A stretch of 63,667 bases of DNA, counting the filler, from Octopus bimaculoides (lineage: Eukaryota), in assembly GCF_001194135.2 (NCBI RefSeq). It is 4 parts of 4 records of this genome, joined end to end, with 100 filler letters (N's around TTAATTAATTAA, not from the genome) between each part and the next. Parts side by side here need not be neighbours in the genome. Positions count along the whole stretch, not along the records: positions 31,515 to 58,990 come from NC_069008.1; 3 more parts are not named here. One strand, 5' to 3'. The position numbers were made by a program, and so were the translations under genes. Position 1 is the first letter of the stretch; each line of letters begins with the position of its first letter. Of the stretch, positions 1 to 63,667 are shown in pieces. The notes under the pieces were generated by a model. The model ran no database searches and was not told the origin of the DNA. It was given only the letters and a program-made list of their open reading frames with translations.

Positions 1-344
1 TATATATATACATATATATATATATACACATTCGTGCATACGTATACATATACCTACACACAGGTGCATATAGAGGCATTATTGTTGTGTATAACATGCA
101 CACACATATACATACATAAGTATGAACGTACGTAGGTATGTATATATATGTATGTATGTATATATGTATGTATGTATGTATATATGTATGTATGTATATA
201 TGTATGCATGCATGCATGTATGTATGTGTAAATGAAGACTTTCTGTGCTTGTATCTGAATAAACCAAAGAACTATTCCTTCATTTGTTCTGCCTAACCTT
301 ATTTTCGTTGGTAATAAACTGGTCTCTACACTACGAAGTATTAC

Positions 345-355
345 TGCTGCTGCTG

Positions 356-405
<50 letters not shown>

Positions 406-430
406 GCTGTTGCTGCTGCTGCTGCTGCCG

Positions 431-483
<53 letters not shown>
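345..483. repeat. (CTA)n/(CTG)n trinucleotide microsatellite
   Basis: Uninterrupted cta/ctg runs; explains the poly-L and poly-S ORFs at 284-571. Confidence 0.97.
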
Positions 484-484
<1 letters not shown>

Positions 485-569
485 TGTATATACATGTATT
501 TGTGTATACTAAAACACAAAATCCTGTTAGCTGTCTGCATGCATATACACAAATATATTGAGAGCACCT

Positions 570-850
570 GACTTAGTGTTTAGGGTGTTGCACTCACGAT
601 CTAGCGATCGTGATTTCAATTCCTAGTCCGGATGATGCATTGTGTTCTTAAGCGAAACACTTCATCGCAGATTGTCCTGCGATCACTTCGATACCTGACG
701 CGTGGCACACCGTGAACTTGTTCAGAGAACGTCGATTTGGTTGGAGAGAGAGTGAGCTAATGTGCGGCACGAACGTTCGATCACTATAAAAATAAATCAT
801 TTGTGCAGGTCATTCGGCAAAAGGTGAACGCTCATTCGTCGTCTTCGACG
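570..850 (+). mobile_element. tRNA-headed SINE (family G), diverged
   Basis: A-box-like gacttagtgtttaggg, cacgatc/gatcgtg stem and B-box-like gatttcaattcc, then gcattgtgttcttaagcgaaacactt, which resembles the segment after the heads at 39493-39810 and 53389-53715. Confidence 0.7.
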
Positions 851-944
851 AGAGTCCCTCGTGCATACATACATGCATGCATACATACATACATGCATAC
901 ATACATACATACATACATACATGCATACATGCATACATACATAC

Positions 945-1135
945 ATATATTGATAGAAATGGCAAGACAACAAAAGAATGAAAGAGACATCGATATTGTT
1001 TAAATAGAGGAATTTATCTGTAAATATAATGCATCTTTTCGATGGCTCGATAACTGAAGAAATGCCGGCGGGGGTTTCCGTCCCAACATCCGAAACTCGG
1101 AGTTTTATCTTGGCTACCGAATAATTGTCACATAT
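945..1135 (+). mobile_element. Probable Penelope-like element 3' end carrying a hammerhead-like motif
   Basis: Non-microsatellite island between two (CATA)n tracts that contains the motif at 1049-1109; hammerheads are an established feature of Penelope-like terminal repeats. Confidence 0.45.
1049..1109 (+). ncRNA. Type I hammerhead ribozyme-like motif (CUGAAGA core, GUU triplet)
   Basis: gataa-CTGAAGA-imperfect stem II (ggcgg/ccgtc and atg/cat)-GAAA-ctc g gagt-T-ttatc; stem I is gataa/ttatc (5 bp) and stem III is ACTC/GAGT. Confidence 0.55.
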
Positions 1136-2398
1136 TGTATTTACAGATATATACATACATACATATATACATACATACATATATATNNNNNNNNNNNNNN
1201 NNNNNNNNNNNNNNNNNNNNNNNNNNNNNNNNNNNNNNNNNNNNNNNNNNNNNNNNNNNNNNNNNNNNNNNNNNNNNNNNNNNNNNNNNNNNNNNNNNNN
1301 NNNNNNNNNNNNNNNNNNNNNNNNNNNNNNNNNNNNNNNNNNNNNNNNNNNNNNNNNNNNNNNNNNNNNNNNNNNNNNNNNNNNNNNNNNNNNNNNNNNN
1401 NNNNNNNNNNNNNNNNNNNNNNNNNNNNNNNNNNNNNNNNNNNNNNNNNNNNNNNNNNNNNNNNNNNNNNNNNNNNNNNNNNNNNNNNNNNNNNNNNNNN
1501 NNNNNNNNNNNNNNNNNNNNNNNNNNNNNNNNNNNNNNNNNNNNNNNNNNNNNNNNNNNNNNNNNNNNNNNNNNNNNNNNNNNNNNNNNNNNNNNNNNNN
1601 NNNNNNNNNNNNNNNNNNNNNNNNNNNNNNNNNNNNNNNNNNNNNNNNNNNNNNNNNNNNNNNNNNNNNNNNNNNACACACACACACACACACACACATC
1701 AGGAAATGAAGAGAATAGAAAAAATTAACGTACAGACGTTATTCATTTAAAGACATTCCAATTATTGTAAAGAAATTTCTGCCTACAGCCGTTTCTACAC
1801 CTAATTAATTCAATTACAGAAATAAAATTCAAATTCTTATATTTGAATCCAGTCAATTGGGTATTTGTTCTGGGAGAATTTCCAAAATGAAGTTTACATT
1901 ACGACGTATAGGCTAACCTACGACAAACTCAGATGTGTGCGTTTTCTTGAATGAGAACGTTCCTTAGAAAGCCGTTATTACCATATATGTCTAAATAAAC
2001 ACATTCAACATATTTGTGCTTGTGCAAATATGATGCACAATAGTTCATTGATTGCGTAATGGCTGCTAAGAAAACATAGATACTACAAAGAGAAAGAGAA
2101 AGAGAGATGAAAACTGGTGAGCGGTAGGGGAAGGTTATGGATAAAGCGTGACGGTGTGGGCAGTTTCACATATCAAATAGTTGAGCCTGTTATCAATACT
2201 GAAGATTATTAAAATATATTATATCAAATTCCATAATTCCATCTAAAATTGTTACGTCATCAATATTTGCGTAAATACTCATTACGTAAACACAAGCATA
2301 ACCTACATATTACTATATGTAGAAAGTTTATATAACAAGCAAGTACACTAGAACTGTCATTACCTCAAGACAATACGTTATATCTCAAGCCCCGTTCA

Positions 2399-2451
<53 letters not shown>

Positions 2452-3355
2452 CATATATATATAAACAGTTGATACATTAAGTAAGCATGCATAAAGGACA
2501 CAAATAAATGCATATATCTGTAATGAGATTGCAAATGGCCGCATAGCTGCAAAATTCAGCACTAAAACATCACTGACGTACGACAGCATTTACAGAATAA
2601 AGAAAGCTCTCACAAACTGCATAGGATGGAACATTTTGTAAAAAAATTTCTTTATGAAAGGCTACGAGATCTAGGACTTGAACTCAAGACGTAATGATCG
2701 AAGACAATAACCACTAGAGCACGCATATTCAGGAGAGATATCTATTTCCTAGGATTATAATGCACCAATTTACTCAACATTCGTATATTAAATTAGCTCA
2801 CATTGAATTCGCCCCACCTTTCATGTCAGCGAATTCTTGCAAAATTGCCTCTGATTATTTCATTACGGTCTACACCAGATAATTTATTTAATAAAAAATA
2901 TAATATAAATAATGATATTAAAAAAATGCCTAAGCGATTAACATTCTTCTGCATCTTCAAAATAATTTTAGGATTCTTTGAAGACGTTTTATAATCGAAT
3001 AAAGTGCTAATTGCTTCCCAAAAGAAATTAGTGTAACACTGCCGTTTCGTTAGTACTATTTATTAATTAATTTTCAAAGACAGGAATGAGATTATGGATA
3101 GTAGGGGCAGACATTTATTTTTGTCGTATCATTTAACAGAATGTAGAATTTACATCTTAATAAGACACACACACATACACACATTTGCCCGCGGATTAAA
3201 TGAAGTATTCACATTCCTTTAAACAAAACGCATTTGGAGAGGGTGTACTCATTGGTGTGTTAGAGAAACAGATATATATATATATATATATACATATTAC
3301 GGAGATGTACTTGCATAGCAAGTAACCTGATCTGAGATCGTGTGCTGGAACGAAC

Positions 3356-3630
3356 ACAATTGCAGCGTGGAAGGTGTTTATAAGCCATTTAAAATAACAC
3401 ACAAAATCCGTAAGATTCACTTCAACATTTAAATTTAATTTGTCAAAATATTTTCGTCGCTTTGAGACCGCGACCTGTTCACTGACAAAGTTCTGTGCTG
3501 TCAGTGAACAGGTTGCGGTCTCAAAGCATCGAAAATATTTTGACAAATTAAATTTAAATGTTGAAGTGAATCTTACGGATTTTGTGTGTTATTTTAAATG
3601 GCTTATAAACACCTTCCACGCTGCAATTGT
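3356..3630. repeat. 275-bp near-perfect foldback (132-bp arms, 11-nt loop)
   Basis: 3356-3487 is the reverse complement of 3499-3630, with 3 mismatches found by eye. Confidence 0.95.
3439..3489 (-). ncRNA. Minimal type I hammerhead-like motif, G3-C8 core variant
   Basis: Minus strand reads tttgtca-GTGAACA-g-gtcgc-ggtctcaaa-gcgac-GAAA-a-ta-t-T-T-tgacaaa: 7-bp stem I, 5-bp stem II, palindromic AATATT stem III. Confidence 0.5.
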
Positions 3631-3676
3631 ATATATACATATATTTATATATATATATTTCATTTTTGCCTTCTGT

Positions 3677-3907
3677 AAGGTGAGCTGGCAGAAATGTTAG
3701 CACGCCGGGCGAAATGCTAAGCGGTATTTCGTCTGCCATTACGTTCTGAGTTCAAATTCCGCCGAGGTCGACTTTGCCTTTCATCCTTTCGGGATCGATA
3801 AATTAAGTACCAGTTACGCACTGGGGTCGATGTAATCGACTTAATCCCTTTGTCTGTCCTTGTTTGACCCCTCTATGTTTAGCCCCTTGTGGGCAATAAA
3901 GAAATTA
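3677..3907 (+). mobile_element. SINE family A, subfamily A1 (tail taatccctttgtctgtcc...aataaagaaat)
   Basis: A-box gctggcagaa, B-box gagttcaaattcc and central gcctttcatcctttcggg-gtcgataaattaagtaccag shared with about 20 copies in the window. Confidence 0.92.
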
Positions 3908-4110
3908 GAAACGTTAGCACGCCGGGCGAAATGCTTAGCGATATTTCGTCTGCTGTTATGTTCTGAGTCCAAATTTCCCTGAGGTCGACTTTGCCTTTCA
4001 TCCTTTCGGGGTCGATAGATCAAGTACCAGTTGCGTACTGAGGTCGATCTAATTGACTGCCCCAGCACCCTCAAAATGTTCCGAGCCTTATGCCTGTAGT
4101 AGAAAAAAAT
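3908..4110 (+). mobile_element. SINE family A, subfamily A2 (tail gggccttgtgcctagagtagaaa), directly abutting A1
   Basis: Same body as A1, starting at gaaacgttagcac, with the alternative tail. Confidence 0.88.
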
Positions 4111-4949
4111 ATTGTACCTTCTGTTTTAGCACTGCACCGTTGTAATTTTTAAGATTATCTCTACAGATTTTCAATAGAATTCAGAGTCAATACTGAAAAC
4201 GACGTTTCGTTTACATAAACAATGCAATCGAATACAGAAAAAATAGGTAATAGGTGTTATTGCGCTTTCATGAGCACTACATGTAATATGTAAATTAGTC
4301 TATTCAATATTGTTACACCGATAATTTTAGTGGCTATTATTATTATGCCATTTTACTCGTGGAGACGAGCACAAGAGCCGATGGACAGGAAATTCTATCA
4401 AAGGACTTGTAAAATATTTTTGCCAGATGCCTGAAGCTATCAATTCCTAGAAATTCGCCCTCTTCCGTAATTTTTGAAATACTTGGACGTGATGTCTCCT
4501 GAAGTCTCTTCTTTTATTTTTTTCACATACATTCTGTTTGAAAGCCGCCTTGCTCACGTTCCTAATAATCTATGATCGAAAGCATTCACGAAGTGATGAT
4601 CGACATTTTAAAAGTGATAGCTTATTCAAGATCATACAATTTTAAGACCGCAAGGTCATTTTAAGGGGATTTCTCTTCTGATGACGATCGTTGTTTCATC
4701 CACCATCCACATGTGACTTCAGAAGTTCTCCATTTCTTGCCTGTAAACGTTTCACCCATTTCTTGTTAAAATGTTTTGATCAGGAGATGAGCTGATTTTT
4801 TTTCTTTTGCACTCGAAAAAGTCAGCGAGTTATTTAACTTCAAAGGTATATGTGTGTGTATGTGTGTGTGTGTGTGGGGGGGGGTGACTGTGTTACTTTG
4901 TATTTCTCAACAAATTGTCGCTCAACTCTTTCATTAGTAATAACTTCGT

Positions 4950-5561
4950 GGATCTTTTTTAAAACGGGGGCCACATTTTTCATTAATGTTTTACGTAGTG
5001 CTTTTGGTACCGAAAGACTTTCAAACTTCGTATACTTATCTATTTTGTGTTATAGAACAGAAAAATATTTTTGTATTCGAATTTATTTCATGTAAAAAAT
5101 TGTCTTATTTCGATAATTTCAACCAATCACTGANNNNNNNNNNNNNNNNNNNNNNNNNNNNNNNNNNNNNNNNNNNNNNNNNNNNNNNNNNAGTGCCGAC
5201 TACATAAACAAACGATTCTTCGTTTTATTTGCTTTTTTCATTTTAAATTTGCTTTAACCCTAACCCTAACCCTAACCCTAGGGTTAGGGTTAGAGTTAGA
5301 GTTAGGGTTAGGGTTAGGGTTAATTGTTTCAGAATCGTTTGTTTATGTAGTCGGCACTTAATGTATATCGGCTGAATGGACGTCAGTGATTGGTTGAAAT
5401 TACAGAAATACGACAACTTTAACATGGAATAATTTATGGATTTCTTTTTTTTTTAAGAAGACTAAGAGAAAAAGATGTTTTATATGACACATTCTACCAG
5501 TGATCCAAGTTTCAAAGTGTTTCGTTAATGAAAAATGTGGCCCCCGTTTTAAAAAAGATCC
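4950..5561. mobile_element. Non-autonomous foldback DNA transposon with 8-bp TSD
   Basis: Perfect 37-bp terminal inverted repeat ggatcttttttaaaacgggggccacatttttcattaa, further internal inverted similarity, and TSD aacttcgt at 4942-4949 and 5562-5569. Confidence 0.9.
5255..5322. repeat. Inverted telomere-like repeats (TAACCC)n-(GGGTTA)n at the centre of the foldback element
   Basis: About 4 taaccc units, then about 7 gggtta/gagtta units, meeting at ccctaggg. Confidence 0.95.
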
Positions 5562-6482
5562 AACTTCGTTAGTAAAGTTTCATTTTTATTAAGCATTAGA
5601 GATGTTTACGTTTCTATTTATTTGAATATCTGATTTTTCCTCGAAATTCTGTGTAAATGGATTCTCTTTGTTCCTGAATTAATACTGCGGTTATATTTAC
5701 ATTCCTCGGTGACTATGACAACTGTTGCAGCCGTCACTTGCTGTATCTTGTTTCCAGAATGTCGATAATATCCCATAGCATTCGCTAGATTCATTCTTCT
5801 TATTCTCATTCTGTTTCATCTCTGCAAAAGTATTTATTCCTTTTTGTAAGAGATAAATCTATTATCTTTAATTGTTTCATTATTTTTTCCATTATTTATG
5901 CTTCATACACAGCTGTACATTTATTCTTATATTCTTGTTGATATTATGCTTCCCTATTTTTGCGGTTTGTCACTGTTCGTTTTATCTCTGACTATTCTAT
6001 AGCTATGCTATGATTCGTTGTTTTTTTGTTGTGATTTAGATTTTCATTTGTCAGGAACACTTTTCTTATCCGTGTTTTTTCTTTTGTTTATATTTCGAAG
6101 CTTTTCATTTCTACTACACATTGTCTTGCCTTTGGTGTTTTTTGCTACTTGTGTTTTCAACTTATATCTTATTTTTAACTCTTTATCCTTATATTTGATA
6201 TTTTCCTTTCCGTTTTACGCGTCTATCATGTAAAGCTAAATGTTATCTTAGCATCGAAGTTTGACTTTTTAAAGAAGGCGATATATTCTTCACCACACGG
6301 AAGCTAAAGCGTAATTCGTAGAAAACCGTCTTTTGAAGTTACTGTAAAATATACAATATTGAACTCATGTTTCTGTTTTATTTCAGACTCTTCATATTAA
6401 CTTGGTACTTTGCCTAGAGTTAGCTGATTATTCTCCGCCAGTAGTCTATTCGTTGTGTTATCCTCTGTTTTCCGAATACTTT

Positions 6483-6575
6483 TTCCGCCGAGGTCGACTT
6501 TGACTTTCATCCTTTCGAGGTCGATAAATTAAGTACCAGTTGCGTACTGAGGTCGGTCTAATCGACTGGCCCACT
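6483..6575 (+). mobile_element. SINE family A internal fragment
   Basis: ccgccgaggtcgactttg...gtcgataaattaagtaccag. Confidence 0.85.
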
Positions 6576-6589
6576 CACACACACACAAA

Positions 6590-6695
6590 TATATGACGGT
6601 TTTTCAGTTTCCATCAGCCAAATCTACTCACAAGGCTTTGATCGTCCGAAACTATAGTAGACACTTGCTCAAGCTGCCAGCAGTGGGACTGAATC
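6590..6695 (-). mobile_element. SINE family B fragment (CORE-like segment)
   Basis: Reverse complement matches ttgggcaagtgtct...ccttgtgagtggatttgg...ggaaactgaaa of the copy at 46966. Confidence 0.75.
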
Positions 6696-6991
6696 CTACT
6701 CTAGGCACAAGGCCCGAAATTTTTAGGGAAGGGGCGAGTCAGCGTGCTAACGTTTCTTATTTCTTTACTGCCCACAAGGGGCTACACACAAAGGGGACAA
6801 ACAAGAACAGACAAACGGATTAAGTCGATTATATATCGACCCCAGTGCGTAACTAGTACTTATTTAATCGACCCCGAGAGGATGAAAGGCAAAGTTGACC
6901 TCGGTGGAATTTGAACTCAGAACGTAGCGGCAGACAAAATACCCGGTAAGCATTTCGCCGGGCGTGCTAACGTTTCTGCCAGCTTGCCGCC
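6696..6991 (-). mobile_element. SINE A1 (6757-6991) abutting a deleted A2 copy (6696-6756)
   Basis: Full A1 on the minus strand; its tail is followed by gaaacgttagcacgc and then an A2 tail. Confidence 0.88.
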
Positions 6992-7169
6992 TTAATTATA
7001 TTATGAATACTATGAACAGAATATTTTATTTGCCAACGTAATTTGAATTTACTCATGAATGTACTTGATGTTCTAACAGAAGCAAACATCATTGTAAAAT
7101 TATTTTCTATCATAAGATTTGATAACGAATACATCGTCTCTGTGAATGCTACGTTGACAAAGTAATATG

Positions 7170-7236
<67 letters not shown>

Positions 7237-7550
7237 CTTTTTACAGGGTTGATTTACATTTTTATTAAATTGAAGTTTGTTTTTTGTTAGCAGTGATTGG
7301 TATTTAACAAATATTAATTATTTATTTATTACACTCGGAGATTATAACGTATTGGTTTACTTTAGAATTAGATAATTGGATTAGATGGGATGGTCGTTTG
7401 CTTTTTCTATCGATTAACTACTATCAGAACGAATATAATTTGCCGTTTAATGACGTCCTTGTTAATCTGTAATTAATGGATATATATTATTTATTCATGA
7501 TGTCACAAATATTTTTAAAAAGTAATTATCAAAGCACAAGAAATTGCTGT

Positions 7551-8440
7551 GTAGGCGCAGACATAGCTGTATAATTAGGAAGCTCGGAGGCGGTGAGATG
7601 GCGGAATCGTTAGCACACCGGGCGAAATGTTTAGCGTATTTCGCCCGTCACTACGTTCTGAGTTCAAATTCCGCTGAGGTTGACTTTGCCTTTCATCCTT
7701 TTGGGGGTCGATGAAATGAGCACCAGTTAAACACTGGGGTCGATGTAATCGACTTATCCCCTCCCATGAAAATTCGGGCCTTGTGCCTATAGTGAAAAAA
7801 TAAAAAAATGATTAGAAAACACGCTTTACAAACGCTTGCTTTTGGGTTCCGTCCCACTGCGTTGCACCTTGGACAAGTTTCTTTTCTCCCTCCGACCAAT
7901 GACTTGTGAATTAATTTTGTAGACGGAAACTCTGTAGAAACTCATCCTGTATACACACACATACACAATCACACAGACACACGTATATATATATATATAT
8001 ATATATATNNNNNNNNNNNNNNNNNNNNNNNNNNNNNNNNNNNNNNNNNNNNNNNNNNNNNNNNNNNNNNNNNNNNNNNNNNNNNNNNNNNNNNNNNNNN
8101 NNNNNNNNNNNNNNNNNNNNNNNNNNNNNNNNNNNNNNNNNNNNNNNNNNNNNNNNNNNNNNNNNNNNNNNNNNNNNNNNNNNNNNNNNNNNNNNNNNNN
8201 NNNNNNNNNNNNNNNNNNNNGTGTGTGTGTGTGTGTGTGTTTGTGTATGCGTATGTTTGTCTTCCACCGCATGACCATTGGTGTTTGTTTACGTCAACGT
8301 TAACTAGTAGTTCGTCAAAAGAGTTCGATAGAATAATTACCAAACTTTAAAAAATAGCTATAAGGGTTGGTTTGTTTCATTAAACCCGTAAAAGCGGTGC
8401 TCCAGTAGGGCCGCAGTCCACTAACTGAAACAAGTAAACG
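7551..8440 (+). mobile_element. SINE family B with internal microsatellite and gap, interrupted by a family A copy (about 7589-7800)
   Basis: B head ggcgcag...gctgt at 7551 resumes after the A copy (gggttccgtcccactgcg...accttggacaag), followed by (TA)n, gap, (GT)n and the B tail ending gcggtgctccag...ctgaaacaagtaaa. Confidence 0.8.
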
Positions 8441-8442
8441 AC

Positions 8443-8500
<58 letters not shown>

Positions 8501-8545
8501 GGCACACTTACATCATGCTCATCTACACACACACACACACAGACA

Positions 8546-8712
8546 TTCACGACAGGCTTCTTTCAGTTTCCGTGTACCATGTCCATTCACAAGACTTTGC
8601 TTGGATCAAGGCTATAGCAGAAAACACTTGCTCAAGGTACCAAAGAATGTGACTGAACTCTGAACCGTATAGTTGAGAAGCAAGCTTCTTACCATACAGC
8701 CACGCCTGCGCC
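8546..8712 (-). mobile_element. SINE family B 5' half
   Basis: Reverse complement begins ggcgcaggcgtggctgtatggtaagaagcttgcttc, as at 46966. Confidence 0.85.
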
Positions 8713-9685
8713 ATTGAATATGATACATAAACAACGATTTAATTATAATGCAGCTTCTGTTGTATATAGCGTATCATTATCCATAATTGTATTATTTAAT
8801 ATGCTCACATGAAATACAATATATCAGGAAATATTTGGTTAATTCCAAGCAAAACTCAAGCATAAACGCAGTTACACACACATACACAAAGTCTCTCTCT
8901 CTCTCTCCTTCACATACACACAGACACATATACGCATACACATGCTCAAAAACTAACACAAGCACACACACTTTTCATTTCAAACTGGTTTTGAGCGACA
9001 ATGCAAGGCTCATTCTATATATGGCACTGTATTTTATGCATTCTGAATACGCACTCACGATTAATGCGTACAGGATAAATAAACCGGCTGAAAAACGCAG
9101 AGAATACGTAGCTGTATAACATCAAATCATGGATTTACTGTATTATGTACCAAATTCTGTGCAGTAAATTTGCATTTTTAGAATGATTTGGAAACTATAC
9201 GACATGTTACATTGAATAATATTTCTAATTTTAATCTATGTAGGAGCTGCCTACCTTGACGGCATGTCAGTGATACACACTTTAAACAATCTATTTCCTG
9301 TTCTTATTTCAAAAAGTGTCTGCCTATAAAGTTTACCATAGGCAGACACAAACACAAAAGCAAGACCCGCACACGAATACATATGCACACTCAATCCAAT
9401 AAATTTATAAATATGTGCAAACACACACATACACACAGAAACTAGTAACGTAAATGGATAAGTGAATATGCGTACTTCTGTGTGTGTGTATGAAAATGTA
9501 TATATGAATATATATATATAGCCAGCTGGAGGAGATGTCCTCCTGGGGCTAAAAGCAACAGTAACATCCACCCCTAGGGGTCAGCCACACTTAAGTGGCA
9601 ATATACTACACTTTATCGTGCAGTTACTGTTAATACTTCATTTAGAGAATTAACATTGCTTATATATATATATATATATATATAC

Positions 9686-9716
<31 letters not shown>

Positions 9717-10564
9717 TGTATGTATGCATGTATGTATGTATGTATGTATGTATGTATGTATGTATGTATGTATAAAAGGTGCACATAGTGTTGTTATCGA
9801 TCTTTTCAAGTTTATTTAATAATATTCTATTTGCATCTAAAATCAAGTCAGTATGAAACAAATTTAGAAAATGGTTGTACATCTTCGCATTTGTAGAATC
9901 GTTCTCTTACGTCGCCTGTAGGCACTTTTAGACCATCAATGAAATTATTATCCTCGTTTCAGTCACCCCCCCCCACAACGCCACAACCAAAAATTCTAAA
10001 TTTAGAATGACTTTTAGCATATTGAACAAAATTATGTCTTTCTAATTAATTATTTGGAAGCTACTTTGTTCATCAGACATTTCTTAAGATGTTTCTTCGA
10101 TTCAGAATTTACGTCTTTCAAGAGTTCCTGTTTGTGATGGCATTCGTTGTTGTCAATGTTGATATTTCGGTATATTTGTTGTATAGCTGCAGGTTATTCC
10201 TGATTGAACAGACCTATGATCAAAGGGCTTTCCACCTTTGGCGATCCTTTGCTTGTTATGTCGAAGACTCTGCGGTACAAAGTATCCCCGTTGTACTTGC
10301 GGATATTGCTGCTGTTGCTGATGCTGCTGTTTATTATTTATCATCGTCGCGGTCATCGACCTACATTTCATCAACATTGAATCAAACACCTAACAACCCA
10401 AAGCAATTTTCGGCAATCCTTCTCTTGTTTTTAAATGGTTTGTACACACTACATAGGTTTCAAATTTGGGCACAAGGCCAGCAATTTCAGGGGAAGTGAT
10501 AAGTTGATTAATTCGACCCTCTGCTCAACTGATATTCAAAGGTCCAACTTTTGGAATTCAAAAG

Positions 10565-10810
10565 TCCAGCCTTGTCACATTCTATGTCACGTGGAATCAC
10601 CCTGAGAACTGCGTTAAGGATATGCATATCCGTGGAGTGCTCAGTTAATCTCACGAGCAAGCTATTCCCTTGATCGGTCAGTTGGAACACTCGTCGAGGT
10701 CGACTTTGCCTTTCATCCTTTCGGAGTCGATAAATTAAGTACCAGTTGGGTACTAGGGTCAATCTACTCGCCCCCCCCCCAATTCGGGTCTTGTGCCTAG
10801 AGTAGAAAAG
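10565..10810 (+). mobile_element. Chimeric SINE fragment: family C body joined to family A 3' half
   Basis: ccagccttgtcaca...ctgagaact...gtggagtgctcag...ctcgtcg runs directly into aggtcgactttgcctttcatcc...gcctagagtagaaa. Confidence 0.75.
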
Positions 10811-12381
10811 AATTGGAACACAAGTCATCGTAATCACGGAGAACCAATTTTTTTCTTTTAGAACTTCAAAAAAAAAAAAAAGCAAAACCAAACAAAAAAC
10901 TCAAAAAAGTAGCCTGTGTTAAGCAAGTTGAATTGAGAAGCAGAGTACAGTATGAAGAATTATCGCTTGTTGCAGCATGGATGTATGTTTGCATTGCATG
11001 TTTGCCATAACATTAGAAAAGCCAAGAGAGAAAAATGTTGACTGTCCTTAGAAAATAAAAACATTCTTGCCAAACCAGGTAGCGAATACACTAGAGCAAG
11101 AAAACAATGCATTACATGAGTGCATAAATGCCAATAGAGAAAGGACACCATGAAAAATATGCACAAAAATCGAACGCAGACGTCATGCAGAAAAGATAGC
11201 TGAAGATAATTGAGCTGAATGCTTTCAGGATTTTACCCATGCCAACGTGTTCAACAACGAAGTAGGAGAGCGAAAATACTGTCAACACAACAAAGCTGCA
11301 GGTAAATGTGTACGAAAAAAAAGTAACGTGCAGAAGTAGTGAGAACAAATTACAAGATGCTTGTGAAGAATAATCCTGTTTATGAGGAAAAGTGCGTGCG
11401 CATAAATAAAGCAACAATTTTAAAACACAAGCAAGGCAATATAGCAAAGAAGGCAGAGATTTCAAATGCAAAACACAAAAGGAATGTAATTGAAAATGAA
11501 GACAGAAAAAAGGTATTATCCATATCCAGAGAATTTATTATTGCAAAACTGGTGCAAAAATGCTAAGCACATGCAAAAACGTTTATGCAGTGTTTCTGAA
11601 ATTCCCAAGAAATGTTGGAATAGCACAATGAAGTGAGAAAGTCACATTAGGTGAAAACGTATTAAGGAAATAATTTTAAAAATCTAGTCGCACTATAACG
11701 GCAAAGAAACTAAAATGTGCTATCAACAGCAGCCGAGGGTCATTATTTACCGTGGCAATATGTCATGAAATGTGAAAACATCACCCATCGAATACAGATA
11801 TTACTGGTTCAGAAAAAAATATTCCAGTGGCAGCCAGGTTGTATTCATTCAGGACCTGCATTTCTAGAAGATACCTAGTTGGATTTTCTAGAAAAATCAA
11901 GCGCCATGTTGTTTTCACGAGTGTTTTACCTAGTAGCACCATTTTAGTTGATTCTCTACGTGGAATTATCGATTTCAGTGGTTTGGAATACTGTTGATAA
12001 TGGTTCGGAAATTTGAGAGTCCGGGGTCAATTTAATGTATGTAGTGCTTTTAGACATGTCGAGTTTGTTCTCCGAGTTCTTGGTTTGAGATGCCGAGTGC
12101 TGTTGTTTCTTCCGCACTCCTATTCTGCAACGAGTATTTTCTTCGATAGGTAGTTGTGGTGGGTAGTTGGGGATCATAATTTTTAATGGGGTTTATATCC
12201 TTGTCTTCTTTTTCGGCTGTTCTTATTATTAGGTATGCTGTGCGTTTTGAAAATACTGTGTGAAAGCCCGTCATATATATATATATATATATATATAAAT
12301 GAATTATAAATGAATAAAATATACATTATTTACATTNNNNNNNNNNATATATATATAAATGAATTATAAATGAATAAAATA

Positions 12382-12634
12382 TACATTATTTACATTTGAC
12401 GGATATTTGTCCTCATCTTGTTTGTTGTTAACACCGCGTTTCGGCTGATATACCCTTCATCAGGTGTCTTAGGGCAATTTCGAACCTGGGTTCTCATTCC
12501 TAAGGTATTTTTCGATGTTATTATTATTCAGATCACTGTCTAGAATCGAACTCGGAATCTTGGGGTTAGTAGCCCGCGCTCTTAACCACTACGCCATATG
12601 CCCGTGGGCACATCCGTCAAATGTAAATAATGTA
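12382..12634 (-). mobile_element. tRNA-headed element (family E) with hammerhead-like tail and 23-bp inverted terminal duplication
   Basis: Minus-strand head gggcatatggcgtagtggttaagagc...gagttcgattc; second copy at 58137; 12382-12404 is the exact reverse complement of 12612-12634. Confidence 0.85.
12430..12468 (-). ncRNA. Degenerate minimal hammerhead-like motif in family E
   Basis: gacac-CTGATGA-...cagcc-GAAAC-gcg-gtgtt; stem I is gacac/gtgtt; the 5' strand of stem II is deleted in this copy. Confidence 0.45.
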
Positions 12635-12660
12635 CATAATTCCTCATCTCACAGGTTTAA

Positions 12661-13174
12661 CCCATTAACTGCCAAATGTTTTTATCCGTATGTTTTGGCT
12701 TTGCCAGGTCACTTATGGGTTAAAATATAGTATTTAAATTGTCTTCATATGTGAATTATTTTGGAAATTATGATAAATTTTTCGAAAATTCCCAAATGGG
12801 GATCGATGATAAAAGCATATTTATTCTTTTCTATTCAATTGCAATAATAGCCATTTTAGTTTTTTGTTTTGAAACTATATATCAAATGCGAATATGTATG
12901 AAATATCAATGAATGATAATAGATGAGAAATGCAAAAAAAAAAAAAAAATCAAAAACAGTCAATATTTTTGTAATTCAAAAATTTTGATTTGTGACATAA
13001 AATGTCCTCTGGAATTTTCCAGAGCTAATAATGACAAATTTTAACTACTATATGTTGTTAAACACACCTCCGTAAATGCAATGCGCACAAGCAATTCACT
13101 TTAAATACAACGAACAACCGGCAGTGAGACTGTTTTCAGCAGATCCCCAAATGGGGCTCATGGCAAGCAATGGG
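12661..13174. mobile_element. piggyBac-type MITE
   Basis: TTAA on both sides (12657-12660, 13175-13178); ends cccattaactgcca / tggcaagcaatggg (11 of 14 complementary). Confidence 0.6.
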
Positions 13175-13191
13175 TTAATATTAATGATAAT

Positions 13192-13410
13192 AATTCTTTC
13201 TATTAAAGGCGCAAGACCAGAAGTTTTAAGTGGGAAAGAGCCAGTCGATTAAATCAACCCAAGTGCTCAACCGGTACCTATTTGACTAACCTTGAAAGGA
13301 TGAAACGCAAAGTCGATCTCAGCGGAATTTGAACTCATAACGTAAACAGCTGGAAAAAATTCCGCTGAGCATTTTGTCTAACGAACTAACGATTCTGCTA
13401 ACCCACTGCC
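13192..13410 (-). mobile_element. SINE family A, diverged
   Basis: aaaggatgaaa...gtcgatctcagcggaatttgaactc. Confidence 0.8.
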
Positions 13411-13713
13411 TATTGTTGAACGTTAGCAACACTTTTGTTTAGAATTTTCCTTTTGATGTGCCACCACATTTAACAAATATTTCATTATTTCCGAATCGTT
13501 TTCACATTACGCTACATCATTCGTCATTCATCTTGGCAGCTAATATCGATTTTATTACTGTTTGATTTATAATTAATGGACATAGTTTTTTCTTTCGTAA
13601 CTCGTACGTCTCTTCCCTTTTAAGTTGACAGTTTTTTTTTTCTTATTTGTGTCTACTTGTTCCGCATTTTTGCACACATTGTATGTCATTCCTGCAATAT
13701 ATTTTGTATAAAA

Positions 13714-13929
13714 AGGCGGCTAGCTGGCAGAAACGTTAGCACGTCGACGAAATGCTTAGCGGTATTTCGTCTGTCTTTACATTCTGAGTTCAAATCCCAC
13801 CGAGGTCGAATTTGCCTTTCATCCTTTCGGGGTCGATAAATTAAGTACCAATTGCGTACTGGGGTCGATCTAATCAAATGGCTCCTCCCCCCCAAATTTC
13901 GGGCCTTGTGCCTTAAGTAGAAAAGAATG
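13714..13929 (+). mobile_element. SINE family A2, full length
   Basis: Complete head, body and A2 tail. Confidence 0.92.
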
Positions 13930-14001
13930 TATTTTGTATTTTGTCTTTACCTCTAATATGCTGAATATTGAGATTAAATTCTTGCAAAGATAAACTAGCC
14001 T

Positions 14002-14176
14002 CATGCTTAATGGTATTTCGTCGGCCACTACGTTCTGAGTTCAAATTCTGTCGAGGTCTACTTTGCTTTCATTCTTTCGGGGTCGATAAAATAAGTACCA
14101 GTCGAGCATTGGGATTGATCTAATCGACCTATTCCCTTCTCACGAAAGTGCTGGCCTTGTGCCAAAATCTAAAACC
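14002..14176 (+). mobile_element. SINE family A, 5'-truncated
   Basis: Body and ccttgtgccaaaat tail. Confidence 0.85.
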
Positions 14177-14550
14177 ATTATTATTATTATTATTATTATT
14201 CAGTAGTTTTATTTTTATAACGTACTTTCACTTCACTACCGAGCGCAGCTCTGTGCGCCTTGGGTATGTGCTGTGGTTTGCTGTGGTGCTCTTATGTTTA
14301 CTGTATTGAAAGTGTTTTGCGTAGAATGTGTGCAGTACCCAGTAGTGCAATTTTCTGTATGTTATATATATTTGTAAGTCCTGGTGTTTTTGTTATGTAT
14401 TTGTCTGAATATTTTTTTATTATACCTAAGGCACCTACTATGATAGGAATTGTTTCTGTTTTTAGATTCCACATTCGAGTTATCTCTATTTCCAGGTCTT
14501 TGTATTTTGAAAGTTTTTCCATTTCTTTTAGAGAAACGTTGTCATCTGCT

Positions 14551-14585
<35 letters not shown>
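14177..14585 (-). mobile_element. 5'-truncated R4/Dong-like non-LTR retrotransposon between (TAA)n tracts
   Basis: Encodes ADDNVSLKEMEKLSKYKDLEIEITRMW...PIIVGALG..., the C-terminus of a restriction-like endonuclease; 3'UTR stem gcgca/tgcgc; (TTA)n at 14177-14200 and 14552-14585. Confidence 0.85.
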
Positions 14586-15208
14586 GGCTATCGAGGCAGC
14601 AAAACGTGCTCCAAAATCTTGGATTTTATAAAGTCTACGAAGGATTTTATTCCAACTTTTAGATTAGTTTGATACAGAAAAAAAATGCATTTTTCCTAAC
14701 GAAATAAAAGCAGGGAAGTTAGTGGAGTTCTCTCTTTTTTTTTTTAACATTATCTTTTTTCTTCAGAGTTTAACAATGAGAACAGCATCGAGACATGCTT
14801 CCTCCTTATAGATAGTAAACAGCGGCAAAAAAATTTCAGCAAACGAATATTTGCGACCAAAAAGGAAAACAAAAATGGAGAAAACAACGTGTCACAAGGC
14901 ATACACCAAGTAAAAACATCTGACACAATGGAAGAAAAAAAACAGAAACATCTTAACGGTCACGAGAGAATATGTACGCACTCACACATTTAAACGTACA
15001 TACGTAGGTACGTACATTCGTAATGTCTTGAATGCAACGACAAACATTTCATTCTGTAATGTCACTAATTTGAATAAAGAAGTAATTTGAATAAAGAAGT
15101 AAATAAGTAGATAGATAGATTGAGAGATAGATATAGGCAGAGATAAATAGGGAGATAAATATAGACAGATAGATCGATAGGTAGATAATGATGAGTGAAC
15201 TTACTGTG

Positions 15209-15440
15209 TTATTTCTTTACTACCCACAAGGGGCTACACACAGAGGGGACAAACAAGGACAGACAAACGTATTAAGTCGATTATATCGACCCCAGTGCGT
15301 AACTGGTACTTATTTAATCGACCCCGAAAGGATGAAAGGCAAAGTCGACCTCGGCGGAATTTGAACTCAGAACGTAGTGGCAGACGAAATACCACTAAGC
15401 ATTTCGCCCGGCGTGCTAACGTTTCTGCCAGCTCGCCGCC
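15209..15440 (-). mobile_element. Full-length SINE A1 with 18-bp TSD
   Basis: atgatgagtgaacttact at 15188-15205 and 15443-15460. Confidence 0.95.
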
Positions 15441-15879
15441 CTATGATGAGTGAACTTACTATGTAAAAACAAAAAGAAAAACAACTGCAGTATTTTCCCG
15501 GACCATTATTATCAAGGAATCACAAATATAGGACAATACGTAGAAACACGGCAACGTTGTATCTCTTGACAAAACAAAGGTAACAAGTGGAGAGTATTTC
15601 TAAGGTAAACACTTGTGTGCTGGCGGTGCAGCTGTACTCCGTCTCCGAATGCCGGAACCGATGCCCCATCAGAACGAGGAAGCAGCTCTGTAGGTGTTTC
15701 GGCCCCTTCCACCACGACACCAGAGCTTCCTAAGCTTCCTGCATTTCTCAAACGGGACGAATTTCTAGACCGATATTTCTTTGGGCCCTTGGACTCATAA
15801 GTCCGTTTGCCCGGTTTTCATGGCATATAAGTGACTAAAATCACAACATTCTCTCTGAACAAGTCGTTGGTCTGTTGCA

Positions 15880-16079
15880 GGGCCCAAGGTCAGTAATTTT
15901 TGAGGGAAAGGAACAAGTCAACTACAGCAACTTGAATGGTACTTTTATTTAATCGCCCTTGAAGAGATGGAAGGCAAAGTTGACCTCGGCGGTATTTGAA
16001 CTCAGAAAGTAATGAGCTAAAAGAAATGACTCTCAGCATTTTGTTCGACATACCAAAGACTCTGCTAGCTCACCATCTT
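15880..16079 (-). mobile_element. SINE family A, old diverged copy
   Basis: ggaaggcaaagttgacctcggcggtatttgaactcag. Confidence 0.75.
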
Positions 16080-16478
16080 TATTCTCTCTCTCTCTCTCTC
16101 TCTCTCTCCCCCACTCTTTGATCAATAAATAAATTCCTAAACCGAAAAGACAAGATAGATCTTTCAGGAATAAGATAAATGCTAAAATACTCCATAGAAG
16201 TCAGAAGTAGATTTTGCATCAATGCACGCAAAAGGTATTTGATTTTGTAACAGGAATTGCAAATAAATGTTTCTACAAACTTGGACTTCGAAAGGATTCT
16301 TAGATGAAAATTCTGGAACTTTGAAAGACAGGAAAGTTTTTGTACTGTAGATATAACATTACGAAATTTGACAACTGCTTATGACCATGCCATAAGAAGA
16401 GCTGTTTAAACTCATGATCCAACAAACATTTCTCTCCAATATTTACCTTAATCATATAAATCTATTTTTCTAAGCGAA

Positions 16479-16790
16479 GAGCTAACGAGTTTCTTAAGCA
16501 ACCACAACTCGTTAGCTCCCTTTCAATTTGCGTTCCCTAATGTGGCTGCTCTGCATTGACAAGGGGCAACACCCTGAAACTAGTCTGCAGATGCCAAACC
16601 AGCAGGGGGACACTGCTGACCTCCCCTGTTCGAAGGTTATAAAGGACACAGGTTTCGTGTGTCACATAGCTAGCTAGAGGCGATGGCTTCTTGGAGCTAA
16701 TTCACGGCCGCTTTCGTCCTAATTTTGGGACTGCCATGTTGGCTTGGCGATAACTATTAATTTCCAGTACCGCTGCCGTAGTCTCCTTTA
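16479..16790 (+). mobile_element. Probable Penelope-like terminal-repeat fragment
   Basis: Starts with a 13-bp inverted duplication (gagctaacgagtt / aactcgttagctc) and contains the hammerhead-like motif at 16550-16591; the 3' edge is uncertain. Confidence 0.5.
16550..16591 (+). ncRNA. Minimal type I hammerhead ribozyme-like motif, U3-A8 variant, GUC triplet
   Basis: tctgca-TTGACAA-gggg-caaca-ccct-GAAAC-ta-GTC-tgcaga: 6-bp stem I, 4-bp stem II, palindromic ACTAGT stem III. Confidence 0.7.
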
Positions 16791-17915
16791 GAGAGACTTA
16801 GAAATATTAANNNNNNNNNNNNNNNNNNNNNNNNNNNNNNNNNNNNNNNNNNNNNNNNNNNNNNNNNNNNNNNNNNNNNNNNNNNNNNNNNNNNNNNNNN
16901 NTATATATATATATATTGCGTAAGTTAAGTAACAGTGACGAGCGGTAATTTTTTCAATATAAGTTTTCTCGTATATATTGACTATAGTGAATAGTCTAAT
17001 ATTAGGGAATATAAGCCCCACAAAGGGAAACAAATGGGTATTAGTAGAAGTGGGAAACGAAGCAACGTTTCTTTTCTCCGCGTTAAGTGAGCTGACCGAA
17101 TATACCAACTTACTAATCCATTTATATCCGTTAAATTTAGAAAGCATGATTTACATAGCGGTAAGTGTGTAAACATGTGCATATTGTGCATAAGTTAAGA
17201 AACGGTGGTGTGTGAAGTTTTGAAAATATAATTAGAAGTTTTCACTGTATATATTGATTCACACGTGTATCAATATCCACTTTCCCGTCGTGGGCTTATA
17301 TGCCTCAGTATTAGATTATTTATTGAAGTTAGTATATACATTGAAACCTTATAATTATATTTTCAAAATGTTCACTCGTCAACGTTTCTCAATTTACGCA
17401 GAATACGCACATGTTTATACACTTACCGCTATGAAATCATAGTTTCTAAATTTAATAGAAAAAAACTGGATGGTTATGCTGGTGTAATCGGTTAGCACAC
17501 ATATAGCGAAAATAAGTGGAATAGGTTCAATTCTCACATGTGCTAATACGCATTTATTCCATAGCATATTAACTTGGTAATACAACCAAGGACTTATAAA
17601 GTTGATTATTGATGGATTTCATCTTCGGATTACCTGGAGTTCAATGCCAATCGCAAAAACCATTCGTTAGCCTGGTGTAATTATATCAGCAGAAAACTTA
17701 AGAGTATTTTACCTAGATTACTAACCCCTTATTAATAACGTTGAAAGTGATGGACCCTTGATGAAATTTCAATGACTAGGATCCATAATTGCATACAAAG
17801 CAATGTGCAGTTGCTGCAGTAGAAACATATGTTGGTCTGGGTTATATATGCTGTAGAAAACCTTTTAATAAAAGAGTTTTGCGTGTGAATAACTCTCCAC
17901 TCTCCTCTTGGTTTT

Positions 17916-17960
<45 letters not shown>

Positions 17961-18559
17961 CACAAAATACATCATGTCCTTATTCCTTTGCACCTACCCG
18001 AGCAAAGATAACGCCATTATTCTATCTCCTGTTTCTCGATGTTTCCTGATGAAGAAGTTCTACCTTCAGAACATCAGAGAAGTACAGGGTGAACTTCAAC
18101 TGTCTGATGTTCTCTTTTGCGTTCCATTTTACCTGTCATCCTTTAAGGATCGATAAACCATAATACCGGTCAAATACTGCGGCCAACGAAATCAATTTGA
18201 CCATCCCTTCAAACTGGTGGCCTTGAGTCTAAGATTAGAAGGAATTATTATTGTTTCTATTACCACTAGTCTTGTTATTGATATTGTCTACAAATATCTT
18301 CAGACTAATTTCCTTCTATTGGCTGCAACTAATACAATGTTTTGACAATTGCACCCCATCCCAGCTCTCTTCAGGAATCTATCGTATTCTGTAAATTTCT
18401 CCTCATTATTCAACTCGCGTATGTAGATGGTTCTCTGTTTTGGATCTTATATTAAAGAAGTAATCTTTCTCGGTAAATTCAAAATCCAGAATTCCTTTTA
18501 TATCCTGCACTCCTCCAACATTTTAGATTCTGCCACAGAAGTTGAACGAGAACGATCCA

Positions 18560-18670
18560 CAACGAAACCTTGGCTAAAGTTGCCGAAACTCTTTCTCCAG
18601 TACGTTAACAACTTGCTTACCGTCATCATGAACAATGATCGCTCATATACTGATGATATAGCTCTTGATC
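18560..18670 (+). mobile_element. Degenerate non-LTR reverse-transcriptase core remnant
   Basis: PKLFLQYVNNL...SYTDDIAL resembles PLLFxxYVNDL...YADD of CR1/L2-type RTs. Confidence 0.45.
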
Positions 18671-18685
18671 GTTCCACAGTGTCTT

Positions 18686-18752
18686 ATTGTCCACACAGTT
18701 GTACGTTGATTGTCCACACAGTTGTACGTTGATTGTCCACACAGTTGTACGT
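18686..18752. repeat. 23-bp tandem repeat, about 2.9 copies
   Basis: Unit attgtccacacagttgtacgttg at 18686, 18709 and 18732. Confidence 0.9.
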
Positions 18753-18917
18753 CGCATTCCATCTTTCTGGGTCGATATAACGGACTGTGGTCTTGAAAGT
18801 AAAGTCTTGGCGGAAGTAATTTCCAATGAGAGAAACCAGTAACAATAGACAAATAAATAAATAAATAAACAAACCAATTTCAAATTTTGGAGCAATGAAT
18901 TTGATGATGTTATTCGG

Positions 18918-18982
18918 GTGATGGTGTTGGTAGTGTTACTGGTAGTGATGATGGTGATGATAATGACGGTGATGATGATGAC

Positions 18983-19017
<35 letters not shown>

Positions 19018-19160
19018 GAATGATGGTGATGACGACGACAAAGATTGTGGTGGTGAAAGTTGTGATGGAGTTGATGATAATGATGATAATGATGATGGTA
19101 GTGGCGATGTGGTAATGATGACGATAATGATGTTGATGATTATGATGATGATTGTGGTGT
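18918..19160. repeat. Degenerate (GAT)n microsatellite
   Basis: gat/ggt/gac runs; source of the poly-M ORFs. Confidence 0.92.
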
Positions 19161-20342
19161 TTATTTTTATGTTTAATGAAATGTTAACAAAATATCAATA
19201 TCCTGAACACCATCTTCGAATATCTTGCGATAGTACATATACTATTAATGGAAACACACAGACACACAAAAACAAGAAAAAAAAGAAAACAAAGAACTTG
19301 TGTGAGAAGATGCAAACTGGACGAAATCCGAGAAGAGATATTCCGTACAGGAATAGAATATGTTTTTTTCCGACGAGAATGAAAAATAGTTACACATGTT
19401 AATTAATTAGCTATTTATTTGATATAATTAATTAATTGCTGTCTCGTATCAATCTGAATCTCAAATTAAAAAAAAAAGTACTTAATTGTATTTGCTAAGA
19501 AAAGAAAAAAAAAACGTCTGACGAGCACCTTAAAAACGTGAAACGAAAGCAGAAAACTAGAAAATGAAGAAAGTTTAATCAATAAAGAAAAAAAGTGTGC
19601 AGTTTTTATGTTTCAAAGACATTAAATGGAAGTGATAGCTATTTTATACCATCTTCGACTTTCTTTGATAACGCAAAAAAAAAATAAATTAAATAATCAA
19701 AAAAAAAAAAAAGAGANNNNNNNNNNAAAAAAAGAGAGAGAGAGAGAGAGAATAAATACGTAGAAAAGCATAAAACTGATAGATTGGCTATTTAGCGATA
19801 TCTCCGTTCTATTAACACAGAATTATAGATAGATTGATTGATTAACTGCTCCAGTATTCTATTTCATGTTTTACGTAAAGAGGAGCGTTCAGTATTCTGT
19901 AAAAGCGTACACAGACATATGCTAGTAAATATATACATACATTAGAGACACGTATATACACGGTTACAAACCAAATTACATACATATGTACTTACAAACT
20001 ACTTACACACACACACACACACATATGTATATGCATACTTAAATATAAAACAATGCAAACTACTTACATACATACATACATATACATTTATATACACACA
20101 CATATATATATACATATATGTATATATATACATATATCTATACACATATATATATATATATATATATATAGGGAGAATTCACAAAAAAACAACAGACGAA
20201 GACAGGTGGTGTAGAAAACAAATAGGTGTATTAGTATAACANNNNNNNNNNNNNNNNNNNNNNNNNNNNNNNNNNNNNNNNNNNNNNNNNNNNNNNNNNN
20301 NNNNNNNNNNNNNNNNNNNNNNNNNNNNNNNNNNNNNNNNNT

Positions 20343-20374
<32 letters not shown>

Positions 20375-21586
20375 TATATACATATATACATATGCGTACT
20401 TAAATATAAAACACTGCAAAACGAGTGCATTATCTTCGATCAAAGAACAGCTTCATAGAATGAACTCACAGAGTGTATAACTGTTGCAATAGAATGCACC
20501 ATTGGTTGCAGTACTAAAAGAGTTTGCCAGCAGCTGTATAATCATCAGCATCATCTTCGTCATTATCATGTATGTTCTCCTCTTCTTCCTCCTTCTTATC
20601 ATCGTCATTATCCCCGCCATGTAAATCATGCCAAGAAAATAATAAAAAAACAAAGCCACATTCAATCTGCAAAAGGAAGACGATCATCACTGATACTACA
20701 ACCATCATCACCATCATCGTCGTCACCACCACCACCACCGCCGCCGCCGCCGCCGCCGCCGNNNNNNNNNNNNNNNNNNNNNNNNNNNNNNNNNNNNNNN
20801 NNNNNNNNNNNNNNNNNNNNNNNNNNNNNNNNNNNNNNNNNNNNNNNNNNNNNNNNNNNNNNNNNNNNNNNNNNNNNNNNNNNNNNNNNNNNNNNNNNNN
20901 NNNNNNNNNNNNNNNNNNNNNNNNNNNNNNNNNNNNNNNNNNNNNNNNNNNNNNNNNNNNNNNNNNNNNNNNNNNNNNNNNNNNNNNNNNNNNNNNNNNN
21001 NNNNNNNNNNNNNNNNNNNNNNNNNNNNNNNNNNNNNNNNNNNNNNNNNNNNNNNNNNNNNNNNNNNNNNNNNNNNNNNNNNNNNNNNNNNNNNNNNNNN
21101 NNNNNNNNNNNNNNNNNNNNNNNNNNNNNNNNNNNNNNNNNNNNNNNNNNNNNNNNNNNNNNNNNNNNNNNNNNNNNNNNNNNNNNNNNNNNNNNNNNNN
21201 NNNNNNNNNNNATATATATATATATATATATAAGCGGAGGCGAAGCGACCTAAAGTGTACAGAATATTCATTATGTGTTCCCGGCAGCTCATGCCTCTGG
21301 CTCGGTGTTATTTGCCTCGCAAAATATTTCTGCGATGTTTCCAGTTGTTGCGTAAGATTTGGGCTGTTATTTCATAATTTTGGGAAATGTGCTTGAACAA
21401 TTTTTGTCTTAGTGACGTGTGTGAGCCGGTGCATTGTAATGAAATAGGTTATTAAGTTTGTAGGGATAGATGTAAAACAGATACTATATTTTAAAGTACA
21501 CGAATGCATAAATTATTACCATATGTATTGGAAAATTACTTCGCTCTTTTTATATATTTACTTTACTTAATTCTCACCTCATGCCT

Positions 21587-21589
<3 letters not shown>

Positions 21590-21627
<38 letters not shown>

Positions 21628-21711
21628 CTCTTTCTCTGTCTCTCTTTCTCTCTCTCCCTCTTTCTCTCTCTCTCTCTTTCTCTTTCTCTGTCTCTCTTTC
21701 TCTCTCTCTCC

Positions 21712-21745
<34 letters not shown>

Positions 21746-22735
21746 TTCTCTCTCTTTATCTCTATCTCATATCATCTTATCAATTCCCTTCAATATCTCA
21801 CACTACACTCTTTCATCTATTTGCTTCGAATATGTTTAAATTTCCTCTTTCCCACCCAAATACTGAAGTTCATGGCAAAACTGAATTTTAAATTGCTTGG
21901 CTTCAGATCAGCCATTTTTTTAATTATCCGTAGCTATCTTTTAATTCATCTCATTTTTTTCTCTCTTTCTTTTCATACACAAGTTGGTGGCCAATTCTTC
22001 TCTTACACTTTTTCTTCGTTTCTTACTCAATTCCATCACTTCTTCCTTACTTCTCATCCCTCATTTTATGCTTAGGTCTTTCTTTCACCCTTTCCTTCCT
22101 TTGTCTCTTTCTTCATTACTTTTCACATATTCCTCTCTTCTCTATTTCCCCTTCCTTTCGAATAACCATATAATTCCTCCCCATTTTCTTTATATCGTTC
22201 CTTCTTTCTTTTCACGCATCCAACATACATTCCTGCTACTCATCCTTCCTGTCTTCCTACATTTTCCTTTTTTCCCGCCCCCACCATTCTTTCTGACACT
22301 GATGTCTTTCTTCCATTTTTTTCCTTCTTTCGTGTTCGTTCATTCGTTCGTTTTCCCTTTCGTTTCTCCCTGCCATCCTCTTTCTTAATACTCATATCTT
22401 TTCTCCATTTTACCTTTCCTTCCTTCCTTCCTTCCTTCCTTCCTTCCTTCCTTCCTTCCTTCCTTCCTTCCTTCCTTCCTNNNNNNNNNNNNNNNNNNNN
22501 NNNNNNNNNNNNNNNNNNNNNNNNNNNNNNNNNNNNNNNNNNNNNNNNNNNNNNNNNNNNNNNNNNNNNNNNNNNNNNNNNNNNNNNNNNNNNNNNNNNN
22601 NNNNNNNNNNNNNNNNNNNNNNNNNNNNNNNNNNNNNNNNNNNNNNNNNNNNNNNNNNNNNNNNNNNNNNNNNNNNNNNNNNNNNNNNNNNNNNNNNNNN
22701 NNNCCTTCCTTCCTTCCTTCCTTCTCACAATATTC
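21590..22735. repeat. Polypyrimidine-rich region with (TC)n and (TTCC)n microsatellites
   Basis: (TC)n at about 21590-21760 and (TTCC)n on both sides of the gap at 22481-22703. Confidence 0.85.
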
Positions 22736-23734
22736 ATATTTCCCTCCAATTTTGCCTTTTAATTTGTGTTTCTCAACCATTTCCTACCCATGGATTCCTT
22801 TGATTCCATTTTTTAAATTCAGATGGTAGCCATTCGATTTTTTAAAAAACTCCCATTATCTTTTTATAATTAAATATTTCTAGGAACTGTATAAAATATT
22901 GAAATATTTTGTGTATTTTAGAAGTATAGTAAATTTATTGCACAAATTTTAATAACAAAATTTTATATGGACCCCCCCCCCCCAAGGGTCATATAAATGC
23001 TGGCTTTAGACGATTACTTCACTCGTTTATTTCTTCCCTCATTCACGACATACTTAACACTTATGCCATACACAATTCCCTTTCTTCGTTTGTTTACTCA
23101 ATCATTTAGTCGTTCGTTCCTTTCTTTATATATTTCTGTCTTCCAAAAATTTATATCTTAGACATATAATTCAAAATTTTCCAGTCTTTCTGGATTTCTT
23201 TCTTTATATCTATTCACTAAATTCTAAACATTCCTTATTTAATTCAAGCTTCCAGTTGTGTTTTTTTCTACTTTCTTCTAAAACCCTTATTTCATTATTT
23301 TCAATTTTCTTCATTTTTTATTTCTTTCATTTATCATCAGGCTATTTCCTTACGCGTCACATTTCTTCTATTACTCCCCAATTCTTCCTAATTTTTCACT
23401 GCTTATGAATTTCTTTCTTCTGAACTATGCCACTAACTATGAAAACCACTCTATGCCATATTATCAATACTGAAAGGTGACGGATATACTATTTATAATA
23501 AGCGATAAATTTCAGACTTCTCACAACAGAATATGTTTAAAAACACTTCCATTTTTATATTTTCTCCCTTCCTATTTTCCCATTTTTGATATTTTGTATT
23601 TTTTCTATTTCCAAGTGTATGAGATCATTCATTTATAGTTAAAATAAGGAGTGTGTGTGTGTGTGTGTGTGGGTGTGTGTATATATATATNNNNNNNNNN
23701 NNNNNNNNNNNNNNNNNNNNNNNNNNNNNNNNNN

Positions 23735-23746
23735 TTAATTAATTAA
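23735..23746. other. Assembly linker TTAATTAATTAA inside an N gap
   Basis: Identical 12-mer embedded in about 44+44 N; also at 31459 and 59035. Confidence 0.9.
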
Positions 23747-23790
23747 NNNNNNNNNNNNNNNNNNNNNNNNNNNNNNNNNNNNNNNNNNNN

Positions 23791-23841
<51 letters not shown>

Positions 23842-23967
23842 TGTATGTGTGTGTATATATATAGATAGATGAATGTGTATATATATATAGAGAGAGATGT
23901 ATGTGTGTATATACATATATATATATCTATATATATGTACATACAGAGAAAGAGAAAGAGAAAGAGA

Positions 23968-24000
<33 letters not shown>

Positions 24001-24257
24001 CTGTGGGGGAGGAACAGCAGCCATGATTTGGGAATGGAGAAAGATTAAAATAGAATTTAAAGCTCTGTTTCATCTCACTGATTATTCGTCTCCCTTAAAT
24101 ATTTGAATATTTGAGCCTTTCAACCCTCGGCACTCGTGAGACAACAATGTTAAGAATAAATTAAATAAAAGCTGTTGTGCAGAGCCAACTCCGATCGCCT
24201 GTTTCCTAGTTTTTAGTTATTCTGTTTCAGGTTTGGCCTTAATATTTCTGTCTATTG

Positions 24258-24680
24258 AAGGCGGTGACCTGGCTGAATCGGTTGTACGCCGGGCAAAATG
24301 CTTAGCGGCATTTCGATTGTCTTTACGTTCTGATTTCAAATTCCACCGAGGTCGACTTTGCCTTTCATCTTTTCGGGGTCGATAAATTAAGTACCAGTTG
24401 CGTACTGGGGTCGATCTAATCGACTGGCCCTCTCCCCGAAAATTTCGGGCCTTGTGCCTAGAGTAGAGAAGAATATTTCGTTTGTATTCTGGGTGAAATG
24501 CTTAGCAGCATTTCTTTCGGCTTTAGCTTCTGAGTTCAAATTCCGCCGTCGTCGACGTTACTTTTCATCCTTTCCGGGTCGATAAAATAAGTGCCAGTCA
24601 TGTACTAGAGTCGATGTAATCCACTTACCTCCTCCTCCCCTGAAACTGCTGGCCATGTGCCAAAATTCGAAGCCAATACT
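24258..24680 (+). mobile_element. Two adjacent SINE family A copies (about 24258-24472 and 24487-24680)
   Basis: Two successive bodies, with gcctagagtag and gtgccaaaattcgaa tails. Confidence 0.88.
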
Positions 24681-25208
24681 TTTTTGGGTAACGAAGCGAC
24701 TTCTATGTATTTATTTTCTTTTCCTTCTGAAAACTGAATCCAAGTTTTTACAAGGAACCGGATCGTTCCTGAAATAAACAAACTAGTGTTCCTTAGTTTC
24801 CATAATTAACCACACACACACACACACACACNNNNNNNNNNNNNNNNNNNNNNNNNNNNNNNNNNNNNNNNNNNNNNNNNNNNNNNNNNNNNNNNNNNNN
24901 NNNNNNNNNNNNNNNNNNNNNNNNNNNNNNNNNNNNNNNNNNNNNNNNNNNNNNNNNNNNNNNNNNNNNNNNNNNNNNNNNNNNNNNNNNNNNNNNNNNN
25001 NNNNNNNNNNNNNNNNNNNNNNNNNNNNNNNNNNNNNNNNNNNNNNNNNNNNNNNNNNNNNNNNNNNNNNNNNNNNNNNNNNNNNNNNNNNNNNNNNNNN
25101 NNNNNNNNNNNNNNNNNNNNNNNNNNNNNNNNNNNNNNNNNNNNNNNNNNNNNNNNNNNNNNNNNNNNNNNNNNNNNNNNNNNNNNNCCTCTAATGCTAT
25201 AAAGGTGT

Positions 25209-25591
25209 GTGGAGGCACAATGGCCCAGTGGTTAGGGCAGCGGACTCGCATTCGTAGGATCGCGGTTTCGATTACCAGACCGGGCGTTGTAAGTGTTTAT
25301 TGAGCGAAAACATCTAAAGCTCCACGAGGCTCCGGCAGGGAATGGTGGCGACCCCTACTGTATTCTTTCACCACAACTTTCTCTCACTCTTTCTTACTGC
25401 TTCTGTTGAACATGTATTTCAAAGGGGCCAGCCTTGTTACTCTGTGTCACGCTGAATATCCCCGAGAACTACGTTAAGGGTACACGTGTCTGTGGAGTGC
25501 TCAGCCACTTGAACGTTAATTTCATGAGCAGGTTGTTTCGTTGATTGGATCAGCTGGAACCCTCGTGGTCGTAACCGACGGAATGCCACGA
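25209..25591 (+). mobile_element. Full-length tRNA-headed SINE family C with 11-bp TSD
   Basis: Head tggcccagtggttagggc...ggtttcgatt; TSD tataaaggtgt at 25198-25208 and 25592-25602; 3' body shared with 10565 and 39493. Confidence 0.92.
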
Positions 25592-26573
25592 TATAAAGGT
25601 GTCCAGATCTGACTGACCAATTGTTTACCATTGATTAAATTATCATAAAAGATGAGATTGTTGTCGGTTGAATCGACGTTCGGAGTAGATCATTATCATT
25701 TCATTTTATGGATTCCAAACGTTCCAAAATCAGGAAAAATCAGGAGGGATTTGAACTCAAATAGTCGAGGAACGAAGATAGCTACTTAGAAATATTTAAT
25801 TTTCATCGAAATGTCTGCCTCTCATCAGCTTCCAAATCTTTTAGAAACTGTCCAGAGAAATCAACACATGTTTTTTAGGCGTTAAATAATTCAGGGAGCA
25901 ACAAAAGCTCCCCCAGTTTCACTATTCTTGACAAATATTTTAACAAAACACACACGATGGGAACCGGTCCAAACGATGATGGGAACTAAAAGAAAAACGG
26001 TAAGACACGATGTTTATGAATTTGTTTTGCAAGATTCCTGATGTGAAACCATGTATTGAAACAGATATTGTTATATTTCGGGACGGTCATTTTCTTCTTG
26101 CCAAATAAACACCCGCACTGTATATTCGTTCTTCACTCGTTTATTATTGTTCTTATTTTATGTTATGTCCATTTTCTAGAAATCTTTCGTTAAATTAAAA
26201 AAAATATACCACCAAAGAAAAGATGCGATCTCTTCAGGAACTGGTATAATTGGCATACGAGGAACGAAGACGATGTCACCTCTACCACAACCAGTGAGAA
26301 TATTTGACTCAGTGCAGTTCCTCAAAGGTTTGCGCACAATTAGTGTTGTNNNNNNNNNNNNNNNNNNNNNNNNNNNNNNNNNNNNNNNNNNNNNNNNNNN
26401 NNNNNNNNNNNNNNNNNNNNNNNNNNNNNNNNNNNNNNNNNNNNNNNNNNNNNNNNNNNNNNNNNNNNNNNNNNNNNNNNNNNNNNNNNNNNNNNNNNNN
26501 NNNNNNNNNNNNNNNNNNNNNNNNNNNNNNNNNNNNNNNNNNNNNNNNNNNNNNNNNNNNNNNNNNNNNNNNN

Positions 26574-26853
26574 TGTGTGTGTGTGTGTGTGTGTGTGTGT
26601 TTGTGTGTGTGCGTGCGCGCGCGCGCGTGTGCGTGTGTGTCTTTGTGTATGTGTTTGTTCCTACCATCGCTTGATAACCGGTGTTCGTGCGTTTATGTCT
26701 CCGTAACTTAGCAGTTCGGCAAAAGTAGCCGGTTGAATAAGCACCTGGCTTTACAAAATAAATACTGGGATTGATGTGTTCGACTAAAAATTCTTCAAGG
26801 TGGTGCCCCAGCATGGCCGCAGTCTAATGACTGAAACAAGTAAAAGATAAAAG
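26574..26853 (+). mobile_element. SINE family B internal (TG)n and 3' tail, after a gap
   Basis: ccatcgcttga...ccgtaacttagc...ggtggtgccccagcatggccgcagtc...gaaacaagtaaaagataaaaga. Confidence 0.85.
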
Positions 26854-27184
26854 ACATATGCAGTATCTCTTCTGCTTATTGACCCGCACCACCTCATGGC
26901 GCCTGTTAAAGAGGACATTAAGTGATTCAGAGTGCCACTTGCCCTTAGCAGCTTACCAATCACCCCCTTCGTCTCCACCAACCGCTGTACTTTGAAACAC
27001 GTTCGAATATGATCGTGTATGTCGGAAACATTATATCACGTGATCACGTGAACGACCAGACTATCGAATGTTGTTGCACATCACTGGTCACAATGCGCCT
27101 TCCATCATTTTCTTTTGTTTTTAGCCTTCGAATGATGCTACCCCGCTTGATAGGCAAACAGGCCACCATTCCCCCCCTCCTCCG

Positions 27185-27325
27185 ATTGGTTGACTATCCT
27201 GTCACAGGACTGGAACAACGTGAAATGAAGTGTTTTGCTGAAGACCACAACACACTGCACGGCCCGGGAATTGAACCGACGATCGCTAGAGCAACACCCT
27301 AACCAACAGGCCACGCGCCTTCACA
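27185..27325 (-). mobile_element. tRNA-headed SINE 5' part (C/D-type head)
   Basis: ggactggaacaacgtgaaatgaagtg...gggaattgaacc...ccctaacc. Confidence 0.7.
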
Positions 27326-27755
27326 TTAGAAACATTACAATTCAGTGAAAAAATAAACAAAATAATCATATTTTCCACATTTTATTCACTGCAAATACAA
27401 ATCTAATTTTATAAACAACTGTTCTGTTTCACTAATTTGTTTATGTAAGAAAATAATTAAACAGAAATATGGTTTGTCAATTAATTTCCCGAATATGATT
27501 TTATTTCACTCATTAAAAAGAAATAAAACAAACAACAGAAACTTCTAGAAACGATTAGTCTTTAATCATTTGCTTTTATGCAAATCGTTTCAATGATTGT
27601 GTAATTTGTCATCACTTCCGGTAAATTTGGTTGCGGTGTTCCTTGTTTTTCTAAAACCAAATCAAAAAACTCATAATTTGGTTTGTTTTTCCAGCCCCAA
27701 CAGGAAAATGACATATAAAATGTCACGTGAGAGAGAGAGAGAGAGAGGGAGGGAA

Positions 27756-27810
<55 letters not shown>

Positions 27811-27924
27811 ATCGCTGAAATACAGAAATACAAATATTTATAATAATGTTTACTTTGAAACACGTATACACAAATATTTCACCTGACACACAGACAGACA
27901 GAAGAAATATACGACTGCATTAAG

Positions 27925-27925
27925 A

Positions 27926-27989
<64 letters not shown>

Positions 27990-28008
27990 TTACTACTACT
28001 ACTACTAC
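27925..28008. repeat. (CTA)n microsatellite
   Basis: Near-perfect run. Confidence 0.95.
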
Positions 28009-28685
28009 ATTTTGTTGCTTGAGAAGTAAATCTTGTTTGAAAATAGAACAATTTGGATTAAATGCGTCGAAGTGTTGAACGTTTATTAAGGGCGGTCCCT
28101 GTTAATGAAAATACTCAGGGTTAACGAGAATGTTCACTGGAAAAAAAACCCCACATAAGGCATAGGTATATTAACCAAAAACTCCTATCAAGATTAACAC
28201 GGTTGCTTAAAATTAACGAAACTGATTAGGATTAACAAATATGTTTAAGATTAGCAAAAAGGACAAACGCTGTGTAAGAATTCCCTAGCAATATTAACAA
28301 TGATGCCGGTATTGCTATTTTATGTCAACCTTGGTAGATAATTTATCAATGCCTGCATCGAAGAGGCCAGGGAATAGAAGAAAGAAGACATGCACCCAAC
28401 ACGAGCTGAAGACACCTCCGAAAGGGGGGGGGGCGCCACGTCAAAACGGTAGAGGAGTAGGGGCCGAAACCGGACGTGGTTCCTCCTGATGATGTTTTGA
28501 GCTAACTGGATCCTATAAACGAGCTGTTGTGGTAGCAGACCACGAAACATGGTTGAAATTCTTCCTTCTTTAGCTGCAATAATGGCTTAGTTCCACTGCT
28601 AGATTCGTGTAATCCTTGGCCCTTCACCCCATCTTCACCGTTATATTGTGTTAATTCAAATGTTTTGCAATATTTTGCTAACTTA

Positions 28686-28900
28686 AGGCGGCGATCTGGC
28701 AGAAACGTTAGCACGCCGGGTGAAATGCTTAACGGTATTTCGTCTGCCGTTACGTTCTGAGTTCAAATTCCGCCGAGGTCGACTTTGCCTTTCATCCTTT
28801 CGGGGTCGATAAATTAAGTACCAGTTAAACACTGGGGTGGATGTAATCAACTTACCCCTCTCCCCGAGATTGCTGGCTTTGTGCCAAAAATTGAAATCAG
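28686..28900 (+). mobile_element. SINE family A, full length
   Basis: Complete head and body with gtgccaaaaattgaa tail. Confidence 0.92.
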
Positions 28901-31132
28901 TATTTAAATCTCTCTCTATATATATATATAAAATTTTATACAGTACTAGGGCTCTTAAGGCCAGCTATACGGTTTGCAGGATGGAAAATCAGCAGTTTTG
29001 AGGAGGGGCGGGGAGACATGTCGATTACATCGTCATCAGTATTTTACTGGTACTTTATTTTATTGATCACAAAAAGTGAAGTTGATCTCGGTGGGATTTG
29101 AACTTAGAACGTAAAGAGCCTAAATATTACATATTTAGTTATAATACATTCATATAGACATAATTGAATTGGGAAAAATTTGGTAAAACCGACATAATTT
29201 AAGATACAGCATTTGACATGACTAAAATATATTTATGATAAATAGAAAGACTGTTGGAGTCTGTTGTGAATATTATATAATAAAAGAGCAACTTATTCGC
29301 TCTTTTGTAATGTAAAAGTACAAAAGAGCGATTATAGAACAAAGACGTGTTAACATTATAAGTAACGAATGAAAGACAAAGAAGGAAAAGACAGGAAACT
29401 GTATAGAGGAAGCGGAATCTACGAAAAATGGTAAATCCCTTAAAGCCAAATGAAAAATCTAACAACACAATATCATTGATGTGTGACAAAATCTGGCAAG
29501 ACTAAACAGAACGGAAGTAGATTCAACAATGGTTTAGAAAGCTGTGGGATTCTAGATAAAGATGAAGAATTGAAGGTCGCTGGAGTATATTGTCTGTTAT
29601 AACATTAGTTTTATTCAAAAATGTATCGTTTGACATTTCGTTGTTAATATCTACATATTAACATCGATCTGTGAAAATATAGCTTTGTTGAATAACATTT
29701 ATTTCATTCTGTCTACCTGTATTGAATACCCCTTAATTGTATAAACTAATGTGTAATCATTTTTATATACTTCATGTTTTAAATAAGAATAGACCAGAAT
29801 TGCAAATAAACTAAGAACTGAGCTAAAGAAATATCGCTGTTTTAAAGTTAAACCACAGAAAATCTTTGACAATTGAGGTTCATTTACATTCTGGAGTGAA
29901 TTCATGTTTGGGTCGACTTTGACGTTCAAAAACGATAAATACCAGTAATTCGTTTGCAATAGAATTAGCCTGATAATTACTGAGAAGGCCATGGCGAACG
30001 ACACAAAGCAAGAAGTAAATGTGAATTGGCTTAGAATCTCATTTCTCACCCGAAATTTATGCAAGAAAGGAAGAATGATGGGCGACGTTAGTCATGACAA
30101 AAAAAACAAAAAACAACCCAAACCACGATGACGATGGTTACCATCACCACCACCACCACCACCTCTACCTGAACCACCGCAACTGTAACAAATCTACGAT
30201 GACGACGACGGCATCTTCACCACCCCTACCACTATAACCATCATGACCAAGACTTGAACAACAACAGCAAGGAAAATAATAACTACAACAACAACAACAA
30301 CAACAATAGCAACAACGACAAAAGCAGGCACCAAGAAAACAACAACAAGAAGAACAGATCAGCAATAAGGAGGTTTCTAATAAACTGCTGCATCCCGCCC
30401 CATTTGTTTGTTAGGGTAGACTAAACAAAGAAAGAAAATGGAGGAAATATTAACAGTTAATCATGAAGCATGGCGCGAAACGGTGAATTAAAGAGTGGCG
30501 CTACGGTAGGTCAGAGGTGAAGGGAGACAAACCAATTTAAAGAGCACATTAAATAGATTGCTCTTTAATAATGGGGGGAAAATAACAACAAATCAACGAT
30601 AATGGCGACAATAATGAAAATAATGACGATGGTGAAGGTGACAGAAATATCTGTTGTTTCTTTAATTAATAATTAACAAAGAAAAACAAAAACAACAACA
30701 GCAATTAATAACAACACCAATAAACTATAAATAGAATTTACAATTCGATCTACAAGTTGATTCTTTGTAATAATGTAAAGCAAAACTATCACGGTGTGAG
30801 CGTTTCCAGGAAGTTTAAGTTCAAATAATCGATGTCGAATGCAAGAAAGCATCCCCTGCCTCGGTGCCGACACTTCCCCTACCCCACCTTATAGGTGTGT
30901 TCATTAATTATTTCTTGAATAATTTAATACAATGTGTTACTATAGAAACGTTCAACTGTATTCATCATAAAAAGTTTTTGTTTTTTATGTGTAAACCGCC
31001 CTTTAACGGAAGAGTAGCAGGTGAGTAAAAAATGGTAAAAAAAACACCCCTGCTGGTTCCAGCGTTATTTTCTTGGTTGCGAAAAACTAGTATCGTCTTT
31101 TATATGTATGCCATGGCAAAGACCCATTCTAT

Positions 31133-31165
<33 letters not shown>

Positions 31166-31458
31166 CGCACACACGCACACACATATCTGTACAACAGAAA
31201 TGGCGCTGGCTGTAATAGTTAAAAAAGATTAGTAAACAAAAATATTGGCACTTACTGTCTAACTGAACGTTTCTCTCACTTTCTTTCTCTCTCTTTTTCT
31301 CTGTCTGTCTGTTTGGCTGGCTGGCTCCCCCTCCCCTTCTTTCTCTGCGTTTGCACGATTGTATGCTTGTGTACAAACCCGTATCAAATTCTTAACGTAA
31401 GTGTACCAACAACANNNNNNNNNNNNNNNNNNNNNNNNNNNNNNNNNNNNNNNNNNNN

Positions 31459-31470
31459 TTAATTAATTAA
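31459..31470. other. Assembly linker TTAATTAATTAA inside an N gap
   Basis: Same 12-mer as at 23735. Confidence 0.9.
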
Positions 31471-31513
31471 NNNNNNNNNNNNNNNNNNNNNNNNNNNNNN
31501 NNNNNNNNNNNNN

Positions 31514-31845
31514 NTCTCTAAAAGAAATGGAAAAACTTTCAAAATACAAAGACCTGGAAATAGAGATAACTCGAATGTGGAATCTAAAAACAGAAACAAT
31601 TCCTATCATAGTAGGTGCCTTAGGTATAATAAAAAAATATTCAGACAAATACATAACAAAAACACCAGGACTTACAAATATATATAACATACAGAAAATT
31701 GCACTACTGGGTACTGCACACATTCTACGCAAAACACTTTCAATACAGTAAACGTAAGAGCACCACAGCAAACCACAGCACATACCCAAGGCGCACAGAG
31801 CTGCGCTCGGTAGTGAAGTAAAAGCACGTTATAAAAATAAAACTA

Positions 31846-31876
<31 letters not shown>

Positions 31877-31877
31877 G
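31514..31877 (+). mobile_element. R4/Dong-like LINE 3' end with (TAA)n tail
   Basis: Same peptide as 14298-14522; only 3 substitutions seen over about 340 bp; the 5' end is lost in a gap. Confidence 0.88.
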
Positions 31878-33479
31878 TCACCTTAGTCTGCTAGCTATGG
31901 ACAGCTGACACTTTCCACCATAGCCAGCAAAATAAGCTGAGAATTTACATCTAATAATAATAATAATTCTTTTATCTGCCACAATTCTTTTATTTGTTAC
32001 AAACATTTGGGGAAGGATTTCAGTGGAGTAATCTAAATCATAGCGAGGATGATGAAATTGATTTCATCCTACCACCCCACTTTGCGGTAATCTGAACGCA
32101 GTTTCATGTTACAGAGAGGTAAGTTGAATAGGGGCAATTTGAAATCGTTACGCTGGCATCTACTGTCATGTTCTCCATGACTTCTGTCAAGGCCCTGTAT
32201 AGCACATTGATTAAGTGTGGAATGTCAGAAGCAAACGCCTTTTCAGGCGACAAACTACAATATACAAGCCTTGGGACAGTTTGTGACTGAAAATGAACCT
32301 CGATTGATGTATAACTTGAAATATACTTATCAAAATATTGATTTTAAGTGGGCTGTTTTCTTCATGGTTGCACTGATGGCCTGTTTGGCGCATTCATACA
32401 TGTCATTAATGTTGACAGTGAAAGAGATACGATCAACGAAGGGGATCAGCGACAACCAATAGTCACCGGTATATTTTCTGTCTAGCGTTTCTCGGTAAGT
32501 TTAAGCTTTATTGAGTTAGGTTTCTCTTACATTTAATGAGCGTCGCTTTTGGTTCGTATGATGACCTCTATAGCTACTTGACATTTCGCGTTTCTTCTTC
32601 TCGTGAAGTGTTGATCTTAGGAAGACACTTCGATTTTGCTCCTTGGGAGATTATCTTGGTCGTAGTGTACTTTTGTTATTGATCAAAGAGTGGTCGGAGT
32701 CAAATCTGTGATAGTATCGTGAGCATTATGGGAGAGTTTCTTCTGGGGTGCATCCATCAAAGTCTAAGTCTGAGTCAGTTTAGAGAGTGGGTATTTGTAA
32801 TTCAGAGGTCTCTGATGAAACAATTCTTGCAGTCTCTGGTCATTTTCGTTCGTTTTATCTATTCTGCAATAGCTGAGATGTGTAGGCGAAACGCTATGCT
32901 CTGCATCGACTCGACGTTGAAACCTCCAAGCTTCTAAAGTTCTTCCGGTTGTGGTGGAGTTGTCTAATGAGTTTCTCGATCCTCTGTCTTCGCTACTTGA
33001 GCTAAGCATGGCAACTTAAGCAGCCAGTTGTTACATTCGATTAGAGTTGGAATTCAAACGCAGACTTAATATTCGTTCAATACCATCAGCAAGTGATTCT
33101 ATCATTGTTATGAGTGATGTTTTTATGGCAGATTTAACATCTATCATTTCACCCATTCCTTCCGGTAGAAAGTGTATTGTTCCTCTTTTAACGACATTTT
33201 CGGAACTCTTGTTGCCTTGGAGCTGATTTGCAACTGTTATCGATTAGTCGCAGATGCTCAATCAATCCTGCTATTGCACTTCTAACATCCCAACTTGCAA
33301 TATGAAGAACTGGAACAATTTTTGAATTACTTTATGTAATGTTTGATACACTATTTTGCAATCCGATTGCCAAACATAAATACTTTAAACTACTTTTACC
33401 CAAACAAGTTGCCACAAAATGGATGGAGCACTTAGCTGAAGGTGGGTGGCCTCAAGTTACTGAAGCTACCCTGGTGCCC

Positions 33480-33960
33480 CCGCCGCTAATGACGGCCTGT
33501 GGTCGTCCTTCATTGGACAACATTCAGTCAGGTTTCATAAGTTATAATTGTTGGCCCTTGGGTTGTGCCTTTGTCCCCAAAGACGGTAAACTCTCACCAT
33601 GCACACAAGAGGAAGCCCGTGTGTGCTCGCAGGCGCAACGGCTGATTCGTTCAATATTCGCTATCGAAACCATATCTCCAGCTTCAACAAAGTCAACAAG
33701 AGACAGTATCATTGGCGGATTTTCTGTGGCAACTCAAATCGGATATGATAACATTTGATCTGACCTGGCCCATAATAAGGCATGCACAACCACGCGATTC
33801 CCCTTTCAAGAGGTGCAAATTATGCTCCGAAGAATCACTATGTATTTTGTTGACCAGGAAACGGATCATCTATAAATTTTCGGAAAGAATAGTACGATGC
33901 TTGCATGCTAGGAAATGCACTTTTACTCAATATAATAGGCACAATTTAGTATAATCACTG
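33480..33960 (+). mobile_element. Penelope-like element GIY-YIG endonuclease remnant (frameshifted)
   Basis: GATADSFNIRYRNHISSFNK, ADFLWQLK, WPIIRHA and RCKLCSEESLCILL...RCLH match the YIGxT..F..RYxNH..SF..LS.YIW.LK..W.I..CxLCxxE..CRH pattern of Penelope endonucleases. Confidence 0.75.
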
Positions 33961-34054
33961 ACTTAATTAGCATTTACACTGACTTAATTAGCATTTACAG
34001 ATTAACAAGATTTTTAGATAACGAACCAAAACTTCCCCCTGGGACAGACGTTAC

Positions 34055-34420
34055 AATAAGGCATCCTTTCTGGTTTTGAGAATCCCAATTTCTCAAGATT
34101 GATATTTAGTCAGTGTATTATGTATCCCAGTGCCTCAATAATTACAGGTAGAAACCTGAACTTGTAATTTGGATGTAGAGTAGCTGTAGATTCCTCAATA
34201 ATTTAGCATAGCTATTTTCTTTCTCGCATATCTTTAGCCTTATGTTAACATCCACTGGGCAGCTGATTTCCACAACTGTACCCAGTTTCTCTTCTCTATC
34301 CCCAATTACTATGTCAAGTCTATTATATTTATATCTTATTGAGGTTTTCACCGGGACATTCCACCAGTACACCTTTTTATTATGACTGGCTAGGGCTTCT
34401 ACCATACTGTAGGCTCTATT
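34055..34420 (-). mobile_element. Second, diverged 3' fragment of the R4/Dong-like family at 34530-35806
   Basis: YWWNVPVKTSIRYKYNRLDIVIGDREEKLGTVVEISCPVDVNI parallels the neighbouring copy. Confidence 0.8.
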
Positions 34421-34529
34421 TTTGTACGTATGTATGCATGTATTATGCGTAAATGTATGTATGTATGTATGTACATATGTATGTATGTACATATGTATGT
34501 ATGTGCAGATTTGTATGTTTTATGTATGT

Positions 34530-35806
34530 GTTCTCATGCATAGAATTACATATCTAGATATGCTCATATATATTTAAATGATAAGCTTCTAGAAAGTTTT
34601 ACAATTTTACAGATGGATTGGATCTGTAGCCTTCGAATTAGCTTTCTCCGTTCTGGTTTTGAGAAGCTTAATTACTCAAGATGGGTATTTAAGCAGTGTG
34701 TTACATATCCCAGGTCCCAAATAATTACAGGTATAAATCTGAACTTGTAATTTGGATAGGATAACTTCAGATTTCTCAATAGTTCAGCAAAGGTGTTTTC
34801 TTTTTCACTGATCTTCAGCTTTATGTTAACGTCTACTGGGCAACTAATTTCCACAACTGTGCACAGTTTCTCTTCTCTATCCCAAATCATTATATCAGGT
34901 CTGTTGTGCTTACATTTTATTGAGGTCTTCACTGAGACATTCCACCAATATTCCTTTTCATTATGATTGGCTATGGCTTCTACCATATTGTGGGTTCTTA
35001 TTTCTTTGTCGTCGGAATTATTTTTCTGGCGGATTTCATTATAGTGTGTCCTACCTACAACGTCACGTCTCATCGGCAGATATTACCGTGATGACATTTT
35101 CGGACAACTGCTTATGTTGTGGGTGATATCTTCAGTGTGAACTCCACAAAGTCTGCATCGGTTGTCACATTTTACGACTTTTCCCGCATCTCTTTCCCTT
35201 TTGTGCACCAGGTACTTGGTTGATATTTCCTGTTCCTGGATTTCAAAAGCATACCCTTCAAAGTGGGAGGTAGTAATCTGGCTATTGGTCCACGATAAAC
35301 TCCTTTGATGATCAATGTTAGTATCATCACGGAGCTTTCTACTACCATATCTATGCATAGTCTTCTGCTCATATAGGCTCATCCATTGATCAGACGATAC
35401 ATTGCGGTAGAGTTGTGCGACGTCTTTGGGCATGTATTCTGGGTTATCAGACAAAGAGTGTTGCTCAAGGAGCTGCCTTCCAAGTCTTATGATGTTAACA
35501 GCTTCATGTATGCAAAGTTGGTCAAGGGATGCACTTCGACACTTGTTGGTTAAAAGATGTTGCCGAAGGGATATGATGCGATATTCAAAGGCATTTTGGA
35601 TCGACGTTAAGCCTCTGCCGCCTTGTTTACGCTTTAGGTAGAGGCGGTCTACGTCACTGTTTATGTGGAAATTATGTGTGTTTGTTAGTATTTTCCGGGT
35701 TTTCACATTAATGGCTCGGATCTCTTCAAGCGTCCAATCAAGCAGCCCAAATGTTATGAGTAGTGGCACTGCAAACACATTGTGGGCCACTGTTTTATTG
35801 TATGTA
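34530..35806 (-). mobile_element. 5'-truncated R4/Dong-like LINE (thumb, CCHC knuckle, restriction-like endonuclease), frameshifted
   Basis: SDVDRLYLKRKQGGRGL; CRLCGVHTEDITHNISSC knuckle; HNRPDI...VEISCP...K..EK PD-(D/E)xK motif; (CATA)n tracts on both sides. Confidence 0.88.
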
Positions 35807-35841
35807 TTATGTATGTATGTATCTATCTATCTATCTATCTA

Positions 35842-35886
<45 letters not shown>

Positions 35887-35887
35887 A

Positions 35888-35946
<59 letters not shown>

Positions 35947-35947
35947 A

Positions 35948-36965
35948 CCGGTACCTGATAGTTATTGCAATAACTATCAGGTACCGGCCGGATGGCAATA
36001 TTTTTAATCTGAGGCGCCTGAAATCTGTAACAAAAACATCATCTCTACATATCTTTGAGCTGCAATATGCAGATAATACGGCACTTGTCAACCATGGCTC
36101 TGGTGGCCTTCAAGGGCTATTGGACCACATGTCAGACGCATACAGCCATGCTGGCCTAGTCATCAATACTAAGAAGACGGAAATCCTCCAACAGCCTTGT
36201 GCTCCCGACACCAACCCATACTCCTTCCATGTTGAAGATGCAACAATTACTAATGTTAACCAATTCACGTACCTTGGCTCAGTTTTCAACAACAGCCTTG
36301 ATCTGACAGACGATATTCATCGCCGTATTCGTCTTTGGTCGGCTAAGTACTCACTTCCTTCTCAGCAAAAACATCAACATCAGAACAAGAGTGGCTGTCT
36401 ACAATGCTCTTTGTGTTTCAATCCTGCTATATGTCTGAGAATCTTAGATGCCCTACCTGCATCATATCAAGATGCTCAAGCGGTTTCATATCTCTCGCCT
36501 TGAACAAGTCCTTGGCTTGCACTGGTGGAACAAGATCCCTCATACTGAGATACGTGACCGAACAAACAGCCAGCCATTGGAGGCAACAATCGCTAACCGC
36601 CAACTTAGATGGACAGAACATGTCATTCCAATGCCTTCAAATCGGTTGCCCCACCTTGTTATGCACGGCGAACTTGAAAATGGAAGACGCTCTATCGGTG
36701 GCCAGCACAAGCACCCCAAAGATCACCTGAAGGCAACACTGAAAGAATGTCATATCCCAGCCGACAGTCTCGAATCAATGGCTGCAGATCGCACACATAC
36801 AAGACTGGCACCACCAAAATCCAAGAAGATCTACTGCTGAGTGATGTGGCACACCACGCCCGGCGGCACGTGCAGAACCCTGGAAGTCAGCATCAGCAAG
36901 GTTTTACATGCTCCACCTGCGGAGGAATGTGTCTTAGTCATCAGAGGTCACATAACAACAAATGA
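35948..36965 (+). mobile_element. 5'-truncated RTE (BovB-like) LINE with a palindromic 5' junction
   Basis: RYRPDGNIFNLRRL, LQYADN, INTKKTEI, FTYLGS, RWTEHV.PM..NRLP, GRRSIGGQ and a C-terminal CSTC zinc-finger remnant; frameshifted. Confidence 0.92.
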
Positions 36966-36974
36966 CGTTTGGCA

Positions 36975-37179
36975 AAAAGTACTTCGCGCTTTGCGATGTT
37001 CACGAAATGAATGATGTATGTATGTATGTATGTATGTATGCATGCATGTATGTATGTATATGTGTATATGTGTGTGTATGTGTGTGTATGGATGTGTGAG
37101 TATGCATGTATGTTTGTATGTATGTAAGTATATATATATGTACGCATGTGTGTATCTATATGTTTGTATGTATGTACGA

Positions 37180-37212
<33 letters not shown>

Positions 37213-37250
37213 CAAATGGATGGATGGATGGATGGATGGATGGATGTCGG
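36975..37250. repeat. Compound (TATG)n/(TG)n/(GGAT)n microsatellite
   Basis: Direct inspection. Confidence 0.9.
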
Positions 37251-37881
37251 CCAACTAGAAACCAACCAGCCAGTCAACCAGTCAACCAGCTAGACAGTCT
37301 GCCAAGCATTAATTATTACAAGCTTTAAGCTGTGGTTTTTATCGGGACCGTCCTTTAAGAACGGTTATTGAACGACAGCCACGGCATGAAACTTACAGCA
37401 ATGATGTACAGATCAGTTATAATATATTAATTGCATCAACTATCTTTGTATTCCATATAAAGAACTTTGTCTTCGTAACACGTGGAAGTGCGGGAATGTG
37501 TCTGTGTTGGCGTGTGTACACACACATGCACACACACATGCACACACACACAAACACACACATTATTGTGTATGTGAATGAGTATGAGTGTATAAAATAG
37601 ATAAATAAAACTTTGCTGTCTTTTAACAAGTGATAGATGGCTCAACACGAAATCAAATATGGCAAGATGTTGTTTAGCAAAAGAGAGGCTGCAAGTTAAA
37701 TGTCTTGTTGCAGTATATCATGAACACCGTTTCCGCCACCATCTTCTACTATATAAAAGATATTTGAAGCTGAAATGTCATTTGTCAAGTGTTCAGTTTC
37801 ATTGCAGCCTTGTCTGAAGAGCTTTGTTGATTTGCGTGTGGTGCATTGTCTGTGTTTGCGTATAATACATACATACATACA

Positions 37882-37927
<46 letters not shown>

Positions 37928-37982
37928 CATATGTGTGTGTATCTATGTGCGTCTGTGTGTATGTACATACAAATATATATAT

Positions 37983-38041
<59 letters not shown>

Positions 38042-38133
38042 TAAATTTAAATAAATATATATATATATATATATACATCATTATATGGACACATATATAC
38101 AAGGTATATGATGTGTGTGTGCGCGCGCGCGCG

Positions 38134-38450
38134 TATACACGGTGAGCTGAATAAATTGTTGTCTAAGTTAAGCAAAAATGAAAATAACACTGATATCTCG
38201 TTTTAACAGATATATTTACCAAAATTACATTAAAATATCTTGAAATACTAAAGAGTAAATTTATTCAATAAAATCGCCATTAGCTTCAATCACGGCCTCC
38301 AGACGACTTCGGACTCTCCTGCGACTCTTCTGGATGGTCTTGTTTAGGTTGGTGAATGCTGCCACAAGCCTTGCCTTCAGTTCATCTTTGGTGTTACAAG
38401 GAGTTTTGTTGATATCCTGCTCAACTGCGCCCCACACACACAATAATCGA
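38134..38450 (-). mobile_element. Tc1/mariner-superfamily transposon 3' end
   Basis: DYCVWGAVEQDINKTPCNTKDELKARL...RSRLEAVIEANGDFIE* is a typical transposase C-terminus; terminus TA-tacacggtg; only one end found. Confidence 0.75.
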
Positions 38451-39492
38451 GTTTAAACTGTGTTACAAATCCAGCCATCTGCAGTGGAGGTTTCCGGTTT
38501 GGTCTCTTGGTGAGTAATTCTTGGTGATAGGAAACAAGATCCTCTACAGTACACCGGTTCAAGGGACACCAAAGTGTCTGGTGCAGAAATTGCAGTGAGA
38601 ACAGGGGAGTAAATGGGAAGCAGCCCAGGCTGTTCAGTAAACAGTGGAACGGTTGGAAGACAAGGTCCGTCTTGGGAACGTGACACATGACCGGAAGGAT
38701 CTCGGAGCTCTATGACAACCAATAATACTGCGTGACAGGATTTTTGTCCTTGGGTTGCAACTATTGTTTCTTATTTTCTTACCCCTAGAAAGTATCAAAA
38801 AGGGGTAATATTTCCTTCAAACTTTGTTTTTGAATCCCTCCCAACACATAGCTATGATGCTCCCCAACTACTCCTGCTCGTCTTCAGAAATGCAGATATA
38901 GTCAGCCGCTATGGGACTCGTTCAAGCGGTTATGGACAAATAGCTGACAAGCAAAATCTGTGGTATTGAGCAAAATATTTGCTACAACGATATTTCTGCT
39001 TCAGTGACTCAGCGCTGAATTTGTCTAAAATGTAATGGAAAATAGGTCAGTTTCAAAACATTGATGTCCAGGTCACAAAAGCAAAGTGTGAAGGGAATAG
39101 TAGTCATTTCCTTTGATTTCCCGATAAAAGCAAATAAGAAATAACTCTTACTGACCAAAGACAAAAATAAAATAAACATTTTGTTACACAGTGTAATAAG
39201 ATGACATGACTAGTCGTAAGGAGATGTGGAACCTGATTCAAGAGGTGACGAGAGAATCAGTGGAAGAAGAGTGGGCAAGCAAAAAATGGTTTGAGTTCAA
39301 TATAATTCAACAACATTGATGACAACTGAATCTCGTCGATTAATATGGTGGAAAAGGGCAGCCAAATCTCCTTGAAATCACCTTACTATCCAAAAGAAAT
39401 TGCGATATCTTAGATACGGAACGACGAGATGGTTATGGTTGGAATGTCTTCAACTATACGACTACTTGGCCAAGACTAACTTGGAGTTAACT

Positions 39493-39810
39493 GGTACTCT
39501 GTCGGTTACGACGACGAGGGTTCCTGTTGATCCAATCAGCGGAACGGCCTGCTCGTGAAATTAATATGCAAGTGGCTGAGCACTCCACAGACACGTGTAC
39601 CTATAACGTAGTTCTCAGGGAGATTCAGCGTGACACAGAGTGTGACAAGGCTGGCCCCTTTGAAATACAGGTACAGCTCATCTTTGCCAGCTGAGTGGAC
39701 TGGAGCAACGTGAACTAAGGTGTTGTGCTCAATGACACAACGCGTCGCCTGGGAATTGAACTCACGATCGTAAGATCGTGAGCCGAATACCCTAACCACT
39801 AAGCCTTCAC
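39493..39810 (-). mobile_element. tRNA-headed SINE with D-type head and middle and C-type 3' body
   Basis: Head ggcttagtggttagggtattcggctcacgatc...gagttcaattccc; middle ttcacgttgctccagtccactcagctg; 3' body as in 25209-25591. Confidence 0.88.
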
Positions 39811-39849
39811 GAAGTTAAACAACAACAACAACAACCCTACTGCTATCTC

Positions 39850-40470
39850 TACGATCCAACAAGATAACTTGTAATGAAGTCACCTGAACCGCTAAAATAA
39901 CAGCTAAAGGACACACCACATATTGTGACCCTGGATAAGATCGCAATGTCTTCGCTTACATGCCTTTTGACCAGGGCCAAGCTGGGGCTAGACAGCAACA
40001 ACAGCAACATGATCCCCACAGTAACTACTGCCAGCATCACAAGTACAATATCATCACAACAACCAGCACCACCAACAACAACAACAACGCCGCCACCACC
40101 ACCACCACCACCTACGCTATTATCGTCACCACCAGAATTACAATATCGTCTGCAGCAGTGACAGCTTCGCCACCAGTACAATGCCATTACCACAACGAGC
40201 AAGTTCGACACTACTACCACCACCACCACCACTGCCACCTGTGCTATAGCGCTGTCAACGCCAGCACCGCACAAGTACAATACCACGAAAACCACCACCA
40301 CCACTGTTACATCACAAACATAACCACCACCCCTACATACAACCACAAGTAGAATCCTAACACTGTCATCATAATCATGTATAATACCATCCACACCACT
40401 ACCAAGTACAGTGCTATCACCATTGTCGGCAAATTTCCTCTCACCATCACCGCTACCACCAACACGAACA
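39850..40470. repeat. Degenerate CAC/CAA/CAT trinucleotide low-complexity tract
   Basis: Explains the T/H/Q- and V/G-rich ORFs on both strands. Confidence 0.85.
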
Positions 40471-40937
40471 CCATTACTGACTCTGCCTCACTGACCCGAC
40501 TAACTCAGTGTTCACAAGTCAGTTAACAGAGTAATGATAAGGTACGTTTTATCCCGACTTATCTGCCACCAAATTCCAATCACATCAAAATAATGACCCT
40601 AACAAATATAAATACACGGAAACATACCGGGCTTGTTCAAGCGGAGAACAACGAAGGCGAACAACAAAGAAAGGATGTAAGCCGTCAGAAGTGAACAACA
40701 TAAGTGAAATGTCTAAAGACACAATCAGCTCCATATTTTTAATAAGCAGCCTTCTACTGTTTTGTCTTGGTATTTGGGGCGGAACGGTTAAAGCGGGCCT
40801 TCTTGATTAGGTATAAAAACAATAAAATCAGTGGGTTCGATTCTCATGTAGAGCAGCTGAAAAGTCCCTCGAGGGCGTCATTTTACATCGAGATTAAATA
40901 TATAGAGAAATATTAGTGACAGGCAGTATTAACACTG

Positions 40938-41187
40938 AGAGGTAATATTTATCTCCCTTTAAACATAGATGTTCTGTTAGAACAAACTTTACTGTGGTTG
41001 ATACAGTGAGAAAAACTCTCCTATTGGATTTTGGTGCAAAATGCACTCTTATAATATCGCTTGCGGGGAGATAACTCCCCATTATTGAAATAAACGTGAG
41101 TATATTTTGCACCTAAAAACCAATATGAGAGTTTCTCCCATAGTAGCCACCGCTACTTTAAGGGGGTGGGGGGTAAATATTACCTCT
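40938..41187. mobile_element. Imperfect foldback, MITE-like
   Basis: Ends agaggtaatattt / aaatattacctct; inner arms ctctcctattggattttggtgcaaaat / attttgcacctaaaaaccaatatgagag; no TSD found. Confidence 0.6.
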
Positions 41188-41329
41188 AAATCATACGAAG
41201 GTTTGTTGAGAGGCCTGGCTGGATGTCGTGAGAGGCCTGGCTGGAGGCCCAACCTTCCCAGTTCTTTTACAGGGATTAGAAAAACTGAAGGACCGTTGCA
41301 ATAATTGTGTGAATCTGAAAGGGGAATAT

Positions 41330-41872
41330 TCTTTTATTTTTTTTACTTGTTTCAGTCATTTGGCTGCGGTCATATTGGAGCACCACGTTAAAAGGTTTTA
41401 GTCAAGCAAATCGACCCCAGGATTCTTTGTAAGCCTAGTACTTATTCTATCGGACACTTTTGCCAAACCACTAAGTTACGGTGACATAAACACACCAGCA
41501 TCGGTTGTCAAGCGATNNNNNNNNNNNNNNNNNNNNNNNNNNNNNNNNNNNNNNNNNNNNNNNNNNNNNNNNNNNNNNNNNNNNNNNNNNNNNNNNNNNN
41601 NNNNNNNNNNNNNNNNNNNNNNNNNNNNNNNNNNNNNNNNNNNNNNNNNNNNNNNNNNNNNNNNNNNNNNNNNNNNNNNNNNNNNNNNNNNNNNNNNNNN
41701 NNNNNNNNNNNNNNNNNNNNNNNNNNNNNNNNNNNNNNNNNNNNNNNNNNNNNNNNNNNNNNNNNNNNNNNNNNNNNNNNNNNATACGACGGGCTTCTTT
41801 CAGTTTCCGTCAACCAAATCCACTCACAAGGCTTTGGGTCGGCCCAGCAAGATCTAAAGTAGAAGACACGTT
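41330..41872 (-). mobile_element. SINE family B split by a gap at its internal microsatellite
   Basis: Tail at 41330-41516; head-side segment atacgacgggcttctttcagtttccg at 41784-41872. Confidence 0.88.
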
Positions 41873-42296
41873 GGATAAAATCATAATTAACTGATCCTCC
41901 TGTATTTTCTTATACCCAAAGTCAGTAACTTTTCAACAACCCCTTGTATAAGGGTATGTATTCGTGTATAATGTAACCTAGAATTATTCCTTCTCTTGAC
42001 ATTTACGACATGCGGGTGGGGTAAAGAAGATCAGCATAGTTCTGAGGTTTGTCAGTTTGCTTCTTAACTACATTATTCGAGGAACAACGCCATTGCACGT
42101 TACCTTGTTTATGAGCTTTCTGAAATAGTCTCAGCTTGACCAATGACAGTTGTGAGAAATTTTATCGACAGAAACTTTGTAAAAGCACCTTATGTATGTA
42201 CATGTATGGATATGTGTGCGGGCGCGTGTGTGCGTGCGCGTGTGTGCGTGCGTACGTGTGTGTGTGTGCGTGTGTGTATTCATATATGTGGGTAAA

Positions 42297-42635
42297 GACC
42301 CCCCTTCGTTCATGAATGACCGTGAATTTGCACCTAGAAAGTTCCCCTCCCAAGCACAAGTCTGGGCAAGGTTGGTTATGGAAGACCAGCAGTCGCCCAT
42401 GCATACCAGCCTCCCCTCTCCACGCCACCAGTGTTATCCAAGGGAAAGGCAAAGGAGTCAATACAGCATGGCACTTGTGACGTCACAACTCATTTCTACA
42501 GCTGAGTGAAACTGGAGTAATGTGAAATAAAGTGCCTTGCTCAAGAACAAAACACACAGCCCGGTCTGAGAATCAAACTCACTATCTCATGATTGTGAGA
42601 CTGACACTCTAACCACTGAGCCCTGTGCCTTCATA
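42297..42635 (-). mobile_element. SINE family D, full length
   Basis: Homologous end to end with 53389-53715. Confidence 0.88.
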
Positions 42636-43197
42636 CATCTACATGACAGTATTAAAATACATCGAAAAAACACACTTTGAACTTTAATAAACCGAACGAC
42701 TGTGCCATATTTATGGCACACATGTGCCATAAATATCGCCATCCATTTTAGAGAAAAATTTGTAGTTTAGAATCAGTAGTTCTTTGACTGCNNNNNNNNN
42801 NNNNNNNNNNNNNNNNNNNNNNNNNNNNNNNNNNNNNNNNNNNNNNNNNNNNNNNNNNNNNNNNNNNNNNNNNNNNNNNNNNNNNNNNNNNNNNNNNNNN
42901 NNNNNNNNNNNNNNNNNNNNNNNNNNNNNNNNNNNNNNNNNNNNNNNNNNNNNNNNNNNNNNNNNNNNNNNNNNNNNNNNNNNNNNNNNNNNNNNNNNNN
43001 NNNNNNNNNNNNNNNNNNNNNNNNNNNNNNNNNNNNNNNNNNNNNNNNNNNNNNNNNNNNNNNNNNNNNNNNNNNNNNNNNNNNNNNNNNNATGCATGCT
43101 TGTATGTATATATGTATGCATATATGAAAGTGTGTATGTGTGTGCACATATATACATACATACACACACACATACATACATACATACATACATACAT

Positions 43198-43228
<31 letters not shown>

Positions 43229-43404
43229 TACATACATACATACAGGGTGGGTCAACTATTCGAGAACAAAACATTGAAGAACCATAGGCGACTTAGACTT
43301 GAACTAAACATCCTCACTTTTTTCAACCGCAGCATGGAAACTTGTCGTTCACATAGCCTTAGCCACCAGCCATATTAATTTTAATATACCCAACTTCTTA
43401 AATC

Positions 43405-43935
43405 ACTTGACATGACATGGTTCTAGACATGTGGAGCGAGGGTGTCCTCTCTCTGGTTGATCTGCCAAGCATTTACACACTGCTGAGGAGAGCACAAGTG
43501 AGGTGAGTCAGCCACCTTGTTCGAATGTCTGATACACGACTACCCAAAAGACTGTTTTACAGCGAATTGGTAGGAGGCAAGCGCATGCAAGGTGGACAGT
43601 AAAAGCATTTCAAGGACACAGTCAAAGCCTGACTAAAGAACTTTGAGATGAACCCCGACACCTGGGAAACGCAAGCACAAGAATGCTCTGCCTGGAGAAG
43701 CTATACCATAGAGATGTCATCTCATACAAACAACAAGATTGCAAGAGCACAAAGAGAGCGCTGCGTAGGTCCAAAGTCAACTCCTTACCTTCAGTCTCAA
43801 CAGACCATCAACGCCTGGCATGCGGCAGAGCGTTCCGAGCATACATCGGACTGATTGGTCACGGCCGGATACACCGTGCTCCGTCTTCTTCTCCCATGTG
43901 CTGTCCTTGGTCATAGTCAACAATGAAGGACGAAG
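43405..43935 (+). mobile_element. RTE (BovB-like) LINE 3' fragment
   Basis: [36 protein letters not shown] and CGRAFRAYIGLIGH zinc finger, with in-frame stops. Confidence 0.88.
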
Positions 43936-44666
43936 TAAAAATGTGTGTGTGTGTGTGTATGTGTGTGAAATAAGTAGTTGGTTAGTCCTCGATGAAATAA
44001 ACCTATGATCTCAGATATTCAAGACACGAATGTCTCGTCTTTTTCTAAAAAGTGTACCTGGTTCAGTGAACCTTGATTTAGTCAATCTCCAATTTAAAGC
44101 GTTCACTGTCATGACTTACAAATTTTTAAGAATATGAAGGACTATAGTATATAACGTAGCCTTTCCTTATTTCTAGGCATAGTATGCGGTTTCAGAGAGG
44201 TCTAGCTGTTACTTCTAATAGATAAAATGAAGTGATCAAATAGATCTTTCTCCGTTGTACTTGGCAGAAGTTTCAACTGGATTAAACTAACAATATTCTT
44301 TGTTTTGAAATCACGCTTCCTGGATATCGTGGATGTGGGACACCCGCCTAGACCTTATTATTTACCGTGGTACTTAGCATTTTCCTACATGCTACAACTT
44401 GGAAGAAAACATTTTCTAGATGTTAAGTGCTATACATACGGCTATTAGTATATATCACGGAAGGGTATGTGCTCCATAGGTATCACTAGCTACATTCTAA
44501 TTATTACTAGTTACCAGAGAAGGGAACAAATTCTTTGGCGTACACAAATACCGGGGAAGATATACACTTCCTAAGTATTACCGATGTGCTATCATATACA
44601 ATGGTATACACACATCAGTAGTATGTACCATGGATGGTATTAACTCATTAGTTATGTACAAAGGAA

Positions 44667-44870
44667 AGGCGGTGAGCTGGCAGAATCGTTTGCACGCTTA
44701 GCGACATTGCGCCTGTCTTTACGTTCTGAGTTCAAATTCCGCCGAGGTCGTCTTTGCCTTTCATCCTTACGCGGTCGATAAAATAAGTACCAGTTGAACA
44801 CTTAGATCGATATAATCCACTTACTCACTTCCTCAGAATTGCTGGCCTTGTGTCAAAATTTTAAATCATT
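44667..44870 (+). mobile_element. SINE family A
   Basis: ggcggtgagctggcagaatcg...gagttcaaattccgccgagg...gccttgtgtcaaaat. Confidence 0.88.
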
Positions 44871-45376
44871 ATTATGTGCAAAAGAAAATACACAGGCTCT
44901 AGATGTAAATACGCCCCATTTTAGCCACAAATCCCTTCAAGTTCCTATGCACCGTGTTAAGCCCATACTAAATATTTCTTGTGTAGATCCCATATGAATG
45001 TTATGAATATTTCCATTGTTATCTGTTCTTCATTTCACCATCTATTTTCCACATGAATTTTTATTTACATTTACAAACGGTATGTAATATTAATAAAACT
45101 TCTTTAATTTCTAATACATGTACGACAGCAAAAAGAAACATTTAAGTGGATACTTTATCAAAACATGCCAAAAAGATTTCATGGTTTATAAAAACCAAAT
45201 ATGTGTGTGCTATGTAGTATGCTAGGTACGAGATGGTAACCAAATAGTTGAGTATGTGAAAGTATACAATACCCAGAACGCGCGCGCGCGCATTGATATG
45301 CTTCCTCATGCTGCATGATATGTATTTTTGTACCATACCAATAAAACAACATTTGTACTATCATTGACGAAGAAAA

Positions 45377-45382
45377 TTTATT
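45377..45382 (-). promoter_or_regulatory. Candidate polyadenylation signal AATAAA
   Basis: About 50 nt downstream of the TAG of the 307-aa ORF and followed by a GT-rich stretch; the hexamer is common in AT-rich DNA. Confidence 0.35.
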
Positions 45383-45429
45383 TTATCTATTGCTTTAATA
45401 GTGAAGTCTTCATCTCTATCTCACAAGGA

Positions 45430-46353
45430 CTATATGTTCTTCGCCAGTTTTGGAATCTTCATCATTTTCACCAGCTTTTCAGCTCTCGTTTCCTCCTCAT
45501 GTTCCGTCTTCTGTTTCACGTGCCAGTCTAAATCATTCAATCTCTGCATCACCTTTTCTTCCAGTTCCTTCAACTCAGGTAAATCCAAATCTTTCAAATT
45601 CCTCTTCTCAGTTATCTGCTGCTGTTGCTGTTCTTCTTGTATCTTTAGTCCATACATCCGCCGCTCTTTCAGTATCAGTTGTTCTTCCAATTCACTTACA
45701 TAATGTGTCACTCGTTCTTTGTGCTCCTTCATCACCTGTAATGACAATCGTATCTTCTTCCGCAATTTATCTTCTTCCTGTCCTAGTTCTTTCTTCTGTT
45801 TCACTAACCAATCCAAATCTTTCAACTCCAACTTCACCTGCTCAGCCAATTTATTAATTCTAGGTCTCTGCAGTTTTTCCTGTTTTTTCAGTTCATGCAT
45901 CACCTGCTCTTCAAGATTTTCTAATTCCTGCCTCACCGCTTCTTCCAGTTTATTCAGTTGCTGTCTCACCTGGTCTCCCTCTTCCTTTAGTCCTTGTATC
46001 ACCTGGTCTAGCATTTCTTTTTTCAATCGCATCGCATCTTTATCCCACTCAGTGTGCACTTTCTCTTCCTTCTCTGATTTCACTTCCTCTTCCGCCTCAG
46101 GTTTCACTTCCTCCTTCAGGTCTTCTTCCATGGAACGTTTATTAGCAATTTCTTCGTTAATAAAGAGATTTTCCTTTCTAGGAAAACGCATAATAAATGT
46201 TTCATCTGTAGAGTTCGGAGCAGGTCCGACAGAATTTACCCTGTTAGGACCCAAGAAGAAACTACTTAAACATCGTTTGGCCCAAGAAATGAAGCGAGCC
46301 AAGCGTCCCCTCCCGCCTGGTGTAGCTGCTAGGGACAATGGCGGTATTTGCAT
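45430..46353 (-). CDS. Uncharacterised 307-aa helical protein with 11-residue repeats
   Basis: 924-bp uninterrupted non-microsatellite ORF from the first ATG (MQIPP...) to TAG; the track's start at 46377 is TTG. No transposase or RT motifs. Could instead be the last exon of a longer gene. Confidence 0.75.
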   Translation of the reverse strand: MQIPPLSLAATPGGRGRLARFISWAKRCLSSFFLGPNRVNSVGPAPNSTDETFIMRFPRKENLFINEEIANKRSMEEDLKEEVKPEAEEEVKSEKEEKVHTEWDKDAMRLKKEMLDQVIQGLKEEGDQVRQQLNKLEEAVRQELENLEEQVMHELKKQEKLQRPRINKLAEQVKLELKDLDWLVKQKKELGQEEDKLRKKIRLSLQVMKEHKERVTHYVSELEEQLILKERRMYGLKIQEEQQQQQITEKRNLKDLDLPELKELEEKVMQRLNDLDWHVKQKTEHEEETRAEKLVKMMKIPKLAKNI

Positions 46354-46965
46354 TTCTTCAACCAAACACAAATGCAAAAACTAACTAAACCAAAACAAAA
46401 TATAAATTGAGACAAAAGCTGGAAGGAGAATATAATGGAGGGAAGATGGATAGGGAACAATAGACTGAAAAATTAATTAAAATGACATAATTATATAAAT
46501 GAAATCAAAAGACGAGATAAATAATCAAAATTATCATACAGTTAATGAACCAGGAAAATAGAAAAGGATACAGAAACAAAGAAAGAACTAGTTGATTGCT
46601 TTCAGTCAGTTAATTAAATTGAAACATATATGTTTGGTTCGATATATCTGTGAGCTAATCATTCAAACTTGCAAGTATATAAAGAGAGGAAAGAAACAAA
46701 GAAAAGTGGGGGAAAAGGGATAAAGAACTAAAAAAAATCAATTGCCTGATGAAGTCGTCAGCAAATTGTTGAAAACACGGTATAGAAATTAATTTAAATC
46801 AATTGAAAATAAGTAATAGATATACATATAAACCTGAGATCGATTTAAAACAGAACGGAGGTGAGCAAAATCTTCAAGTTGTACCTTTTGGAATGTTACG
46901 TCATAATCTCTCCTGCAAACCTTCATGACGTAATTACAGAGAATTTTTGATGAAAGTAGCAAACA

Positions 46966-47126
46966 GGCGCAGGCGCAGCTGTGTGGTAAGAAGCTTGCTT
47001 CCCAACCATATGGTTCCAGGTTCAGTCCCACTGTGTGTCACCTTGGGCAAGTGTCTTCTACTACAGCATCGGACCGACCAAAACCTTGTGAGTGGATTTG
47101 GTAAACGGAAACTGAAAGAAGCTTGT

Positions 47127-47225
<99 letters not shown>

Positions 47226-47460
47226 ATATCTGTGTGTGTCTTTGTGTCTGTGTTTGTCCCCCATCACCGCTTGACAACTGGCATTGGTGTGTTTACATCC
47301 CCGTAACTTAGCCGTTCGGTAAAAGAGATCGATAGAATAAATACTATGCTTACAAAGAATAAGTCATTGGGTCGATTTGTTCGACTAAAAAAAAAACCCT
47401 TTAATGCGGTGCTCCAGAATGGCCGCAGTCAAATGACTTAAACAAATAAAAGAATAAAAG
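46966..47460 (+). mobile_element. Complete SINE family B: tRNA head, CORE-like segment, (TA)n(TG)n, about 210-bp tail
   Basis: ggcgcag...gtgtggtaagaagc, ggttcagtcc, gtcaccttgggcaagtgtctt (similar to the MIR/CORE gtgaccttgggcaagt motif), microsatellite at about 47127-47245, tail ending aaagaataaaag. Confidence 0.92.
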
Positions 47461-47719
47461 AACTGTCATTTAATATCTAATTCGAAGAGAACGCAATACA
47501 CGGTAACATTTTGTGTTCAAATCCCGTTGAATTCATATTTGCAATTCGCCAGCTGAAGAGTATAAAGCAGTACTCAGTGGAGTCCATGTAATATAACAAA
47601 TTATAGTCTGCCCGCTGGATCTTTGAACAATAGAGATTCTTTATAACACCAGACCAGTGGGTATATGAATAACATCCACCACCACCACCATCAACCCACC
47701 TTGAGGTTTTTTTGAATAA

Positions 47720-47915
47720 TCCTTTCTACTGGAAACACAAGGCCTCAAATTTGGGGGGAGGGGTTAAGTCGATTACATCGACCCCAGTGCATAACCTGTA
47801 CTAATTTTATCGACCCAGAAAGGATGAAAAGTAAAGTCGACCTCGGCGGAATTTGAACTCAGAACGGCTAAGCATTTCGCCCGGTGTGCTAACGATTCTT
47901 ACAGCTCGCCGCCAT
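47720..47915 (-). mobile_element. SINE family A with short internal deletion
   Basis: aggatgaaa...gtcgacctcggcggaatttgaactcag...gctcgccgcc. Confidence 0.88.
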
Positions 47916-48759
47916 AGGTTTTTTATTTAATGACAACTATATTCCTGGAATAAAGTCATTTCACATTTAATTCCCATTACAAAATTACCCGGAACCTGTG
48001 TAATTTTATATATTAAATAGCTTGAGGTTATTTGAGCAAACCGAACAACAACAGCAGTAACAATGTTAGCTAATCTCACTCTTCTACATCACTTTAAGCT
48101 TGATCATTCTGTCTCCACANNNNNNNNNNNNNNNNNNNNNNNNNNNNNNNNNNNNNNNNNNNNNNNNNNNNNNNNNNNNNNNNNNNNNNNNNNNNNNNNN
48201 NNNNNNNNNNNNNNNNNNNNNNNNNNNNNNNNNNNNNNNNNNNNNNNNNNNNNNNNNNNNNNNNNNNNNNNNNNNNNNNNNNNNNNNNNNNNNNNNNNNN
48301 NNNNNNNNNNNNNNNNNNNNNNNNNNNNNNNNNNNNNNNNNNNNNNNNNNNNNNNNNNNNNNNNNNNNNNNNNNNNNNNNNNNNNNNNNNNNNNNNNNNN
48401 NNNNNNNNNNNNNNNNNNNNNNNNNNNNNNNNNNNNNNNNNNNNNNNNNNNNNNNNNNNNNNNNNNNNNNNNNNNNNNNNNNNNNNNNNNGGTGACTCAA
48501 AATAATAGATATGCGTTCTGTGTGCTCAAATAGGTGTGCCACTAAAATTCCAGTTAGAACAGCGGCTGAAGTTGCGTTTGTGTGAATGTCTTGTTCAAAA
48601 AATGGCTAACAGTGGCTTCTCTTTGAGTCAATAGATATAGATTAAAGTTGTGAGGAAAGGCAAACAATTAGTCAAGGTAGGACTAGAGCGTTTGATTTCA
48701 TTTAATTCAATTTACAAATTTACCTACATAACGAATGGTAAAATAGTACAAAACTGGTA

Positions 48760-49430
48760 AAGATAGTAAAGATAATCTATCTATAGACCGGATTAGCGAA
48801 CTAGTTAAGCGGCAGTTGACAGGGGCAATCATCAACAATCGGTTGTGCATCGACCTGAAGAGAACGATTAGAGTGGAATCGATAGCGTTTAGCAAAGATT
48901 TAGCAATAGAAAGAATCAGATTAGAGTTAGGAAACTAGAAGAGACTATTAGTAAAGGTATTGCGACCGACGTGTTAGCGGCGTGAATGGCCCTTGACCAT
49001 TTCTTTGAGGTGAAACACAAAGGATGCGTTGTCAGAGCTAAGGCACGTGCGATAAAACACGAAGGAACTAAAATTGTCCGATGGCCTCGAACGGTAGGGA
49101 TGCGAGGTGGCAACAAAACCACGATCAGGACTTTGACATATCACGATGGACGCGTGCTACTCGGTTCCGAGCATATGTGTGCGGCTTTCTAGCAGCACTT
49201 TGTGCGACTGTTTGGGGAGGGTGATTGGTCGACGACGGTAATGGACTTTACTTCGTACCTGGGCGGCTGAGCGCAGCTCTCGGTAGCGAACGGGAGATTC
49301 TGCGAAAAGCCGGTAATAGCCACTGAAATACGGGAGGTGATGAGCTATTACCCAAGTCGCAAATCACCTGGATTGGATGGCTTGTCTTCTTAATTCTATG
49401 TATTCATGCCAGATTTGTTTGGCATATAAT
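48760..49430 (+). mobile_element. Tx1/L1-like LINE ORF2 fragment (linker to RT start), degenerate
   Basis: KGCVVRAKAR...EG and EIREVM...RKSPGLDGL..FY motifs, with stops. Confidence 0.65.
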
Positions 49431-49989
49431 GGGTGTTTTCATAGAGCAGTGTGTTGTTCTTTATTATTAACTGAGGAAAACAAAAATATTTGTAAATGTA
49501 ACTAATATATATCAGTAAGTCATTTAGAAACTGAAAGATGAGAATATGGCATTTCGGATCTAGTTTGTTTCATTCACAAAATGAGCCCCCTTTAATTTTG
49601 GTCAGATTGCTTTCAATTTTGGTGTATCGATGCAACTCTGGATTTTGATTACGATCAACCAATTACTTTATTTCGTGAACTAAAGAATCTGATGTTATTA
49701 GGAATTAAAGTTGGGAATTTTGTGTAATTTTAGCTAAACAGACAACTTGTTACTATGACAACCGCACGTTTTGTTGGGTTTCATTTCAGCCGCATGTTGT
49801 GTTGATTTACCCGCGTTTTGTTTTAATAAAACTTTAATAAAACTTTATAAATTAGAATTTTATTATAGATATTTTTCGTCATATTTTTTATTTATAGCAA
49901 AAGTCGTTTGCAATGTTTACACAGTTTCTTGACATTATGAAGGTGAATGGAATATGTGAACTTAGTACACAACCGCACACCTACACTTT

Positions 49990-50915
49990 TGTGATTTGTC
50001 AGCTTTCCCACTTAATAAGACTTTGGTTTTTGCTAAGTTGACTCTAAGGCCCTTCGATTCTACATCTTGCTTCCACACCCTAAACTTTGTCTCTAGTTCC
50101 AGCAGTGACTCAGCTATTAGAGCATAGAGGAGCTCCCAGGGGCAGCCTGTCTTGAATTCCTCTGTTATTGCCTGAAGGACTATGATGAATAAGAGGGGGA
50201 TGAGGACTGATCCTTGGTGAATCCCTCCTTCTACCCAGAACTCTTCACTATACTTGTTGCCAAACCTCACCTTACTGACGGCATCTTGGTACAGGGCTTG
50301 TACAGCTCTTACCAACCACTCGTCTATCCCCAGTTTCCACATTGACCACCAGATAAGGGATCGGGGAATCCTGTCAAAAGCTTTCTCCAAGTCAACAAAA
50401 GCCAAATACAGAGGTTTATCTTTGGCTAGATATTTCTTCTGCAGTTGCCTTACCAGAAATATAGCATCAGTGGTGCTTCTGCCTGGCACAGAACCAAACT
50501 GCATCTCATCTAGGCTAACTCTCTCCCTAATTAGTTGAGCTATGAGCCTCTTTATAACTTTCATCACCTGATCCAATAATTTGATACCCCTGTAGTTATT
50601 TCTCTCTAAAGCATCACCATTACCTTTGTAGCAGTTGACTATGGTGCTGCTACACCAGTCGCTGGGTATGACTTCTTCATGAACTACCTAATTTACGATA
50701 TGGGTGACAAGACCATAACCCACACTGCGCGACATTTTAAGCATCTCAACGGTGATTCCTGATGGGCCAGGTGCTTTCCCTGTCTTCATATCCTTAATTG
50801 CTTTATCTACCGGGGTACTGTTGATTTGGGTATCTGGTCTCTCAACTGGGTCAACCTTTGGCAGACTCTCCTCCTCCCATTCATTCTCCACACTCAGCAG
50901 TCTTTCGTAATAGTA
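49990..50915 (-). mobile_element. RTE-clade LINE RT fragment, catalytic DD deleted
   Basis: KAPGPSG, NYRGIKLL, QFG..PGRSTTDAIF, FVDLEKAFDR, GIHQGSVL.PLLF, CPWELLYA-LIAES, GLRVNLAKTK. Confidence 0.92.
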
Positions 50916-50939
50916 GATGTGTAGTGCATGCTCTTCAGA

Positions 50940-51045
50940 TTTTCGTTTTCACTGAATGCATTGAGCAGAGATACTGCATCAAGTTTTATCAAAAGCTTGC
51001 TGATACTCAAGCTCAAACCATCAGGAAAATTCAGCAGGCCTTTGA
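50940..51045 (+). mobile_element. Mariner transposase N-terminal fragment
   Basis: IEQRYCIKFYQKLADTQAQTIRKIQQAF resembles the mariner EQRxxIKFCxKLG start. Confidence 0.6.
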
Positions 51046-51130
51046 TGGTAGCCTAGCATCATACATTTTGTTTATTAATTGTTGCTGGCAAGGTCAAGTT
51101 TTCTAGTATCATAACTGATTATCATTATTA

Positions 51131-51497
51131 TTATTACCTCTGCCAAGGAAGGAGGTTATGTTTTCATTGGTATTGGTTTGTCCGTCTGTGTGCAAAATAA
51201 TTCAAAAAGTTGTGAACAGTATTTGATGAAACTTAAGGAAAAGTTGGTAATGACACAAGGAACAGATGATGAAATTTTGGTAGTGATCCAGGAATTTTTA
51301 TGGATTCTTGAAGGGTTTTTCATTTGTTATATTTACTTTACACAAAGTATTACAATGTTACATTCTTTGATTATCTCCCTTGAAAACACATTCATCGTTT
51401 GCACGTAACCTATGGTGGCGTTGCTGTTTCCAAAGTTTATTTTCGTTTCTTGCGTATCTAACTTAAAATGAGCTGCTTGGCGGAAGTCTGTGGAGGA
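51131..51497 (+). mobile_element. Helentron-associated non-autonomous element (HINE-like)
   Basis: Start ttattacctctgccaagg...ggttatgttttc; imperfect subterminal inverted repeat cctctgccaagg (51137) / gcttggcggaag (51475); the final hairpin was not seen. Confidence 0.55.
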
Positions 51498-51955
51498 TGA
51501 CATGGCAAGCCTTGACTATTGGGATCGACTCAAAAAGCTCAAGCTTTGCTCCCTCCACCGCCGCTGTGAGCTCTATATCATCTGTATGATGTGGAAAATA
51601 TTCCATCAGCATTGCCCATCTGTAAAATTCGTTCAAGGCTTGGCCCCTGTGCCATCCATCCACTACAGAAATGTTCATGTCGTATCACAACACTATGACA
51701 GAACTATTCCACCTCAATTGGCCCAGCTCTCTTCAACATCGTGCCAGACACACATAAAGGAGGAAAGTAACTTCATGGCATTCAAAAGATCCCTACACGA
51801 TTACCCCCAACAAATACCAGATATGTCTCTGAAAACAATAACCCTCTGCTTGAATGGGCTACGGTTCCCCAGAGCTGACTGTGTATCTCTTCCAGGCGGT
51901 GCTATTAAATTAGACATGGCCTGAGTCAACTTCGGCCGAAACTTATCTAAGTAAT
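51490..51955 (+). mobile_element. CR1/L2-like LINE 3' fragment
   Basis: LDYWDRLKKLKLCSLHRR..YIICMMWKI matches the Y.ERL..L.L.SL..RR ORF2 terminus. Confidence 0.7.
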
Positions 51956-52789
51956 CTTAATCTATGCTGTAACCTTTTAATCAAAACATGACAACGTGGG
52001 TAGGGGTTGATATCTTAATATTTCTGGTGGTCTTAAGTATAAAAAAAATTATTAAAGATTTATATAGAACTACATTCAGAGTATGTCTATAAGCTACTGN
52101 NNNNNNNNNNNNNNNNNNNNNNNNNNNNNNNNNNNNNNNNNNNNNNNNNNNNNNNNNNNNNNNNNNNNNNNNNNNNNNNNNNNNNNNNNNNNNNNNNNNN
52201 NNNNNNNNNNNNNNNNNNNNNNNNNNNNNNNNNNNNNNNNNNNNNNNNNNNNNNNNNNNNNNNNNNNNNNNNNNNNNATGGGAGGAGGATAAAATAGTAT
52301 CAGTGGTTATAATGGTGACAGGAGCGGTGTGATGTGTGATGCTGAGGTGATGGTGGTAATAGTGGTGTTGATGACAGTGTTAGTTGTGTGATGGTGGTAT
52401 TGCAGTGGTTATACTGGCTGTGGTGGTGAAAGTGACTGTCAAGGTAACCGTTATGATAACGTTGATGGCGGTGTATGTGGTTGATGTGGAAGCAATGACA
52501 GTGCTGCTGATGATGTTGGTGGTTGTGGTGGTGATTGTGATATGGTGGTGGTGGTGGTGGTCGTCGTCGTCGTCGTCGTTGTCACTGTAGTGCTGCTCCT
52601 GCTGGTTTGGCGGATGTGTGAGCTCTCTGAGTGCTTTTCTAGTTATCTTTAAAATGTATGTAGATAGTTGTATACAGAAGTGCTGATCACTTAAAGTGGA
52701 TGGAACTTGTAGAAGAGGGAGACCCAAGAAGATAAGGGATAAAGTATTGAAGATTGATCTCAAGACAGTGACCTTTACAAAGGACTGAG

Positions 52790-53090
52790 ATATCTGGTAC
52801 CTTGCTGTACACAAGGAGATCCATGGGCCACAACAGAATTGATATTGGTACTGGTGTCACATAAAATGCACTCATGTTGGTGCCACATTAAAAGCACTGG
52901 TTCTGGTGCCACATACAAAGTACCCAGTACACTATGAGGAGTGGTCGGTGTTAGGAAGAGCATCCAGCCATAGGAACCATACCAGAACAGACAATGGAGC
53001 CTGGTGCAGCCCCTGGCCTTACCAACACCGGTCATACCATTCAACCCATGCCAGCATGGAAAACCGATGTTAAACAATAACAATGATAAA
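52790..53090 (+). mobile_element. Family F retroposon 3' end with internal ggtgccacataaaa minisatellite
   Basis: gttaggaagagcatccagcc...aacccatgccagcatggaaaacc...gttaaac; homologous to 54380-54770. Confidence 0.75.
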
Positions 53091-53388
53091 GACACTAATC
53101 CCTAATTACAATCAATCATATTCAGTGAATTTTAGTATTAGATGGGAAAAAAAGGGTTTGTCTGTGTTCTACTTTCGTGGGGACCTATAAACAACTACTG
53201 TAGTCATTTTATTATCATACACAGCATCAGATGTGAAGTTTTTGATGGCAGTTACCAACTTAATCCACCTTCAGTATGAAATGAGACTCATCCTGAGAAT
53301 GGGTCTATGCATTCCACCAAAGTCAATGAAACTGATTGTGTAGTACATAGTACTCTCGTCACTTCATTATGATGTACCATAGAGTGAA

Positions 53389-53715
53389 GACATGGCTCAG
53401 TGGTTAGAGCATCAGGCTCACAATCATGAGGTAGTGTGTTTGATTCCCATTCCAGGCTGTGTGTTGTGTTCTTGAGCAAGACACTTTATTTCACATTGCT
53501 CCAGTTCATTCAGCTGTAGAAATGAGTTGTGACGTCACTAGTGCCAAGCCATATTGGTCTTTGTCTTTTCCTTGGACAACATCAGTGATGTGGAGAGGGG
53601 AGGCTGGTATGCATGAGTGACTGCTGGTCTTACATAAACAACCTTGCCCAGACTTGTACCTCAGCAGGGTACTTTCTAAGTGCAATCCCATGGTCATTCA
53701 TGACCAAAAGGGGTC
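53389..53715 (+). mobile_element. SINE family D, full length
   Basis: Head tggctcagtggttagagc...gtttgattccc; middle ttgagcaagacactttatttcacattgctccag; 3' end ggtcattcatgacc. Confidence 0.88.
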
Positions 53716-53764
53716 ATTACTCTTTTACAATAGAATGGAACTTTGCTGTATATATAACCTTTAA

Positions 53765-53977
53765 CCCTTTAGCATTTAAACCAGCCATGTCTTGCCCAAA
53801 TATTTTACCCTGTTTTATGTTGAAAAAGGCCTTTCACACCTACCCTACAATGTCATTCTAAAACTAAAAAATATTACATCTTCAAAATCTCGAAGCTTTG
53901 AGATAATGCATAATTAATTAAAAGCAATATGAATGAATGAACATTACATTTGACAGAGAAATTTAAATGCTAAAAGG
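53765..53977. mobile_element. piggyBac-type MITE (213 bp)
   Basis: TTAA at 53761-53764 and 53978-53981; ends ccctttagcatttaaa / tttaaatgctaaaagg (15 of 16 complementary). Confidence 0.85.
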
Positions 53978-54379
53978 TTAAGGTGACGTCATGTAAGAGG
54001 TTCAGGAATATTTGTAACAGTACACCTTCCATATTATTGAAAGCAGTCACTCCTTTTCAATGGCCACCTTTCAATTTCAGTCTCACAAATCTGATTTCAA
54101 GTATTATACAATATTATAAAATTATTGCATCACATCTGTTATATTACGTGGTTGCCAATTTCTGTAATATGTGAAAATTAAAATTTTTCAGAATGATGAT
54201 TTTTTGGAACTTTGCAAATTTGCATAATTTTCAAGGTAAAAATTTCTCATAATTACTCATAAATACCAATTTTTAATATCTGTGAGCCTATTCCTGAACT
54301 AAATATATTTTCAGTAGATAACTTATTTAAGTTTCCTCATCTTGAAATATATGAAATAACACTCTATGAGCTACTGTTT

Positions 54380-54770
54380 ATAGTGGAGATGTGGACATTG
54401 TTTCCCAGATTGACCAGTTTGCATTCATAGTGGTGCCACATAAAAAGCACCCAAGTTGGCACCACATAAAGATATCTGTACTGGTGTCACATAAAAAAGG
54501 ACCCGTGTCAACACCATGCAAAGGGCACCTGTGCCAGTGCAACATAGAAGGCACCCAATACACTCTGTATAGTGGTTGGTGTTAGAAAGAGCATCTAGCT
54601 ATAGAAACTATGCCAAAACAGACAACTGGAGCCTGGTGCAGCCCTTCAGCTTGCCAGCATCCAACCCATGCAGGCATGGAAAATGGATGTTAAATGATGA
54701 TGACCACAATGATGATGATAATGATGATGACGACGACGACAATGATGGTGGTGATGACGGCGACGAGTCA
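54380..54770 (+). mobile_element. Family F retroposon 3' end with (GAT)n tail
   Basis: About 5 internal units, gttagaaagagcatctagc, aacccatgcaggcatggaaaa...gttaaatgatgatg. Confidence 0.75.
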
Positions 54771-55034
54771 AGGCTTATTCTGCAAGCATATGTGCAGCAA
54801 AAATGTTTTTTTCAATTTTTTTGTTTGACTGCAAATGTTTCCTTCGATTTGTTTTTAGTTTATTCTTTCTGCATTTTGCATCAAAAAATTTTTAATAATT
54901 GAACTTTCTCCCATTAACACCCGATTCCTGGAGTTNNNNNNNNNNNNNNNNNNNNNNNNNNNNNNNNNNNNNNNNNNNNNNACTTTGCTTTGTTTTTTTG
55001 GGTTTTTTTTTTTTTTCATTTTAGTATAAATTTA

Positions 55035-55495
55035 AGGCAGCAAGCTAACAGAATTGTTAGCATGCCAGGTAAAAAGTTTGGCAGCATTTTGTCTGCCTTC
55101 CTGTTCTGAGTTCAAATTCTGCTGAGGTCGACTTTTCCTTTCATCCTTTTGGGGTCGATAAAATAAGGACCAATTGAGTACTGGAGTTGATATAATCGAC
55201 TATCCCCCTCCCCCAAGTTTCAAGCCTTGTACTTACAGTAGAAAGTATTATTATTATTGTTGTTGTTGTTGTTGTTGTTGTTGTTATCATTATCATTATT
55301 ATTAGGGCATTGAGCTGGCAGAATCATTAGCACGTCAGGCATGCTTTATATTCTGAGTTCAAATTCCACCAAGGTCGACTTTGCCTTTCCTTCTTTCAGG
55401 GTCAATAAAACAAGTTCCACTGGAGTACTGGGGTCATGTAATCGATTTACACCCTCCGCTGGAATTGCTAGCTTTGTGCCAAACTTTGAAATCAT
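55035..55495 (+). mobile_element. Two diverged SINE family A copies separated by (TTG)n/(TTA)n
   Basis: Bodies at about 55035-55250 and 55305-55495. Confidence 0.8.
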
Positions 55496-55959
55496 TATTT
55501 TAGTATAATTAATTATGTAACAATCACCATAATCCTTTACCCTCCAAATTCAGTTCCATTCATGTGGGAAATCTTGAACTGAACGGTAGATTGAAGTGTT
55601 TGTATATGTAAGCTCAAAATGGTGGCATCAAACCAGAAAGCGGTAAATTTTTCTGGTAAAGTAGACATTTGAATGTGAAAAGGGCAGTCCAAAAACCAAA
55701 GCCCTACCAACGATGTTTGAAAAAGAGGTGTTAGAGATATATAGCATAGAGAAAAAGTGGAAGTTCCAACAGAACAGCCTACTGAGGGGTACAAACCAAA
55801 TCTGTGGCTGGTGCAAAGTCCTGGCCAAATCAAGGGTGACATGATAGCGAAACAGTGAAGTAGACAGAGTTATAAAAGCAAAGAAACAGGACTTGTGAAG
55901 ATTGAAAGGATGATGGTAGCAACAGCAGCAGAGAATTATATCAGATAGCTTGAAGAGAA

Positions 55960-56475
55960 GTTAGGCAATAGACAGGTTTACATAGCAAAGGGGGAAGTAA
56001 AAAGTAGATTTATTAGTGTGAGGTGTTCCAGGTTGCATGGCTATGAGAAAAAATCAAAATGTTGTGTGTGAGAAGTATGTGTGTATGAATAATGATACAA
56101 TTGCACGTAGTGGTTTTGAAAAGAAAGAGGCATGGGAGCATTACCTTGAAAGGTTATTAAACATCGAGAATATTTAGAAGAAAGAGAATCTTCCTAACAT
56201 GGATTCAACAGAGGGACCAACACCACCCTGCTTAATGGCAGTATGATAGATAATGCATTTCAGGATATGAAGGCAGAGAAAGCCTCTGATCCATCAGGAA
56301 TTGCAGCTGAGACACTTAACATATGCATAATTATCCAATGACTGGCATAGCAGCATTATAATCAGCAGTTAAAAGGCTTAAGAAAATACCTTAGAAGTAA
56401 TTACAAATGTATCAAATTGCTAGACTGGGACATGAAAGTTATAGAGAGAGTTATAACCCAATTAATTTGGGTATG
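55960..56475 (+). mobile_element. Highly degenerate relic of the RTE family at 49990-50915
   Basis: gatatgaaggcagagaaagcc...ccatcaggaatt and atcaaattgctagac...atgaaagttata parallel DMKTGKAPGPSGI and IKLLDQVMKVI. Confidence 0.6.
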
Positions 56476-58136
56476 GAGGTATTTTGAAAATACTTCACAG
56501 AGTGATGATGGGCTACCCTTTAACAAGGGTTAGCACTCATTCAGCCACCCTGCCAGGAATATGGTGGCTGGTGCACCACCAAAGAGTCCCATGAAGAAAA
56601 GAAAAGGAAGTGTAGAGGAGAGACAAGGGTTACCAAAAGGAGGAAAAGCAAATAAGCAGAAAAGAAACGAGATGTCGAGAAAGACAAAGAGAGAAAACAG
56701 AGAGTGATACCAGCTATTAGCACGGAGGAGAAAGTGAAAGGACAGGAAAAAAAGGAAGATAGAAGAGAAACATCATGTGAGACAAGCAGAGAAGGAAGAG
56801 ATAGAAACAGCAGAAGAGATTAGTGATGGAAATCAGAAAGTAACACTGAATGGAAAACAAGTAAGAACTATAATACAGTACAGAAAAAAATGTAGAAATT
56901 GAAAAAAAGATCACGAAAATGAAAAATGTAATTAGGGTGAAGTTAGCACCTAAACCGTGCAATGAAGGATTTAAAGCAGTCTTGCTTGAAAGAGAGAGAG
57001 AGGTGAAAGGTTGAAGGAACTATTCGGGGAAATGGTAGAGATATCACCGTTAGTTTCGATTCAATGAGTTGCCACCGGTGGTGGCATTTGAGGACATAGT
57101 GGAATATCTAATATAAAGGAAAGTAAGAGAGATATTTAAAATTACAAAATAAGGACTATTTTTTTTTTAAATGATGGAAGAAAAGAATAATGAACTGTGT
57201 GATACATAAGCAGTAAAATGGAACTGCCTGCTTGGGGGGGGGGGAAGCCATTTCATCTCATCATTTATTTATAATTTCATCCATTATATGTTTTGTGTAC
57301 CACTCTGTATTGTTTTGTCTGTTTTTGTATTGTCCCATCTTTATAAGAGGCTTTGTGCCTAATAAAAGAAATCAGGAATACGGTGAGGTCATGGGACTGC
57401 AGCATGGTTGATTATGAATAGGTAGCAGAAGAGTTCAACTGAGCCAACAGTGCTTTTTACATTGATGCTGAACGGAGGAATCCAAGATCAACGGTCAGGA
57501 TCACCAAGCTACATCAAGAGAGGAACTGAAGTGCATCTGTAAGAGTAGCATCCATGGTTGTGTAATGAGCTAATGAAAGATTCACTATGACTCAAGCTCT
57601 GAATTCTAATACATAATAATGGAATTGGATGGCAACAGAGCATCATGGGAACACATGAAAGCAGTGAAAACAAGATAGAAACAGAATTAGATTAGTGTTT
57701 CAGTTCTTGTTGAGTCCACAGGGTGGTATTGAAAGGAGTTGTGGAGCTGAGATGTGAATGCTCCTACTTGCCCTTTCAATGTAATTGTTTCTGAGAGGAG
57801 ATTTGACTCGAGTACTTCAAAAATAGGATATTTACCAACTATAAAAGGATGAAATGCAAATCTGATCTTGGCAGGTTTTGAATCCAGACCACAGAAAACC
57901 TTTATGAAAACCACAAGGTATTCTATTCTAGCCAATATTAAAAAAAGCTCTGGCATCTTTGTATTTCAATTAAATAACTGATAGGAAGTAATATTATCCA
58001 GTCAGTATACTATTTAACAAAATGTATTTTTGGCAATCTTTTGAATTTTGTACATACAACATGACAGACAAAGAATCATAAACTGCACTTGAACACACAC
58101 ACACGCACACATATATAAGTATTTATAAATATATAT

Positions 58137-58470
58137 ACATTATTTACATTTGACGGATATTTGTCCTCATCTTTTTTGTTGTTAACACATTTCGGCTGAT
58201 ATACCCTCAAGCCTTCATTAAGTGTCTTGAGGAAATTTCGAACCTGGGTTCTCATACCTAAGGTATTTTCTGATGTTGTTGTTGTTGTTATTATTATTAT
58301 TATTATTATCATTATTATTATTATTATTATTATTCAGGTCACTGCCTGGAATCAAACTCGGAATCTTGGGGTTAGTAGCCCGTGCTCTTAACCACTATGC
58401 CATATGCCCATGGGCAGTTGTGGAGTGAATTTTAGGGCTTATAAATCTAATATTTTCCTATCCTTCCTTA
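58137..58470 (-). mobile_element. Second family E copy (tRNA head, expanded internal (TAA)n, hammerhead-like tail)
   Basis: Homologous to 12382-12610 from tacattatttacatttgacggat to gggca; extra sequence upstream of the head makes the boundary uncertain. Confidence 0.85.
58184..58226 (-). ncRNA. Degenerate hammerhead-like motif in family E
   Basis: gacac-TTAATGA-a-ggct-tgagggtatatc-agcc-GAAA-t-gtgtt; stems I and II are present but the core and stem III are decayed. Confidence 0.4.
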
Positions 58471-58731
58471 ATACCAGTTCCCATATGCTGCTCATATCTG
58501 CACTCGGTCTGCTTAGGAGATTGTTGTGTCCCAGCATATGTGCTGCTTCTTTTAGTCTTTGTATTTTCCACAAAACTGATGTGACTAACGAATATTTGAA
58601 ATATAAGTGAAAAGAGTTATAGAAACATTCTCTCTATACGAAGATAAGTACATATCATATAAAGCATTTATCATAAGGAGTAAATTATATTTATATATAT
58701 ATATACACACACAGACGCACACACACACACA

Positions 58732-58990
58732 CTCTTTTACTCTTTTACTCTTTTACTTGTTTCAGTCTTTTGACTGTGGCCATGCTGGAGCACCGCCTTT
58801 AGTCGAGCAAATCGACCCCAGGACTTATTCTTTAGAAGCCTAGTACTTATTCTATCGATCTCTTTTGCCGAACCACTAAGTTACGGGGACATAAACACAC
58901 CAGCATTGGTTGTCAAGCGATGTTGGGGGGACAAACACACACATACAAACATATACACACACATACATATATATATATATACATATATAC
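58732..58990 (-). mobile_element. SINE family B tail with (GTAAAAGA)3 terminus and internal microsatellite running into a gap
   Basis: tcttttac x3; gagcaccgcc...tcgaccccagg...aagttacggggac...gttgtcaagcgat. Confidence 0.9.
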
Positions 58991-59034
58991 NNNNNNNNNN
59001 NNNNNNNNNNNNNNNNNNNNNNNNNNNNNNNNNN

Positions 59035-59046
59035 TTAATTAATTAA
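59035..59046. other. Assembly linker TTAATTAATTAA inside an N gap
   Basis: Same 12-mer, with 44 N on each side. Confidence 0.9.
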
Positions 59047-59995
59047 NNNNNNNNNNNNNNNNNNNNNNNNNNNNNNNNNNNNNNNNNNNNTATCTTTCTG
59101 TCTTTCTTTTTATCTTTCTGTCTTTCTTTCTATCTTTTTATCTTTCGTTCTTTCCCTCTTTCTTTCTTCTCTCCCTTAAAAATAAGCGAAGAAGCGAATT
59201 TTTAATGATTTATGGTGCTGAATATATAAAAAGCTGCAAACCCAACCGATCAGGCAAACGGGGTAAAATAAGAAAAAAAAAAAATGCGAAACAAAATATA
59301 ACACTTTGCATGACTGACGTCATCAAGCAAGTTCCAGTAAGAATATAATGAAAGGAAAAAAAAAAAAACTGAAAACAAAAAATAACGAAACAAAAAATGC
59401 AAAATACGAAAATACAAAAACAGAAGCAAAAAATTTTTCTTCCCTCCAACCCACCCCTTCCACCAATAAATATTTATAGATGCTTTATTACGTAAGATAC
59501 CACGGGTGACTGTAACGTGTGAACATCAACAGACTAACTCGAATGCCAGCGCTATCTGTTGAACGCACGGATCAATGTAGATCCTTCCACATCCATAGAA
59601 CATGATGTACTCAACACTGTATTCTATTCAACGATCCTATTGATTTTTTGCTTATTTATTTATTTTGCCTATTTTTATTGTATTAGTATTTTTTTAATTT
59701 TCATGTTTTTATTTTTATTTTCATTTGTTATTTATGTTTATTCATCTTTTTTTTTTATATTTAGGAGAGTATTTTTTTTCCTCTCTTATTTTGTATGTTT
59801 TATTAATTTTTTATTTTGTATTTATAAGAGAAGATGAAATCAATTGGAAGAAGCGCTGCACTCAGGTCAATTAAAAATATGCAAATTAGATCCTATCAGG
59901 GAATAGTAAATGAGTTGCTAAGCTTTAAAGAAATCAAGCATCTAATAATTGTATATAAAATGCAGCAGAATCTGAGACCCATTAGGAATAGGGAA

Positions 59996-60036
<41 letters not shown>

Positions 60037-60130
60037 CTGAGAGAGAGAAGGGACGAAGAGAGGGAGAGAGAGAGAGGGAAATATAATGTAACTATAGGCA
60101 ATAGCCGCTATTGTGATATTCTGTAATATG

Positions 60131-60566
60131 AGGCGGCGAGCTGGCAGAAACGTTAGCACGCCGGGCGAAATGCTTAGCGATATTTCGTCTGTCAATACGT
60201 TCTGAGTTCAAATTCCGCTGGGGTCGACTTTACCTTTCAACTTTTCGGAGTCGATAAATTAGTTACCAGTTGCCAACTAGCGTCGATCTAATCGACTGGG
60301 CCACTCCCTAAAAAATTCGGGCCTTGTGCCTAGAGTAGAAAATATTTTGTAATATGAGGCGGTGAGCTGACAGAAACGTTAGCACGTCGGGCGAATTGGT
60401 TAGTGGTATTTCGTCTGTCTACGTTCTGAGTACAGATTCCGCTGAGGTCGACGCTGCTTTCATCCTTTCAGGTCGATAAATTAAGTACCAGTTACGCACT
60501 GGGGTCCATGTAATCGACTGGCCCTCTCCCACAAAATTTCGGGCCTTGTATCTAGAGTAGAAAAGA
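60131..60566 (+). mobile_element. Tandem pair of A2 SINEs bounded by three copies of a 15-bp target
   Basis: atatt(c/t)tgtaatatg at 60116-60130, 60342-60356 and 60567-60581. Confidence 0.92.
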
Positions 60567-61658
60567 ATATTTTGTAATATGTAACCCAACAGTTTGTCTG
60601 TCGTTCTGTTCGTTCTTATATGCAGTTAAACATGTCTTCGTATGACCATTGATATAAATAAACTTCCATGGATTATGAGTATGCTAAGATCTCTTTTTAG
60701 GTGAAAGTAGAACGCTGAAGTTTGGAATAAATGACGTTAAGTGCTATAAGGCACCTCACCCAATTGCTGTGATATGAAACTAGGGGAACGCTCTCCCCGT
60801 ACCACTCTATTCGATCCCATTACCATCATTTCGTGAGGGGGCTGTACAGGATATTCTAATTCATATTAGAATTCATATGACGTGCTTCCAGACAGTTTCT
60901 ATCTAACGATTTTAAGCAATAAAGTTCAGGTCGACACAGGCTGCTTATTCCTACATTTTCATCATTGCATACGTGTGTTTATTAGCGCGGCTTTTTAACC
61001 GGAAGTGTGTTTTATTATTTACTCTTCTATATGTTTACGTCATTGAATTGCGGCCATTTTGGAAAGACCGTCTTCAAGAGACTTCTGTCAATTACAGTGT
61101 ATGCATGTGCATGTTAGCGTTTTCGCAACAGCATGTATATATTTAATGTACTCGTGTGTCTGTGTGTGCCTTTGTATGCGTGTGTGATTGCGTGCATGGC
61201 TGCAGTAGAGGATAAACGTTCAAGCGGAAAACAAAAATATCAAAAGAACAGAAAATTGCTCCTAGATTTGGGAATTACTATTTTCAGTAATGCATCTTCC
61301 CTAAAAAAAATACATGAAGTCTGTGTAACTCACGTATTGTACATTATCTACTTGAATCTTGGGAACTTTAATCTTCCTGAGAACCAACATACAACCTATT
61401 GCTTCTGAAGCGAATAAAATACATCTCACAACCTATGACCACTGATGCCTCGTAAACAAAATCTACGAATATGAAAAATCATCGTTTGCAACAACGTAAT
61501 CTAAGTTAACAAATAAAACATCTGTTATGGAGTCTAGTACGTCCTGGAGTTATCCGCCTTAACGAGCCATAGTTTGCGGTGTATTTATGTTTTTTGCCGT
61601 TGATTATTTGATTTTAATGTTTCTCTATCACTGTTAAGTTTTCAGTATATCTTTACAG

Positions 61659-61886
61659 GGCGGCGGCGAGCTGGCAGAATCGTTAGCACGCCGGGCGAAA
61701 TGCCCACCGGTATTTCGTCTGCTGTTACGTTCGTCTGAGTTCAAATTCCGCCGAGGTCAACATTGCCTTTCATCCTTTCGGAAGTAACAGTTACGCACTG
61801 GGGTCGATCTAATCGACTTAATCCTTTTGTCTCTTTTTGTTTGTCCCCTCTATGTTTAGTCCTCCCGGGGGCAATAAAGAAATAAA
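61659..61886 (+). mobile_element. Full-length SINE A1 with 12-bp TSD
   Basis: tatatctttaca at 61646-61657 and 61887-61898. Confidence 0.92.
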
Positions 61887-63632
61887 TATATCTTTACATA
61901 TTGGTGGAGCCTTCTGGAAGATGCTCACAATTGTTTCCATGCTGATTACTACATGTTAACGATGCTTTGTTAATTATGAATTATGAGAGATTTCAGAGAA
62001 CATGTAGCTGATGTTTTAAATACATTCCATGTGAACCACTAACATGTTTCTCGTTTATTTTTACGATAAATTTATATATCCTAATATCCAAAATTCTTTA
62101 ATTACTTATGCCTTGTTGTATGTTTGCATCAGGCGAAATCTTTCATCTCTGGCATTGCTATTTTGTTCTTTTTTTATTTAAAAATTGATCTTTTAGCTGT
62201 TTCAGTCCCTGAACATTAGTCATGCTGGGTTTATTGTCCTCAGGGATTTTTCTTAACAAACCACCCCCAATTCGTTTGTTGTTTTTAAAGATTCGTACTT
62301 ATTCTATCGGTATCCCTTTCTAAAACAACACCAATTGCCAAGGGATGGAATTGAACACACAAAAAACACAAAGACACACACATACATATACGCATATGAA
62401 CACAAACACACACATATATATACGCTGATCTCGTATCAATGAAAGCAACATGTTTTAAAACGCTGAGCGAAAGAAATACAGAAATAGTACCGGATAGTAA
62501 TGTTTATATGTCAACATAACGCGGCAGACCTGTAAAGTATGGTGTTACTGTTGTTTTAGACCCCTTAGGTATTTCCTGGGGCTAATACCGCATTCATGGA
62601 TACAATTTCTTTATTTGCGAATTAAAGCTACCGTTGGTTTCATGCTATGCTAGTGTCTTAACAATTTTTCAAGAGACTAGGAGAATGACGTTCGTCTCTA
62701 TTTCGGAAAACACAGTCTCGTTTAGTTCGCGGAGACATTGGAAAAAGAAAGGAGCATATGTGATAGGAAATCGATTCCTTCAATAAAGCCGTTCAAGCCA
62801 GTCTAGTAGTTTCAGCATGGCCGCAACTCAATGACTAAAATTTTAAAAAAAAGTAATCCTTTCTACTACAGGAAGAAAGGCCTGAAATTTATCGGGAGTG
62901 GGTAACTCGATTCTGACAGCTCGCCGCCTTGAAACAAATAAGTAATACAAATAAATAATAATTGTAAAGATAAAAAAGAAAAAAAACCCTGCCGAAAACG
63001 CGACAAATTTTTATCAGCTGAGAACAAATGAAAACCACAAGTATTTTAAAGTATTTTTTTATATTAGTGTAGCGCAGTTGCTTAAATCTATCCTTGTAAT
63101 AAATGAGAAACACGATAACGGTTCCCGTGGAACATTCTGAAACACCAGGTGCTTGTTCTTCTCCCTAAGTACATGATAGCTAAGTAACCATTGTTAACAA
63201 GTGAAGATGAACACAGAAACAATCCCCCACCCCCGGCATGTTGCAGCTGACTCTACAAGGTGTAAAGAAATGTTGAAAACTTAGAACTGAAAGAAAAAAA
63301 AAACAGAAAAAAGAAAAGAAAAGAAACACTGAAAATCGCAATGAAAGAAATTTGTTTATATAAGGTTGAACGAAGGTCGACTTGACATCGACTGACGATG
63401 GTTGTTCGTAGGAATAAGAATACTGACAGATTTTAGAGTTGTGTATGTGCGTGTGCATATATGTACGTACGCACGTAGTAAGTATGTATGCATGCGTGTA
63501 TGTATGTATGTATGTATGTATATACGTATGAATGTATGGATGGATGGATGGCTATGTATAATGCATATTCAGCACATCCGGGTCTGCATGGTTGGTAATA
63601 AGGCAAATAGAATAAAAATGGAGGATGCAACG

Positions 63633-63667
<35 letters not shown>

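What the first reader, a model, noticed from the sequence alone, without database searches (positions are those of the whole stretch)
45430..46353. Intact orphan ORF built from in-register 11-residue amphipathic repeats
Seen: seven consecutive 11-mers at 46017-45787 (EMLDQVIQGLK, EEGDQVRQQLN, KLEEAVRQELE, NLEEQVMHELK, KQEKLQRPRIN, KLAEQVKLELK, DLDWLVKQKKE) with hydrophobics mostly at positions 2, 6 and 10, and a duplicated 22-mer at 45567-45502 (ELEEKVMQRLN-DLDWHVKQKTE). The ORF is unbroken while all neighbouring transposon ORFs are decayed. Established: 11/22-mer helices characterise hendecad coiled coils and lipid-binding proteins (apolipoproteins, perilipins, synucleins, group 3 LEA). Inferred: a lineage-specific structural or lipid-surface-binding protein; I do not recognise the family.
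Basis: partly seen in the sequence, partly recalled or inferred. Interest (0 to 1): 0.7.

Follow-up and report, generated by a model that had tools for sequence, protein, structure and literature searches.

The report
Octopus-only gene for 11-residue-repeat helical protein
The open reading frame is a real, selectively maintained gene found only in octopuses; it encodes a long alpha-helical rod built from 11-residue repeats, is already annotated as a "hypothetical protein", and has no known function.

Summary
Window 46353-45430 (-) is an intact 307-codon ORF in Octopus bimaculoides chromosome CM046628.1. Residues 113-189 are seven in-register 11-mers. Sequence identity is 31-33% at offsets of 11, 22 and 33 residues, against about 8% at other offsets. 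The hydrophobic period is 3.64 residues. A 22-residue module is duplicated.

It is a gene, not a chance or transposon ORF:
- Intact single-exon orthologues exist in O. vulgaris, O. sinensis and a fourth octopod.
- dN/dS is 0.05-0.43, and only in-frame indels occur.
- The longest ORF in 300 random sequences was 208 codons.

Two shorter paralogues in O. vulgaris share an N-terminal signature: a basic amphipathic helix followed by NSVGPxPNST...RFPRK..LFINE. Nothing outside Octopus matched in Pfam, PDB sequences, Foldseek or a profile search of 1.84 billion proteins.

AlphaFold2 predicts one helix across residues 91-250 with pLDDT above 90. I read it as a self-associating, nearly straight hendecad coiled-coil rod, targeted through its conserved N-terminus. 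A lipid-surface-binding 3-11 helix remains possible, because its composition falls inside the published range for such helices. Expression and function could not be tested. The public O. bimaculoides annotation (253 aa) probably omits 54 conserved N-terminal residues.

The parts
45430..46353 (-). Complete coding sequence: 307 codons plus the TAG stop at 45432-45430, in a single exon.
   Evidence: Intact collinear orthologues in O. vulgaris (L004), O. sinensis (L008) and a Logan octopod (L001-3). dN/dS 0.05-0.43. Permutation test.
46381..46383 (-). In-frame TAG 10 codons upstream of the ATG. It closes the reading frame on the 5' side and is conserved in the orthologues.
   Evidence: Read from the sequence and from the alignment.
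46261..46314 (-). Residues 14-31, GRGRLARFISWAKRCLSS: a basic amphipathic helix with net charge +5. Residues 1-49 contain no Asp or Glu.
   Evidence: AF2 helix 14-30 at low confidence. Hydrophobic moment 0.41. F21-I22-S23 are invariant across paralogues. The same helix is predicted in paralogue P0004.
46150..46260 (-). Residues 32-68: the family signature motif, F..(5-6)..N-S/V-V/L-G-P-x-P-x-S-T...I-x-R/C-F/Y-P...L-F-I/V-N/T-E. It is predicted disordered yet is the part best conserved among paralogues.
   Evidence: Invariant columns F32, N40, G43, P44, P46, S48, T49, I54, P58, L63, F64, E67. pLDDT below 50. Codons 1-54 have dN/dS 0.13-0.15 between O. bimaculoides and O. vulgaris/O. sinensis.
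46021..46149 (-). Residues 69-111: an acidic Glu/Lys linker containing about 2.4 copies of an 8-residue (24-bp) repeat, EEVKPEAE / EEVKSEKE / EKV...
   Evidence: TRF period 24 at 46057-46113. Composition: 35% D+E.
45787..46017 (-). Residues 113-189: seven in-register hendecads with consensus x-L-E-E-Q-V-x-Q-E-L-K. The hydrophobic seam is at positions 2, 6 and 10.
   Evidence: TRF 33-bp period at 45885-45976. AF2 pLDDT 92-96.
45604..45786 (-). Residues 190-250: continuation of the same predicted helix with less regular periodicity (about 3.58), ending in a poly-Gln run. This stretch is absent from both paralogues.
45433..45579 (-). Residues 259-307: the C-terminal helical module that follows the break at LDLPE. 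It contains the second copy of the 22-mer (45567-45502, ELEEKVMQRLNDLDWHVKQKTE) and the tail LVKMMxIPKLAKNI. It is shared with paralogue P0004.
45377..45399 (-). Candidate polyadenylation signals: ATTAAA at 45399-45394 and AATAAA at 45382-45377, which lie 30 and 47 nt after the stop. Both sit in the best-conserved flank.
   Evidence: The 100 nt after the stop are 95% identical to O. vulgaris, against about 91% for the upstream flank. AATAAA is kept in all three species aligned (O. bimaculoides, O. vulgaris, the Logan octopod); ATTAAA is also kept.

Best explanation
This is a genuine single-coding-exon gene restricted to octopuses. It encodes a 307-residue, mostly alpha-helical protein.

Shown here:
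- The ORF is kept intact and under purifying selection in four species.
- It belongs to a small family of three loci in O. vulgaris. The shared core is an N-terminal basic amphipathic helix, a conserved Pro/Ser-rich linear motif, and a short hendecad helix.
- This copy grew to about 200 helical residues by internal duplications of 8-, 11-, 33- and 22-residue units.

Inferred:
- The hydrophobic seam (L/V/M at positions 2, 6 and 10 of each 11-mer, equivalent to a-e-h of a hendecad) runs almost straight along the helix.
- Two or more chains therefore pair side by side into an un-supercoiled or slightly right-handed coiled-coil rod.
- The conserved N-terminal 67 residues act as the targeting or partner-binding end, so the protein works as a rod-like scaffold or tether.
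For: Gene reality:
- The window is O. bimaculoides GCA_001194135.2 CM046628.1, where the gene is annotated.
- Orthologues: O. vulgaris at 90% amino-acid identity, O. sinensis XP_029653309.1, and a Logan octopod at 76%.
- Nei-Gojobori dN/dS is 0.17 (bimaculoides-vulgaris), 0.05 (vulgaris-sinensis, 17 synonymous against 4 non-synonymous changes) and 0.37-0.43 against the Logan species.
- In a permutation that keeps the observed substitution spectrum, there were 31 amino-acid changes against 50.2 +/- 3.5 expected, reached by 0 of 20000 permutations. Only 3% and 0.8% of permutations avoided a stop codon.
- Differences by codon position are 23:10:40. CDS indels are 3 and 9 nt only, while the flanks carry 50-100 gap columns.
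- The ORF length exceeds every one of 300 random sequences.

Helix and periodicity:
- AF2 predicts helices at 91-250 (pLDDT above 90) and 259-297. Paralogue P0004 has the same layout.
- Period 3.64, with 0 of 1000 shuffles reaching the peak.
- The hydrophobic moment is coherent at 98.2 degrees and not at 102.9 degrees.
- 15 of 21 seam positions are hydrophobic in all four species, and 4 of the 7 variable seam positions are L/V/M swaps.
- Paralogue P0004 has three clean hendecads, EMMEDLVQVLK / RQEKQLEQELE / DLEKQLNQDLK.
- 11/3 = 3.67 residues per turn is the definition of hendecad, slightly right-handed coiled coils (PMC4786415).

N-terminal signature: the invariant columns across paralogues lie in residues 5-67.
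Against: - No oligomer was modelled or measured. The tools here fold single chains only.
- Composition and hydrophobic moment equally fit published lipid-binding 11-mer helices.
- No expression evidence could be obtained. The Logan contigs are collinear with the genome and are bounded by repeats, so they are probably genomic reads.
- The targeting role of the N-terminus is inferred from conservation alone.
- dN/dS against the fourth species is fairly relaxed (about 0.4). In the last 57 codons, non-synonymous changes outnumber synonymous ones (19.5 against 2.5).
Confidence: 0.5

Rival explanations
1. Lipid- or membrane-surface-binding protein. The 11-mers fold as a 3-11 amphipathic helix that lies flat on a phospholipid monolayer or bilayer, such as a lipid droplet, lipoprotein or organelle membrane. 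This is how CCT-alpha domain M, perilipins, apolipoproteins and alpha-synuclein behave. The N-terminal basic amphipathic helix would help with docking.
For: - 11-residue periodicity with 22- and 33-residue super-repeats.
- Residues 112-188 have hydrophobic fraction 0.34, charged fraction 0.43 and a 3-11 hydrophobic moment of 0.41.
- These values fall inside the range for lipid-binding 11-mer helices in Table 1 of PMC5889406: hydrophobic fraction 0.32-0.47, charged fraction 0.15-0.49, moment 0.26-0.48. CCT-alpha, at 0.32 / 0.49 / 0.48, is closest.
- The N-terminal helix carries +5 charge with a moment of 0.41.
Against: - No profile match to Apolipoprotein, Perilipin, Synuclein or LEA_4, even at E <= 10.
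- The non-polar face is only three positions wide (about 65-100 degrees) and is flanked by Glu/Gln rather than interfacial Lys/Arg.
- The helix is net neutral to slightly acidic.
- There is only one Pro in 160 helical residues, so there is no apolipoprotein-style proline punctuation.
- AF2 predicts the helix very confidently without any lipid. This is weak evidence.
Confidence: 0.2
2. Organelle-imported coiled-coil protein. The acid-free, Arg-rich N-terminal amphipathic helix would be a cleavable mitochondrial-type presequence rather than a permanent anchor, and the helical rod would act inside the organelle.
For: - Residues 1-49 contain no Asp or Glu, six Arg/Lys, and abundant Ser, Ala, Leu and Pro.
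- An amphipathic helix is predicted at 14-30.
- An R-x-[L/F] followed by S/A/M occurs at the same alignment column in all three paralogues: RCL|S, RFL|M, RSF|A. From my own knowledge this resembles the R-3 processing motif.
Against: - No targeting predictor could be run, and the motif is short and degenerate.
- The first 13 residues are Pro-rich.
- The segment after the putative cleavage site is the most conserved part. That fits a functional mature N-terminus or linear motif at least as well as a presequence.
Confidence: 0.1
3. Single alpha-helix (SAH) spacer. The charged helix would be stable as a monomer through i/i+4 Glu-Lys salt bridges and act as a rigid spacer without oligomerising.
For: About 44% charged residues plus 7-15% Gln. 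AF2 predicts one uninterrupted 160-residue helix in a monomer model, with pTM of only 0.26.
Against: L/I/V/M/F/W make up 27-31% of the helix. They are phased at 3.64 residues to form a continuous seam that is conserved across species. From general knowledge, SAH domains lack such a seam.
Confidence: 0.07
4. Not a functional host gene: either a chance ORF in low-complexity DNA, or a decaying transposon ORF1/gag-type coiled-coil protein.
For: - The ORF sits among LINE reverse-transcriptase fragments and SINE-like repeats.
- From general knowledge, LINE ORF1 proteins contain coiled coils.
- No expression data were obtained.
Against: - The selection tests and in-frame-only indels argue against it, as does the ORF length against random sequences.
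- There is a single copy in the piece and in each orthologous locus.
- Only about five distinct proteins match across 5.8 billion clustered and 1.84 billion representative sequences. A transposon ORF would be multicopy.
- No Transposase_22 or gag profile hit, and no viral fold match.
- The nearest reverse-transcriptase fragment lies 5' of the ORF, which is the wrong order for ORF1-ORF2, and it did not align within the 10 kb O. vulgaris flank.
Confidence: 0.03

Closest known systems
Hendecad (11/3) coiled coils, for example the right-handed stalk segments of ATP-synthase peripheral stalks, tetrabrachion, and the stutter regions of intermediate filaments
   Same: The hydrophobic seam repeats every 11 residues at 3.64-3.67 residues per turn over at least 77 residues. 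The core is L/V/M and the flanks are charged. The predicted helix is long and uninterrupted (definition in PMC4786415).
   Different: No sequence or fold-search relationship to any solved coiled coil; the best Foldseek hit was vimentin at E 2.2. Oligomeric state, strand orientation and knobs-into-holes packing were not tested. The N-terminal signature motif has no counterpart among these proteins.
CCT-alpha domain M, the 11-mer membrane-sensing amphipathic helix of CTP:phosphocholine cytidylyltransferase
   Same: Glu/Lys-rich 11-mer repeats with nearly the same hydrophobic fraction, charged fraction and hydrophobic moment: 0.34 / 0.43 / 0.41 here against 0.32 / 0.49 / 0.48.
   Different: No catalytic domain and no sequence homology. 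The helix here is three times longer (about 160-200 residues against 59) and is net neutral. Lipid binding was not tested.
Exchangeable apolipoproteins, perilipins, alpha-synuclein and group 3 LEA proteins (11/22/33-mer 3-11 helices)
   Same: 11-residue periodicity with 22- and 33-residue super-repeats that arose by tandem duplication.
   Different: No match to PF01442, PF03036, PF01387 or PF02987 at E <= 10. The non-polar face is narrower. There is no proline punctuation, no evident signal peptide, and no PAT domain or four-helix bundle.
LINE-1 ORF1p and other transposon coiled-coil ORF1/gag proteins
   Same: A disordered N-terminus followed by a coiled coil, located in transposon-rich DNA.
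   Different: No RRM/CTD or Transposase_22 match. It is single-copy and syntenic across species, under purifying selection, and not followed by a reverse-transcriptase ORF.

Membership tests
Hendecad coiled coil (structural class) | Hydrophobic core positions recur with a period of 11/3 = 3.67 residues rather than 3.5 | tested here: met
   The period peaks at 3.64, with power 2.52 against 0.17 at 3.50, and 0 of 1000 shuffles reach it. The hydrophobic moment is coherent at 98.2 degrees (0.37) and lost at 102.9 degrees (0.07).
Hendecad coiled coil (structural class) | A continuous alpha-helix across the repeats | tested here: met
   AF2 helix 91-250 with pLDDT 92-96 over residues 111-230. This is a prediction, not a measurement.
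Hendecad coiled coil (structural class) | Two or more helices packed by knobs-into-holes (oligomerisation) | not testable with these tools
   Only single-chain prediction was available. pTM 0.26 shows no intramolecular packing.
Exchangeable apolipoproteins (Pfam PF01442) | Profile match to the apolipoprotein repeat family | tested here: not met
   Not listed at E <= 10 for the window protein or any of the five family members.
Exchangeable apolipoproteins (Pfam PF01442) | Tandem 22-mers punctuated by proline; a secreted protein with a signal peptide | tested here: not met
   There is one Pro (P164) in the 160-residue helix and only two 22-mer copies, 95 residues apart. By inspection the N-terminus, MQIPPLSLAATPGGRGR, has no long hydrophobic core; no signal-peptide predictor was run.
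Perilipins (PF03036) | PAT domain plus 11-mer region plus C-terminal four-helix bundle | tested here: not met
   No Pfam hit. AF2 shows no helical bundle. No Foldseek hit in the PDB.
Synucleins (PF01387) and group 3 LEA (PF02987) | Profile match, or KTKEGV-type or TAQAAKEKAGE-type 11-mers | tested here: not met
   No hit at E <= 10. The repeat consensus here is x-L-E-E-Q-V-x-Q-E-L-K.
Lipid-binding 3-11 amphipathic helices (functional class) | Physicochemical envelope: hydrophobic fraction, charged fraction and hydrophobic moment | tested here: inconclusive
   0.34 / 0.43 / 0.41 lies within the range in Table 1 of PMC5889406. Coiled coils share these values, so the test does not discriminate.
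Lipid-binding 3-11 amphipathic helices (functional class) | Lipid-dependent folding and lipid binding | not testable with these tools
   This needs liposome or lipid-droplet assays.
LINE ORF1p / gag-like transposon protein | Profile match (Transposase_22, gag), multicopy, and placed upstream of a reverse-transcriptase ORF | tested here: not met
   No Pfam hit. One copy per locus. A handful of database relatives, all syntenic orthologues or paralogues. The reverse-transcriptase fragment lies on the 5' side of the ORF.
Single alpha-helix (SAH) domain | Charged E/K/R helix without a phased hydrophobic seam | tested here: not met
   27-31% L/I/V/M/F/W, phased at 3.64 residues and conserved.

The most novel reading that the evidence does not exclude
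An octopod-specific protein family whose 11-mer helix coats a lipid or membrane surface, evolved independently of perilipins, apolipoproteins, synucleins and CCT-alpha. It would be guided by a new N-terminal targeting signature (a basic helix plus NSVGPxPNST...RFPRK..LFINE) and would have lengthened recently through internal duplication of hendecad modules.
Probability: 0.15. Interest if true: 0.55.

Novelty: new member of a known kind. Interest (0 to 1): 0.3.

Why it matters
Taxon-restricted genes are thought to contribute to cephalopod novelties, yet almost none have been characterised. This one offers:
- a compact case with a single exon of 0.9 kb;
- a well-defined repeat architecture;
- clear evidence of selection;
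- a visible growth history, from paralogues of about 180 residues to a 307-residue copy by internal duplication.

It is also one of the cleaner natural runs of consecutive hendecads in an animal protein, which could interest coiled-coil structural biologists. On a practical level, the analysis corrects three public gene models. The O. bimaculoides protein lacks 54 conserved N-terminal residues, and two O. vulgaris paralogue models carry doubtful long introns. Otherwise this is an ordinary uncharacterised coiled-coil gene.

Tried and rejected
Searches that found nothing:
- Pfam at E <= 10 on the protein and on all five family members gave only noise (Baculo_PEP_C 0.07, CorA, QIL1 and similar).
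- PDB sequence searches with the single protein, the full-length profile and the N-terminal profile gave nothing credible.
- Foldseek of the AF2 model against the PDB and against viral BFVD structures gave no hit with E <= 0.001.
- A profile search of 1.84 billion representative proteins returned only Octopus proteins.
- An N-terminal-only profile search of the 5.8-billion set returned nothing, not even the query's own orthologues. I treat that run as uninformative rather than negative.
- Rfam and tRNA scans of the piece found nothing.

Expression and literature:
- An exact-sequence look-up of the 307-residue protein in public assemblies found no record.
- The Logan contigs for the fourth species are collinear with the genome and end in repeats, so they are probably genomic.
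- The SRA runs could not be tied to a species or library type through the literature.
- Literature searches on accessions and on the RefSeq name gave no paper.

Ideas dropped:
- A conserved 5'-UTR splice acceptor just upstream of the ATG. The Py-tract plus AG is present in the three orthologues aligned and at the P0004 locus, but there is no AG at the P0005 locus.
- Transposon ORF1 origin, rejected on copy number, synteny, selection and gene order.
- A link with the neighbouring C2H2 zinc-finger genes in O. vulgaris. There is no sequence similarity, only adjacency.
Full report
**Where the window comes from.** The piece is Octopus bimaculoides assembly GCA_001194135.2, chromosome CM046628.1, at about 7.28-7.30 Mb. 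It is AT-rich, full of microsatellites, and has five assembly gaps. It also holds SINE-like repeats and fragments of LINE reverse transcriptase: 49962-50576 (-) matches RVT_1 at E 1.4e-18, and weaker pieces lie at 35083-36503.

**Checking the observation.**
- The minus strand carries an ORF from ATG 46353 to the TAG at 45432-45430, 307 codons. An in-frame TAG lies 10 codons upstream.
- It is the longest ATG-ORF in the piece. In 300 first-order Markov random sequences the longest ORF averaged 118 +/- 20 codons, with a maximum of 208.
- Within residues 112-188, self-identity is 33%, 31% and 32% at offsets 11, 22 and 33, against about 8% elsewhere.
- The hydrophobic power spectrum peaks at 3.64 residues. 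Power is 2.52 there against 0.17 at 3.50, and 0 of 1000 shuffles reach it.
- The hydrophobic moment summed over all 77 residues stays coherent at 98.2 degrees per residue (0.37) and vanishes at the heptad angle of 102.9 degrees (0.07).
- Positions 2, 6 and 10 carry L/V/M/I in 5, 6 and 6 of the 7 repeats. The fifth repeat is degenerate and holds the only proline.
- At the DNA level, TRF finds a 33-bp period at 45885-45976 and a 24-bp period (8 residues) at 46057-46113.
- The 22-mer at 45567-45502 is a diverged copy of hendecads 6-7 at 45852-45787, matching at 13/22 residues and 46/66 bases.

**Is it a gene?** Homology searches found only Octopus proteins.
- O. vulgaris CAI9742533.1 (90% identity) and O. 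sinensis XP_029653309.1, named 'uncharacterized protein PF11_0207-like'.
- A 301-residue protein from five Logan samples of an unidentified octopod (76% identity).
- The O. bimaculoides annotation itself, at 253 residues.
- Two shorter O. vulgaris paralogues, P0004 (181 aa) and P0005 (180 aa).

All orthologous CDSs are single, uninterrupted and collinear.

Selection evidence:
- Nei-Gojobori dN/dS is 0.17 for bimaculoides-vulgaris, 0.14 for bimaculoides-sinensis, 0.05 for vulgaris-sinensis (17 synonymous against 4 non-synonymous) and 0.37-0.43 against the fourth species.
- NG estimates are biased by transition excess in a Glu/Lys/Gln-rich gene, so I also permuted the observed substitutions over the CDS while keeping their spectrum.
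- Bimaculoides-vulgaris shows 31 amino-acid changes against 50.2 +/- 3.5 expected, reached by 0 of 20000 permutations. Against the Logan species the figures are 68 against 78.5 +/- 4.3 (p about 0.01).
- Only 3% and 0.8% of permutations escaped a stop codon.
- Differences by codon position are 23:10:40.
- CDS indels are 3 and 9 nt only, whereas the flanks have 50-100 gap columns.
- The 100 nt after the stop are the best-conserved flank and carry ATTAAA and AATAAA at +30 and +47 nt.

I conclude with about 0.9 confidence that this is a functional protein-coding gene. Expression could not be tested here. The Logan contigs run collinear with the genome through an upstream SINE and end in repeats, so they are most likely genomic reads. 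The exact 307-residue product is not on record elsewhere.

**The start codon.** The public O. bimaculoides model starts at Met55. Codons 1-54 have dN/dS of 0.13-0.15 against O. vulgaris/O. sinensis (0.30 against the Logan species) and are the region best conserved with the paralogues. The real start is therefore ATG 46353, as annotated in O. vulgaris and O. sinensis.

**Architecture.** AF2, using a five-sequence alignment, gives mean pLDDT 71.6. It predicts:
- a low-confidence helix at 14-30;
- disorder at 31-90;
- one helix from 91 to 250, with pLDDT 92-96 for most of it;
- a break at 251-258 (RNLKDLDLPE);
- a helix at 259-297.

pTM is 0.26, so no tertiary packing is predicted. Paralogue P0004 gives the same plan in miniature.

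Composition by segment:
- Residues 1-49 have no acidic residue and a net charge of +6.
- Residues 69-111 are acidic.
- The helical part is about 44% charged, 7-15% Gln, 27-31% L/I/V/M/F/W, and net neutral.

The columns invariant across all three paralogous lineages cluster in residues 5-67: P5, L6, R15, L18, F21, I22, S23, F32, N40, G43, P44, P46, S48, T49, I54, P58, L63, F64, E67. The family signature is therefore the N-terminal basic amphipathic helix plus a predicted-disordered Pro/Ser-rich motif, not the repeats.

The paralogues have only about three hendecads and one C-terminal module. The window gene has about 125 extra residues between them, including the duplicated 22-mer. This copy therefore lengthened by internal duplication before the four species split.

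**Comparison with known families.**
- Pfam at E <= 10 shows only noise for all five members. There is no Apolipoprotein, Perilipin, Synuclein, LEA_4 or Transposase_22.
- PDB sequence and profile searches were negative.
- Foldseek against the PDB (best hit vimentin, E 2.2) and against BFVD was negative.
- The profile search of 1.84 billion representative proteins returned three proteins, all Octopus.
- No paper mentions the accessions.

**Mechanism.** A period of 11/3 = 3.67 residues, slightly above the 3.63 of a relaxed alpha-helix, is what defines hendecad, slightly right-handed coiled coils (PMC4786415).
- The seam here (V6, L10, L2' = a, e, h) is three positions wide on the 11/3 wheel, at 196, 229 and 262 degrees. 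It is flanked by Glu/Gln/Lys.
- 15 of 21 seam positions are hydrophobic in all four species, and most changes are L/V/M swaps.

I therefore favour a self-associating, nearly straight coiled-coil rod with the conserved N-terminus as the targeting or partner-binding end (confidence 0.5). Hydrophobic fraction 0.34, charged fraction 0.43 and moment 0.41 fall within Table 1 of PMC5889406, and CCT-alpha at 0.32 / 0.49 / 0.48 is closest. Against it are the narrow non-polar face, the lack of interfacial basic residues, net neutrality and the absence of proline punctuation (confidence 0.2).

Other readings:
- The N-terminus also looks like a mitochondrial-type presequence. It is acid-free and Arg-rich, with an aligned R-x-L/F motif in all paralogues. 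This is untested (confidence 0.1).
- An SAH reading conflicts with the phased hydrophobic seam (confidence 0.07).
- A chance or transposon ORF is essentially refuted (confidence 0.03). The gene is single-copy and syntenic, it is under selection, it has a handful of database relatives, and the nearest reverse-transcriptase fragment lies 5' of it and did not align within the 10 kb O. vulgaris flank.

**Verdict.** Its interpretation is half right: lineage-specific and family unknown are correct, but structural versus lipid-binding remains undecided. The object is an already annotated but uncharacterised, Octopus-restricted hendecad-repeat protein gene. That makes it a new member of a known kind, of modest interest (0.3). 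Its value lies as a tidy example of a young gene family growing by internal repeat duplication, and as a correction to three public gene models.

Noticed in passing
window 46192-46353 (-): The public O. bimaculoides gene model (253 aa, starting at Met55) leaves out 54 N-terminal codons. These are under purifying selection (dN/dS 0.13-0.15 against O. vulgaris/O. sinensis) and are conserved in the paralogues. O. vulgaris and O. sinensis models start at the upstream ATG.
   Followed up: yes
L005 15704-16297 (O. vulgaris OX597841.1, about 85 kb from the orthologue): At the locus of paralogue P0004, the ancestral start (MLPLSPKTIPYRK) is cut by an in-frame TGA at 15743-15745. The annotation bypasses it with a 5.7-kb intron and a two-residue first exon. 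The locus may be N-terminally truncated or decaying. It is flanked by C2H2 zinc-finger genes at L005 4241-5014 and 19949-21505.
   Followed up: partly
L007 10001-10537 (O. vulgaris OX597842.1): Paralogue P0005 is annotated across 44 kb with a distant last exon. The genome nevertheless holds an intact single-exon ORF of 178 residues ending ...ETRKYIESWKSGQLYF, which resembles the C-terminus of P0004. The long intron is probably an annotation artefact.
   Followed up: partly
window 45433-46353, compared with the flanks 45330-45429 and 46354-47110: Between O. bimaculoides and O. vulgaris, third codon positions differ at 13% (40/306) while the aligned flanks differ at only 8% (66/814). Possible causes are constrained flanks, alignment bias from indel-rich flanks, or purine-transition bias at Glu/Lys/Gln codons. 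This is unexplained.
   Followed up: no
window 45433-45603 (-), codons 251-307: The C-terminal module shows more non-synonymous than synonymous change against the Logan octopod (19.5 against 2.5; NG omega about 1.8). The DLDWHVKQK motif becomes DLEMNVKRG there. Counts are small, but this may be relaxed or positive selection.
   Followed up: no
window 49962-50576 (-); 35083-35790 (-); 35763-36503 (+): Decayed LINE fragments. They match RVT_1 at E 1.4e-18, zf-RVT at 0.0015 and RVT_1 at 3e-4, and one is interrupted by a (TATC)n microsatellite at 35808-35946.
   Followed up: partly
window 34064-34421 and 34647-35003: A direct repeat pair of about 358 bp at 81% identity. Each copy carries a similar ORF of 116 or 133 aa (...NHNxKxYWWNVxVKTSIxxKxNRxDIxIxDREEKLxTVVEISCPVDVNI...). 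These are probably two copies of a transposon-encoded domain with no convincing Pfam match.
   Followed up: no
window 41327-41516, 47211-47462, 58738-58990; also 44668-44873, 47715-47913, 55085-55499; 42292-42633 / 53385-53720: At least three families of short interspersed repeats (75-84% identity) surround the gene and recur many times in the O. vulgaris flanks. The 5' end of the Logan contig lies in one that has a tRNA-like B-box (gatcgaaccc). No tRNA or Rfam family reaches threshold.
   Followed up: partly
window 41517-41783, 42792-43091, 48120-48490, 52100-52277, 54936-54981: Runs of N (assembly gaps of 46-371 bases) lie inside the piece. ORFs listed across them are artefacts.
   Followed up: yes
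window 40167-40915: A block of about 750 bp is 87% identical to O. vulgaris L004 12756-13535, downstream of the gene. It overlaps an ACC/ACA/AAC triplet-repeat region (39818-40239) that has long low-complexity ORFs on both strands. It may be conserved non-coding sequence or a shared repeat.
   Followed up: no
tool behaviour: The word-indexed homology search with the 72-column N-terminal alignment returned no hit at E <= 10. It did not return even the orthologues from which the alignment was built. That run cannot be read as evidence of absence.
   Followed up: no
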